NCBI GenBank assembly: GCA_965153285.1
Contig: OZ229111.1
Strand: one strand, 5' to 3'
Length of the DNA stretch: 64,000 bases
From: Podarcis tiliguerta
Taxonomy: Eukaryota
Below are positions 1-64,000 of this stretch, piece after piece. The number at the start of each line of letters is the position of its first letter. The stretch's first letter is position 1. A program made the position numbers and the translations under genes. The notes beneath the pieces were generated by a model, which saw only the letters and a list, made by a program, of their open reading frames with translations, was not told where the DNA came from and ran no database searches.

Positions 1-112
1 TGACCCTCACTGCTCATCCCTAACTCAATATCGTTTATGAACCAATTAAAAAAACACAGGTACCAATACCAATCCTTGGGGGAAACTACTTTCTACATGG
101 GAGAACTGTCCT
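1..112 (-). mobile_element. Decayed CR1 LINE RT fragment
   Basis: Reverse complement resembles the PQGSVLGPxLFNxFINDL segment of CR1 RT. Confidence 0.55.
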
Positions 113-2584
113 TCCTGTTATGTAGCCTAAGAGGACCTCCCCACTTACCTAGGGAGTATGTCCAACTGAAATGAAAATGGCTTTACTGCTGAATTCACTT
201 GTCCTCTTAGAAGAGAAAGGACACAATCATTTTCAAGTGTGTTTCAGCATTTGATAGCTGTAGTCTTGTAGGGTGTTGGATAGATTCATCAATATAGATT
301 CCTCAGGTTTTTCCTTGAATTCTTTTTGCACCAAGTTGCACTTCAGTGGTAAGGCTGAACATTATGACCATTAATTCTGCCTGATATTTTGTGGCTCTTT
401 CGCTTGCGACCAAGCTACTCAGAATCAATGGCTAAACTGAGAATTGTACTCATTCTGTTTAGCATGTGGTGTAGGCCTTCACAACCCTAAGCCACAAGAG
501 AGCATTGCAGCTATTTGCATCTTTCCCAGATCATCTTCCCCTCCCCCCTTTTTAAAACTTGGGTATCTTTTCCGTAAATCACTTTCTGATCAAAAGCACA
601 GGATCTTGGAAGACATCCATGCAAGTTATTGGAACAGGATGCTGCAGCACATTCTTATCACTGTGGGTTGCTTCATTGTGCTTTTGAGCCAAAAGCCTGA
701 TCCAAATTTTTCACACTTTTATGCAATGCTATGTGAAGCTCTGCCAGTGCAACTTGTATTCTTCTGCAAGCCAGGATTCCTGAACGCTCTCATCTACTTC
801 CCTGATGCTAAGCAGGCTCGTGCATGCACGGGCTAATGGAGCAGACTTCACAGAATTTTAATCTTTAAGCTCATAAGTTCTTTTGACAGCTCTATTCACT
901 TTTACCTAGTAAATATGAAGGGTGCTTCCATTTTCACATAGCACTTCCATCACTGACCAATTGAGAGGATCATAAGTGAGTTGTTTGCTGCTTCAAAAAT
1001 GGATGAAGAGAGTATGGCTACAGGGCTCCTTTGAGACAAAGGGTGGGATTAAATTTAATATGTCGATTAAAAAAAATTAGTAATTCTCTTTTCTTCCCAG
1101 TTCAGTTCCCTGTTCTATACAAGCTAGCGTGCATTTATAGGCAAAAAGATTTCCCCAGCTCAGTTACCTGTACAAGGTATTGCAGATCATTTCTACATGC
1201 TTAAGGAAACAATGCTGAATATACCTTTGGGCTTTGCCTTTAGCGTGGAGCATGCTGAACTGAGATTTCGACAAACCTATTAGCAAGCAGAGTTTGCATC
1301 CATTAAAATAAATGAATCCACAATGGAATAGCACTAAAAAGACACTTTGTTGACTCACACCTGGCTTCCAGTTCCGCTTTCCCTTAATGGGGGCAGCCCC
1401 ATGACAGCAGAAGATAGTTGGCGAAGGGAAAAAAAAGATGATTGAGGGTAATCATTCTTGCAAATTCCTCCCAAGGGACAGAGGGAATGGGGCTTTACTC
1501 ACAGTCCATATCGGTACCTGGCGCTCGCTCCAGCATGGAATGCGGGGGCAGGGAGGCACTGAGTGCAAAAGCACTTTGTCTGGTGAAAACCCTCCAACGT
1601 CGCCATTAAGAAGCAGAGATTCTACTGTTAATTAGAACTTAATTGGAGTAAAGTACAGGCACATGCTAAAAGAGATGAGATCACAAACTGCGGAACAAAC
1701 CAACTGCAAGGACTTTAAGGTTTGAACTTGAGATAAGACTTCATTTGGTACAAAAGACGGTGGGGAAGAGGGGAGCCTACAGTTTCTTTATTTAAAGTTT
1801 TCTTCTCTACATTTATGATTCGGCAACCCTCCTCTGAATGTTAGTTCAAATTATATTTGTACAAGTGAGGATGGAAGAAATTGGATTATAAATATGGAAT
1901 ATAACACCAAACGGAACTGTTTGTGTAACAAAAAGGAGAAAGGGAGGGAAGCTGTATTTTGCAAAAGGTGTATGACGGAAACTTAGAGCTGACTCTTCCC
2001 CATCCTATATTATTTACAAAGTGAACTTAATAATGCTAAGAGGACTTTGAATTTAATTTAATTGGAAGTATAATTGCTCATATATCTTCAGTTGGAAGGA
2101 AGGATGAAAGGAGTCTATGAGCTGCCAAGGAACTGATAAGGTTCTTCACTGAGTCATCTGCAGTTCGACAGACTGCTCTCCTTCCCAGGCTGAGAAGAAA
2201 AATGGTGACAACAGTTTATTTACTGGGACAGAGCGACTATTGCATCTGTTGTTAAAGTTCTCTGTCCAAAAAACCCGACTATAATAATTGGCCAGAAGGA
2301 GCCTGAGTTTCACTTTCTCTTTCTATCTCTTCTTTCTGGTGTGCTGTTCTGTACATAGTACACTTAGTGTTAAGGTTTAGACTTATTATAAGTATTGTAA
2401 GTTTAGGTTAAGTCTGCTGCAACTGGATTTCTTATGGACAGTGCCAATCCTGGGTGTATTGGATTTGTGATCATTATGCTCATTTGCCTTCAGTAGCAGT
2501 AAAGCTCTGCTGGATTAAATACAATTGCCTGTGATCTGTTTTGGGGGATCCTGCAACATGTTTAAGTTTTTACTCTGCTAACTA

Positions 2585-2926
2585 GGAGCGTCTCAACCCC
2601 CATCGTTCAGCCCGGACACTGAGATCTAGTGCCGAGGGCCTTCTGGCGGTTCCCTCATTGCGAGAAGTGAGGCTACAGGGAACCAGACAGAGGGCCTTCT
2701 CAGTAGTGGCACCCGCCCTGTGGAACGCCCTCCCATCAGATGTCAAAGAGATAAACAACTACCTGACATTCAGAAGACATCTTAAGGCAGCCCTGTTCAG
2801 GGAAGTTTTTAATATGTAACACTGTACTGTTTTTAACACTTGATTGGGAGCCGCCCAGTGGCTGGGGAAACTCAGCCAGATGGGCGGGGTATAAATAATA
2901 AATTATTATTATTGTTATTATTATTA
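2585..2926 (+). mobile_element. L2-clade LINE 3' end with (ATT)n tail
   Basis: gccttctcagtagtggcacccgccctgtggaacgccctccc (AFSVVAPALWNALP, typical L2 ORF2 C-terminus), then gggcggggtataaataataaa and ATT repeats. Confidence 0.85.
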
Positions 2927-5634
2927 GCTATACATTGGAGTTCTGCTCTAGATCAATATTGAGTAGAATTTCATGACAATACAGGAGGTAGCAAGGGGGA
3001 GGAGAGGAGGGGGGAGTTTTTTTGCCGGAGCAGAAGCCTGTTTTGCAACAGTGTTGGATACAGCCCAGTGTTAGAATGAACCCAGTGGTAAACACACAGT
3101 GAGATGGATGTCATCTCTACTGTGATCAAAGCTGCCAAGGAAAGTGTAGCTGTCGTCATGGACATCCCTGTCACTCTCTGCATGTATGCTTCAAATCGTG
3201 CTAATCTTGCTCCTCAAGACAATGTACTCACATACATGTTTGTGTGGAGGAATTTGGCAAATACAGAAAATGCCAAAGCCGCAGCCAAACAGTACACAAG
3301 ATCTGCCTGCCCCCATAAGCCAGCCAGGCTTTGCAAGTCGCAGTGTGTCGCTGTGTCCACACATTCTCTTCCAGGCCTACCTGTAGATGTTGGTAATAGA
3401 TCCTGGGACCTTCTGCATGGAAAGCAGATGGTCTCTATCACCAAGCTACAGCCCTGTCCTCTATAAATGCACATGCAGCCTGCTTTACGTGTTAACCGGA
3501 TTTATACTTCAGCAAAAGACTTCAGTATCTCATGGAAAGACATGGTTTCAACAGATGAACATTAGCAACGTGCACAGTGGAAGCAGAGAGTGCAGAAATA
3601 AGTGGCTGGATGCCTGTATGTGGAGAGACGTCACTGGGAATTCACATGTTTCTTTTTTTCTTGCACCACTCAAATTTCTCCTTGATCCATGAATCATTGT
3701 AATTTCTAAGTAAAGCATAATTAGAAGGAATGTAGACCTCCATGTCGTATAATTGAAAAATATGTTTATGGAATAAATCAATAACAGCCTGTTTTGCAAA
3801 AGTGGCTTTGAACTGGCTAATTGGATTAGCAGCAGATGGTGGCTTTTCAATTGTCTTGGCTTAGAGCAACTGATTGCTTTTAAAAAATAATAATCACAAA
3901 AGACTTTTATTTAAGACAGATATTCCATAATCTGGGAATATCTATCTCTTCTCATCTGCCTGTGGCCTATTGTGCAATTTGAGTAATTCATAACTTTAGT
4001 GCTCATCTTATTTCACTTGTTTAAAAACAGCACTGTGTTGACAGACACATTTTCCCCTTTAGGACAATGTGTTCCCTTGCAACATTGTTCCTATAAATTA
4101 AGCATGTTGCTTTGCTAGGAATTTTAACAGGATCTTTCTATTGTACCAGATTCTTTGGTTTCTGCCTCTGTTTTGCTTCGTTCACATCTATTAATGACAG
4201 CATTGGGGTGAAGAGCCAAGCTCTAATTTGAGTTTTATAATTTCCTAACTTAAGCATTTTTTTCATGCAGTTCACTTGCTGCAATAAACCTCTGATTTGC
4301 CTTATTTATTCATTTTTAATTGAATTGTATCAGTGTTTTAATGCACTCTGAAAGCTTGGTTTAGGGCCCAATAAGCATTTTCTATTTCCATTGCTGTCTT
4401 TTGAAGTTAAAAGCAGTAAAACTCTATATGGAGTTTCCTTTGATACTTCAGAAGCTCCAGCTGGTGTGTAGCAGACAACCTGTCACGTTGTCCTCTCATC
4501 CTCATAGGGTAACATCTCACAGCAAAACTTCTCAGTAACCAGAGATTAGAAGCCAGGCTTCTCTGTAGCAAAACAGGATAAAATGATGGCCAGAGACAGT
4601 TACAACACAGGGGGCATACACTAACAAGGTCAAAGGAGGGGGAGAAACAAATAGATGCTCTGGTCTAGAATATCATTAAAAAGGTGAGGGGGGCAAGTCA
4701 GTCTTGTAGCCTATTAAAAAGAATTGAATAAAGGGGTCTTGAAAGGGCAGGATATTGATCCTCAAGTGGTAGCCTTGCCATTTCCTTTTGAAAGGCTACT
4801 ATTCTGCATATATGGACAGTGTGTTCATTTTTATCAAACCCTTTATTCACACCCTTTAAAACCCCAGGTGTCATGAAGTATTATAATGCGGGAAAGTACA
4901 ACAAAGGCCTCCTGCACTCGTAGGGCCAGTTCTTTTGATCACCCTTCGTGATGGAACTGTTGTAAAGCTGCTGTACAGAACAGGCCTTTTAAAATAAGAA
5001 GGGCAGGTTTAAAAAAAAAAAAAAAGATGGCCAGGTGGCAAATCTCGATCTGCTCAGTCACCTGCTTTTATCAGCTTTGCATAAGTACCTGGCACCAATT
5101 CATGCCCTTTTCTAAACTGGAAGGTTTCCAGTTTCACAGTTTATGTTTCCTGTAGTAACTGCAAGCAGGGACAATTATCTTTTCATTGCATTTTGTTTAT
5201 GTCATCTGTACTGTGAAGTATCATACTGATCCATGCCTATATACGCTATCTTACTCTTAATCATTTTTTATTTTATCACTATAATTTATATCCTACACAA
5301 AAACACACCCACACTATAATAGAACAATAGCAAACTTGTTCTTATGCTATTTAACAGCTGACTGTATTCATTATTTGACAATAATTAGCAAAGGGCCTGT
5401 TAGAAGTTCCGTATTGTTTTTATTACCTTAGGCTTCAACGTGTCTGTCTAAATTAAATTCAACGACACCAGATCTTTAGGGTTATCCTTTTAAGGTTAAA
5501 TGCTAAACTTACTTTTTGTTCAAAAAAATGTATTAGCATTGAGTCTATTGCAACGTTTCAGTTTCTAAGTTTTGCACACAGAGATCCAAAGCTTGATCAT
5601 TGGCATCTCTAGTTCAAAAGGCCAGGTAGTAAGT

Positions 5635-5770
5635 CAGGCATAGGCAAACTCGGCCCTCCAGATGTTTTGGGACTACAATTCCCATCATCCCTGACCACTA
5701 GTCCTGTTAGCTAGGGATCATGGGAGTTGTAGTCCCAAAACATCTGGAGGGCCGAGTTTGCCTATTCGTG
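5635..5770. mobile_element. Palindromic hAT-type MITE (136 bp), near-intact copy
   Basis: Arms caggcataggcaaactcggccctccagatgttttgggactacaa / ttgtagtcccaaaacatctggagggccgagtttgcctattcgtg. 8-bp TSD tagtaagt / taataagt (7 of 8 match). Confidence 0.9.
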
Positions 5771-6866
5771 TAATAAGTGTTTTAAAACGCTGTGAAGAGC
5801 TCAGTCCGCCACAGTGGGAAACACTGGGTTAAAGGGGGGGGGGAATAATCTGATCTTCTATAAGACAACTTCCTAAGTTTGTACCAATTTATCAATTGCT
5901 ATTTTGTATGGAGCAGGTAGAAGCGGTACTGCTAAGATCCCTAGGGCTGCCATTGCATGCATACTTTTTTCAAATAAGCATGCACGAGACTACGTGTTGC
6001 TTAAAAAACAGAACCGTACATTCTGTTCTGTAAAAAAAAAGGGGGGGGGAGATACTACTACCAATATATTTCTGATACAGCAGAAAAAATGGGATTAATT
6101 TTGTAAACCTGCATTACTTTAGTTGGGCCACATGCACTATTTTTCATGCACACTCCCAATCTTCTGTCTATTTGTTTTTTACTTGCCAAGATTAAAGCAT
6201 CTTTACAGTCCATCCATCCTGTTTTTCTTCACTTTTCTTTCCATACATGAGTTTTGCAATAGGAAAGGGCATTTCTTCAAAGTGGACTGCTCACTCGCAG
6301 CTGTAATAGTATCAATCTATGTGGGCTTGAACTGGTACAGAAATAGCTATGGGAGCTTATTCTCAGCTTGCGAGCAGGAAATGGTTTACCAATTGCTGAA
6401 GCAAAATGTTAAGAAACGTTTCATTTAAAAAACCCCTATTTTACCCTCCAGTAAACAAAGTGGTTTTGTTTATTTCTTTAAAGTAAACTTATCTAGTCCC
6501 CTGCATTGCCAAGTACAGCTGTTCATGCCAATGTGAGCTGCTAGCTTTTGCCTGCAGCTTCCATGCAGCTTCCCCAGCACTGGGTTTCTTGAAACCAGAT
6601 CACAATTAAACCGTCCAAATTCCATGACACGTAGAAAACCTTTAACATGCTTTGTAAATTACCTATCGCAACAACTCCTGAGAAGGGCCTGTGAAATAGT
6701 TGGTTGTTTGATAGAATGTTTATGCAACCATAGAAAGAAACAGGAACAATATTAAAGTCCAGAAGGATGGTCAAACAGGTTTATCAGATACACACTAAGG
6801 CTGAAGTTGTGCATGCACTGTCAAGCACATTAATGGTCTCTCAGGAATCTTCCCTTCAGCTTCTCA

Positions 6867-6950
6867 AGAACATAAGGATAGCCCTGGTGGATCAGTCCAG
6901 GCTCCTGTTCTCACAGTGACCAACCAAATGCTCTTGGGAATCTTGTGACC
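6867..6950 (-). mobile_element. CR1 3' terminus
   Basis: aagaacataag...ggatcag...cctgttctcacagtg is the reverse complement of the reptile CR1 3' tail (ttatgttctt). Confidence 0.65.
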
Positions 6951-6972
6951 AGTTTAAAAGCTGCTTTGCCAC

Positions 6973-7406
6973 TGTAATGGTTCTAGGGATTGCTTGTGCG
7001 TAAGTTGCCTTTACTCGTGACTATCTTGCATGGTTGAACCCTTTCTGAGAGAGCAGCCTCTTTCTCGTGGCTGCCTCAGTCGCTGGCAGAATCCGTCAGT
7101 GGGTGTTTCTTAAAACGCTTCCAACATAAAAGCTGCTTGACGCCCAGTCTCCTCCCCCGTTGCCTGCGTGAAAGTTTTTTGTGCACTGTGGGCGCGGGCA
7201 ACGGAGCACTTGTCCCCTCTCCGCTTGTCTCCTGCGAAGAGTCCTGGAGCCAACTCTCCGCTTCCTCTATCTCCTCCCCTTCTCCACTGGTGTTGCGCTG
7301 ATTTCCTTCCCCAGCGTATGGGCTATCCCTCCTCCTACTGGGACCCTCTCCACCATCATCCGGGAGCCCTCTCGCCTCCTCCTGTTCCGATGGCAGTTCC
7401 CTGACA
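6973..7406 (-). mobile_element. Solo LTR (434 bp) inserted in CR1 ORF1
   Basis: TGT...ACA termini, exact 5-bp TSD GCCAC (6968-6972 and 7407-7411). The CR1 sequence resumes on both sides. Confidence 0.88.
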
Positions 7407-7610
7407 GCCACATTTTTTATTTTAAGTACCAGCAGTTTGTTTCCATTGCGGTTCAAATGGAGGAGCCCATTCCTCTTGTAAAGGCCTGGCTTGTCCCATA
7501 ATGTTCCCCAGTGCCTAACAAATCCAAAACCCTCTTCCCAATACCATTGTGTCATCCACACATCAGGACTGCAAAACTGCCTGTCCAGTTGGTCCTGTGT
7601 GTGAAACTGG
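7407..7610 (-). mobile_element. CR1 ORF1 fragment (SGNH esterase-like C-terminus)
   Basis: WMTQWYWEEGFGFVRHWGTLWDKPGLYKRNGLLHLNRNGNKLL resembles the DGLHL-type esterase end of CR1 ORF1. It continues at 6955-6972 beyond the LTR. Confidence 0.8.
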
Positions 7611-9691
7611 CAGCATTTCGATAAAGCCTTGTTGGTCCTGGTTTTCAACATACAACTGGTTTTCAACATACAACAGCCTAAAGATCTCCAATAAGATGTG
7701 AAAAACTGTTATTACACCGCCCCTCTGCCTGTCTGCCATTTCTCATTGGGATATCCCTGTCTGAGGTAGTTTGTCCACTTATAATTGCAGTGTATTACTT
7801 TCAAAAGCCTGCCTATGATGATCATAGTCTTCTATTCAAAACTGTAATTTGCATTTGTTCAGCTGTTATTTCCATCATTGTTCCAGCGTTGAGTAAACAG
7901 ACAGTGTCAGCTTTTTGGAATATTACATATTCACGTTCTTCTATATTCTGCAAGTTATGTGAGATGTTCTCAGTGGTGGTCACGAGGGCCCTATATTTTA
8001 GTATATATTGAAACCACATTGTTGCATACCATGAGTCTTATTTCATGTTCCTTGCTTCACTGCAGCCACTCACATTCTGCTAAAACCTACTATGCTATTT
8101 GACATCTATCTTTTATAAACAAGTCCCTCTAATGCATTTTCAGAGAGGGTTACTTACCAGATGAAGCTATTTTAGCCTGAACATTTTAAACTATTAAACC
8201 TAGGCTCTCCACATTAGCCAAAGCACATATTTTAACCCCTGTGACTATTTCATGCTTAACTCCATAAAGCTAAGACAGAAAAGACGACTAATGTAAATAC
8301 ACATTGCTATTTGCCTTGCTGATGCTGATGCTGTTTATTCTCTTAACAATAAGTTTTGCAGTTCCCAATAAGAAATAAATATTAGTTGATTAGTGAATAT
8401 TGTTGGTCACTGATGGTCTCTACATGAACATACACCTTTGTTTTTAAATGTGATATATAAGAGAAACGTTCAATTTACTTCATTTTTGCCCGTCGTACAC
8501 ATCAGGAAACATTTCTCCTTAAAAGGCCAGAAGGGTCACCACTGCAAAGAAAACTCTGGTCAATGGGATGATCATAAAAAGAAGGTTTTATCCAACTAAG
8601 TTCTAACCAAAAGAGACCCACTGAAATTAATGGACCTCATTTAGCCATGTCCATTAATTTTAAAGGGTTGACTCTGAATATTACTAGCACTGGATACAAC
8701 CCATACATTTGTTTTTGTAAATAGCTACCAAACTTTTAAGTTTTTTGTTCTGTTCAGCTAAGAAATTAAGATACTGGTTTAAAAGAACTGAGGATGGCCA
8801 GCCCTTGAGCCAGAAGCTGCATCTGTTGCTGTTTGTGACCACAGCATAAGAATGACTGCTGCCGTCATCCATCTTACTTTCCTTCTGCTCCATGTTCTGT
8901 GATACAGAACTGGAGTTTCATTTGCTATCAGAAGAAGGAAAGCAGGACAAGAGAATGGACTGTCACACTACTGAGAAGGGTATCACCTTTCTGACCGAAA
9001 GTTAATGTGCTGGTGCTGTTAAACAAGAGAAAAGTGTCTCCTGATCAGGACCCTAAGTGTGTTGATTGCAGTCATGTCAAGGATTTAGCTGAAAAGCAGT
9101 TGTGTGCTACTGACTGTGTTCTAGTTTTCGACTATTTTAGAGAGTTCCAACTGTTTCTGGTTAAACTAAAATGTGTCTGAAACAACAGTTTGGCTTTTTT
9201 CTTTTTTTCTTTTTGCACTGGCAGCATGCATAAGCGTGCTTCAGCTCAGCCAATTTTCTTTTAGACAGATCTTTCAATGTAAAGCTTTTTTCAATGCTCT
9301 TGAGCAGGTTTTTGATAACATTGTCCTGTGAAAGCAATATATCCTTCAACATCTCACAGACATAAATATAGGTACGTCTGTTGTACACCTTCTCTGACCC
9401 TTTATTGGTCATAGTAAATATAGTTAGATGATGCACGCACGTGCACACACACATCTTAGGGCTGTGCCATTTAAAAGTCCAGTGAGGCCTAACATTCTGC
9501 TCCTAATAAACCAGAATTGCTTGTGATCTAAGCTCACCCAATACACTTGAAAAGGTCCACACACAGAACAAGGGGCAAAGTATCCTGATGGTATAGACTG
9601 GGCTGTTCACATGTGAGGGTTTATTTTCAGGCATCCATGCTCAGTGCGCATCAGGGATGGCGCTAGTCCAGCTGCACATCATTGCAGATGA

Positions 9692-10059
9692 GGTTTATTC
9701 TAGAAGTTTTAGGATGGCCTGAGATAGAAGCCAGAAAAGATAGCTAGCTAGTGAAGTGTAGGTGGGTTCCCACAAAGCAAGACACAGCAAGAACCTTTAT
9801 TGAACTAACAGAACTGGACAACAGGGGCAAAGCAACTGCTTATATACATTTCTGAAGGCCTGAGCCACTTCCACTCCCAACGTGATTGGCTGTCTAAACT
9901 CCCAAGCTGCAAATCATAACTCAGAGTTTAAGGGCCAATGGCAGTGGCCCAAATCCTGAAATGTTCTGTGATTGGATATCATGTATCAAATCAGAACACA
10001 GGGGCTCAGAATCCTTAGTCCAGACTTAAGCTCAGGCAAACACAGACCACTGAATAACA
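9692..10059 (-). mobile_element. Solo LTR (~368 bp) with conventional CCAAT, TATA and polyA signals
   Basis: 5-bp TSD GATGA (9687-9691 and 10060-10064). Right end gaataaca; left end ggtttattc (mutated inverted match). On the - strand: CCAAT boxes, TATATAA (~9841-9847), AATAAA (~9796-9801). Confidence 0.7.
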
Positions 10060-10140
10060 GATGATGATAGATGATAGATAGATAGATGATAGATGATAGA
10101 TAGATAGACAGATATAGATAGATAGATAGATAGATAGATA
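10060..10140 (+). repeat. (GATA)n imperfect microsatellite
   Basis: Read directly. Confidence 0.95.
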
Positions 10141-11602
10141 CAGATTTTTTTGTTTTCTAATTTAGAACAAATATGCACTTTACATACATAAATACATTCA
10201 TAACCCTTTATCTTTTTCTCTTACACAGACTACACATACATGTTTCTCTCTCTCTCATACAGACACACACCCTGACCGTGTTAATACCCATTGTTCCTTC
10301 TTATCCTCACCCACATACTTTAAAAACAAAATAGCCCTTATAGGGGGCTAACCAATTAACTATGGTCGGTTCCACATGGCTGGTGGGCAGGAAATGGCTG
10401 AGTGAATAGGCTGATTCCTCTGTCCCCACGCTTTTGGGGGAGAGTTACCCCAAAGGGCTAAACAACTGTTTGCCACCAGCTCCAAGGAACAGACAAGCCA
10501 GAAACTCCTGAGGGAATAGAACAATCCATGTCTCTCTTTCTCAAAAAGAATAAGAAAAATGGACAACAATAGGGAATGAAGACAGCTTAAGCAAAGGGTT
10601 AAAGTACTTTTTGGTATCAGGGTGCAAGGGTGGGTCATCTGTCTGGCAGGTTTCCATATTTGCTGTTCAAGGGGGACTTTCTTTTCTGCTTTATAACCTA
10701 ATCAGCAGCGTGGGAAGTCATAATCTAGAAGTGTCTATAGTTTCTGTGCCAATTATGCTCTTGCCTTGAGCACAGGAAACCATCTACCTGGTGAGAGTCA
10801 TGAGATTACTGGTTTGGATAGCAATACCTTTTGGCTTGAAAAGAGTCTGCAACTTTGACTATGTGGGATGTCTAACTAAGCTGGTTTCATAGTTCAAGGC
10901 CTATTACCCTGATGCAAATGAACCAGCCTCTAAAGATGCAAAATACTTTGTTCCTCGTTGTGGCTTGCCCACTGAAAACTTTTAACTTCATTTCTGTGCT
11001 TATCCTGAATAAACATCCTCCCACATATCAAAACACCCAGAGGATGCTAGTCCTTTGTACAACAGTTGCAATGAATTACCCAGCCCCTCATTATGGTTGA
11101 ATGGAATTAGCCTTCTCATGAAGGCTGTGGATGGGAAAAAAATCTCTCATTTCGGCTGGCCACGGCCCGCCACAACTTTGGCTGCTTAGCAGAGCCACCA
11201 GTCTGCCTGCCAGTGGCCAAATAACCGCAACAGGAGTCAGCTTTAGTTCTCAGGCTAATTAGTCCCAGGCATTTTGGAATCAAGGGAAAGTTTGAATGGG
11301 GGAAACAGGAACAAATGACATTTGCACATTGTTTTAGAATTAGGCTTCTGTTTATTTACTGTTCACAATAGGTATGCTACAACGGCTGCTCCCCTCCACA
11401 CTGTTAAGAGATATATGATCCCAAACTCTTGGGATCCTGTATTCCACTTAATTGAATTGGGCTTATTCTCCTATGAGTGTACACAGGATTGCAACCGAAG
11501 TCTTTTGGGATAGCACACCATGGTGGCCAGCTTAAAAACTTCAATCATGTTAATCAACCAATCTATGAATGATCTTGTTTTATGTTATTATGTGTGGGGA
11601 AA

Positions 11603-11604
<2 letters not shown>

Positions 11605-11636
<32 letters not shown>
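11605..11636. repeat. (TA)n microsatellite
   Basis: Read directly. Confidence 0.95.
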
Positions 11637-11638
<2 letters not shown>

Positions 11639-12605
11639 CCTGCTCACAGTGCACATTAGCTCCATCTAAGTAATGGAAGACTCTTGACATATACCAGATC
11701 TTAGATAGCATCCATTTCGAGAGCTTGGCATTTTCCCCAAGTAAACAGCCTTATAAGCACAGAAGGGTTTGCCTTGCGAACACACAAAGCGAGAGCAATC
11801 AGCCTAAGAGGGAAGGTCTCTTAGATCGGAGTCCAAGAGAAGATTTGCCAAAACAACTTATAGAGAAGGGACATAAATGCTCATGCATAAATACTTATTG
11901 TTTACCTTCAGCTGGTCAAAACTAGTCAAGATTCAAAAGAGATGAGTCCAATGTTATGCCGTGTGTTTATAGCTTTGTGATGCACTGATCTAAGGCAGAT
12001 CTCACTTAAATAAAAGCGACCAAAAGCAATCACTGAGCTAGTCAGAGACATTGGAGTATAGCAGATATGCATGAAAGGGAGGCTCTGATGAAGTGTATTC
12101 ACATTAAGATTGACTGCGCCTGAGTTGGACAACTCTTCAGATGCATAAGAGAGACTGGACAAAAATCTTTAGTTGCTTAAACAGCTCTATTTGCACATCT
12201 GGAGAAATCCCAAGCCATAGGTTATAGGGTGTGTTTCGTTTGTTTAATGCCAGGCACCATATGGAGAGCGGAGATTGAAGTACCAGTTCTCTGCTCTCAA
12301 CATCACCAGATTTTCTGCCCTGCAAATGGGCCCACAGGGATTTTGAGACAGACAGCAGAAACTGTGGGAAGACACATCTTGAGCCAGTCAACCGCACCCT
12401 ACATCCTTCTTTTCAACCTCCAGGGCTCGCTGCAGTTCATCTACCTGTGCAATTTGCTGCTGAAGGCAATTAGAGCAGCAATGGAGAACCTCCAGCCCAG
12501 GGGCCAAATACTCCAGGGCTGGATCTAGACACCTCAAAGAAGTGTTTCAGTTAAATGTGTTGTAAACTTTGTATGAGAAATCGGGTTGGCAAAAACAGAA
12601 CTCCA

Positions 12606-12620
12606 CAGCGCCATCTGGTG
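12606..12620 (-). promoter_or_regulatory. Candidate CTCF motif
   Basis: The - strand reads CACCAGATGGCGCTG, close to the CTCF core CCASYAGRKGGCRS, and keeps a CpG. Confidence 0.55.
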
Positions 12621-12834
12621 TCACAGTGTTATAATGCAAATACAATGCATATAAAGTGCTTTTTCTTTGCCAATGTACTATAGCTGAGTCCCAAGACACT
12701 CGTCAAGCTGCACGTCTCACTAGCCAGGCCCCTCACTGGCCCAGCTTCACAGTTTCCTTGCTGGAAAGTTTCCTGGAACTCTAATGCCGCTTGCTTACCT
12801 TGAGGATAAAAAGCAAGCATGTGAGTGTGTGTAG

Positions 12835-13336
12835 CTAGACAGCATTTTAAAAAGTAGAGACATCACCTTGCCAACAAAGGTCCGTATACTAAAAGCTATG
12901 GTTTTCCCAGTAGTGATGTATGGAAGTGAGAGCTGGACCATAAAGAGGGCTGATCGCCGAAGAATTGACGCTTTTGAATTATGGTGCTGGAGGAAACTCT
13001 TGAGAGTCCCATGGACTGCAAGAAGATCAAATGCATCCATTCTCAGGGAGATCAGCCCTGAGTGCTCACTGGAAGGACAGATCGTGAAGCTGAGGCTCCA
13101 ATACTTTGGCCACCTCATGAGAAGACTCCCTGGAAAAGACCCTGATGTTGGGAAAGATGGAGGGCACAAGGAGAAGGGGACGACAGAGGACGAAATGGTT
13201 AGACAGTGTTCTCGAAGCTACAAACATGAATCTGACCAAACTGCGGGTGGCAGTGGAAGACAGGAGTGCCTGGCGTGCTCTGGTCCATGGGGTCACGAAG
13301 AGTCGGACACGACTGAACGACTAAACAACAACAACA
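12835..13336 (+). mobile_element. 5'-truncated RTE-BovB LINE with (CAA)n tail
   Basis: TLPTKVRILKAMVFPVVMYGSESWTIKRADRRRIDAFELWCWRKLLRVPWTARRSN is the BovB ORF C-terminus. Perfect 12-bp TSD gagtgtgtgtag (12823-12834 and 13337-13348). Confidence 0.95.
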
Positions 13337-13557
13337 GAGTGTGTGTAGATACTGGCCTACTGTACATAAGTAAAACTTGCACTTGTTGCTTTGCCCACTT
13401 TTGCCAATGGATCCTCAGCCTGAAAAACGTTCCCTACCCCTGGGTTGGAGTACAGGTAACTCACAACTTACGCAGATTTAACTTGTACTCATTCAGATTT
13501 ACATGCTTGGTAAATAAATAAAAAATACAAAGGGAGTGGTCCTCCAGGAAAAAAAAT

Positions 13558-13790
13558 ACTAGGACTGGAGAGACCTGGATTTAAATTCCCGTTCAGTCAC
13601 AAAGATCACTGGGTGATCTTGGACAGGCCAAACTACCTCTTGGCCTAACCTGCCCCACAGGGTTGTTGTGAGGATAAAATAGAGGATGGAAGAGCCATGT
13701 ACATTGTCTTTGTTTGTTTGTTTAATTTGCATCAAATGGAAACTTCAACTCTTTGGAGGAAAGACGGCGTATACAACTAGTAAGTAAGAA
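13558..13790 (+). mobile_element. MIR-related (Squam3-like) SINE, old
   Basis: CORE-like cactgggtgatcttggacag...ctaacctgccccacagggttgttgtgaggataaaat with an L2-like tail. Confidence 0.7.
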
Positions 13791-14224
13791 ACCCAATAAA
13801 TAATATTAAAAGCAACTTCCAATGTATCTTACCCACTTTAAAAGGTGTTTGGGATCCTTTCAAGGAGTAACCTGCTCAGCTTCAAAGCTATTTTTCTTGC
13901 TCTAAGCAACCTATTCTCTTTTTTTGCAGTCTTGTGCTAGTATTTAACCACACAGTGTCTGAATTCATTGTCAGTGCCATGCTTTATATGTGCTTACCTA
14001 GAGAAGGCCATCTAGTGGTTAAATATGGGAAGCAAACATCACTCTTTTGTGCTGTATAAACATGCATATCTTGTAACCTGAACTGCTCGGTATGTTATTT
14101 TCTGCAGATAAATAGTTTCCAATTTTATAAGACACATCTTTAGTAAATTACATACTTCCTGTTCTTCCCGATGCACAAAATGAGCAAATTAAAATTGTGA
14201 ACATTTTGTACACACCAACCAAAG

Positions 14225-14910
14225 TTAACCAAGATCTGCCTTGTTGCATCAGACCATGGTTTATGTAGTCAAGCATTCTGATTTCAGCAAGGCATGAAAG
14301 TGATCAATATCCCCTGTTGTTTGACACTGCTCCCTGGTGTTCAGAGCTATGCCTCTGTACATGGGGGTTTCATTCGGCTGCCATGACCAAAGTGCTCTAG
14401 TGTGACTTGTTCCCTGCCCGGGATTCTAGCACCTTGGTTCCATCTCCCCTCCCTGTTTTCTGCTGTCCTCCTCAACAGCCAGGCAGTGTACCATGGCAAC
14501 TGAGCACACTCAGTGCTCCTCAGCTTATTCCTCCCCTCTTTGGGGTTCTTTGCTAAATGTTTTTTTGTACTTCCCCAAACTTTGGTGCTCTTCCAAGCTT
14601 GCGGATACCTTACTCATGTGTGTGGTGCATCGTGCCATTTTGGCTACATTATTACAGGCTCTGACAGCCTGAACATCGGAAATGGAGAGAATTACAGACC
14701 TATCTTAGATGACTCTGTTTAATCCTTTTTAAATGCCATCTGCTGGTTGCCACCGCCACATCTTTGCAGCAATATATTCCATGAGTTAAGAATGTGCTGT
14801 CTGAGGAAAGTGCTCTTTTCCCCTAAATCCAGAACCAGCTGCCAATCAATTTAATTGGACAGCCCCAATTCTAGTATCATGGGAAAGAGATTTCTATCCA
14901 TCCACTTTCT
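14225..14910 (-). mobile_element. Decayed CR1 3' region with an unrelated internal segment (~14400-14690)
   Basis: aatcctttttaaatgccatc...gcaatatattccatgagttaa and gatcagacca-like tail motifs in reverse orientation. Confidence 0.5.
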
Positions 14911-15231
14911 ATCACATCGCCCAGCATGGAAAAGCCTCAGATGCTTTCCACAGAAGAAGGTGCTCCAACTCCTAATCCCACATCCTATCACAGCTACTTT
15001 TATTACTTTATTGAGAGGACATGATGGTTTTGTAAAACCTATCTGTGAAATTGATGAAAGAAATTGATGTGGCACCAAGGCATCCAGCCACTACAAACAA
15101 ATGTAATGGCAGATCACACATACACAGGGATATGGAGCTCTGTGCTAACTATAGAGAAAAATAACTTAGGTGCCTTTAAAATCTTAACTTCTTAATGATC
15201 TCATAAAAATGGTGTTTGTTATTTTTAGCCC

Positions 15232-15300
15232 CTCCCCTTCCTTCCTTCCTTCCTTCCTTCCTTCCTTCCTTCCTTCCTTCCTTCTTTCTATCCTTCTTTC
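15232..15300 (+). repeat. (CCTT)n / (CTTT)n microsatellite
   Basis: Read directly. Confidence 0.95.
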
Positions 15301-15349
15301 TTTTAAAAAAAAAGCTTTTTCATTGTGCCTTTCTTTAAGGAGAAAACAA

Positions 15350-16305
15350 GGTGCCTCCGGGTTCTGTCCTGGGCCTGTTGTTGTTCAACATCTTTATAAA
15401 TGACTTGGATGAATGAATTGAGGGGATCCTCAACAAATTTGCAGATGACACCAAACTGGGAGGGGTAGCTAATGCCACAGAAAACGGAATCAGAATTCCA
15501 AATGACCTTAACAGATTGGAGAACTAGGCGTAAGCTAACAAAATGAATTTCAATAGGGACAAATGTAAGGTTCTGGACTTAGACAGAAAGAACCAGATGC
15601 ACAAATATAGAATGGGGGACACCTGGCTTACTAGCAGTACATGTGAAAAGGATCTAGGGGTCTTAGAAGAGCACAAACTTAACATGTCAACAAGTGTGAT
15701 GCAGCAGCAAAAAAAAAAAGCTAATGCTATTGTAGGCTGCATCAATATAAGCATAGAGTCCCAGTCAATGGAAGTCATAGTACCACTCTATTCTGCCTTA
15801 GTCTGACCACACTTGGAATACTGTGTCCAATTCAGGGCACCACAATTTAAGAAGGATGTTGACAAGCTGGAATGTGTGCAGAGGAGGGCAACCAAGATGA
15901 TCAAGGGTCTGGAAACTAAGCCTTATGAGGAGCACTTGAAGGAGCTGGGTATGTTTAGCCTGGAAAATAGGAGACTGAGAGGAGATATGATAGCCATCTT
16001 CAAATATCTTAAGGGCTGTCACATGGAGGAGGGAGCATGCTTGTTTTCTCCTGCTCTGGAGGGTGGGATTAGAACCAATGGCTTCAAGTTGCAGGAAAGG
16101 AGATTCTGACTAAACATTCAGAAAAAACTTTCTGACAGTAAGAGCTGTTCAGCTGTGGAACAGACTCCCATGAGAGGTGGTGGAGTCTCCTTCCTTGGAG
16201 GTTTTTAAACAGAGGTGGGATGGCCACCTGTCATGGATGCTTTAGCTGAGATTCCTGCATTGCAGGGGGTTGGACTAGATGACACGTGGGGACCCTTCCA
16301 ACTCC
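15350..16305 (+). mobile_element. 5'-truncated CR1 LINE (RT C-terminus plus 3' UTR), frameshifted
   Basis: [72 protein letters not shown]; tail ggactagatgac...cccttccaactc. Confidence 0.95.
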
Positions 16306-16436
16306 AGCATTTGCTGTCCACTGCCATGTCTTCTCATTCAATAAGTCTTGAGGAAAATTCCACGAAATGTTACAAAATTGACTCTGCCCAGTGTAGTTCA
16401 CATGTACCAAAGGCTGCTCTGTATCAAGCCTCATGA

Positions 16437-17034
16437 TGTCATGAGTCCCACAGTTCTGGCGGGATTGGGATTGGGATTGGATAGGCAGGTTCTGATGCAG
16501 GAGGAGGAAAAAGAGGAGGAAGAAATTTAGGGGAAACCATATGGTGGGTACCTGGTTTGGAGAAAGGGCAATCTCCCCTTTCTACCCAAACTTCAGAATG
16601 GTGAGCAGGGATGCCAGCTCCCCCACCCCCACCTGTTCCTGAGGAGCAGAGAGCCTAGAGTGCTGTGAGAAGCAAAGTGGGGTGGCAGAACTGGATGTGG
16701 CAGTGACTGAACAGCCTGAACAGGAAGATGAAGCCTTGCCACTTAGAATGAGGCACTGCCTTCACTGCAAACCCACCCACCCAACCAGAATTTTGCAATC
16801 CTCACATTCCTGCAAAGTGAGCAAGTCTCACGAGCTGAGATTTGCTCTCATGAGCATGCCATGCCTTACCTTGAAAAGCTTGGTGGCCAGGGCATGGAAA
16901 CTTATGGAGGCATCTCCATTGCTTCTTCCCACTTGTGAACTTCTTGTCCTGCTTTGGGTCTGCTTTTGAGCCTGTACTGTTATTTGCCTGAATAAATATC
17001 TCTTTCTATTTACAAGTAAGAGGCTCTGCTTACA
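16437..17034 (+). mobile_element. Probable decayed solo LTR with acidic coding remnant
   Basis: Starts TGTCATG, has AATAAA at ~16991 and ends ...cttACA. Flanks catga / (ca)tgatt give only an ambiguous TSD. Confidence 0.45.
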
Positions 17035-20000
17035 TGATTTGGGGTAGCAGAAAGGCCACCTATAGCTTCTTGAAGCTGTGTAAAGTCACTGCATGTCTTA
17101 AAGCTGTTCTGTAGTATGCCCATATGTGTGATTTTACTTACTGCGTTTATTTTAGAATTTATATTCTACTTTATAATGCTGAAAGATCCTCAGAACAGTG
17201 GCAAGTTAAAGACAGTTGACTAAAGTATCCAATCATTAACATGAAAAATAATAAAATGTCAGAGCTTTAACAAAGTCAGATGTTAAAAGCCACAGAAAAT
17301 CATGCGCTCAGTGCCTAATGTGGCAGGCATCAGTAGTATCATACATAACCACATAATCCAACCTAACCACTTGGGCACAAGTTGCAGATGTTAGGAGAAG
17401 TTGCTCGGTAGCAAAGAATAGCAATATGTAGGTTACTCCAAGTAAAATATAAACAGGACCTCAGTTTTGTGCACATTACCACTTGAACGCTGTCTTTTTG
17501 CAGGTATTTTCGTAATACAAATCTGTTTATGAAATCTGGTCTCCTACATAATTTCCCCATGACCTATGACTATGTACCAAACAAGCCAAATTTGTAATGG
17601 TAATAAAATATATTCAGTTAGAACTTACCTGAAGTGTCCACTGCAAAGATAACTATATTCTGTGATGAGGTTTTTGTTTTATTTTTGCTATCCATCCTCC
17701 CAGTATAAATCTGAATATTTATATTACGTTTCTCAAGTTATGACTTGCTGTGCATATGAGTGACTATCACAAAAACAATACCTTCATATCACCATCCACC
17801 AGCCCAAACATTACACGTTTCTGTGCTAGCAGTAAGAACTGAAAATCATGACGACATTCCACATTATGAATATGCATATGTGAAATAATCCCTGAAATAA
17901 TCCCAAAAATGCTTACCAGGAAGTAAGCTCCATTAAAGTCAGTGGGATCTACTTTTGGGTTAAAGATGAGATTGCCTTGCAAATGCAACTGTACAATGCC
18001 CATTATAAGTATCTGTCTACCAACATTACATAAATAGAGTGACATCAGTGTTGCATGAATGAACTTTCCCTGGTGTACATGCTGCCTAAAACTGATGAAC
18101 TTCCAACCCTTTTGTTACTGGTAATGACTTTGTCCCTGGTACATAAAATCTGAAATAAACTTTACTGCACATATAAAGAAAGGAATAATTTTAAAAGGCA
18201 GCACTGTCAAACTTCGCAGGAAAGTAAGATATATGCATAAAACGTTTAGATGAAAAGAAAGAATAAAACGTTTAGATGGGAGGGAACCTAGTTATTGGGG
18301 ATAGGGGCAGAATGGTTGGCCTTCCAGATTGAAAGGCAGATGTCAAATGCTTGAACAAACATTAGAGAATCCTTCAGGAAACCTGTTGCATTAAACAGAA
18401 CCACTGGAGAAAACCATCAAACTAAATGGCATTGATTTCTCTCCCTACCCACTGCCTCTCTCTCTTAGAAAATATACAATGGCCTACAGAAAGACATTTA
18501 GAATTTAAAGCAACAAGTCCAACACAGCACATCTGTTTTCACTGCAAATACAATAATACATACAATGTATTTGCACCACTGCAACTAAAAGCAAAAGCAA
18601 GCCAGACCCACCACATAGCACTTAATTTTCCGAAAGTCAGAGACACAGGTGTGCATTAGACTGCAACTCCCTGAGAAGGCTGTGTGGTGAGGCTGGCGAT
18701 GCTCCACGCCTTCTGTGCCTTGCAGATTTCCCTAAGGCCACAACTTCTGTGACACCAAAGAGCCTTGCGCTACCCGTGCCTCGGTCACTGCATTTCTTTG
18801 GTAAGAGCCCCAGCTGGAATTGAGACTCTCTTAAATGCAACAAGTAAGAAAACCAGATCTGTCTCAATGAATTGTGTTCTTTATGAGTAGAAAAGAGCAA
18901 GCTCACATCCTAATTCCTTTGTTCTTATTATATTCTTGGTGAAATAAAGCAAAAGGTGGCAGGAAACTTTACAAGTATTCAAATTTGTTGCTTATCAACA
19001 GCCACTTTGTCAACATAAACAAAATGCCCCCAACTTCATGAAGTTCCTCACAAGAAAACAAGGAAGGGAAGGGAAAGAAAGGCAACTACGGTATATTAAT
19101 GTGAATAACTGCAGTTTTGTCTATTTAGCTGGCAATCATTTATCTACTTACCTGGAAGTACTCTATGCCCCATTGAACACAGTAGGATTTATTTCAGAGC
19201 AAACATCTGTACAATTGTACAACGGTACACATAGATTTGGTCTTCATTGTGGGAGATTGTGGAGATGAAAAAAGACCTTCATGGGAAAGTTAGGGTTTAA
19301 CATAACAAGTGTTCCGTGGTTGTGTAGCTCATAAACCTAAAAACCACAACTGAACTCACCGACATTCTCTGTGCTTGACGTTGGCCAACATATTTTATGC
19401 AAGATGGAGACCACCTAAAAGGTTGCAATCTGAGCTAATGGAGGATTGAATTTAGGTCTCGCTCATCTCCAAAAGACAAACATTATGACCTGGCTTCATA
19501 GCTATCCTCTAGATGTTATTTGAATTTATTCTTGCATGGATAAACTGCTGGCTGGAGCAAGAATAGAAACTCATCTGTTTCTCTTTAGCCATTGTTTTTA
19601 AAATGCCCTAACATACAAAGGAAAGATGCTATTGTGGTTCCTATCCTTATTTGTCCTTCACTGGATGTAATTAATACTGCTGGTGTGTGCGTGTCTGTAT
19701 CTGTTAATGAAAGTGTGGCTTCTTTTTCACATCTCCACAGAACATTTCGGTCCTAAAAGCAAGCTGTCACTTGACATAGGGTTAACATAAAACTCATGTC
19801 AAGCATCTGATGTGGCATCTGGGAAGAAAGCCAGCATTTAAGAATCACTAGTTTGCTTCCACCATGAGTGACTAGAAGAGCTGAACAAATAGGTTTGTAA
19901 TCCTTATGTACTGAAAGAATATCTTGTGGGTGAAGTAATTCCATTTTGTTAGAAGCAGGGGCTCCTTTCTAATTACATATCTGGTACTGAAATCAGTAGA

Positions 20001-21611
20001 GTTTAGCTGGCAAATGCAGTTCATAATGCAAAGTTCCTGGAAATTTTGAAGACACTGAAAATTGGTTTCTGTGTTTCTCTGGAAATAGCGAATCTTAAAA
20101 TAAAATAAAAATACATGTGCTAATTGCTGTAGGACTATTTACTGCTGCCAGGATTGGTAAAACAATGCATTCTACAGCCTTTTCCCATATTACTGGAGTC
20201 TTGCACAAAGGGGAAACCTTCCCCAGCCTAAAGCCCTTCAGATGGTTTGGACGACATCTCCCATCAACTTCACCCAGCCTAGGCAAATTGGACACCAAGA
20301 TGGGCAAAGCTGTTTTGAGCACTCACCCATCAAACAGACAGTTGGTGTCAGATTGGCTCTCCAAATGTCATTGGTTTATCATCTCCATCATCCCTGACCA
20401 ATAGCCATGCTGTCTGGAACTGTTGGAAATTGTAGTACAGCAAAATCTGGGTTACTGTTGGGTTGGAGATATGGAAGGCAGAATGTATTTGGAAAAAGAG
20501 GGCAAGCACAGAATATTTGATGACTATTACATTAGCCAGATGTCTCACTCTATTCCCATGAGAGTATAGGGGCCAGAGTTAGCATGAGGTGTAACAATAG
20601 AAAATAATCTGATAAATTGTGTCCCTACAGTCAGTTTAGTGGACTACATCATATCAATGACCATTTTACATCTGTTTCATGGAAGTCTTTCTGGAGAACT
20701 TCCAACTTTCTGTTTTGTCTCCACTCCCTCACTATTGCATCAAAATTCATAGGTCCTTTAATTAGGTTCTGCGCTATGAACCATTTCCTGTGTCAAACAA
20801 ATTGGCTATTGATGAGTATGTAACCTTATTAGGAGAGTAGCATAAAACAGCATGGAACACAGTTCCACACAGGGAAGTTAGCTATTCATTGCACAGTAAC
20901 ATTAAGAGAGCAAAAATAATTGCAGCTGTATTTAAGGGGGAGAATGCTGTAGGGCATTCTTGCAGTGCTCTTTAAGGGGAGAGGCCATAGCTCAGTGGCT
21001 TGCCTGCAAAGGCTCCTATAGCACCTCCAGGGGCAGGGTGGGAAGATGAATTTCCCATTTTGTGGGAATTTCCCATTTTCACTTTCCCATTTTGTGCCTT
21101 CTCCCCCTCTCTCGACTCCCACACCAACTGCTCTGCTTCCCCTCTCCTCACCACTGCTTCTTCTCATGCTGCTTTCCTGCGTAAATAGACCAGTTTGTGG
21201 GGTGTTGGGTTTTTTTTTTGGAAAATTGGGTTTTAGTCATATAAGTGTGGAATACAATTCAGCCGTAATGTTCAACTATATGTTTTATTTTCACTTCTGT
21301 AGTGTTTCTTTCTGCAAAATATTTGGCTGCATTCTGTGATTGATTTTTGCCAGTTTGAGGAAAACAATCATACATTTGTGAATACAGATCTATAGAAAGC
21401 AGCAGTGGTGAACATATTTATGGAAAAGTTGCTATGGAAAAATAAACAAAAATCACAAGGAAGTAGAAATCAACAGATATTAGGAAGCCAAAAGTATGTT
21501 GGGAAACTGAACATATTTTGAAGATCTCTTCCCGTGCATTTGAAGGATAGAATGTGAACTGATAGAAAAGATAAATGTAGTTAGAGAAGAATGAAATGTA
21601 GCACTGCAACA

Positions 21612-21748
21612 CAGCCTTTGCCAACCTGGTGTCTTCCAGATTTTTTGACTACAACTCCCATCAGCCCCTGCTGGCATGACTGTAATATATAGGACTGATG
21701 GGAATTATGGCCCAAAACATCTAGAGGGCACCAAGTTGGTGAAGATTG
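21612..21748. mobile_element. hAT MITE related to the 5635-5770 family
   Basis: gactacaactcccatcagccc...gatgggaatt..gcccaaaacatctagagggc. TSD ctgcaaca / ctgtaaaa (6 of 8). Confidence 0.8.
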
Positions 21749-21921
21749 CTGTAAAATAACCACTTAATTGCCTTCCTCTTGCACTTTATCACCATTGAAA
21801 GAAACTGAATGGAGATGTACCCATTACTCTATCTGGAAACTGACTAGCTTGTAGAGAAGGCTCGAGTAGAATATACATTCCAGATCCCACCATTGATAGG
21901 GGACAAACCTTACTATGTTAA

Positions 21922-22285
21922 TGTCAGAGGCTTAGTGCTGTCCAGCTGGCCATAGATAAGACTCCGGGCTCCCAGCCAGTTCCAAACAATTGATTTATTT
22001 GACAAAGTTCAAACGTACATCTCCAGCGTTTCCATTAGCCTCCTTCCCCTTGTGCGCAGGTGCTCCCTCTAATCTTACTTCCTCCTTTTCCGCACCCAGC
22101 ATGCAAGTCTGCGAAAACTCCTCCCCTTACTTCCTCTGTGTACAGCATGACTTGTCCCAGGCTCATCCTCCTCCGCCTCTACGTCAGACTGACTGTCAGA
22201 CGACAAGCTGCTGATAATCTCTTTAGGCTCTCCATAACTGCTGGTTTCTGTCCTTTCATCTTTTCCCGTTTGCCTCTCCCTGACA
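21922..22285 (-). mobile_element. Solo LTR (364 bp)
   Basis: Termini TGTCAG...CTGACA (6-bp inverted), exact 5-bp TSD GTTAA (21917-21921 and 22286-22290), AATAAA on the - strand at 21994-21999. Confidence 0.9.
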
Positions 22286-23069
22286 GTTAAGACAAACTAA
22301 GACCGCATTAATGTGGTCATGTTCAGGTCCAAGATCTTGTGATGTCAGAGTTTGTTGGTTCAATCTAGTTACGGTACATAAGAAATGCTCCCAAGGAGCC
22401 AGCGCCATAATATTAACCAGATTATTTAGCAGTCTTGTAGTCTTTAAGTGTGCTTAAAGCAGAATTTTATAACCATCCATTTTTGCATGTCTAAAGCATG
22501 ACATTAGATGAAAGGAACAAAAAACAAACACCCCCAAAACAGATGGCCATATCACAAAAGAATGATACAGCTACATTAAGATAGCTATTGAGATCTGGCT
22601 AGCATCCTGTGTAAAAACAAGGGCACAATACTTTGGGTAAAATATGCAGAATCTGAACAATGAGAAGAGGTTGTTGCTATATATTCAGAGAAAGGGTACA
22701 TTTTTAAGCTTGAAACTCAGAAGATCATATTGAGGACATAATTTCTATGTTTTAATAAGAAAGTGAGGAGTCAGAACAGCAGATGATTGGAAGAGTGGGC
22801 CATGAATGTGTGGTAATTACAGTGTGTTACTGCAATCTCAGAACTGATGTAAGTATGCAATACAGAGGCATTTGAATACAAGTCACGATGCATCCTCAAG
22901 GAGCCCAGAGTGACAGTGCTCAAGATAACTTGAAAGGTATGTTGGTTTGAGTCCCAGGGTTTGGGGGGGGGGCTCCTAGATCAATTGCTGTTTACTAGAG
23001 AAATCCAGCTGACTCAGAGTGCCCATTGCCAACTTTAGTTGGTGCATCACCTATGGCAATTCCTGGACA

Positions 23070-23650
23070 GGAGTTACATTGGTAACTCATGATTAGACTA
23101 CCGTAATGCGTTGTAAGTGGGGCCTCTCTTGCACCTGATTAAGAAGTGGCAGCTGGTACAAAATGCAGCTGCCAGGTGAGACACCCAGCTTTATACATTT
23201 CACATCAATGTTGGAAGATCTGCACTGGCTGGCTATTAGCTGCTGAGCCACATTCAAGGTTTCATTGTTGACATTTATTGCCCTAAGCAACTTTGGACCA
23301 AGATGCCTAGCAGAGTGTCTGTCCTGGTACAGACCTAGCTGATCTTTGAGATTTTCTAAGGAGACAGCCGGCAGGTTGTCACCAGTGAAAAGTGAAATTC
23401 CCCCCTCAAGTGGTTTGCAGAGACAGTAATGACCTTTAAACACCTTTTAAAAACTTATGTTTACCCACTCATTCCCGAACACTTTTATTTTTGTTTTGTA
23501 CACTACTCAGTTTTATCTGCGATATACAGTTGTTGTTTTTTAATCTAATTTTTTTAGGAAGTTGTATTGAGTGTTTGTGGGGATTTTAGTTTACGTAAAC
23601 CACTCAGGGTTGTTGTTTTTTATATTACAGGGTATACATTTAAAATAAAT
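23070..23650 (+). mobile_element. Old L2 LINE 3' fragment
   Basis: LDYRNAL, QLVQNAAAR and LHWL motifs can be read across frameshifts, followed by an L2-type tail. Confidence 0.75.
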
Positions 23651-23889
23651 ATACAGATTGGGCAAAGGGAATGTATCCAAAACTGAATTAAATTAAAATA
23701 TCATTACATAAAGGACCTCCTTCACAGGGAGATAGATTGTGTCTGTGTGTGTAGCTGCATTGATTCTCTTAACCTCTGAGCTGCTTGCTGTAATACAGAC
23801 TATGGTACCTTTCTGGTTTGGGTGGCTTATTTGGAGATTGACAGAGATTTTGCTATCCACTCCCAGAAAGGTCTCAGTGGTTATTGCTA

Positions 23890-24222
23890 TACTACTACTA
23901 GTAGTAGTAGTAATTTATTTGTACCCCACCCATCTGACTGGGTGGCTTCCAGCATATATAAAAACATAGTAAACCTTACAGAGCTTCCTTTTCTGGCCTG
24001 CCTTCAGATCGTTTCCTAAATGTTATATAATTACTCATCTCCTTAGCATCTGATGGGAGGGCATTCCACAGCATGGGCACCATTACCAGGAAGGTCCTCT
24101 GCCTGGCTCCCTGTGGCTTCACTTTACAGTGTGGGAACCGCCAGAAGGCCCTTGGTGTCTGGGCTGAATGATGGGGATGGAGACGCTCCTTCAGGAATAC
24201 AGGGCCGAGGCCATTTAGGGCA
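23890..24222 (-). mobile_element. L2 3' end, same family as 2585-2926
   Basis: ORF track ALNGLGPVFLKERLHPH...LWNALPSD; clearly similar to the reverse complement of 2585-2900. Confidence 0.85.
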
Positions 24223-24442
24223 ACTGTGGCTCTATCCCATGGGATTTGTCCTGAATAGAGCATGCAACACCTGTGCTGAAAGGTCTACAGTTAACATTCT
24301 TGGCACAATTTGAAGTGCTTAAGGTCAATCTACCTTGAACTAGGCCTCTTCCTGAATGAACTTGCCCATACATTGAGTTCAGCAGTTGGGCCCCTGTCTG
24401 AGTGCCAGTATTGTCTGATTTTGGATGGCTGGAACGAAGAGT

Positions 24443-24652
24443 AAGAACATAAGAGGAGCCCTTCTTGATCTGGCCAAAGGCCCATCTAGTCCAACATCCT
24501 GTTCTCAAGGTGGCCAATCAGATTCCTAGGGGACGCCCACAAGCGGGACATGCATGAGCTTATCAGCACTTTCCCCACTTATGTTCCCCTGCAACTGGTA
24601 TTCACTGTCTCCAATACTGGAGCTGGCACACAGCCATTATGACTAGTAGCCA
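24443..24652 (-). mobile_element. CR1 3' UTR terminus
   Basis: taagaacataagaggagccc...gatctggccaaaggcccatctagtccaacatcctgttctc. Confidence 0.75.
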
Positions 24653-26146
24653 CATTGTTAATGGCAGCACCTGCATTGTAGAATGCCCTCTCAAGAGGCT
24701 TGTCAGGCTGCAGCTCTGTATTTATTAGAAGTCTGGCAGTCATGAATTTTATCTCAGACTTACCTAACCATTTTTTTAACGAATCACTGCTTATTTACTT
24801 GTTATTCAGGTTGCTTATTGTTAAGCAATTTTATTGTACCAATCTGTTTCGAACCATTAAAAAAGAAAACTCCCTGAAACAGCATTAAAGAATGTGGCAG
24901 GATGTAAAATCAAATCTGATGAAGACAGATGTCTCTGTTGACTACCACCAGTGAGTATCACATCTTGAGGAACTCTGCATGAAGCTCAAGGGTATATAGC
25001 CCCATAAATAGAAATTAACAATGGCTATATTCCTCTGTTCGGCTCTGCACACTGGAATTCTATTGATATTAATGGGCATCAAGTATAATTCAGTGCAGGA
25101 CTGAAAGCCAAAGAAAATATTTTCTCAAACCATGGGACCTCGCACAAACAAAGTTGCAAACATCACCACTTGGGGCTCAGAAGTGATTTAAATGGGATCT
25201 CTATTTGTTTTGCAGGCATAAAAGCAAACATATCCCGTGTGCCCGAGAGACAAATGTGGTTCTACTAAAACCCAAGGTAAGTTTCCCTTGCCTCAAGTCA
25301 GGTCTGTATTTCATTTGAAGTACTTAATGTTCAGGTCCTTGAAATGCTGGATGGTAGAGCTAAATGAGCTTGCTTTGTTTGAGCTAACTTCTCCTTACAT
25401 ATACATTTCTAAAAATGTATTAAGGTTTTTCCTGCAAATGAAACAAAGCAAACCACTTCTACCAGATGGTAATGACATTGGCTACTTCATAGGGTTACTT
25501 CCATTAACAGATGGACTAACTTCCATGCCTTCCAGGTTATACAGCCTAAGTTTCTTTCTCATCTACTTTAAATGCCCACCATACTACAGGTCTGAGGACT
25601 GTGACTCACTCATGCTTCCTGTACTTCTGTATTTGTACATGAAGTTCATGTCAAAAGTCATCATGAAAGGAGAGGCCACATTTCAAATGTTAATATAGTC
25701 CTTGGAGCTTCACAGATTCTAGCTAATACACAGCAGAGAAGGGTGACTTTTTCCTCTTACATTCATTCTCATCTCTGTCACAATGCAGGTGGGGTGGAAT
25801 TTTTTCCATATTAATCTAGGAAAGCTAATCCCATCTGTGGTAAAAGAGAAAGCGGTGGGGGAAAGAAAGCTATCCCTGAGGGTTAAAACATACACAATCA
25901 GACATGACAAGCAGTGCAAGCAACATGAGGTCCAATAGAGGTTATCAGGGGGAAAAGGAAAGGTACTTATTAGAAGTTGAATTGCCATACATAATTGTGT
26001 GAAGGGTTCAACTGGTATCTTGACAGCCAATCTTGAAAAAGCAAGAGTCTTTTGAAAAGGAGTATGTCAAGGGAAAAGTATGAGAAGTGTGTGTCCAAAA
26101 TATATCCAGTCAATCTTCTTGTTAAGACAGTGAACAAAAGGAAAGC

Positions 26147-26147
<1 letters not shown>

Positions 26148-26181
<34 letters not shown>
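26148..26181 (+). repeat. (CA)n microsatellite
   Basis: Read directly. Confidence 0.95.
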
Positions 26182-26186
<5 letters not shown>

Positions 26187-26368
26187 CCCAAGGTAATAAT
26201 GTATGATGTTTCTGCCAGCGCCTAAGACTGGCCTGTCACGCACCAGGGTTAAGTGGTTTTTTTCCAGGCAGCATCATGCATGTGGATGCAGAGAAAGTAA
26301 CTGGTGTCTTTAATGGTGCAACAAGACTTTTCAAGTGCTGGTCCTATCAGGGAGAGGAGGGGATGATC

Positions 26369-26560
26369 GGAAGTGCCATAGCTCAGAGGTAGAGCATCTG
26401 TTTTGCATGCTGAAGATCCTAGGTTCAATCCCTGCTACCACTAGGTGGGACTGGGAATGTCCTCTGTCTGAAAACCTGGATAGTCATTGCCAGTCAGTCA
26501 TACTGATCTAGATGGAATCAATGGTCTGACTCAGTATAAGGCAGGTTTTGATGTTCCTAT
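26369..26560 (+). mobile_element. tRNA-derived SINE (Squam2-like)
   Basis: A box TAGCTCAGAGG (26379), B box GGTTCAATCC (26422), body ending ctcagtataaggcag...atgttccta. Confidence 0.8.
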
Positions 26561-27464
26561 TTGGCTTCTACTTCAGACAGCAAAATTTCATGGGCCAGCA
26601 CTGCCAATGATTAAGATCCCAAACAGTTCTCTGTCCTCCCCAGTAGGCATACACAAATGGTACTCACCCTTGCTTTGGCACCAGAATGGCTCTTATCCCA
26701 GGCCCTCTAAACAGGAAGCTGTTCATTTTAGGTCAGCTCCTCACTTTCATTTTTTGGACTCAGTTACAGATACCCAAGTAGAAACTACAATAGTAGTAGT
26801 ATTTCAGAAATTCCTTGGTACAGAAATAATATGAGAGATATAAAGGGAGAAGAGGAGGAATGAATAATAAATTGTCAATTGTCAAACTATGACACAGGAA
26901 CAGAAAAGAATTAAATATGAAAAAGAAGTAAGAAAAGAAAGATGGATCTAAAAGAAAGAAAGAGAAAGTTAGATGAAGAGGATTTCATTCCTAAGGAGAA
27001 TATTCCTTGGGCCAGTTGGCAATGGAGCATTCCTGTTTTCCTGGCAAGCACCCGAATGCTTTCCTGTTCCAAGTTGACATATGTTCCACCAACACAGAGA
27101 TGAGGTTTTAAATGCAAATGTGTCATCTGGAATGACCTGAGGGTATTAGTAGTTGTATTTAAGGATGCATGCCCAAATTCATGGGAGAGATAATTGCATT
27201 TTAAAAAATTATTTCTTAAATTTGGATCCTGCCTTTCCACCAAATGTTGTTCAGACATATACACTAGCCCTGCATCTATTTCTGTATATCAAGCAGTGAC
27301 CTTTAACATCAGCTCAAGAAACCTCATGTTGAATGGTCAGAAATAATTTAGATTCATTGGTCAGTCTGTCTCATTTGGTCATTAGTTATTGTATTATTTA
27401 TTTATTGCACTTACATCTAAGTGGTCTTACAGTTCAGTATTGTTCTTTCATTCATCTTGTTTAA

Positions 27465-27716
27465 AAGAAGAAGAAGAAGAGTTTGGATTTGATATCCCGC
27501 CTTTCACTCCCTTTAAGGAGTCTCAAAGCGGCTAACATTCTCCTTTCCCTTCCTTCCCCACAACAAACACTCTGTGAGGTGAGTGGGGCTGAGAGACTGC
27601 AAAGAAGTGTGACTGGCCCAAGGTCACCCAGCAGCTGCATGTGGAGGAGCAGAGACGCGAACCCAGTTCCCCAGATTACGAGTCTACCGCTCTTAACCAC
27701 TACACCACACTGGCTC
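27465..27716 (-). mobile_element. Young tRNA/CORE SINE (Squam3-like) with (TTC)n tail
   Basis: The - strand starts agccagtgtggtgtagtggttaagagcggtagac...ggttcgcgtc (A and B boxes), then a CORE-like body, an L2-like end and TTC repeats. CpGs are retained. Confidence 0.85.
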
Positions 27717-30700
27717 TGCAGCCACCACCTCTGCAACTCTACATGACATACACAACTGATGCCCATGATTTAATTTGCCCAAGGCAGCTTCTGGCAACCT
27801 GGTACACTTCAAATGTTTTGGACTACGACTCCCAACTGCCCCAGGCAGCACAGCTGCGGTGTAAAGGATCACCAGGACTTTATGTCAACACTTGCTTCTC
27901 AAACATATGTAGCAATCATGAAGAAGTATGCTGCTTGATGGATAAATAATGTTTTGCTTGCCCACTGAATAATCACAACCAGCTGCTGCATTGAGGACCA
28001 CAGATAAAAGGTGCCAGGCCAGAGGGCATAAGGTGCAGGCAGGTTTTGGTCTTGGCAATTCTTCTTTCAGAAATGAAGCGCCACTTGTGTTTATCACATC
28101 CTGATGCTGAAACTTCACATTATTAACTTACAGGTACTTCACTGCTCCCAACTATGTAAATATCCAGAGTGTGCAGGTAAAGCAAATCTAACCTGAAGAC
28201 CAGATGAACCCAGGTACATTATCTTTATCCTTAAGTACACAAGTGGAAGCTGACTTAGCTTACATTTAAACAGGAAGATGTGATTAGTCTTTAATATTTT
28301 AAGTGTTTGTTTAACTTTAGTTTCCCAGTTCATTACCTCAGCTTTAAAGCTACTGAAATGCAATTAACTGAACAGGCTAAGAAGGGGTGGGAAGAACTAA
28401 TTGCTGGCCAAGATATGGGCTTGAAGACATAAGTGATTGAGCAATTCAACAGAACCTGTTGGGTGTGATTTAATTACATGAGAATTTTTTTTGGGTGTTG
28501 CACTTAGAGAAATTAAATAAGAATGACTTTAAGGTGGGTTTAAAAGGCAGCCATATTTAGATGCAAGCAAAAAATACATTTCCTGGCACAGGTCCTTGGC
28601 CATCCACAAAACATGTTGTTCAATGCAACTCACGGCCGTCTCACATTAAGGAGATGAGATACGGCTTACTGCCTGTGTGGGACAATAAAATTGCTCTTTT
28701 TGAAAGACCATTAGTGGGCAACCACCCTAAACTATTTTTAAAAGCATTTAACTGATTCTCTAATGCTCCTTATTATGGCTGAGGGCATGACCCACTTGGA
28801 ATAACATCCAAGGCTATTCTCTCTTCAGTTCTAAAGCCAGACTTTCCTGGGAGGGGAAGGGAATAGAGAGGGTCCAAAGGAAGCCCAGTGTTTCAGAGAT
28901 CATGTATTGTAAGTTAACTGATATGGACCACTTGCTGGGGGCTCTGCCCCATCCACGCTCCCTTTTGTTTTCAGGTATGTGTCATGTTCACTCAAAAGAT
29001 TATATGGCCAGAAGACGACTATAGGTTCCCCATCTCTGGTTTAGATTGGAAGCTCCTTGGGGAAATATTCATTGACAAAGTAGAAGGGGAGGAAATGACT
29101 GGATGTTGTGGCACACTGTATGCACAGCACTCCACAAAAATTCAGAAATAAAACAGAGAACGACAGAGAATTCCTAATGCTCTGGTTCTCATTTTGTTTT
29201 GCTGGGTGCATAAATGTTTTTACCTTGGATGCACCTGGCAGTATCATTTAAAAAAACAAAACCACTTCTCTTTTTACAAGGAACTGTGCCAATCACTCAC
29301 GTTGTGCTTCCTAATACCCCATTTGGAAGTCTCCCATACCCCTATCAAGCATTTAATAGCTAGATTGCATTTCTTGAAACATCAGTAGTGTATAAATGTG
29401 TCTATTCATATAAAGTTATAGCCACATATTTTGGGATTAGAAGTCTCCCTAACTTGATTCACCACCAGGCAAAGAGACAGAAAGAAGTTACAGTCTGGGA
29501 GAAGCTGGGAAGCACATTGCTTGCCCTGAGTAGGTGACTAGCTACTGTATTAGAAAAGTTAAGTCTGGTTAAAAAGAGAAAGCATTTCTACCACCAGAGG
29601 GTAGTACAAGAGTGAGGAAAAAAGAAGAAAAATGTGATTTCGTTGGAAGTTCTGGAACTTGAGAATTTTGAATAAAAGACTAACTTGCTGGGTGGCTTTC
29701 CCCTGTGTTGCTGTCTATAAATGTGTGGCTCTGGAAAACTTAGTGGTCTATGAAAAAATATCCACCAAAGCAGGGGGAACATGTACTAAAGACTTTTGCG
29801 CATCTTTCATAGAAGTCAGGTGGGACATTTAAATCTTATACAGCTTTCCTTATATGTCTACTCAGAAGTAAAGCCCATGGAGTTTGATGAGAGTGTGCAT
29901 AGGACTGCAGCTTTTGCTCCAAGAAGAGTGATTCTGGAGGTTTCAATGGAATGAGAAATGGTAAATCATAGGTCACCATAAGATTCTTGAAGGAGGAATC
30001 TGTCCACTTGTATTCTGCAAAACCTCATGCATACTAATGGTGTTGTAATGTAGTAGCTATGTAAAGAAACAATAGAAAGAATGACAAAAGAGTAAGCTAA
30101 AATTACTGGGGGATATCCAAGGTTAGTCATAGTAGACCCACTAAAAGCAATAGACTTAAGTAATGGAGTCTACTCAGAGTATGACTTAGTTTGTTTTTAA
30201 CCACTGTCCTAGAACCAAGTAATGCCCAGAGAGATAAGGATGAAAATATAACTTTTAAAAAGTTATGTAATTCCTTCTGTCCAGTGAAACAAACCATGCT
30301 AATAAATGTGTTCTCTGTGAAATCAGATACGCTCTCCATAATATGGCAAACACACAAATGTGCAATTGTCACTTTCTAGTGCCTAGAGGAATGCTTCTAA
30401 TTTCCTTTGTATTTAATTTATTACCTGTGGCCAACCACAGAGCTCGATCCAACTGCCTAGGTTTCTGCTTCCAGTTTCTGTGACCCACTGAGTTTGGATC
30501 ACCAAGTGGGCAGAGTAAACACAGCAGAGCTTGCCTTTTGAAATCCAACTGCTTTGTCACAGAAATGTATTCTTTACTGCTTTGGTTCTCAGTGAAAGGC
30601 GCCTAAGACTATGGTTCCTCCAAACAAAGATTCAGGAATATAAGACCTTCACAGGTATTTAAAGGAAATGAAGACAACCTAAAACTGTGTGGTTGCAGTG

Positions 30701-30991
30701 GTGGGGAGAGTGGAGATCTTATTTCTATAGTAGTAGCCAAAACATTTCAGGTGGCATGTTGTTTCAAGGTAGTGGTTGCTCCTTGGATCTCCCAGGACCA
30801 GGTCACCCACTTTTCAGAAAACTGGGAACAAGGATGAAGAGAACAGGGAATCAGATTGCTTAGTAATGAACTGTGCTTAATTTATAAGTGTCAGAGGTCA
30901 GTCCTGACTGGGGTTGCCTTTTCAATCTTGCTCCGCATGAGGGCTGCCTATGATGACTTAAGCAACAAAGACATTTTGATTTATTCATACT

Positions 30992-31319
30992 CAGTGGCGT
31001 AGCGTGGGTTGTCAGCACCCGGGGCAAGGCAAGTAATTTGCGCCCCCTAACCCGGGGCAAGGCAAGTAATTTGTGCCCCCCCCCCCGCTGCACTGTCCCT
31101 CCCCCAGATAGTCCCTCGCTCTCTCTCCGCACCGCACGCCTGGCACCCTCCCCTCCACAGTGGGCGGCGACCCGGCGGCTCGGCTCGGATTCGCACAGCC
31201 AGCACTGCAGTGAGAGTGAGTGAACCAGGTAGGGGCAGAGAGCTGCGAGTGCGAGCGCCCCCCCCAGATGTTACGCCCTGTGCAGCCGGCCCCCCTGCAC
31301 CCCCCACGCTACGCCACTG
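30992..31319. mobile_element. Young GC-rich hAT MITE
   Basis: Perfect 17-bp TIR cagtggcgtagcgtggg / cccacgctacgccactg. Perfect 8-bp TSD ttcatact (30984-30991 and 31320-31327). Confidence 0.93.
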
Positions 31320-31800
31320 TTCATACTGCACTTTTTTTAAAAGAGCAAACAGTGCACATAAGTTACGCCAGTTATCCATATGCTTACCTTGTAAGGTAGG
31401 TCACTATTATTATTTTATGACTTGTAGGTGAGGGGCTGTGGCTGAGACATAGTGGCTTGCCCAGCAACCACTAAGGGTCTTTTCCTCCCCATTGTTTGGC
31501 ATACCTAACAACCACCACCCCACCCCCCAATAAGTGTACCTAAACTCTGAGAAATTAAGAAGAGACCTGATGTATAAGGCTGTTCTCACAGTGTCCAACC
31601 AGATATAGATGGGAAGGCAAATGCAGAGCATAGGATCTCTGCACAGGATCAGGCTGCACTGTCACAACCCTCGCATTCCTATGTATGCTTACCTGAAATG
31701 GAAACACAGCGCACTGAACACAATGGCACATACTTCCCACCGCTTATGCTCAGATGCCTTATTCTCCAGTCCTAGCAGTGTAGTTCCTAACAGAGCTGGG

Positions 31801-31944
31801 TATGGGCGTAGCCAGGATTTTTGATGGGGGTGGGGGAGGACTCTTGGGGGGGGCAGTATCAACGCAATTGGTCAGTTAAGTATTTCTATTGTTTTACTTG
31901 ATGGGGGGCAGCTGCCTCGCTGCCCCCTCTCGGCCATGCCCATG
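31801..31944. mobile_element. Older hAT MITE
   Basis: TIR tatgggcgtagcc / ggccatgcccatg. TSD gagctggg / gaactgcg (6 of 8). Confidence 0.7.
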
Positions 31945-32740
31945 GAACTGCGTAAAAATGTGCAATCCTTCCTGCACACAGGAAGTCCCCTCTCCCCCTC
32001 CATATTTCTGGTGGTGAAAATAGTCTGGCCAATTAAACCTGGTTGGCAAAATGAGTTACATGGTTCTCATGGGGGTCCATGAGACACGCCTGTGCTTCTG
32101 GGGAAAAAATCAAAGCCCCAGACAGTAAAAAGCAGGAAGTTTATTCTTTGGTGGAAAATAAATACCTGTACAAATAAATTAATTCTCTAATAATTATAAT
32201 TCCTCAGGTTTCAGGCCTGAATCCTATCTCAAATAGCTGTAATACCACGTCAGCCTTGACGATACAGCGGGTTAGTGCTAGTTTTTAAAAGGAGAAATGA
32301 AAGAGCCGGAAAGCCTGGCTGCTGTGTGAGGCGTCACGGCGGAAAAAGAAAGGCGCTTTGCTTATGCTCAGAGGCACTCTTTCCCCCTCGGCCGTGAGTG
32401 AGCCTGGTGCATGGAGCCCAAGCTTCGCGAGGTATCCTGCTGCAGCTCCTGTAGCGCGACGCTGAAGAGGACGCCCTGCGCGGAAGGCTCCGCTCTGCCC
32501 GCCCCTCCCTCCTTCCAAAACTTTCGCCCGACCTTCCCTGCCAAAGTTCCGAAGTTTGGTGACGTCAGCGGCGCGGCCGCCAATCCGCGCCGAAGGTGTT
32601 ATTTTGGGGAGGGGAGGGGGCGGCTCCTCCGGCTCCGGCGCCCGCCTGCTTCGCCTTGCCCAGTCCATGGAGAGGCGGTCGGCTGCGAGCGCCCCTGGAT
32701 CGCTCCCAGCTCCGGAGGCTCTGATCCCGGGACCTGGGCG

Positions 32741-32761
32741 CTGCTGCTGCTGCTGCTGCTG
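32741..32761 (+). repeat. (CTG)7 in the presumed SLIT3 5' UTR
   Basis: ctgctgctgctgctgctgctg read directly. Confidence 0.95.
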
Positions 32762-33170
32762 CCGCGGTCTCCAGGGGACAGGCTGGGCTTCCCGCCAGGC
32801 GCTTCCGAGTGCGCTCCTGGGCTGCTGAGCTCCGTCGCTCCTTCTCCAGCAACCGGTTACCTGGACTGCGAGGCAGAGCAGGATCGGGCAGGTTGTGGCT
32901 TAAAGCAACGGACCGGCCCCCTCTCTTCCACCCGCCCGCCCGTTTTGATCCTGCGCGCTTTCCGCCTGGGCTTGAAAGGCAACGCGACGATCCGTCCGGG
33001 GACTCGGAAAGAGATGCCTCCCGCACCGCCGGGCTTCCCTCGGCTGCTCTGAGATCGCTGCGTGGCGCCCTCGAGGGCTGCTGGTTGGGATCCGAGGCGC
33101 TTTTTTGGTGGGGTTCTCTTTTTCTCCCTCCTCCCCCCTTCCCCACTTTTGCCCGGAGGAGAAGGCGAGC

Positions 33171-33358
33171 ATGCTGGGCGCAGGGAGAACGAGCTGGGGG
33201 CGCCTTGGGGTGCTCCTCTTGGGGATGTGGAGCATCGCGCTGTGGCAGCGGACCGAAGGATGCCCGAGTAAATGTACCTGCTCCGGATCCAATGTGGATT
33301 GCCACGGACTGGGACTCCGAGCGGTGCCCCGAGGCATTCCCAGGAATGCGGAGAGACT
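33171..33358 (+). CDS. SLIT3: SLIT3 coding exon 1: signal peptide plus LRRNT cap ([63 protein letters not shown])
   Basis: ATG at 33171 (agcATGc, A at -3), hydrophobic leader, then CPxxCxC...[22 protein letters not shown], which matches the vertebrate SLIT3 N-terminus as I recall it. Ends in phase 2 at CT|GTGAGT (GT at 33359). Confidence 0.95.
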
Positions 33359-34024
33359 GTGAGTACCAGCCGGAGGAGGGGGAGGCTGCTTTGCCCGCCA
33401 GGTTGCCGAGAAGGAGACTGCTCCTGCCGGGCGTAGATTAGACACAGCTGTTAAAATAAGATAGCCTAAGATAGAAACGGGGAGAGTGGTGCTTTCGCCG
33501 GGTTGGACCGCTGGCCACTGGCAGCTTCAGGGCACTGGAGTTCCTGGGGATTGTGAGCCACGGGGAGGTGCCGGGCTGCTCCTCTTAACTTCCTGGCAAG
33601 CAACAGAGCTCAAAGCACTCCAGGAAGAGAGAGCCTTATAAAGAGCCTTTGTGGGTTTCTTTTCTAATTGCATAGCAGCTTAGCCATTGTGTGTAAATGC
33701 TCAGGAAGGAAAAGAGGGAGTGTGTGGTGGGAGAACCACATGCAACAAGTATGCTTGGCATTTTTCCACATGATGCTCACTGGAATGTCTCACCAGACTT
33801 TGCGCTGGCTTACTGACATTTGCACATCCACACTGCATTCGCTCAAGGTGCATCTGCTTGGTTGCAATTGGAGGGGGCATCTGACTGCCATAGTCAATAT
33901 GTAGGGTCCTTTAAGCCTAGGCTGGTTTGTGGTTGCCTGCAAGGCTAACCCGAACAGTCTGTGACTAGTTCAGCCTCTGCCTGTTTCTACAGCTGGTTTT
34001 CCACGCGCATTACATAACTCTCTC

Positions 34025-34050
34025 TGTGTGTGTGTGTGTGTGTGTGTGTG
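34025..34050 (+). repeat. (TG)n microsatellite
   Basis: Read directly. Confidence 0.95.
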
Positions 34051-34294
34051 CCTAGTGGATTTGGGGACAGATGGGCCCAAAAGATCTTCAAATAAAGAAA
34101 TCCAAACATAAATGGGATATGTTAAGTGACTGGAACCTTACTTTTCCCATGTCTTGATAGATTCACTAGAGCAGTTCAGGAAATAGTTATCTTATCCCTG
34201 ATCTAATGTGTGATTAGTTTTCATTTAGCATTTAGTAGGATTATGAAACCAGCCATATAGCCACAAATGAAAAGGCCTACATATTCCTCAGAAG

Positions 34295-34710
34295 TGAAAG
34301 AGCCTTATGGCACCTTAAAGACTTAACAGAGTCATTGTGGCACAAACTTTCATGAACTAATGACACTACATTGGATGCCCATCATGTTATATCCTCTGTT
34401 GGCTAAGGATGCGTACAAGAACCCATTCCTATTACACATGGGTACAGTTTTAAAAATGTAAACAGTGAGGCTTAAGAATCATAAGATGCAGGGAGTAGGT
34501 CTTTAACACTTGTGTTTACAAAATGGATAAACTGTGTGTGTGTATTAATCATTCATAATCTCTCTCTCTCTGTATATATTATCTATGTATCTATCTGCGT
34601 ATATGAAATCTGCCAACACAACACTTCATGCATCAAATGCACTAGTCTATGCCACAGTGTTTCTTGAAGGTGTCGAAAACTGTATTTCTGCTATGGCAGA
34701 CTAACACAGA
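34295..34710. mobile_element. Penelope-like remnant with inverted terminal repeats
   Basis: ggcaccttaaagacttaac...tgtggcacaaactttc (34310-34355) pairs in inversion with cttcatgcatc...tatgccaca...gaaggtgtc...gcagactaacac (34620-34710). Confidence 0.6.
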
Positions 34711-37128
34711 TTTTTTATATATTCCTAGTTACTGCCCTGTATTACTTTCCAAATACTTAAATGCCTAGTTGCTTTCATTTGTGCACCCCATTGCCCTCTT
34801 TGTATCAAGTAATTTAATGTCGCTAAAACTTTAATCTAAAATTCTTGGATTTTTTTTTTAAAAAACCAGATAGGCCATTGGTTCATTATAGCAAAATCCC
34901 ATAGGGTCATTAATATGCCCTCAAGTATTTAAATACCATCTTTAGGACCAGCTAATGCTCATGCTTGCACGGTGAATATCGGTCCTAATGAAGGCACTGC
35001 TTTGCTGACCCTGTGAAATCCTTACAAATAAGTTCCATTGTGAATTAAGTGGATTTAGGTCTAAGTACATGTGTTCAGTATTGAGGTGTCAGTTATGCAG
35101 CTGGAAGCGTGCAGAACTGAACACTTCAGATCACCTGCGTACCGTTTCACTATCTGGAGCCAGTAATAAATGAACTGAAGTATGGCTTAAATATGTCTTC
35201 ACATGGCTAGTGACTGAGATTCTAAAAGCTTAAACTTGATTTATGAAAATCTTCAAAGGAAAAAGTCTAGCAGACGGATCTCGACAGAACCTTGCATTTG
35301 AAGTTCTCTAATAATTTCACTCTACCCTTATGAAAAAAGAAAACATAACATTGAAAATGAGTGTCAAAATTTTTCTTTTGGAGCTGAATCCTTTTGGTTC
35401 CAGATGTTGAGCTTCAATCAACAGTGACATTTGATAGGGTCAAAAAACATTTGAAAATATGGTGTACAGTATACTGAAAATTATGACCCCACACTGTTAT
35501 GATCTTAGTAATGTTGTCATCTTAGTAATCACACCATGTTTACACTTTGAAATATGAGTCTGAATAAACCTTCAGAACTACAATTTATCCCCAAATGTTG
35601 GATGTTTTAGTTGCTAGTATGGACCTGTGGCCAGAATTAGGCACCTCTCATGCTTTCTGTGCGCCTGTGCAAAGTTAATGGAGATGTACCTAGTTTTGTG
35701 CCAGGACAATACAGCTTTAGCCAAAGTCTTTTTTTCCTCTTGGAGGCAGGTGTTCCAAGAGATCCCCAACCCAACTGCAAACTATTCCCCTTCTTGGTGA
35801 GAAAAATCCTGACCAAATCTAGGTACAGGTACATATAAGATTAAATACCTACATCCCTGGTCCTCCCTGCATCCTGCTTCTTTTCCCATCAGTCGGTTGG
35901 GACAGGCACCACTATCACAAGCTGGTACTTTGGAGAAAGTTCCACATTGCTATGACAGGTATTGCTTGTGGCCCTTGGGGATAACAGGTCTGAAAAAGCA
36001 ATAATTTTTGGTTCATAGCGAAAACTTGATGCATTTGTGGAACAATGTTGTGAATCAAAATGTAGGAATTGATGTAGCAGGGTGGTATTTAGTTCTGCAT
36101 GCCTTTTAGTTGTGTGCTGCTAAACCCTCTATTAGTTTGCCATTTTTAATATGCCAGAAGACATGGAATAGAAGCCTGCACACCAGCTGCTTAAATACTC
36201 CAGCTTGATTAAAGTAGTTTGCAGTGCAGTTCTATACATGTGTACTGAGAAGTAAGTTTTATTGTTTTCAGTGGAGCTTACTTCCAGGAAAGGGTTTATA
36301 AGATTGCAACCTTAACTTTCTCTATCGGATTTGAGTCCAGGCAATGCAGTTCACATACAAGGGACTATGACTTGTTGTACTCAGTGGGACTTACTGTGAG
36401 TAAGCATGACTAGGATTGGGCTGTAAATGTCTTAAGAGTAAAATAATACCCTCACATTTTAAATTATCTGTGCGCTCCTCAGTGTGCAAATAGTAAGAGC
36501 AATCAAGACTTTGCCAGAGTGAGATATGAGAAAAGCAAAACCTGATAAAGTTTCACGTCAGTGTATCATGTGAAAAGCCCCACATAAGCCAAGAAAGCAA
36601 AGAATTCACCAACAAAATGAGAATGACTTTTACTGCGAGGACTTAATATGAGCCAGCTTTTTGCCATTTCTTTTGCTGTTAATACATATGAGCTTGTGTT
36701 TTGGAAATCACATTTAAACCCTCAAGTATCATTATGATTCTGTTTTTCCCAAGCTAAAGCAGGAATTATAAATATATTTCAGATTTAGACTTGTCTGAAC
36801 TTAGTTAAGTGATATATATGTGTGTGTGATTGCATCCAGACCTCTTAAACCTACAATTTAGCTTGCTGCTTATGGTCAAATAAATCCATTCTTTCTTGGA
36901 AATAAAACCTAAATTAGGTTCCATTTCTATGCATGCTTTACTTTGGAGTATGTCACATTGAACTCAGGTAAGACTTATTTTCCAAGTGAACATGGGCAGT
37001 CTCTTGGCCACATGCAGATATGGGATGGGGGTTATTGGTGTAGGAAATTGTAGAGTGTGCTTGGAAAGAACCCTGAGATTATGACCACAGTCAATCTAAA
37101 ACAAATGTCACTGGGAAATAGCATAGTG

Positions 37129-37265
37129 TAGAGTAGTTAACATGGTGGCCTCCAAAAATTGTTGGATTACAACTCTCATCAGCCCTGATCATTGGTCATG
37201 CTGGCTGGACCTGATGGGAGTTGTAGTCTGATAACATTTGTAGGGTGCCGTCTTGGCTACCCCTG
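37129..37265. mobile_element. hAT MITE (5635 family, diverged)
   Basis: Palindromic ...acaactctcatcagccc...gatgggagttgtagtc. TSD gcatagtg / gaaaagtg. Confidence 0.75.
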
Positions 37266-37950
37266 GAAAAGTGTAAGGCCTTCACGCCTGATCATTTGAC
37301 TTTGGGGTGAGGGGGCTGCAGTGTAAGTGTGTTGAGGGTGAATCAGTGAGCAGAACTAACTAATAGAGACAAACTTCATACTCTGGGAATCACTACTTTG
37401 TCAGAACATTTAAAAAAGATGAAACAGACATTTAAGAAATAACTTGCACTGGCAGTCACATATATTGCAATGCAAACAGTTTTTGAGATTTAGCCCTTGG
37501 GTTTGTGTGCTTATGAAATCTGTACTTGCAGCAGAAGTCCTTTTCCTGATGTTTGTGCCACAAATGCAGAATTTGGGGAGCTTGAAATCAGATGTCACAG
37601 CTGAAACTGGTTTCTTTCAACCTTGTTTGTGATCACTGGTAAGCATTTAAAATGAATTTTGTGCCGAAAGTGTTGCTGACTGGGACAAGTCTTGGGCTGT
37701 TTCTCTACTTTGCCTTCCAACCAGGAGCAAGAAAAATGAGCTGCTTGTTTTGTCATAATATCTGCAGCAATATATTAAGGAACTGCATTTGTTAGTGGCA
37801 ATTAGATCCTCAAGAAATCCAGCCAAAGCCTTTTAATTCTCAGTTAGATAGTTCTGTAATGCACTAACTTGAAGTATAGCTCAGGAAGTTATATTACATA
37901 GGAATTGTTTACGAGTACTTCAGATTACTTTATTGAGTCTCCAAGTCCAA

Positions 37951-38082
37951 CAGGGATGGGTAACCTGTGTCCCTCCAGATGTTGTAGGAACAAACACCCA
38001 TCAGCTCCAGCCAGCATGGCCAATGGGTGATGGGACTTGGAGTCCAAAAAAATCTGGAGGGCCACAGGTTCCCTATTCCTTG
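37951..38082. mobile_element. hAT MITE (5635 family, diverged)
   Basis: cagggatgggtaacctgtgtccctccagat ... atctggagggccacaggttccctattcc. Confidence 0.75.
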
Positions 38083-38214
38083 ATCTAGTCTAAACTAGAA
38101 TCACTAGAAACAGTTTTAAGTTCCTTCATAGTTATCCCAGAAAATTGTCCCTTCAGCAGAAGACTGCAAAGCGTTACTAAGGTTAAAAGTTCTTTACTAA
38201 TTTATGTGCAGTGT

Positions 38215-38418
38215 TACATTTATATTCCACCTTTCCTCCAAGAACCTCAAGGTGGCGCACATGTTTTCTTCCTCCCCGTTTTGTCCTCACAACAACCCTG
38301 TGAGGGAGGTTAGGCTGAGAGACTGCGACTAGCCTAATGTTATCCAGTAACTTTCATGGCTGAGTAGGGATTTGAACCCTTGGCCCCCAGGGCCTAGTCC
38401 AGCACCCTAAACCACTGT
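38215..38418 (-). mobile_element. Squam3-like / MIR-related SINE
   Basis: tcctcacaacaaccctgtgagg..ggttaggctgagaga...gggatttgaaccc...taaccact. Confidence 0.75.
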
Positions 38419-41317
38419 GGGTAGGTTGCCACCTTGCAAATGGGACACCAGATGCGTACACATAGCTACCCCAGTGCCGAAGATGGTGGGGCTGCCATGG
38501 ATCTTCTTTCCCTCCTCAGTTCGCAGTCTCCTCCCCTCCTACCTTCCTCACCACATGTCTGGAGACTGAAGCAGCAGGTGAACAAGGGGCGGGCAACTGT
38601 ACTGGGGAGAGCTCAAGTAGGAAAATCCACAGAATTTGGATTTAAAGGTATGCACCCCATGTCTGGCTTGCAAGACTGACTCAGGGTGGTTTGTGGGAGT
38701 GGAACTCTGCTTGCTAAATGGAACATTCCCTTCCTGTCCTCTCTGTGTCCCCTAACCCTCCACAGCAGATTTAGAGGGTCATGAAGAGAAAGGGGAGGTT
38801 CTGCTCCTTGAGAAGAAGCCCATTTTGTTTACGCATGGACACAATTGGCTATAACCCAGAAGTGGAATAAAATTATTCCTTCCCTGCTCCTGGCTGGCTA
38901 GGGTTTGCTCCACCACCCAGACACCATTTTCTGCAGCCTAAATCATGTTGCTTCCCCTGCTACAGGACAGGGCTTTGGTGAGTTGCACGTTGGCAGGCCT
39001 GCTTGGGAGAAAAGACACTGGAGTGTGTATGAAGCTTCGTGGCCAATCTTTAGCACAGGTTTGACCTGGTGAAAGCTATTGATTTGCCAGTTGAAATATT
39101 TGCCCCCTGCACTGTCTGCCCCACACATGGGACATTCCACTAAGTAAGCTACAGCCTACTAATGCTTTTTCGGCTAGCTGGCACAGTTGGATTTTTGAGA
39201 AAGTGCCCTGAGAGCTATTCACAAAACGGATGTGTTGGGATGTGTGCCACATATCTAAGAGAGGACCACAAAATAGTGCTGAGATACCTCCCACCAGTCA
39301 CCCTATTATGGGTGGGCGCTGCTATGCTATCTCACAGAGAGAAGCTCTTTGCACCTCTTCTCTGTTTAGAACAGATGGCATAGTGGGCTTCCAATACTAG
39401 CATACAATCTGTACTTGCGGACAAGTTTAAAGGGATGTGTACACTGCAGGAGAGGCTGAGCCAGATAGTGAGCAGGAAGAGAAAACAGTGAATCATGTAT
39501 TGTGGATTTTTACTGAGACCTTTTGGGGATGCCATGGAGGGTGCTGGTGGGCACACTGGTGCCTGTGGGGACACCACTTGGCAAAGGTGAAACTGTTGAT
39601 GTGCCTGTAAGTGGCATGTGGTTCTGTTTGATCAAAAGCTGCTAGCAATTGTTATAAAGCACAGTAACTGGCAGAGAGCAAGGATTTCTGCATTTTGCAA
39701 TACATGGCCTACTTTAGGCTTGCCTCTCAGTGTCTCTTGCAATTCTCACAGAGCTATGGTGATGTTAGCAATGTCACACATAAGCCTAAATAAACAATGC
39801 AGAAATTCCTTAGTGATACATCCTTCTGGCATCAGGAAGACTAAATACAGAGGACACAAATGGTGGTTAAAACAAAAAAATACTTACGATGATTCACATA
39901 GTAAACACACAAGAGTGCCTACCATCTGCATTGCAAGAACCCACAGAAAACTATTTTCTTCTTAAACCTCAAGAAAGGAAAAAGTCAGATGAAAAAGAAT
40001 TTAGGTTAACTCTGTGTGTTTGTTAGCCGCTTCCTCCCCAACCCCAAGGATGTTCGCAAATACCTTTCACATGAGCAGGTTCTGCTGTTGCATAGTTAGA
40101 GCATGTATGGTCTTCATTTTCTTAGTTGGATTAAGATGTGCTGCTAAAAGCCATAATTCATTATGCACTTCCTGTTCACAGAGTGTGGGAACTTTAAAAA
40201 GCACCCCTAATAATAGAGACTTGCTTGCCCTAACAGTCCCTTAAAATAAGTTTAAACAGGTAGTACTGTCCATTAAAAATGTTAAGCTTTGTGAGAAGTG
40301 CAGCTTCTCTTAAGGAGACACACACACACTGTATAGTGTGAGTTACACTGACTGGGAAATAAAGGCTTGGATATATCTAATGCCAATATGTATCTGACTT
40401 TTAATCTTCCTGCGGAAATGTAGATGGGTCACTTTTAAAACAACGCAGACGTGCTGCTTGTAGCCCAGCTGTGGGTTCTTGGTAAAACTGAAACATGCCC
40501 TCTTTTAAAAAAGATTGTTTACTGTCTGCCCTTTGCTGCTGAAGAACAAATAGTCCTGTATCACAGACAGCTCTGAAGGCATTTTGCCAAGTTGCATGTG
40601 ACCAAGAATTAATAATAATTCTTACGAGCCTTCTTTTGTCAGTCAAATTTAATTTGAGCAGAGCAGTCTGCATCAGAGCTGACTTTCAAATATACCACCA
40701 CAGATGCATGCGCACACACAGAGCCTCAAATGACCTGAGGATGCGCTGAGAGTTTAATTTTATATGCATCTCTTTTATCAACTTAAAATATGTGTCTTCT
40801 GTGCTCAAGGTAGCTACTCAGGGATGTTCATTCGGTGCTTACATGCAGAAGTGAAACAAAGTGGCTACCTAAGAAAAAGTACAGTAGGTTCCTGTTTTTT
40901 GTGAGGCTCTCACTCTGCATGGGCTTCGCTTGTTCTCCCAGGGGAGCAGCATGGAATGAAGTCTGCACTGATAGGACTGAATATGGATTGGTACCACATT
41001 GTCCTCCCCATTTCAGAGCTAAGGTGTGGAAGGACAGCTTGTTCAAAGGATTGATTTCAGTAAACATCTCCCTATTCGTTATGGCTTAAAGCGTCCTTTA
41101 ATTATTCATTTCCTGATTGCAGTCCACGGTTGGCAACGGTCTCTCCCACCTCATGTGTTTTCCAGTGGCTCCTTCTCCTGGTTACCAACTCTTTAATTCA
41201 TTTCCTGAACTGAGCTAAATAAAGGGCCACTACCTGGTCTGAGGGAAGGTTGCTGACCTCTGAGTTGGAGGGTTCTTGTGCTCTGTTACTCAGTCAGTCA
41301 GACCGACAGACAGTTTG

Positions 41318-41322
<5 letters not shown>

Positions 41323-41362
<40 letters not shown>
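41323..41362 (+). repeat. (CT)n microsatellite
   Basis: Read directly. Confidence 0.95.
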
Positions 41363-41365
<3 letters not shown>

Positions 41366-41910
41366 TTTTCTAACATGTAGATGGGAGCTGCTTTCCTGTT
41401 CTGTTATCCCACACTGCTGATAATTTGTGTGTGAATACAAGAACTACACGGGTGACCGAGTTGCCTGTGCCTTTGCCACTGTGGCTCTTGATTGGGTAGA
41501 AAGGGCATATGTGATTGTCCCCACCTATGTACTTCTGGTATTCATGGATCTCCTGCAGTAGTTTTTGTTGGTTTAACTTAGTTTATTTAATAACTTGCTT
41601 TTTAAGTCCCAAGGGACTCTCCCAGTGTGACTTAGAATTGTTAAAACAACAAGAAAACAGTAAATAGTGATAAAACAATCTAGTGGCAAAATCTGATTGG
41701 GATGGCATTTGATCTACTGGAGGTGCCCACGAAGATGGGGGGGGGGGGCAATTTTCACTTAGTTGCCCTCCTATTGCAGACCTCTCTGGAAAATCCATTG
41801 TTCGGCTTGGGGAAACCCTCTAAAATAGTGTGAAAGGTGACGTGGGGGTAGGGCTGTAGCGGGAAGAGGGGGACATAGAAAATCATCCCATTCCTCTTTG
41901 CTTAGCAGCC

Positions 41911-42105
41911 AGGAACATAGAAAGCTGCCTTATACTGAGTCAAATCATTGTCCACCTACCTCAGTATTGTCTACCCTGACTGGCAACAGCACCCCAGGCT
42001 TTTAGGGAGGGTTCTTTCCCAGCCCTTCCTGTAGATGCCAGGGATTGGACCTGGGACATTCTGCATGCAAGGCAGATGTTCTGCCATGGAGCTATGGCCC
42101 TTCCC
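41911..42105 (-). mobile_element. tRNA-derived SINE (Squam2-like)
   Basis: Reverse complement of the 26369 family: aggaacatagaaagctgccttatactgagtca ... tgcatgcaaggcagatg..gagctatggccc. Confidence 0.8.
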
Positions 42106-44451
42106 TCCATTGGACGCCGCCACTGGATCAAAATCTGCATGGAATTATGTAGTGGATTTCAACCAATAAATTAAGCCATTTGAGCGGCCAGAAATCTCAA
42201 TATAAAAACCAAATAAAATACCAAGGCTGCAATCCTTTAGCAATTATTTGAGCATCATTCTGAAGGACTTATTTCTGAGTAGACATGCAGAAGATTATGC
42301 AATGCAATGTCTAAAAATAAGCTCCTCTCCTAGCACCCAAAAGAAATCAAAGTCAGTACCAGGAGAGATTTGCACTGTTGGTACACCACAACTGAAAAGG
42401 CCCTATTTATGGTCACCCCCTTCTCTAAAAGTAAGGGCACCCAGAAAGCTGCCTCTGATCTTAATACATGTGGGAGAAGCCCATCGCTAAGGTACCCAGA
42501 TTACAACGTGAGGAACTGGCTGTCATTACAAGATGGGATTCAACTAACAAGTTCTACCAGCGGAAGCCTGTGCAAGGACTTCTGCTAGTGCTATGGGGCT
42601 TCCCCTCCTCTGCTTCGCCTACCACCCCACTGGGATACCGTACCTCCCAGAACAGTGCACTAGGGAGCAGTGTAGAAGAGTGGGCAGATCATTATTCCAT
42701 TAGGCAAGCAGGTGGAGCGATCCTACGTTGAATTCCTCCTGCAGCTTGGTGTGACCAAATGGGCCTCCCTCTCTCCCCCTCCATCTTCCTCTCTGTCTTC
42801 TGCTTGGAAAGAAACCTGCAGCTGTAGCACCCTGCTGTAGACAGTGCTCACACAAAGCAATGTGTTTCTTCAAGCGAAGTGGTTCTGAGATAATAAATTA
42901 ATAATGATTTCACACTACAGGATTTGTGTGTGCTGCGTGTGCCTCTCCAAACAAGGATAAGCTCCTTGCTGAACACAGGTTCTGAGCATGTACAGTTTGA
43001 ATAGTCGGGCTCAGGCATGCTGACCGTGAAGTTTTTATGAGGTTTGGGGTGTTGTGTTACATAAATGCTTAAATGCATTCTTGGATGGAATGAATAAAGT
43101 TCTCCTGACGTCGGGAACATTTTGTGTTTATAGCCTGATTTGTGGAGTTTAGTTAGCTCCAGTATCTCCCCCAAAGTGGCTGGATCAGACCTTGGTGGTT
43201 GGTTGGTTTTTGCTGAAAAGTATTTATTAAGATTAACTCTCTACACTAGTTGGTTTCCAGGAGCACAGTAGAAGCAGTGGAGGAATGGAGCGAAACCAAG
43301 CAGCATAGACTCACACACGTTAATGTTCTCATTAAACCATAGTTTGTTTTTAACTGTTGTTTAATGGGGAACTCAAACGAGGCTACCTGGAAGCAAGAGG
43401 TGCCAATAATTGTGGGTTAGTCCAGCCCATCTCTCATTCTGAATATTCTCAGTTAGAACATGTTGAAATATGGGGAAATTTGAGCCTTGATTCCAAAAGT
43501 AGGCCCAGGATGTTTTGGTACTTGTAAGGCTTATGCTGTTATCTACTGCTCAGATTGCTTGAAGTGTTATCGGTCTGAACACTCTCAAATGTGGAAGCAA
43601 GTCGGCAAGCAAATAAGTAAATGGGTTCACTTCACAAACTCTGTTGTAAAATGCAGGCCTTTTATCCTATCTATCCCAAAAGTGAGACAGCGGCATGTTT
43701 TACTGCTAGCTTGATTAAAAATTAAGTGTTATCACAGGCTGAGGTGCACGTAAAACACTTGTAGGTCTGCTCAGACTGCTGCTGACAGCCTCTGGTCTCC
43801 TAACAGCTTCTCAATTGAGAGTTGGTAAAATACTTGCATTTTGCCTAAGCAGTAGCCTTCAAGGGAGGCGGGGGGGGGGGGGGAGATATCTGCTGTAAAT
43901 GGCCAATAACAAAACAAACAAAAAACAGTGAAGTGCTTGGTTTGCATTTCAACAGTATAAGCAAGAATCCAGTTGTCTAGTGGCATGGTAACAATTTTAA
44001 AACATGGCAAATATATTAGTTAATCATATGGATGCAATCAATCCTATAGGTATTGCATCTTAATGCAGCTAATGTTTTCTGCACCAGTGCAACAGATACA
44101 CAGGTGCTTAAGGTGTTATAAGGGCTTTGTTCACCAAAAAAGTTCAATTACTACAGCGGCATGTACATGGTACTATTATTATTATTATTATTATTATTGT
44201 ATCCCACCTGTTCTCCCAGGAGCATAGTTCTGCTCCCCACCCCATTTTAATCTCCACAACAACCATGTGAGTAGGTTAGGCTGAAAGCTAGACTTCATTC
44301 AGATGCTCGTATCTCAGTTGATTAATCCAAGATATGCATCATTTTCTCCTTCCCTCCTCTCTTCTTTTCATGCTTCAGCTGAAGAATTTCAGGGTTAATT
44401 AACCATAGTTTTGTCTGATGTCTAAACTGGGAATACCAGGATTAGAACAAA

Positions 44452-44686
44452 GGGTGCTTCCAGACGGGTGTTTATTGTGGTGTTGGTTCTCCTCATGCAT
44501 GTAAGGGGTTTTCGTGTGTGTGTGTGTGTGTGTGTGAAGTCCACATGATGTCATCGACATCAAAATGCCAGTCCATATTTCCCTCCCATTTAATCTTGAT
44601 TTACCTTTTCCGGGGGAAATCCAATAAGTAAAAAAAGCTGTTCATAATGACTTGTTTGCAAATTAAGCCCCCATCTGGAAACATCC
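44452..44686. mobile_element. Harbinger-like MITE nested in a larger fold-back
   Basis: TIR gggtgcttccagacggg / cccatctggaaacatcc (14 of 17), 3-bp AAA on both flanks. Confidence 0.55.
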
Positions 44687-46591
44687 AAAGTAGCATTGTA
44701 AACCACAGCTTGAAGTTAGTTTAAGAACCTGGTTTGCTCTGAGCCTGGCAACAATAATTTCCCAGTATGGATGTAACAAGAAACTATAATTAATTAGCTC
44801 AGGGAGACTTCAGTTGTGGCACATAAGAAGGGAAGAGGGAAGTGGTAGCTTGGGGAGAGAATGAGTAGCGAGCAGAAGACATGTGCACAACTCAGCGTCA
44901 GAGAGCAAAATGTCATTGCAATATGAAGAACTAAGAGTAAGGAAATCTTTTTTTCCTTTTCTTTTGCCATACTGATGAAAGCAAAAACTTTTAAACTAAT
45001 AAATGGCAGCTGCAACAAACTCTTGTAGTGTGGAGTGTTCCTGTTCGGAGTGCAAGCCAGCCAAGCCCATGGAGAACTGAGCTTGCTATTAATGTGTGTA
45101 AACACGCGAACATACACATGTATGTGCTGAAGGTAATTCATTGTAACAGCACAGCTGAAGCTGCACATGGATAATGCCAACCAAATTGGCTTTAAGTCTT
45201 CACACAGAATGGTATCAATTATCTGGGTGTTGTTTCACTTAGAGGAAAAAGAATTTCTTTAGAGAAAAATCTGGTCAGGGCTAGGAATATTGACACAATT
45301 GATGCCAAGGGTTACTTCCTTTGTGGGGCTGGGATGGCCTTCCAAGCGAGAGAAAAACCTAAGGATGGGCAGATAATTGCAGGTTTTCGTTTTCATTTTA
45401 GCAACTAAAAACCCTAAAGTCATTCCTCCACACATAATGAGCCACCACAGTCTTCTTCTGCATCATCACAGTGGTTGTAGCGTTTTAACTTTTGCTGTGT
45501 TGAGCAGCCAAGCTGGCAGACTGCATCAATGAAGAGATTTTATTTCATCCCTTTTCCTTGCCATGGCTTATGTAATTCCTTTCCATGGCAACTCCTTCCA
45601 GAGATGCACCAGCTTTCTGGCTGGTACCTCCTACTACCGTGGGAATGGTTCGACCTGTTTGCTAGCCATTAGGAATTCAACCTAGGATTGGGGCAGGAGA
45701 ATACTGAATTCTTGTGTTTTGGCCCCAAAGGGAGCATCACTGGAGCACTGGGAGTTTGTCTCTCCACACAACTGGCAGTGTTAAAATGTCAGCTGTGTGC
45801 TAAGTAGGTAGATTAGGAATGAACACCTGCTACTATAGTCATACGTTGTTGCATTCCAGCTCCCATCAGCCCCAGCCAGTGTGTGTAATGGTCAAGGGCG
45901 ATGGGAGTTGTCCAGGAACATTTGGAGGGCCTAGGTTAGCCACCCTCGAGTTACAGGATTAAGCTGACACTTGTTAAAAATCATAGCGAGGCAGCATATA
46001 GATCTTCAAGAAAATGTAGAGCTACGCAATCATCCTCCGCAGATGGAATAACAAGTATATTGCCAGATGCAACTGAAGAGTCCTGCTAGTGGAAGCCTGT
46101 GCAAGGACTTCTGGGAGCGTAACGGGGCTTTACCCCTCTCCCCTGCTCTGTGCCCCCCATATTTGCTTGGGGGGCATTGGGAAAACCCCAATAACAGTGC
46201 ATCAGGGGGAGAGGAGGGGTCATTCAATCTAGCAAGCTGAAATATTTGCACTGATCCAACAATTGTCATAGCACTATGCTGAATTCCTCACAGAGAGTCA
46301 CAGCTGAAGGAAGATGGATTCCCTTACAAAAGAGATCAGGATGACCTTCAGGAGTGTAGGGGAGTTGGGTTGCAACCTGGAGATTCCCTGCTGGCTTTAC
46401 ATTTGCTGCAGAATTTTGAGATGAGGCAGCTTTGGTTATTTCTGTCTCTTTCCTCCTTTTATTTATCACCGTCTGAGCAGCAACATCTAGAATCCTGGTT
46501 CCTACAGAAGGAAGGGAGAGGGAAACAAACAGAAGATGTGACTACAGCTCCTGGGCAATGATAGCAAAAATAATGCTGGCTTTCTTAATTA

Positions 46592-46820
46592 CAGTGGTAC
46601 CTCAGGTTATGAATTTAATTAGTTCCGGAGGTCCGTTCCTAACCTGAAACCGTTCTTAACCTGAGGCACGCTTTCGCTAATGGGGTCTCCCGCTGCTGCT
46701 GTGCGATTTCCGTTCTCACCAGGGGCAAAGTTCACAACCCGAGGTACTACTTCCAGGTTAGCAGAGATTGTAACTTGAAGCATTTGTAACCCGAAGCGTT
46801 TGTAACCCAAGGTACCACTG
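46592..46820. mobile_element. Tc1/mariner (Tigger-like) MITE
   Basis: TA|cagtggtacctcaggtt ... aacccaaggtaccactg|TA. Confidence 0.9.
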
Positions 46821-47277
46821 TAATTTTGTTGGAGGTGGTATTACCAATATTAGTGAGCAGTGTTGATACCACTGGTTTCACTGCACATGCCAAGCATAAA
46901 TTTCCTTCAGGGAATTAGGTCTTCCTTCCTTCCTAATGTCTCAACAAATGAAACTGATTTGTAAAAATGTTACATTGGGGGGGGGGGGGAATACGAGAGA
47001 GACATTGCAAACATTTTTGTAAATCAAGAAAATCTTTAATAAAAAAGATGGGGGGAAAGGAATTAGGTCTTTTGTCAACCCTTTATGACAGAAACTGTGG
47101 CCCTTTGGATGTTGTTGGACTACAAGTTTCATCATTTCTGACTGTTTCCCATGCTTGCTGAGGATTATGGGAGTGGTATTCTGTCAACATCTGAGGTGCC
47201 TTAGGTTCTCTGTGTGGGGAATCACCAGAATATATTTGCTTCCAAACAGGATTGCCATTTTCCTCAAAAATCATATA

Positions 47278-47420
47278 TGTATTTATTATTACATTTATAT
47301 CCCACCTGCAAGAAGCTCAAGGTAGCATACACGATTCTCCCTTTCCTCAGTTTATCCTCTCAACAGCCTTGTGAGGTAGGTTAGGCTGACTGAAGGTAAC
47401 TGGCCGAGGTCAATAATGTG
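47278..47420 (-). mobile_element. Squam3-like SINE 3' part
   Basis: tttatatcccacc...tttatcctctcaacagccttgtgaggtaggttaggctga. Confidence 0.65.
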
Positions 47421-49526
47421 ACTCGACTTTATTTTATCTGGTTTCTTGTGGCAGGATATAAAACATTCCACAGTTGGTGTGGAGGTGGTGATGTATTTTG
47501 AAATACTTTGTTTCCCAAACCGCTGATTCACTTGCAAAGAAAATATAGATATGCTTAAATATATTTTTCAATCCTGAGTGATGGAAGATAGGCCCACCAT
47601 GCAAGTTTCAGGAAATAGCTATTATATGATGGGGAAGGCTGGAACAAAAGATATTCTGACACACAGTGCCAAGCCCTTAAGAATAATGGTTGAAAGCAGA
47701 ACGCTTAATATGGCTTAATGGCACAAATATGTTGAAACACCAATGTAATAAAAACAGTGCAAGTGGGATTTGAAAAGCAAATGGGAAAATATTAACATGA
47801 GAATGCATCTGGAAGGATGGGTGGGAGTTTAAAAGTGTCCTCATGTTCTCCTGGCAAACGCAGTGGTGGTTCTGGTTCTTATTAGAACAATTTAGAAGTC
47901 AACAAACTGCTGACCTTAATTAAGAATCTTTTCATAATCTATCATCCTCTTCCTACAGCAGTTCCTTGCTAAATAATCTTAGGAACTTGTTTTGAGCTGG
48001 GAAAATGTGTGTCTTGAATGCTCAGCTTGTCTGGAACAAAGTAGGGTGTTTTTTAACCATCTTTAAAATGATAGCTATGAGTAATAGGAACCCTGAAAAT
48101 TATGGGTTATGACTGAATAATAAAATAAAAGAAATAATAGGCAGTACTGGGGTAACAATATTCTGTAACTATAGAAGCAAAAGTATATTTCTAGAGTAGG
48201 TTTGCCAGGTAAACATTTTTTTATCAGTCCACCTCCATGCAGAAGATTACTTTCTTTAATCCCTGCCTGATACACAGGATAAAAGCAGGGATACCTGCTT
48301 TTGAGTTGTAGGAAGGAACCTGATAAACTGAAAGGAGAACTTTGTGGTGTGTGGAAAGGACCCTTTTAGAGGGAGGAGGACAGAAACCAGCCAACAAGAT
48401 GCTGTGGAATAATTCAAGCAGAAATATTCCTGAGATGGCCAAAATCATGATCAGATGCAGGAAGGATCATGTCCGCTGACGTGCTAGGATTAAAACCACA
48501 AGTTCACTTGCAACAATTTCCCAATCACAATTCTGGCTCAGGATATAGAACAGTGGTTAATACACAGCTCATTTGATTTTTTTTATTGTTAATTTTATTT
48601 TCTACATTTTACTTTTTGTTTGTAAACATCTCTGGAATCTCATATACCCACTCTGGGGTGTTCATTTTGAACCTTTGATATCTTTTATGCCACTCTGTGT
48701 GAAAGAAAAGCCTTTGCAGAATTACTGGAATGGTAGCTGGGAAAATAAAACCATCCCACTCGGTTGGGCAGAAGGCTGCTCTACAGGCTTTGCCAGCCGC
48801 CTTCTGCTGAAGATGATTGGATTGGGTTCAGTACCATTCAAGGAAGCTGTGTGATATTTTATGTTTCCTTTCTTACAGGAATAAGGGCTACTGGATATGA
48901 GTCCACAGTGTTGTGAAGCAACATTTTCAGTAGCTGTGGCAGTTCAGTTGCCTGGGAGACACTTAATTCATGTGAATTTGGGGCGATGGCTCAACCCTGC
49001 TCTCTCCAGAGTACAATGAATGAACAATTGACTTGTCTCCTAAATATTTGCCCAGAAAATATTGACCCTTAGTTGGTGTATTGCTGACTCAAATCGGCCC
49101 TCCACCTACGTATTATCCAATGGGCTAATGAAAGGAGAGTCTTGATTTACACATAGTAAAGCCCTTGCTTTAAAAGCTGTTGATGCATTTTAAATTATAA
49201 TTTAAAATAGTAAAATTTTGAACTGTAACAAAACAGTTGGAGAGAAAGAAGTAGTTATTGTTCCTGTCACCACTGCTGTCCTACAGCAATCCATTGTTAT
49301 TACCTTTTTAAAAACAACAGTGTGTCTTTTACCCCCAATAGCTACTGCATATGCTGTATGGGAGATTGATACTTCCAGAACAGACAATGAAGTAACACTT
49401 TGAAAAGATGTCCAAAGCTGCTGAGGAGCATGGGTTTGTGTAGGACAGAAGTTTCTGCTTCATTCTCATCCTCCTTCCATTGCTGACCCATGGTATGGTT
49501 ATTGAACATGAGGCTTCCACCTTGCT

Positions 49527-49635
49527 GAAGCTAAGCAGGTCTAGGTCTTGCCAGTGCCAGAGACATCCAGGGAACCCTCAGTTTTGTGCCCCCTCAGTGG
49601 TTCTATGATGAAAGGACGGTGGGATATAATTGTAA
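49527..49635 (+). mobile_element. 5S rRNA-derived SINE remnant with L2-like tail
   Basis: gaagctaagcagg...cagtgcc.gagacatccagggaacc aligns by eye to 5S GAAGCTAAGCAGG...AGTAC...GAGACCGCCTGGGAATACC, followed by gaaaggacggtgggatataa. Confidence 0.5.
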
Positions 49636-49959
49636 GATCTCTCCTCCCCCCCCCATCCCAAACCTTCTCTGGCTACTGTTTGTTCCAACCAGTGGTTTGA
49701 TGGGTTTTGAGGTTTTCTAACCAGTGGAAGAGCTCTAAGATGTGGACGGAGGTAGATAGATGTGGCAAAGCTTAAATGATTGATTATGAAATTCATGCTG
49801 ATTTACACTGTCCGGTGTCAACCATCCCTTAATTCATTTTTAACTGCTGATCCATTTTTTTTACCTGTTTAGAGAATAACGTAGAGGTTTTGTGAGTTGA
49901 AGTGAAGCCAACAATGATAATAATGACTTCCCTGACTTTCAACTCTTTTATCATCGGAT

Positions 49960-50255
49960 AATATTTATTATTATATTTATTTATTTCTTTGTTTGATATA
50001 TATACCTCCCTTCATCATTAGATCTCAGGGTGATTTACAGAATAAAATACAGGATAAAAACAAGTAAATAATTAAAAATAAAACAGCAAAATAATAACTC
50101 CCGCTTCCCACAGACACATTAAAAAAGCTGTAGAGTATTAATCAGCCCAGTTGAAGAGGAATGTTGAAAAGGCCTGGTTGAAGAGGAATGTTTTTGCCTG
50201 GTGCCCAAAAACATACAATGAAGGTGCCCGGTGAACCTCCCTGGGGAACGATTAT
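49960..50255 (-). mobile_element. L2 3' end
   Basis: Reversed (TA/TTA)-rich tail; ...gaatgtttttgcctggtgccc...gaaggtgccc..gaacctccctgggga. Confidence 0.65.
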
Positions 50256-51588
50256 ATAAATAATAGGAGGATATTTTATGGGTGTGCTTCATACTCATAA
50301 AGGAACATTGTGAAGTGTTCCCAGCCATACACAGCTGGACAGTGCTCCACACTCCAGTATGGAAACCTCGGGTGTTGAATCTAGTGTTGCATATGCAGAG
50401 TTCCATGCATGCAACGGGACTTTCCCCTGCCTCTCCTCTCCCTGCTCGCCCTCAAAATCTGCTCCAGAGTGGAGATGAGTGGAAAGTTCCATTGCACAAA
50501 TGGACATCTGCTGAATAGTAGTGTTGGACAGGGCCCACTTGTAGAGAAGGGTGGATACATCAGCATAACAACTGGGAGATAAGAACCTTGGAATCTGGAG
50601 CTCTTGGCAGCTCTTGGCCACTGGGGAAGGCTGGGCTGATGTCCACTTTTTTCCTGGAGTAACAAGGGAGCTGGCAGTTCATCTGAAAATCAAGTGAAGA
50701 GAGAGCTTTTTCTTTCTTTTTTTTAAAGAAAGCATAAATTAATACAATATTTAGATTCAGATGAAATCTGACATCTTTGATATGTGTATTGTTGCCAGCA
50801 GGAGATAATGAGTGGGATGAAATTGATTTTCAACTTTTTGAATTGTTCAGTAACATATGACAGGTGAAAAAAAGTAATTCATTTGTTTGGGAAGGTTATA
50901 TCCTCCAAATTATGCCACTTTTAAATTTTTATTAAGACCAGTATTGGATTTGGGAGAGCAACAGTGTTCTAAATGACTGGCAGTCGTTAATATAATTACT
51001 CTTGCAGAAGGATGGAGTGGTGAAGCAATTCAAACCTGTTTTTGTATCAGGGTTGGCTCACATGCTTCTAACATTCCTGTTTGTAGAAAGGCATACTAAA
51101 TTAAAACACACACACACACACGAAAAAGCCCACATTTTACTCAAATATGCTTCACATTAAATGGCTAATGCAGCATGTTTATGGGTAAAGCTTCCTCCAA
51201 AGGAGCTAAGCTCTGAACTCACATGATTGGTGTTTATGTTAAGTAGGCATTCCATGCCATTGTAGTCTGTGTTTATGTTTCTATCTGAAATCACTGCATT
51301 CCACTGTTGTTGCCTCCTCCCAAAAAACTGCCTGTTATACCAATGGCTTTGCTTGGCTGCATGTGTTGAATACATCACAAAGAAAAAAAGTTTGCTACCA
51401 TACTTGCTCAGGACACATTTGCACTCTACTTCTCCATGTGTTGGGGAATAAGCCCTTATGCAACACAAAAATGAAGTGGACATTTTGCTCGAATGGTGTG
51501 CGAAGGAGAAAGCTCTTCCTAAGGTGACCCTTCCCCCTGCCTTTGGAAGCCTTATGCAAATCTGCTGCAGGCGATGGACTGTGGGTAG

Positions 51589-51746
51589 AAAGGTAAAGGC
51601 AAAGGACCCCTGGATGGTTAAGTCCAGTCAAACTTGACTGTGGGGTGCCGCACTCATCTGGGTCATGTGGCCAGCATGACTAAACCGCTTCTGGCGCAAT
51701 CGGACACCATGGCAAGTGCCAAAGTGCACGGAAACGCTGTTTACTT
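51589..51746 (-). mobile_element. Sauria SINE (Squam1) 3' fragment
   Basis: aaggtaaagg...ggacccctg...gtccagtc...gggtcatgtggccagcatgactaaaccgcttctggcg...gcacggaaacgctgtttac. Confidence 0.8.
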
Positions 51747-54496
51747 TGAGTAACCTCAAGGGAGGAGTGTTTCCAGCTACCCCAGCCCCTGTCTTTGGAA
51801 GCCTCAATGGTGCCTGAACTGCTGCTACCAAAGGCGCAGTGATCCTTTGGGGAAACTGAGGGAAACCTTGACATTTGGTCATACTGATTTGATGCTTGGC
51901 TAATTTGCAGTAGACATCCAAGCAGTGGCTAGAATATCTAGGACCGTGGCGAAATGGTTCATAATCCCTTGTTATTTTTTCCTACTGCAAAGATGTGTAA
52001 TGCTGCTACATTTATAGTATACAAGTGTTGTTTTTTTGTATGCTGTTGCATTTGCCATTATGTTGCTGTTAGGAAATGGTTCTTGCAAATGCTGATTTGT
52101 GGCGTATTGCTGTTGTCCTTGTTGCAAGACACTTTGAGCATAAGTGCATGCGTGGAAAAAGAAAACGAAAATTAAGTGGTGATGAAATGCAGCCTTGGTC
52201 CTGTTCCACCCAAGAACAGCCTGATGTCAAGCTGGTGGAGCCTTGTCCTACCCACTAATCAAAATACCAAGAAGCTAGGTGTGGATGATCAGATTTTTTT
52301 AGTCTCAGTGGAGGAGTGTCCTCAAAGTCAGGGCTTTTCTAGAAAATACCTATTTTGATGGAAAGAAAACTAAAGCAGCAATCAACGGTTCAGTTATGAG
52401 ACTTTCCCAGAAGGGAGAGAGATTGGGGGGCAGAGGGAAGAAGGGGTTGTTGGCAGGAACACCCAGAGCGGTGAGGCGGTGCCACACCATTGCCCTCCTG
52501 ACAGCAATGGTGCTGCTGTTTTCCAGCATGAGTAGGGAGGCAGGTCAGCTTGGTGGGAAAGTTGGGGTTGTGCAGGCCGGGTGCACCGGTGGAAGTGCTG
52601 GATTGGCTCTGTCACTCTGTGAGCATGTCCTTGACCTCACAGCTGTACAACTGTGCCATCTAAATGCAGCTTGAACAAAAGTGGAGGGAGAAGGAGGATA
52701 CTTGCAGTGTCACAGGGAGGACAATGGGGTTGGAGAGGAGAGGCGCCACTGTTACCTACCCTTCCACTCTGTTTTACAAATACCTGAAAGGAAAGAAGAC
52801 TCTGGGGGAAAGGGGACTGGAGAGTATAGAGGTGCCACTCAGGAGCACCAAGAGAAGGAAGGGCTGGTGTGTCCAAGCAGTTATAGGCTTGGGCATTGAC
52901 TACTTTATTAAAGAGGGGGTGGTTCTGGGTGGGTTCCCAAGCAAAGGGAAGTGATCTTTGGCTTGATTTACAAGGGAGGATGGGGGCTGGAGGTAACTGG
53001 CTTTTCTACAGTGAGCTTAGCACTTCCTGTGTGGTGCCCTTCCTTCTAGGGCTCCTGGAAGCCAACCAATGGAGTTTCAGTGAGGCTTTGGTTAGACTGC
53101 AACAGGATGGAGGTAGGATGTTTCAAATGTTCCCTAACTCCTGTCTGGAATCCTATAGTGCTGCCTGGCAAATTGATGAGTTACCAAACTGAAGTGCCTT
53201 CTTCCACCAGTTGCATTAGCAGTGCATGGAAAATATGGTGCATTGGTCTGGCTTCTTGGGTGCCTGATTTGATACCCTTGTTAATGTTCAATGTGCGGCT
53301 GGTGATTGGAAGCCACAGTAATGCAAAGTCTTCCAATAGGCAGGGGTACTTTGTCCTTTTCCTGTTGCTAAGCTACCACTGTTAAAAGCCAGAATACATC
53401 CTGCTAGCCACACAGCTGAAGAAAATTTTAACTGCTCAGTCTCTCCCAAAGGGAGAGTGTAATGCCTGCTTCCTCATCCCCATCACAGAGGGCTACATTA
53501 CTGCATCATTCATGAACCCTGAAGTACATTTCTGTCTCCCCACCCCCCACCCCTGCCAACAGTGCCAACATAAATAAGTCTGGTTTGTTGTTTGGGTTGG
53601 AAAAAATCGTACCGAAAGCTGTTATGGCCAGAAGGTCATGTGCCAGTTTTTCATTGCCCATAGCTTAGCAATGACAATGTAGCATTTTGTTTACTTCAAA
53701 GTTAAACATTAAACACTCCTTTTTAAAAAAGAAAAGAAAAAGAAAAGAGTACCATAGATATTTATGATGACAGGATCATTATTTGGATCAGTAACTTGGC
53801 TTGGTTTTGGAGTAGGCCAAATTTCTGTGCTCTCGGTAGTGGTTTTGGGTGTGGCCATCTCTTTCCCTTTATGTTGGGCCAATTTCAGACAGTTGACAGG
53901 TGTCTCTGCTGTTCTTCATCTTGTGTCATATGGCTATTCTCTTAGTTCAGGGGAGGGGAAGGTAAGCTCTCTGTGGTGTCCTAGCAACCAATGACATGCT
54001 AAACTATATATAGCTGACAAATGTGCCCTGTGATTACTTGGAAACCACAAAATGCTTGTTCCTCCCTTCTCCACCTTGAAATGGCCAAGATCTAAGTGCC
54101 ACAATGGTGGTTGTTAGTAGCTGGCGGGAGAAAACCCAGCCTACAGAAATGAACTGGTTTTTGGCTTGTTGAATTGGCGGGCTGGCCCTTGGAGGCTTCT
54201 GTCTGGAGACCTCTGGAGAATCACAGCACCTGCTGTGGCTGCAGAGATCGGTAACTTGTAACTGCTGCCTCCTGTGCTGTTTTTGCTGCATTAGCAGCAC
54301 CAAAGTGACCTCTCCAAAGTGCAAGCCAGCGCACTATGTATGGAGGTCCTGGGGTGCCCAGACGATGCATTGGGCACCAGCTTGGCTGTAGGAGTTGGCT
54401 AAAGGAGGCATAAAAGGCTGGACCTTGAGGTTATAAATATTACGTTTTGGCAATAGTTTTTCCAAAACTAGCAACAGTTTTTCCAAAGTTCAAGAA

Positions 54497-54518
54497 TTGT
54501 TGTTGTTGTTGTTGTTGT
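54497..54518 (+). repeat. (GTT)n microsatellite
   Basis: Read directly. Confidence 0.9.
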
Positions 54519-55175
54519 TTTACAGTTGAGTTTGAAAAGCTGCATCGAAAGTGGGTTCTTTTTTTGGGGGGGGGGGTAGTTTGTGTGTATCAGATTTTAC
54601 TTTGAATGTACTCTTGTAATACTCCAGTGTCTTTAAAAGTCACATTTGAAGTGGAATTTGGCTGCTGCATGTACTTAACATTAATAGCTACTCATAATGA
54701 AGAAAAGCTGCTCATCATAAAGGCTAATGGTCAAGAATGTGTATCATCTGCATGTTGCGTTAGACAAAGTGAACTGAATAAACACATCAGTTGTACTCTG
54801 GCTGACTGAATCCACTAGTTCTTCTACATTAGCCCCAGGAATCATTTAAAATCCAGCAGCTGAGCTCATATTGTGCCTGTAGGGGTTTTCCCTTTAAACT
54901 GATTGGCTGTAAGCAGTCTCTTTTCTGGTCGGCTTTGCATGGTCCACACTCATCCAAATCAGACCCAAGCCTATTGGGCCTCCTGCCAGGGAACTTGGAG
55001 GAAATGTAGCCAGGCCTGGCTTGGAAGCTGCTTTTGGCTGCACTGCCCCCACAAAGGTTTTTGTTCCTTACCTATCCCTGTACAAATGCTTCTAACACCA
55101 ACTTTTGCTGGTGGGAGGAACACAAAGGGTGTGACTATAGCTGGGCACAATCCACCATTAGCGTGGAACAGTCTA

Positions 55176-55398
55176 CAGTGGTACCTCGGGTTACATATGC
55201 TTCAGGTTACAGACTCCGCTAACCCAGAAATATTACCTCAGGTTAAGAACTTTGCTTCAGGATGAGAACAGAAATCGTGCAACGGCGCAGCAGCAGCGGA
55301 AGGCCCCATTATCTAAAGTGGTGCTTCAGGTTAAGAACAGTTTCATGTTAAGAACGGACCTTTGGAACGAATTAAGTACTTAACCCGAGGTCCCACTG
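55176..55398. mobile_element. Tc1/mariner MITE, same family as 46592, opposite orientation
   Basis: TA|cagtggtacctcgggtta ... taacccgaggtcccactg|TA. Confidence 0.9.
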
Positions 55399-57384
55399 TA
55401 ATCTGGTTTGAGCTTCAGTTTGTTGGCTCTCATCCGTCTATTACTGAGGCAAGACAATGGTCCAGCACCTCCACTGCCACACCTGCAGAGGTAAAGGAGA
55501 AATAGAGCTGTGTGTCATCAGCATATTGCTGAAAACATACTCCAAACCCCTCTGGATGACCCCACTCAGCGGTTTCATGTAGATGTCAAACAGTATAGGT
55601 AATGTGAACGTCAGTTTGCCTAATAGGTAATTATTTCAGTATAAACCTACTGAGGTGAGGAAAGAGCTTCTAGTTATTTACAGAACTTCTTTCACTTGGA
55701 ACTATTCTATTGAAGTCAATTATGAGGATTGGCTGTTGTATTGGGAATGTTCTATTAATAAATAAGCTCTTGATTGTTTTAGTTAAAAATGATCAAGATT
55801 AAACCTTAGTTGGAGTTTATGGAATTCAGAACTATAGGGAGGGAGGTTGCTAGCAGGTACAATGGAAGAACACAACCAATAGTATATGTTGTAGGGAGTA
55901 ACAACTGTTGCCATATTTGCTGAGAGAGAAGCAGGGCCACAGGTCATGCAGGTTATGAATGTATGAGACTCATTTCATAATTGTTTTTTGGAATGCTAAA
56001 ACAAATGTTAATGTTTCCTGGCTATTCAAAGCTGCTTTTACTGGAAATAGCTGGCATTCTAAATATACAGAAATAGCAAATCTAGCACATAAAGTGTTGA
56101 TAAATTGTTAAACTCATTATTTACAGTTCCATTTAAAAGGGAAAATTTTCTAACCCATGTAATTATTGAGTAATTTGTGCTTCAGCAGTTTGTTGCATAC
56201 ATTTTATCGCAATAATGTGATAAAGTGTACTAAGCTTGAAGAACTGGGCTTGAAGAACTGAGAATGGAAAGAGGTATTTTGATATCTGTCATTGAATCCA
56301 GTGATGCTTTTTCACTCAGTCTTTGATATAGCAGATGATTCTGCTAAGAGAAAAGGAAGGGAGTCAGCTGTTTCCCTCCCCCAATCTGTTCCTTGGGGTA
56401 GGGAGGAATCTCCAGAACTGCTCTAGAAGGTGCTGAGAGAAGCTGCAGGGAGAAAGGGGGAAATTGGTGAGAAATCACATTCCCTCTTCTCTTATTAGTG
56501 GAGAGCAACACTAGGTCAAAGAATATTCCATGAATTGAAGGGCACCACTGGATACAGCCCCAAGTGTCTTTCTTAGTAAGAAAATTTCCTTTGAACCATC
56601 TGTTCGGAAGCTGTTGCCACTATCCTCTCATGTTGTCCCCTGCAACTGTGATGTAAAATGAGGATGCAAAACTCAGGTAAATGGAAATTATATGCTCTGA
56701 AGCCCATTGTTAATGGTGTAACATCCTTTAACTGCAGAATATCCCTTCTTAACATATTCCCTTCTTGCTTCATAACTGCTTCTTCACCTTCTTTTAAAGA
56801 TGACAGCTTACTGAAGGCCACCTGTGCATATTTTCCTTAGCAAATACCGGTAAAACCTATTACCATGTGTTTGAAGGATACAGCATTTGAGCAGTAATAT
56901 CTCTTCTTTCATATACTGAATTAAATACATGATAATACTTTGAAAATGATCTTCTGCTCAGCACACATTTTGTTGAACAACTTGACTAACTTGCACTTCC
57001 TCACTGCTTTCTAAAATTCTGCACGTATCTCTAACATTGCTCCTTCTACTTACTATTACTGTACTATGGGTTGTTTGTAACTTTCATTGTGCTTTTGAAA
57101 CTCCTTCTCTATCCAAAGTGCACCATATATTTATGTTAACATTTTGGTATCATTTTTGGCATCTATAGCTAGCAGTGTTTTTACAGCTGCTTTAGTGATA
57201 ATTGTGTTTTGGTTTAACTTTCTTCTCATTAACAACAATCTGTTTCCCCACAACTGTAATAGTGAAGGGAAACATCAACAATGTAGGCATATATCGGTAT
57301 GTACTCTTTTGTTGTAACTTGTTCCTGCATCACTGCTAATGGAGACACTCAACTTTTTGGCAAGTCAAGGTGTTAATAGTGGTG

Positions 57385-57600
57385 TACAGAGCCCTAAGTG
57401 GCTCAGGGCCTGAGTACCTTCCTCAATACTTCCTGATCCTTGCTCTGAGATCAGTGAGGAAGGCCCTGCTCATGGTCCCATCAGTGGGCATTGTCCAATG
57501 TACTGTGACTGTAAAGAGAGACTTCTCAGTAGTAGCTGTGTGGTAATGGTGCTCTCTCCCTGAAGATGAGGGTACTTCCTTTACAACAGACATTCAGTAT
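57385..57600 (+). mobile_element. Old L2 fragment
   Basis: gccctaagtggctcagggcc...ctgagatc...gagacttctcagtagtagc. Confidence 0.5.
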
Positions 57601-57964
57601 CTTCTAACATCTGTCTTGTTGCTAGTTTTTCAAAACTCAGTACTGTGATTGTAATAGCATATTTTACATGTTGATAAAAATGCCTTTAATTTTTTTTCAT
57701 TTTCTTGGCCATTACTAAAAAGTCCACTTTTTCAAAGCTGCAATTATAGTAAAACTGGCTATTTCCAGAAACTGTCAGTCCTGTAACACTGAAATTAGGA
57801 TTTAGCACCCTGGCTTCAATGTATAACATAAGGTGGGTCCCACTAATTCACACAAAAGATTACTCTAATCTGTGTTTTCATCTCCCCTTAAATAGCCCAG
57901 TAAAAGTTCAGTTAAGTTCCAAGTTGCTGAAAATGTACATTTTGTGTTCTTGAGAGAACTGTAA

Positions 57965-57980
57965 CCAGCAGAGGGCAGTA
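57965..57980 (+). promoter_or_regulatory. Candidate CTCF motif in SLIT3 intron 1
   Basis: CCAGCAGAGGGCAGTA matches the CTCF core consensus. Confidence 0.55.
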
Positions 57981-58512
57981 TGAGGCATTCTCTAGTCCAG
58001 TGGTTGTCTCAATATGTATGTCTCAAATGTAAGATTAAGGAGGTCCAGATGGATTGTTGTCAGGTGACATACAGGTCTTCATATTGAGCCCGTTTCTTAT
58101 GTTAAGATAAAGTCAAGAGGGAAGTGCCAGGTTGACCAGATACTGCCTCTTGAATTGCATTAGTTCAGCTGAAACATGTGACTCTAATCTACTTCTGAAG
58201 CTAAGTGGATCTGGCCTGGGCAGAATACCATCTGGGAGCCATATGTGGCTGTTCTTAGCTCTACGAAGGCAAAACTGGTACAAATGTAATAAATAAATAA
58301 GGGCATAATTAAAGCAGCTGTGCCCCCATTTGTGGGAATCCCCCCCCACCCGCAAAAGCTCTCAGAGGGTCTTCTTCCTCTTTTAGAACCACAGATTTGA
58401 GGCAGGAAACCAAGTACATATGGTGATACCAAGCAACAGAGAAGTGTTATTAGAACTGCGGGGGATGGGGGTGGGATATACTTTTTATTGATCTGAAAAA
58501 ATGACCAAGATC

Positions 58513-58821
58513 CCATCTGTACTATACATTGAAAGCAGTATCATACCACTTTAAACAGTAATGGCCTCCCCAAAATAATGATGGGAACTGTGGTTTAAGA
58601 GCCCTGAGAGTTGTTAGGAGATCCTTTTTCTCCTCACCGAGCTAAAATTCACGGAGTAGTTTAGCAATCCATCCCTCCTCCCAGGGAACTCTTGGAATCG
58701 TAGCTCTATGAGGAGAATAGGATTCTCCTAACAACTCTTGGTATCCTTCCCAGGATTTTGGGGAGTAAGCCATGACTGTTTTAAGTGGGATGTTACTGCT
58801 TTAAATGTATAGTGCAGATGG
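58513..58821. mobile_element. ~310-bp fold-back (fully palindromic) non-autonomous DNA element
   Basis: ccatctgtactatacattgaaagcagtatcataccactttaaacagt / actgttttaagtgggatgttactgctttaaatgtatagtgcagatgg, plus an inner pair gagagttgttaggaga / tctcctaacaactct. Confidence 0.8.
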
Positions 58822-61800
58822 CAGCTGAATATATTTGAAGGCTTAAGGTTCTGGGAAGATCTGGTAGGGGAGGAGGGTGTGATTAGGAGTGAGAGAAGAA
58901 GTAAAAGTTAACTGCAGACAGGGCAGTAACTAGCTTTTAACTGCAGCAGCAGGCCACAAATAGCAAGTTGTGGCACAGTTAATTGGCAAGTTTGTGGGAC
59001 CCAGGAAAAGTTCAAACTCTTGGTTGGCCAAGATAATAATTTGTTCAGTGCCAAATTTTTGTATCAAATGTAAGTGTGGGATGATTCTTTCCTTCCTGAG
59101 GCTTTTCCTACCTGTGTCCTCTTTTCCCTGTTCTGCACTGGAAAGTGAGTGGTGTGAAGAAAGAGACTTATAGTCCATTCAATTGTGATGAATGAGGAAC
59201 AATTTACCTCACACCTTGGACTGTTTACCTAACCTATTGAGGTAAAGTGGAGGATTATGATCTCACCAAAGAATTTTCTAGATTAGGCTGCAACTCCAGG
59301 AATTCTACTATACCAGATAAGACACCTGTATGGCCTGTTGCAATGGCCATCGTCATACTCAATTTATATATCACATTTTAGGTCTGTGCTCAGAGCAGTT
59401 CACATAAGAAACAAAAACCATCTAAATACTGTGGTACAGTAACAATACATAGTATAAAAAAGTATATCTGAAAACATTACACTAAAACCCCAACCATTAA
59501 CAGTTCATTTGGCATACATCAAAATGTCACCAATCAAGTTCACCAATATAGCAAGTAAAAATATATTATAACTTCACACCAAACCCAGTAAAATTAATAC
59601 ATAGTAATCCCTGCCCTTTTATGCTTCAACCCAAAGACAAGAAAATCCCCTCAGAGCTATCACAAAGGTTCCCGGGGCTAGAGAGCAGTACAAGGTACAC
59701 AGAAACAACAATTTCCTGATACGCAGGCAATTGTGAGGGAAATAGTAGGAAGCTTTTATGTATTTGTGGACAGCTGATGGTACAAGTCACATAGCTAAAG
59801 GGTGTGAGGTAAAACAAAGGTGTGGGAGGCGACAGAGTTAATGGTGGAGGTGGGTATTTCAGTTCAGCTAAGTGGCTGCACTTAGGCTTCAGATTTCAGA
59901 GGGTAGTGATATGTGGCAAGTTACAAAGTTGAAAATATGGAGAAGTGTTTAAGGAGGAGAACAGTTGACTACCAGGCTGGAAAAGGAAGAGGCTGCCAAA
60001 ATACTGTTTTGTTGCTTTCTCTTAAAGCTCCATGAAACATGAGTACTTTGTATACGCAAATTGCTACTGAATGTTTAATAATAGGCCTTTCACTGTGCTG
60101 GCCCGTAGGGTTGCCAAGTCTCTCTCTCCTCACAGGGCCAGCGGGCCAGGGAGATGAGCCAGTTAGTTCAAGGATGTTGCCTGTTTGAGCAGGAAGTGGA
60201 TGTTGGTGGTACATTGTGATTTTTTAAATTTTTCTTTAAGTTTACTGCAAACAAATCTCAATTGGAGGACTGATGGACTCATTTGCATGTGTTTCCAAAG
60301 CATATGTTTTATGTCTTTGTTAGCATTTGCTTCTTAGGTTCTTGCTTTTACAGGACAAAAAAATAAATAAAAATACTTAGATTGAAAGTGTATGCTGGAA
60401 AAAGGGGAAAGTTGAAACTCACTTGAGGGTTTAAGTATCCTTGTGGGTGTGGGCAGGAAAGACAGAGGGTGGGCCTTGTAGAAAATAGCTTTCTCTCTTG
60501 TTCCAGCTCCTTTACATGAAATTGGTCTTCTAGTGAGCAAGTTAGGCCCTATAACTTAACACCATCCTTATCATTGTCTATGCAGGCTGAACTGAGTTGG
60601 AGTCTACAGGTTTCCCACCTGTGTAATAATTTCACGGCACCTGAATACCTGACAATCCAGTTAATGATGGTTTTAAACAAATGAAAATTCACAGGAGAGA
60701 AGGGGCCTAGAATGCCATATCTGTTAAGGATAAAATTCCACTGGAACCATTGACTCCATGTTTGGAAAAAAATAAATATAGCATGTCATGCCAATCAGGC
60801 TCATGGACTTGATAAAATTATTCAAAAGTTGTACATTAAGGCTACAAGTCTGTGGGTGCTTAACTGGGATTAACCTTGAATAGCATACTGGAACTTCTCA
60901 ATAAACATGTTTAAGATTAAATTTTATCATTTTTTTATTATGTGCCCATTTTATGTTTTAGTATTTACAAGCAGCAAGGTAATATGTTTATCTACAGGAT
61001 GGTATATTAATTAAAAATTTCACATAGATTAAAAATCAATTACCATGAGCTTCACGAAGTACTGATTCTACAAGTGGAGATATGACAGACAATGTTTAAA
61101 CTGAAGCAGAAAATGTGAAGAAAACAAATTGTGCACCAAGGAAATTTAGATTCTGAATAATACAAATCAGTTTAAAATGTGTACATAAAATAATTTTGTA
61201 TGCATGTTGTCAAGTAGCATCTTTATTCATGATTAGTGTTTATGATGCAGATTTTATAATAATACAGGGACAGGAAAAATGCATTGTTATGTAATAGACA
61301 ACAGGACTGCAGTGTATAGTATTAGATAGGGAAAGCTAATATTTGAAACAATCACAGCCTGGGTTTTGCTTTTTAAGAGCGTACATGAAAATCTCAGTGT
61401 TAACACCAAGAGAGATTTTTTTAATGTACTGCCTATACATTAAAATAAATATAAAATGTCAAATTATGCAAAATTCCATGTGTGCCGGTATTTAGAAAAG
61501 TATTACTCTTCTCAATAGTATAGGCAACCATGCACTACCAATTTGCTCTGCCCTGGAAACCAGACATGCTTCTCTGCAGAATGGACCAGTACTAGTTCGG
61601 TGTGATAGTGACATTTAAATTTGGTTCAGTACTGGGAAAAGTATTATTATTATTATTTTGGCTTGCAACAGTGCCCTGACTTCCATATAGTTAATTAACT
61701 TCAGTTGAGTAGCCATCTGTGGTTGTTCTGGAAAAGACTGATAGAGCCAACACTGGAGTTGTGAAAAGGGAAATACAGTAATAGCTCTAGTAGTAGTATT

Positions 61801-62013
61801 GCCTGCAGCAAGCTGCTGACATTATTCAAGTACCAATTGGTCTTGTCTGGCACACCAGTCTTTACAAACTTGCTAAATGCCTTGTGGCATGACTAAATTA
61901 ATCTTGTCTTCCTAGGTGTGCTCTCTCCCTCTCAGACAGATAGTTATTTCTTAAATTGTTGAAATGCCTAGCAGGTGCTTTTGTCAAACATGAATTTACT
62001 TTTTCTTTTGCAG

Positions 62014-62085
62014 TGACTTAGACAGAAACAACATTACAAGGATTACAAAGGTGGACTTTGCTGGGCTTAAGAATCTTCGTGTTCT
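62014..62085 (+). CDS. SLIT3: SLIT3 exon 2, one LRR ([25 protein letters not shown])
   Basis: Acceptor tttttcttttgcAG| (AG 62012-62013), 72 nt, donor |GTGAGT. Phase 2-2 joins exon 1 in frame. [23 protein letters not shown] is the SLIT3-type sequence. Confidence 0.96.
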
Positions 62086-63492
62086 GTGAGTATGGGGGCG
62101 GGGGGAAGTCTCCCTAAAGCAATTCCTTTTGTTTTAGTATTCAGCAGCTATCTACCAGAAGCAATAAAATTTCCTCTGTGTTGTCAGTCTTCAAGCTGAT
62201 ACACAGCTGTGCTGCGTACACTGTATTGAATTTATATGCTAAAAGTACACTTTTCAAAGGTACAATGTCAGGCACATTGCACTTTCCACACTTGATTTTG
62301 ATAAGTCTATTGTATCGTTTTGCTTGCTTGTAAATTGACTTTACTAAATTAGTAAGCAGGAAGTTCTGTAGAGTTCTGTAGGATATTGACTTAGACTTAA
62401 GCAGTGCAGTCCTAAATAGTAAAAGCCGGCTCAGTTCAGCGAGTAGACACTCAGAAAAAGTGTGAATAGCATTACTGCCTAAGTGACATTTCATAAGTGA
62501 CACCAACAGAAAAACAACAGCAGACAATGGTCTGATTTATTGAAGTTATGCTGTGGTAGAAATATCTGTGTGCAAATGTGTTAGCAAACCATTAAATGCT
62601 CACTAATAAAATGTGTGATTTTAACAAGTCCCCCCCCCCCCCCACCGAATATGGTTAGTCAAATAAGTCATGTTGAACTCAGCTGAATTCTGGTATTTAG
62701 AATTGCAGCCTGAGGCCAAGTTTGTACATGGCTGTTAGTCACTCAAAGACCGCAGTAATAACTTGCATGCATGAAAGAGACATTACAGATCTAACACAGA
62801 CAGATATAAATCAGCTGATAGCTCTTATATAGAGTTTTTCAATTGGTATGGTTTTCTGTTAAGTTGATAACAATACTTCAAGCTTGATTAACACTTGATG
62901 CACAGTAGCTAAGTAGAGCTGATGATTACCGCATAATCCTATATATGTTTACTCATAAGCAAGTTCTACTGTGTTCATTGTCGTCTATTTCTGGGTAATG
63001 CATAGGATTGCAACCTTTTTAACCTATTACTGTCTTCTACCAAACATATAAGTTGACGCAATGAATTCTGTCACCGCCCTTCCCCTATGCCACATCTAAT
63101 TTCTATGCCCTTATTAGTCAGTGTCATTGTCATATGATAGATAAGAAAAGAAACTAATGGATAAACTCATTTTTAAGCAGGAATTGTTTTCATTTGGGGA
63201 GGAATGAGTTGGTATCTTCTCTGTTTCCCTAGTTAATATGACTGGTTTTTAGATTGTTTAATAGTTCTATTTTAATGTGAATGTTTGCAACATTGTATTT
63301 TAGTGGTTTGCTATTCGCTGCCTTGAGATCCCTTTGGGATGAAGGCTAGCTGACTATAATAAACATTTGTTTTGGAGAGAGTGGGAAGCTAACCTTTGTG
63401 ATGTATTTATTTTTTACATAGGCAATTTGAGTAATTTGAAGATTGCTTATATTTTTAACATCAACAAATATCTTTTTTTTTTTCTAAAATAG
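62086..63492 (+). other. SLIT3: SLIT3 intron 2 (1,407 bp, GT-AG)
   Basis: Bounded by the exon 2 donor and exon 3 acceptor. Confidence 0.92.
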
Positions 63493-63564
63493 GCATTTGG
63501 AAGAGAATCTAATTAGTGTAATAGAACGTGGAGCATTTCAGGATCTAAAGCAACTTGAACGGCT
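63493..63564 (+). CDS. SLIT3: SLIT3 exon 3, one LRR (L-HLEENLISVIERGAFQDLKQLER-L)
   Basis: Long T tract then aaatAG| (63491-63492), 72 nt, donor |GTAAGT. Phase 2-2, in frame. IERGAFQDLKQLERL matches SLIT3. Confidence 0.96.
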
Positions 63565-63663
63565 GTAAGTATTCTCTCTTGCTAAACCATCTAAATTGTA
63601 CAGTTGAGAGATGGTAAAGCTATCTTGATGTGATGGAGGGTGGGGTAGGGGTGACATATCACA

Positions 63664-63904
63664 TAGTGATACCTTGGTTTACGAACTTAATCCGTTCCTG
63701 AAGTCCGTTCTTAAACCGAAACCGTTCTTAAACTGAGGTGCGCTTTCCCTAATGTGGCCTCCCACTGCTGGTGCTCTTCCACCGTTTGGATTCCATTCTT
63801 AGACCGAGGTAAAGTTCTCAAACCGGGACACTATTTTCGGTTTTGTGGAGTTCGTAAACCGAATTGTTCTTAAACAGGACTGTTCTTAAACCGAGGTACC
63901 ACTA
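63664..63904. mobile_element. Tc1/mariner MITE related to 46592 and 55176, in SLIT3 intron 3
   Basis: tagtgataccttggttta ... taaaccgaggtaccacta|TA, with internal similarity to the other copies. Confidence 0.85.
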
Positions 63905-64000
63905 TACATGTTAACATAGCAGCTGTCTCAGTCTGGGGGGTGGGGAAATGGTTTGAGCTTGAGGATGGAATATATTCAAGCTGTTAAAACTGAATAAACA

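What the first reader, a model, noticed from the sequence alone, without database searches (positions are those of the whole stretch)
22075..22284. Solo LTR encodes an uninterrupted acidic-then-basic peptide from LTR base 2, resembling the one in the 6973-7406 LTR
Seen: the - strand from base 2 of this LTR (hand translation; no ATG at its start, absent from the ORF track) gives 69 codons: VRERQTGKDERTETSSYGEPKEIISSLSSDSQSDVEAEEDEPGTSHAVHRGSKGRSFRRLACWVRKRRK*. The LTR at 6973-7406, read from the same position, gives VRELPSEQEE...EEIEEAE...GEGTSAPLPAPTVHKKLSRRQRGRRLGVKQLLCWKRFKKHPLTDSASD*. The two LTRs differ in length and I see little nucleotide similarity beyond the first ~9 bp. They nonetheless share frame, the VRE start, an acidic block, GTS, VH, a basic block and LxCWxR followed by a K/R cluster. 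Inference: in the full-length elements pol probably reads through the polypurine tract into the 3' LTR U3, adding an acidic plus NLS-like tail to integrase that is conserved at protein level. Known analogies are coding sequence overlapping the 3' LTR (HIV nef, MMTV sag, the CR motif of plant CRM centromeric retrotransposons) and the acidic/NLS C-terminus of Ty1 integrase. I do not know of a description for squamate LTR elements. This is the best candidate here for an undescribed system.
Basis: partly seen in the sequence, partly recalled or inferred. Interest (0 to 1): 0.8.

Follow-up and report, generated by a model that had tools for sequence, protein, structure and literature searches.

The report
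Young solo LTR with open U3 frame
This is a recently inserted lone LTR of a lizard retroelement whose first 210 bases form one open reading frame; the frame may be left over from a pol tail encoded inside the LTR, as in some plant retrotransposons, but that could not be shown here and chance is nearly as likely.

Summary
The minus strand from LTR base 2 (22284 down to 22075) reads 69 codons plus a stop, net charge -8 then +10. The LTR at 6973-7406 reads 109 codons in the same frame (-12 then +10). Both are true solo LTRs with perfect 5-bp target duplications and the same first nine bases. LTR A is really 21922-22285 (364 bp). It is young: three related organisms carry the exact empty site.

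The interpretation, that pol reads through the polypurine tract into U3, could not be tested. The window holds no full-length element, and the tool that fetches contigs was closed.

What could be tested is mixed:
- For: both frames are open from base 2 (window-wide chance 4.3% and 1.2%). The two peptides resemble each other more than either resembles any of 302 background open frames.
- Against: block shuffles give only P 0.006-0.04. There is no codon periodicity, and family variants look neutral. The only two relatives among 1.84 billion proteins are short LTR-type ORFs that do not keep the basic LxCWxR block in frame.

First-stage notes report the same kind of coding U3 elsewhere in this genome, all unchecked. 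The layout is already known from plant CRM chromoviruses.

The parts
21922..22285 (-). Solo LTR A, 364 bp, TGTCAG...CTGACA ends. It is a young insertion and belongs to a family whose summed contig depth is roughly 60-250 times single copy.
   Evidence: Sequence. An empty-site joint skips 21917-22285 (369 bases = LTR plus one duplication) in runs X1, X21 and X12. In X18 the site is filled, with contigs crossing both junctions at zero differences. Depth is about 1100-3000 against 15-18 in X18.
22286..22290 (-). Upstream copy of the 5-bp target-site duplication (TTAAC on the minus strand).
   Evidence: In one search the empty-site joint has 5 letters that fit on either side.
21917..21921 (-). Downstream copy of the 5-bp target-site duplication.
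22075..22284 (-). Open frame from LTR base 2: 69 codons plus TAA, no Met, net charge -8 then +10, ending in a K/R cluster. A second in-frame stop (TAG) lies two codons further on.
   Evidence: In part of the family the stop is replaced by AAA (22077 A>T), which would add only two codons.
21994..21999 (-). AATAAA poly(A) signal at LTR positions 287-292. It sets the LTR orientation and places the open frame in U3.
   Evidence: Read. The assignment of U3, R and U5 is inference.
6973..7406 (-). Solo LTR B, 434 bp, with the same first 9 bases as A. Its 5-bp duplication (GTGGC on the minus strand) lies at 7407-7411 and 6968-6972.
7076..7405 (-). Open frame of LTR B from base 2: 109 codons plus stop, no Met, net charge -12 then +10.

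Best explanation
Shown: 21922-22285 is a young, lineage-specific solo LTR of a multi-copy LTR retroelement family.

Inferred, and only slightly favoured over chance: in the intact parent element, the last gene continued across the polypurine tract into the 3' LTR. That gene is most likely the integrase end of pol. LTR base 1 was the third base of a codon, and the first 210 bases of U3 encoded a Met-less tail that is acidic first and then basic. The tail would be disordered. Its terminal K/R cluster would serve nuclear import or chromatin tethering of the integrase-DNA complex. The frame ends in an A/T-rich patch about 75 bases before AATAAA, where the core promoter would sit.

After LTR-LTR recombination only the LTR remains, so here the frame is a fossil and is not expressed. 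LTR B would be the same layout in a related family that uses the same LTR terminus.
For: - Both TSD-bounded solo LTRs share the terminus TGTCAGGGA, which occurs nowhere else in the window.
- Both are open from base 2 in the same frame, for 69 and 109 codons. The window-wide chance is 4.3% and 1.2%.
- Neither frame has a Met, as expected for a C-terminal extension (weak evidence).
- Both switch from about -10 to +10 net charge and end with K/R clusters.
- The peptide similarity (score 57) exceeds all 604 comparisons with background open frames and exceeds shuffles. Nucleotide similarity is not significant.
- The copy is young: there is an empty site in three organisms, and at only three sites does nearly all the family depth read another letter than this copy. 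Its frame therefore reflects the source element.
- None of the 16 shared family variants in the ORF creates a stop. Only one frameshifting indel is listed in the ORF's 210 bases, against six indels in the other 153 bases (Fisher P 0.045).
- The layout has a documented precedent: the gag-pol ORF of CRM-clade and some Bingo chromoviruses extends into the 3' LTR (PMC3059260; PMC3605345).
- Unchecked first-stage notes report Gypsy pol reading through the PPT into the LTR elsewhere in this genome.
Against: - No full-length element was seen, so continuity with pol is not shown.
- P0001 and P0002 are the only relatives among 1.84 billion representatives. Both are short ORFs of 57 and 85 aa, and neither is a pol fusion.
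- P0001 changes to A's other frame after about 40 residues (12 of 16 identical there, where A has a stop). P0002 lacks the CW and K/R block. The basic block is therefore not conserved in frame.
- Neither ORF shows three-base periodicity (P about 0.3).
- Shared family variants fall 8, 4 and 4 on codon positions 1, 2 and 3. Five are synonymous, ten are not, and one removes the stop. This is indistinguishable from neutral.
- Block shuffles leave the A-B resemblance at P 0.006-0.04, and 20 of the 57 score points come from one Cys-Trp pair.
- Open stretches of this length are common in the window.
- There were no Pfam, PDB or Atlas relatives, and the Atlas recognition value is low.
Confidence: 0.42

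Rival explanations
1. Chance open frame. U3 of these LTRs is purine-rich and T-poor on this strand for reasons unrelated to translation, for example regulatory sequence. Stop codons are therefore rare, and one of three frames happens to stay open from the LTR start. The acidic-then-basic look follows from GAR, AAR and AGR codons in purine-rich DNA. Pol ends upstream of the polypurine tract as usual.
For: - T makes up only 14-16% of the two ORF stretches.
- LTR shuffles reach an equally long open frame in some frame 33-40% of the time.
- The window holds 202 open stretches of at least 70 codons and 42 of at least 110.
- There is no codon periodicity, and the variant pattern looks neutral.
- The related LTR ORFs P0001 and P0002 carry homologous DNA in different frames over the basic block.
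- The third frame of A against B is also somewhat similar (P 0.018).
Against: - Two independent LTRs are open in the same frame from the same base (4.3% x 1.2% if specified in advance).
- The A-B peptide score is above all 604 background comparisons.
- Many similar notes come from the same genome, two of them claiming direct continuity with Gypsy pol (unchecked).
Confidence: 0.4
2. A separate accessory gene in U3. It would be translated from a spliced subgenomic RNA whose first coding exon lies upstream, in the way MMTV sag, HIV nef and foamy-virus bel/bet overlap the 3' LTR. It would not be a pol tail.
For: The frame has no Met, so it needs an upstream start. Its basic, Arg-rich end is of the kind seen in small retroviral regulators (own knowledge). 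The 5-bp duplication and the TG..CA ends with AATAAA fit an endogenous retrovirus as well as a Gypsy element.
Against: The frame is open right from LTR base 2, and no splice acceptor was examined or is needed to explain it. No relative with such a structure was found. No RNA run holds the locus.
Confidence: 0.06

Closest known systems
CRM-clade (group A) centromeric chromoviruses of plants, and Bingo1-4 and Bingo7 of Beta vulgaris
   Same: The gag-pol ORF runs past the polypurine tract into the 3' LTR, so the LTR encodes the C-terminal integrase tail, a putative targeting domain (PMC3059260; PMC3605345). This is the layout proposed here.
   Different: These are plant elements whose LTRs start with TGATG. 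Their tail is the CR motif, a chromodomain-position motif, not an acidic-then-basic peptide. Continuity with pol is demonstrated for CRM but not here. No sequence similarity was tested or expected.
Retroviral genes that overlap U3 of the 3' LTR (HIV/SIV nef, MMTV sag, foamy-virus bel/bet); own knowledge
   Same: Protein-coding sequence lies inside U3, so promoter and coding constraints overlap.
   Different: Those genes have their own start codon or a spliced leader, and they are not integrase extensions. Here there is no Met, and the frame starts at LTR base 2.
C-terminal nuclear localisation and tethering tails of integrases (Ty1 and Ty3 integrase NLS, MLV integrase tail that binds BET proteins); own knowledge
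   Same: They are disordered C-terminal integrase tails with basic clusters, used for nuclear entry or chromatin targeting.
   Different: Those tails are encoded upstream of the polypurine tract. No motif match was tested here, and the K/R cluster is only a pattern.

Membership tests
Solo LTR of an LTR retroelement | TG...CA termini with a short inverted repeat | tested here: met
   A has TGTCAG...CTGACA and B has TGT...ACA.
Solo LTR of an LTR retroelement | Perfect short target-site duplication, and an empty site in relatives | tested here: met
   The duplications are TTAAC (A) and GTGGC (B). Three runs from three other organisms show a joint that skips exactly LTR A plus 5 bases. The empty site was not tested for B.
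Solo LTR of an LTR retroelement | Repeated family in the genome | tested here: met
   Summed contig depth over the LTR is roughly 60-250 times that of the flanks in four runs, at 80% likeness or more. The tool warns that depth is not a copy number.
Ty3/Gypsy (Metaviridae) | RT and integrase phylogeny, pol domain order, primer binding site and polypurine tract | not testable with these tools
   There is no internal region in the window. The contigs of P0001 and P0002 could not be fetched. The Gypsy assignment comes only from unchecked notes on other windows.
LTR elements with a coding 3' LTR (CRM-like layout) | The last ORF is continuous across the polypurine tract into the LTR in full-length copies | not testable with these tools
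   No full-length copy was reachable.
LTR elements with a coding 3' LTR (CRM-like layout) | The same frame is kept open across related LTR families | tested here: inconclusive
   A and B share the frame. P0001 and P0002 keep it for 48 and 58 residues, but not over the basic block. Those two hits were found through their frame, so the N-terminal agreement is biased.
LTR elements with a coding 3' LTR (CRM-like layout) | Purifying selection on the frame (excess of synonymous changes, codon periodicity) | tested here: inconclusive
   Of the shared variants, 5 are synonymous, 10 are non-synonymous and 1 removes the stop. They fall 8, 4 and 4 on codon positions 1, 2 and 3. There is no periodicity. 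Indels are fewer in the ORF (P 0.045), but the counts are not independent.
Classical nuclear localisation signal | A K/R cluster that drives nuclear import | not testable with these tools
   K/R clusters are present at the ends of both peptides. Showing function needs a fusion-protein test.

The most novel reading that the evidence does not exclude
Several LTR retrotransposon families of this squamate encode the end of integrase inside U3. That end is an acidic spacer plus a basic nuclear or chromatin-binding tip. Every LTR would then be both a promoter and a protein-coding exon, and the tail would evolve fast, even by frame changes, while keeping its charge pattern. This would be a vertebrate counterpart of the plant CRM layout with a different kind of tail.
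Probability: 0.35. Interest if true: 0.55.

Novelty: new member of a known kind. Interest (0 to 1): 0.3.

Why it matters
If pol really ends inside U3 in these lizard elements, LTR sequence evolution would be shaped by both promoter function and a protein tail. Solo LTRs would scatter ready-made acidic/basic coding exons through the genome. The tail would also be a candidate determinant of where these elements integrate, as the CR motif is for plant centromeric retrotransposons. If the frame is chance, the case is a caution instead: T-poor U3 regions produce long 'peptides' that look meaningful, and the many similar first-stage notes in this genome would need the same control.

Tried and rejected
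- **Word-index protein searches.** A alone, B alone and the alignment of A, P0001 and P0002 returned nothing beyond P0001 and P0002.
- **Exhaustive search with A.** It gave only P0001 and P0002, each a single-member Logan cluster from a contig of 1249 or 1770 bases. The lack of pol fusions says little. Logan contigs inside this LTR are only about 80-180 bases long, and even A's own family is missing from the protein library.
- **The look-up of encoding contigs.** It was closed, so the DNA of P0001 and P0002 could not be read and no dN/dS could be computed.
- **Metagenome scan with the LTR start.** It gave one hit, L001, a GC-rich bacterial contig that matches only the 20-base pattern.
- **Viral contigs.** No relatives.
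- **Pfam, PDB sequences and ESM Atlas.** Nothing.
- **Pfam on the 10 longest window ORFs.** No pol domain.
- **Sequence look-up in the scan's notes.** Blank.
- **The open frame upstream of LTR B.** I considered that the 88 open codons there made it a 3' LTR with pol attached. I rejected this because the 5-bp duplication brackets the LTR alone.
- I re-ran it from references.
- **No consensus LTR.** I did not build one (see referred steps).

Full report
**What is there**

The LTR at 6973-7406, read from the same position, gives 109 codons and a stop.

The finding's coordinates cover only the open frame. The LTR itself runs from 22285 down to 21922 (364 bp, TGTCAG...CTGACA). It is bracketed by a perfect TTAAC duplication at 22286-22290 and 21917-21921. 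LTR B (434 bp) is bracketed by GTGGC on the minus strand at 7407-7411 and 6968-6972.

The nine bases TGTCAGGGA occur only twice in the 64 kb, exactly at these two LTR starts. An AATAAA at 21994-21999 on the minus strand fixes the orientation of A and places the open frame in U3 (the U3/R/U5 split is my inference).

**Solo status and age**

I laid Logan contigs of four runs from four coded organisms on 21600-22600.
- Three runs (X1, X21, X12) gave a joint that skips 21917-22285. That is 369 bases, the LTR plus one duplication, with 5 letters fitting either side.
- The best holder, X18, has contigs crossing both junctions with no differences.

The insertion is therefore lineage-specific or polymorphic, and young. 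At only three sites (22060, 22175, 22233) does nearly all the family depth read a different letter from this copy.

Summed contig depth over the LTR is roughly 60-250 times that of the flanks. This points to a moderately repeated family, though the tool warns that depth is not a copy number.

**Is the open frame more than chance?**

Taken alone, only mildly.
- The two ORF stretches are purine-rich with 14-16% T.
- Shuffled LTRs reach an equally long open frame in some frame 33-40% of the time. They are open from base 2 only about 1% of the time.
- Across the window, a random position and frame is open for at least 69 codons in 4.3% of cases and for at least 109 codons in 1.2%. There are 202 stop-to-stop stretches of at least 70 codons.
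- Two independent LTRs open in the same frame from the same base would be rare if specified in advance, but the case was chosen after the fact.
- Neither frame has a Met. Both switch from net charge about -10 to +10.

**Resemblance of the two peptides**

- BLASTP finds only 8 of 26 identical residues, E 0.034.
- The local alignment score of 57 lies 4.5 SD above full shuffles (P 0.001-0.0025).
- When residues are shuffled only within blocks of 6-20, which keeps the acidic and basic segments, P is 0.006-0.04.
- Against 302 other open stretches of the window, the best scores are 40 for A and 46 for B, so 57 exceeds all 604 comparisons.
- 20 of the 57 points come from the single Cys-Trp pair. B's best background hit is an unrelated ORF (12835-13518) that also carries a Cys-Trp followed by basic residues.
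- The two LTRs do not align significantly as DNA (P 0.08-0.09). The third frame also shows some similarity (P 0.018).

I read this as a real but weak signal.

**Relatives**

The word-index searches found nothing for A or B. After that, the exhaustive search of 1.84 billion representatives with A gave two hits:
- P0001: 57 aa, 57% identity, E 5.5e-07.
- P0002: 85 aa, 47% identity, E 1.7e-04.

Each is a single-member cluster from a Logan contig of 1249 or 1770 bases. Neither is a pol fusion.

Mapping them on the three frames of LTR A is informative.
- P0001 follows A's frame for 48 residues. Its last 16 residues then match A's other frame (12 of 16 identical), where A itself has a stop.
- P0002 follows A's frame for 58 residues from the second LTR codon. 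Where A has the Cys-Trp and K/R block, P0002 has a different sequence that weakly resembles A's third frame. It stays open beyond A's stops.

The DNA of this stretch therefore appears to be homologous, clearly for P0001 and only weakly for P0002, but the basic block is not kept in frame. The agreement over the acidic part is biased, because the hits were found through it.

The lack of pol fusions is weak evidence. Contigs inside this LTR are only about 80-180 bases long, and A's own family is absent from the protein library.

**Selection tests within the family**

One search lists 16 variants in the ORF that are shared by at least 10% of depth.
- They fall 8, 4 and 4 on codon positions 1, 2 and 3.
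- Five are synonymous, ten are non-synonymous, and one turns the stop into Lys, which would add two codons before the next stop.
- None creates a stop, but only 4.5% of possible changes would. The excess of synonymous changes is not significant (P 0.18).
- The listed indels are one frameshifting insertion and one in-frame 39-base deletion in the 210-base ORF, against six in the other 153 bases (Fisher P 0.045).
- Several of those six come from a single divergent contig and lie in T runs, so I give this test little weight.
- Neither ORF has three-base periodicity (P about 0.3).

**What could not be done**

- The window has no second copy of either LTR and no direct repeat pair of 80 bases or more within 15 kb. 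None of the 10 longest of its 32 ORFs of at least 100 aa matches a Pfam family, so no pol domain was seen.
- A metagenome scan with the LTR start returned one chance bacterial match. Viral contigs gave nothing.
- Pfam, PDB sequences and the ESM Atlas gave nothing.

Continuity of this frame with pol is the heart of the interpretation, and it is untested.

**Context from the scan**

First-stage notes on other windows of the same genome describe the same kind of thing many times: solo LTRs whose U3 is an open acidic-then-basic frame.
- Two notes claim that a Gypsy pol reads through the polypurine tract into the LTR.
- One note describes a 434-letter solo LTR, about 2 Mb from this window, that shares a motif with a Gypsy pol tail.

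All are unchecked. I use them only to raise the prior, not as support.

**Comparison with what is known**

The proposed layout is not new in kind. [quoted passage not shown] Retroviral nef, sag and bel/bet also overlap U3 (own knowledge). My paper searches turned up no description for squamate elements, but these searches were not exhaustive.

**Verdict**

The solo-LTR anatomy is firmly shown.
- 'U3-encoded pol tail': about 0.42.
- 'Chance frame in T-poor U3': about 0.40.
- A separately expressed U3 gene: about 0.06.

The specific claim of a conserved LxCWxR-plus-basic motif is not supported by the nearest relatives. The decisive test is simple in the source assembly, but it was out of reach here.

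Noticed in passing
window 21600-21760: A very high-copy short repeat lies next to LTR A. Summed contig depth reaches about 2000 times single copy, with many joints and loose ends, which suggests a SINE-like element.
   Followed up: no
window 7407-7669 (-): The host flank upstream of LTR B stays open for 88 codons in the same frame as the LTR's ORF, giving a 197-aa ATG ORF (7076-7669). The 5-bp duplication shows that it is not part of the element. Pfam gives only a sub-threshold Arb2-like match (E 0.15). From memory, its end looks like an old LINE ORF1 esterase remnant; this is unverified.
   Followed up: partly
window 12835-13518 (+): A 217-aa ORF carries a Cys-Trp followed by basic residues. 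It was the best background match to peptide B (score 46). From memory it resembles the C-terminal region of a LINE ORF2. Pfam found no family at E 0.01.
   Followed up: partly
window 26372-26443 (+): A tRNA-Ala (anticodon TGC) is detected by Rfam (44.1 bits) and by ARAGORN. Whether it is a real tRNA gene or a SINE head was not resolved.
   Followed up: partly
window 32285-33445: A GC-rich island (62-68% GC against 42% for the window) holds five overlapping ORFs of 127-246 aa on both strands. The four longest have no Pfam match. It looks like a CpG island, perhaps a promoter or first exon.
   Followed up: partly
window 22430: One contig of run X1 carries a 15-base insertion here, in the unique flank of LTR A. 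It is an indel difference between related organisms.
   Followed up: no
L001 165-184: This metagenome contig matches only the 20-base LTR start. The rest is GC-rich bacterial-looking DNA, so it is a chance hit and not a relative.
   Followed up: yes
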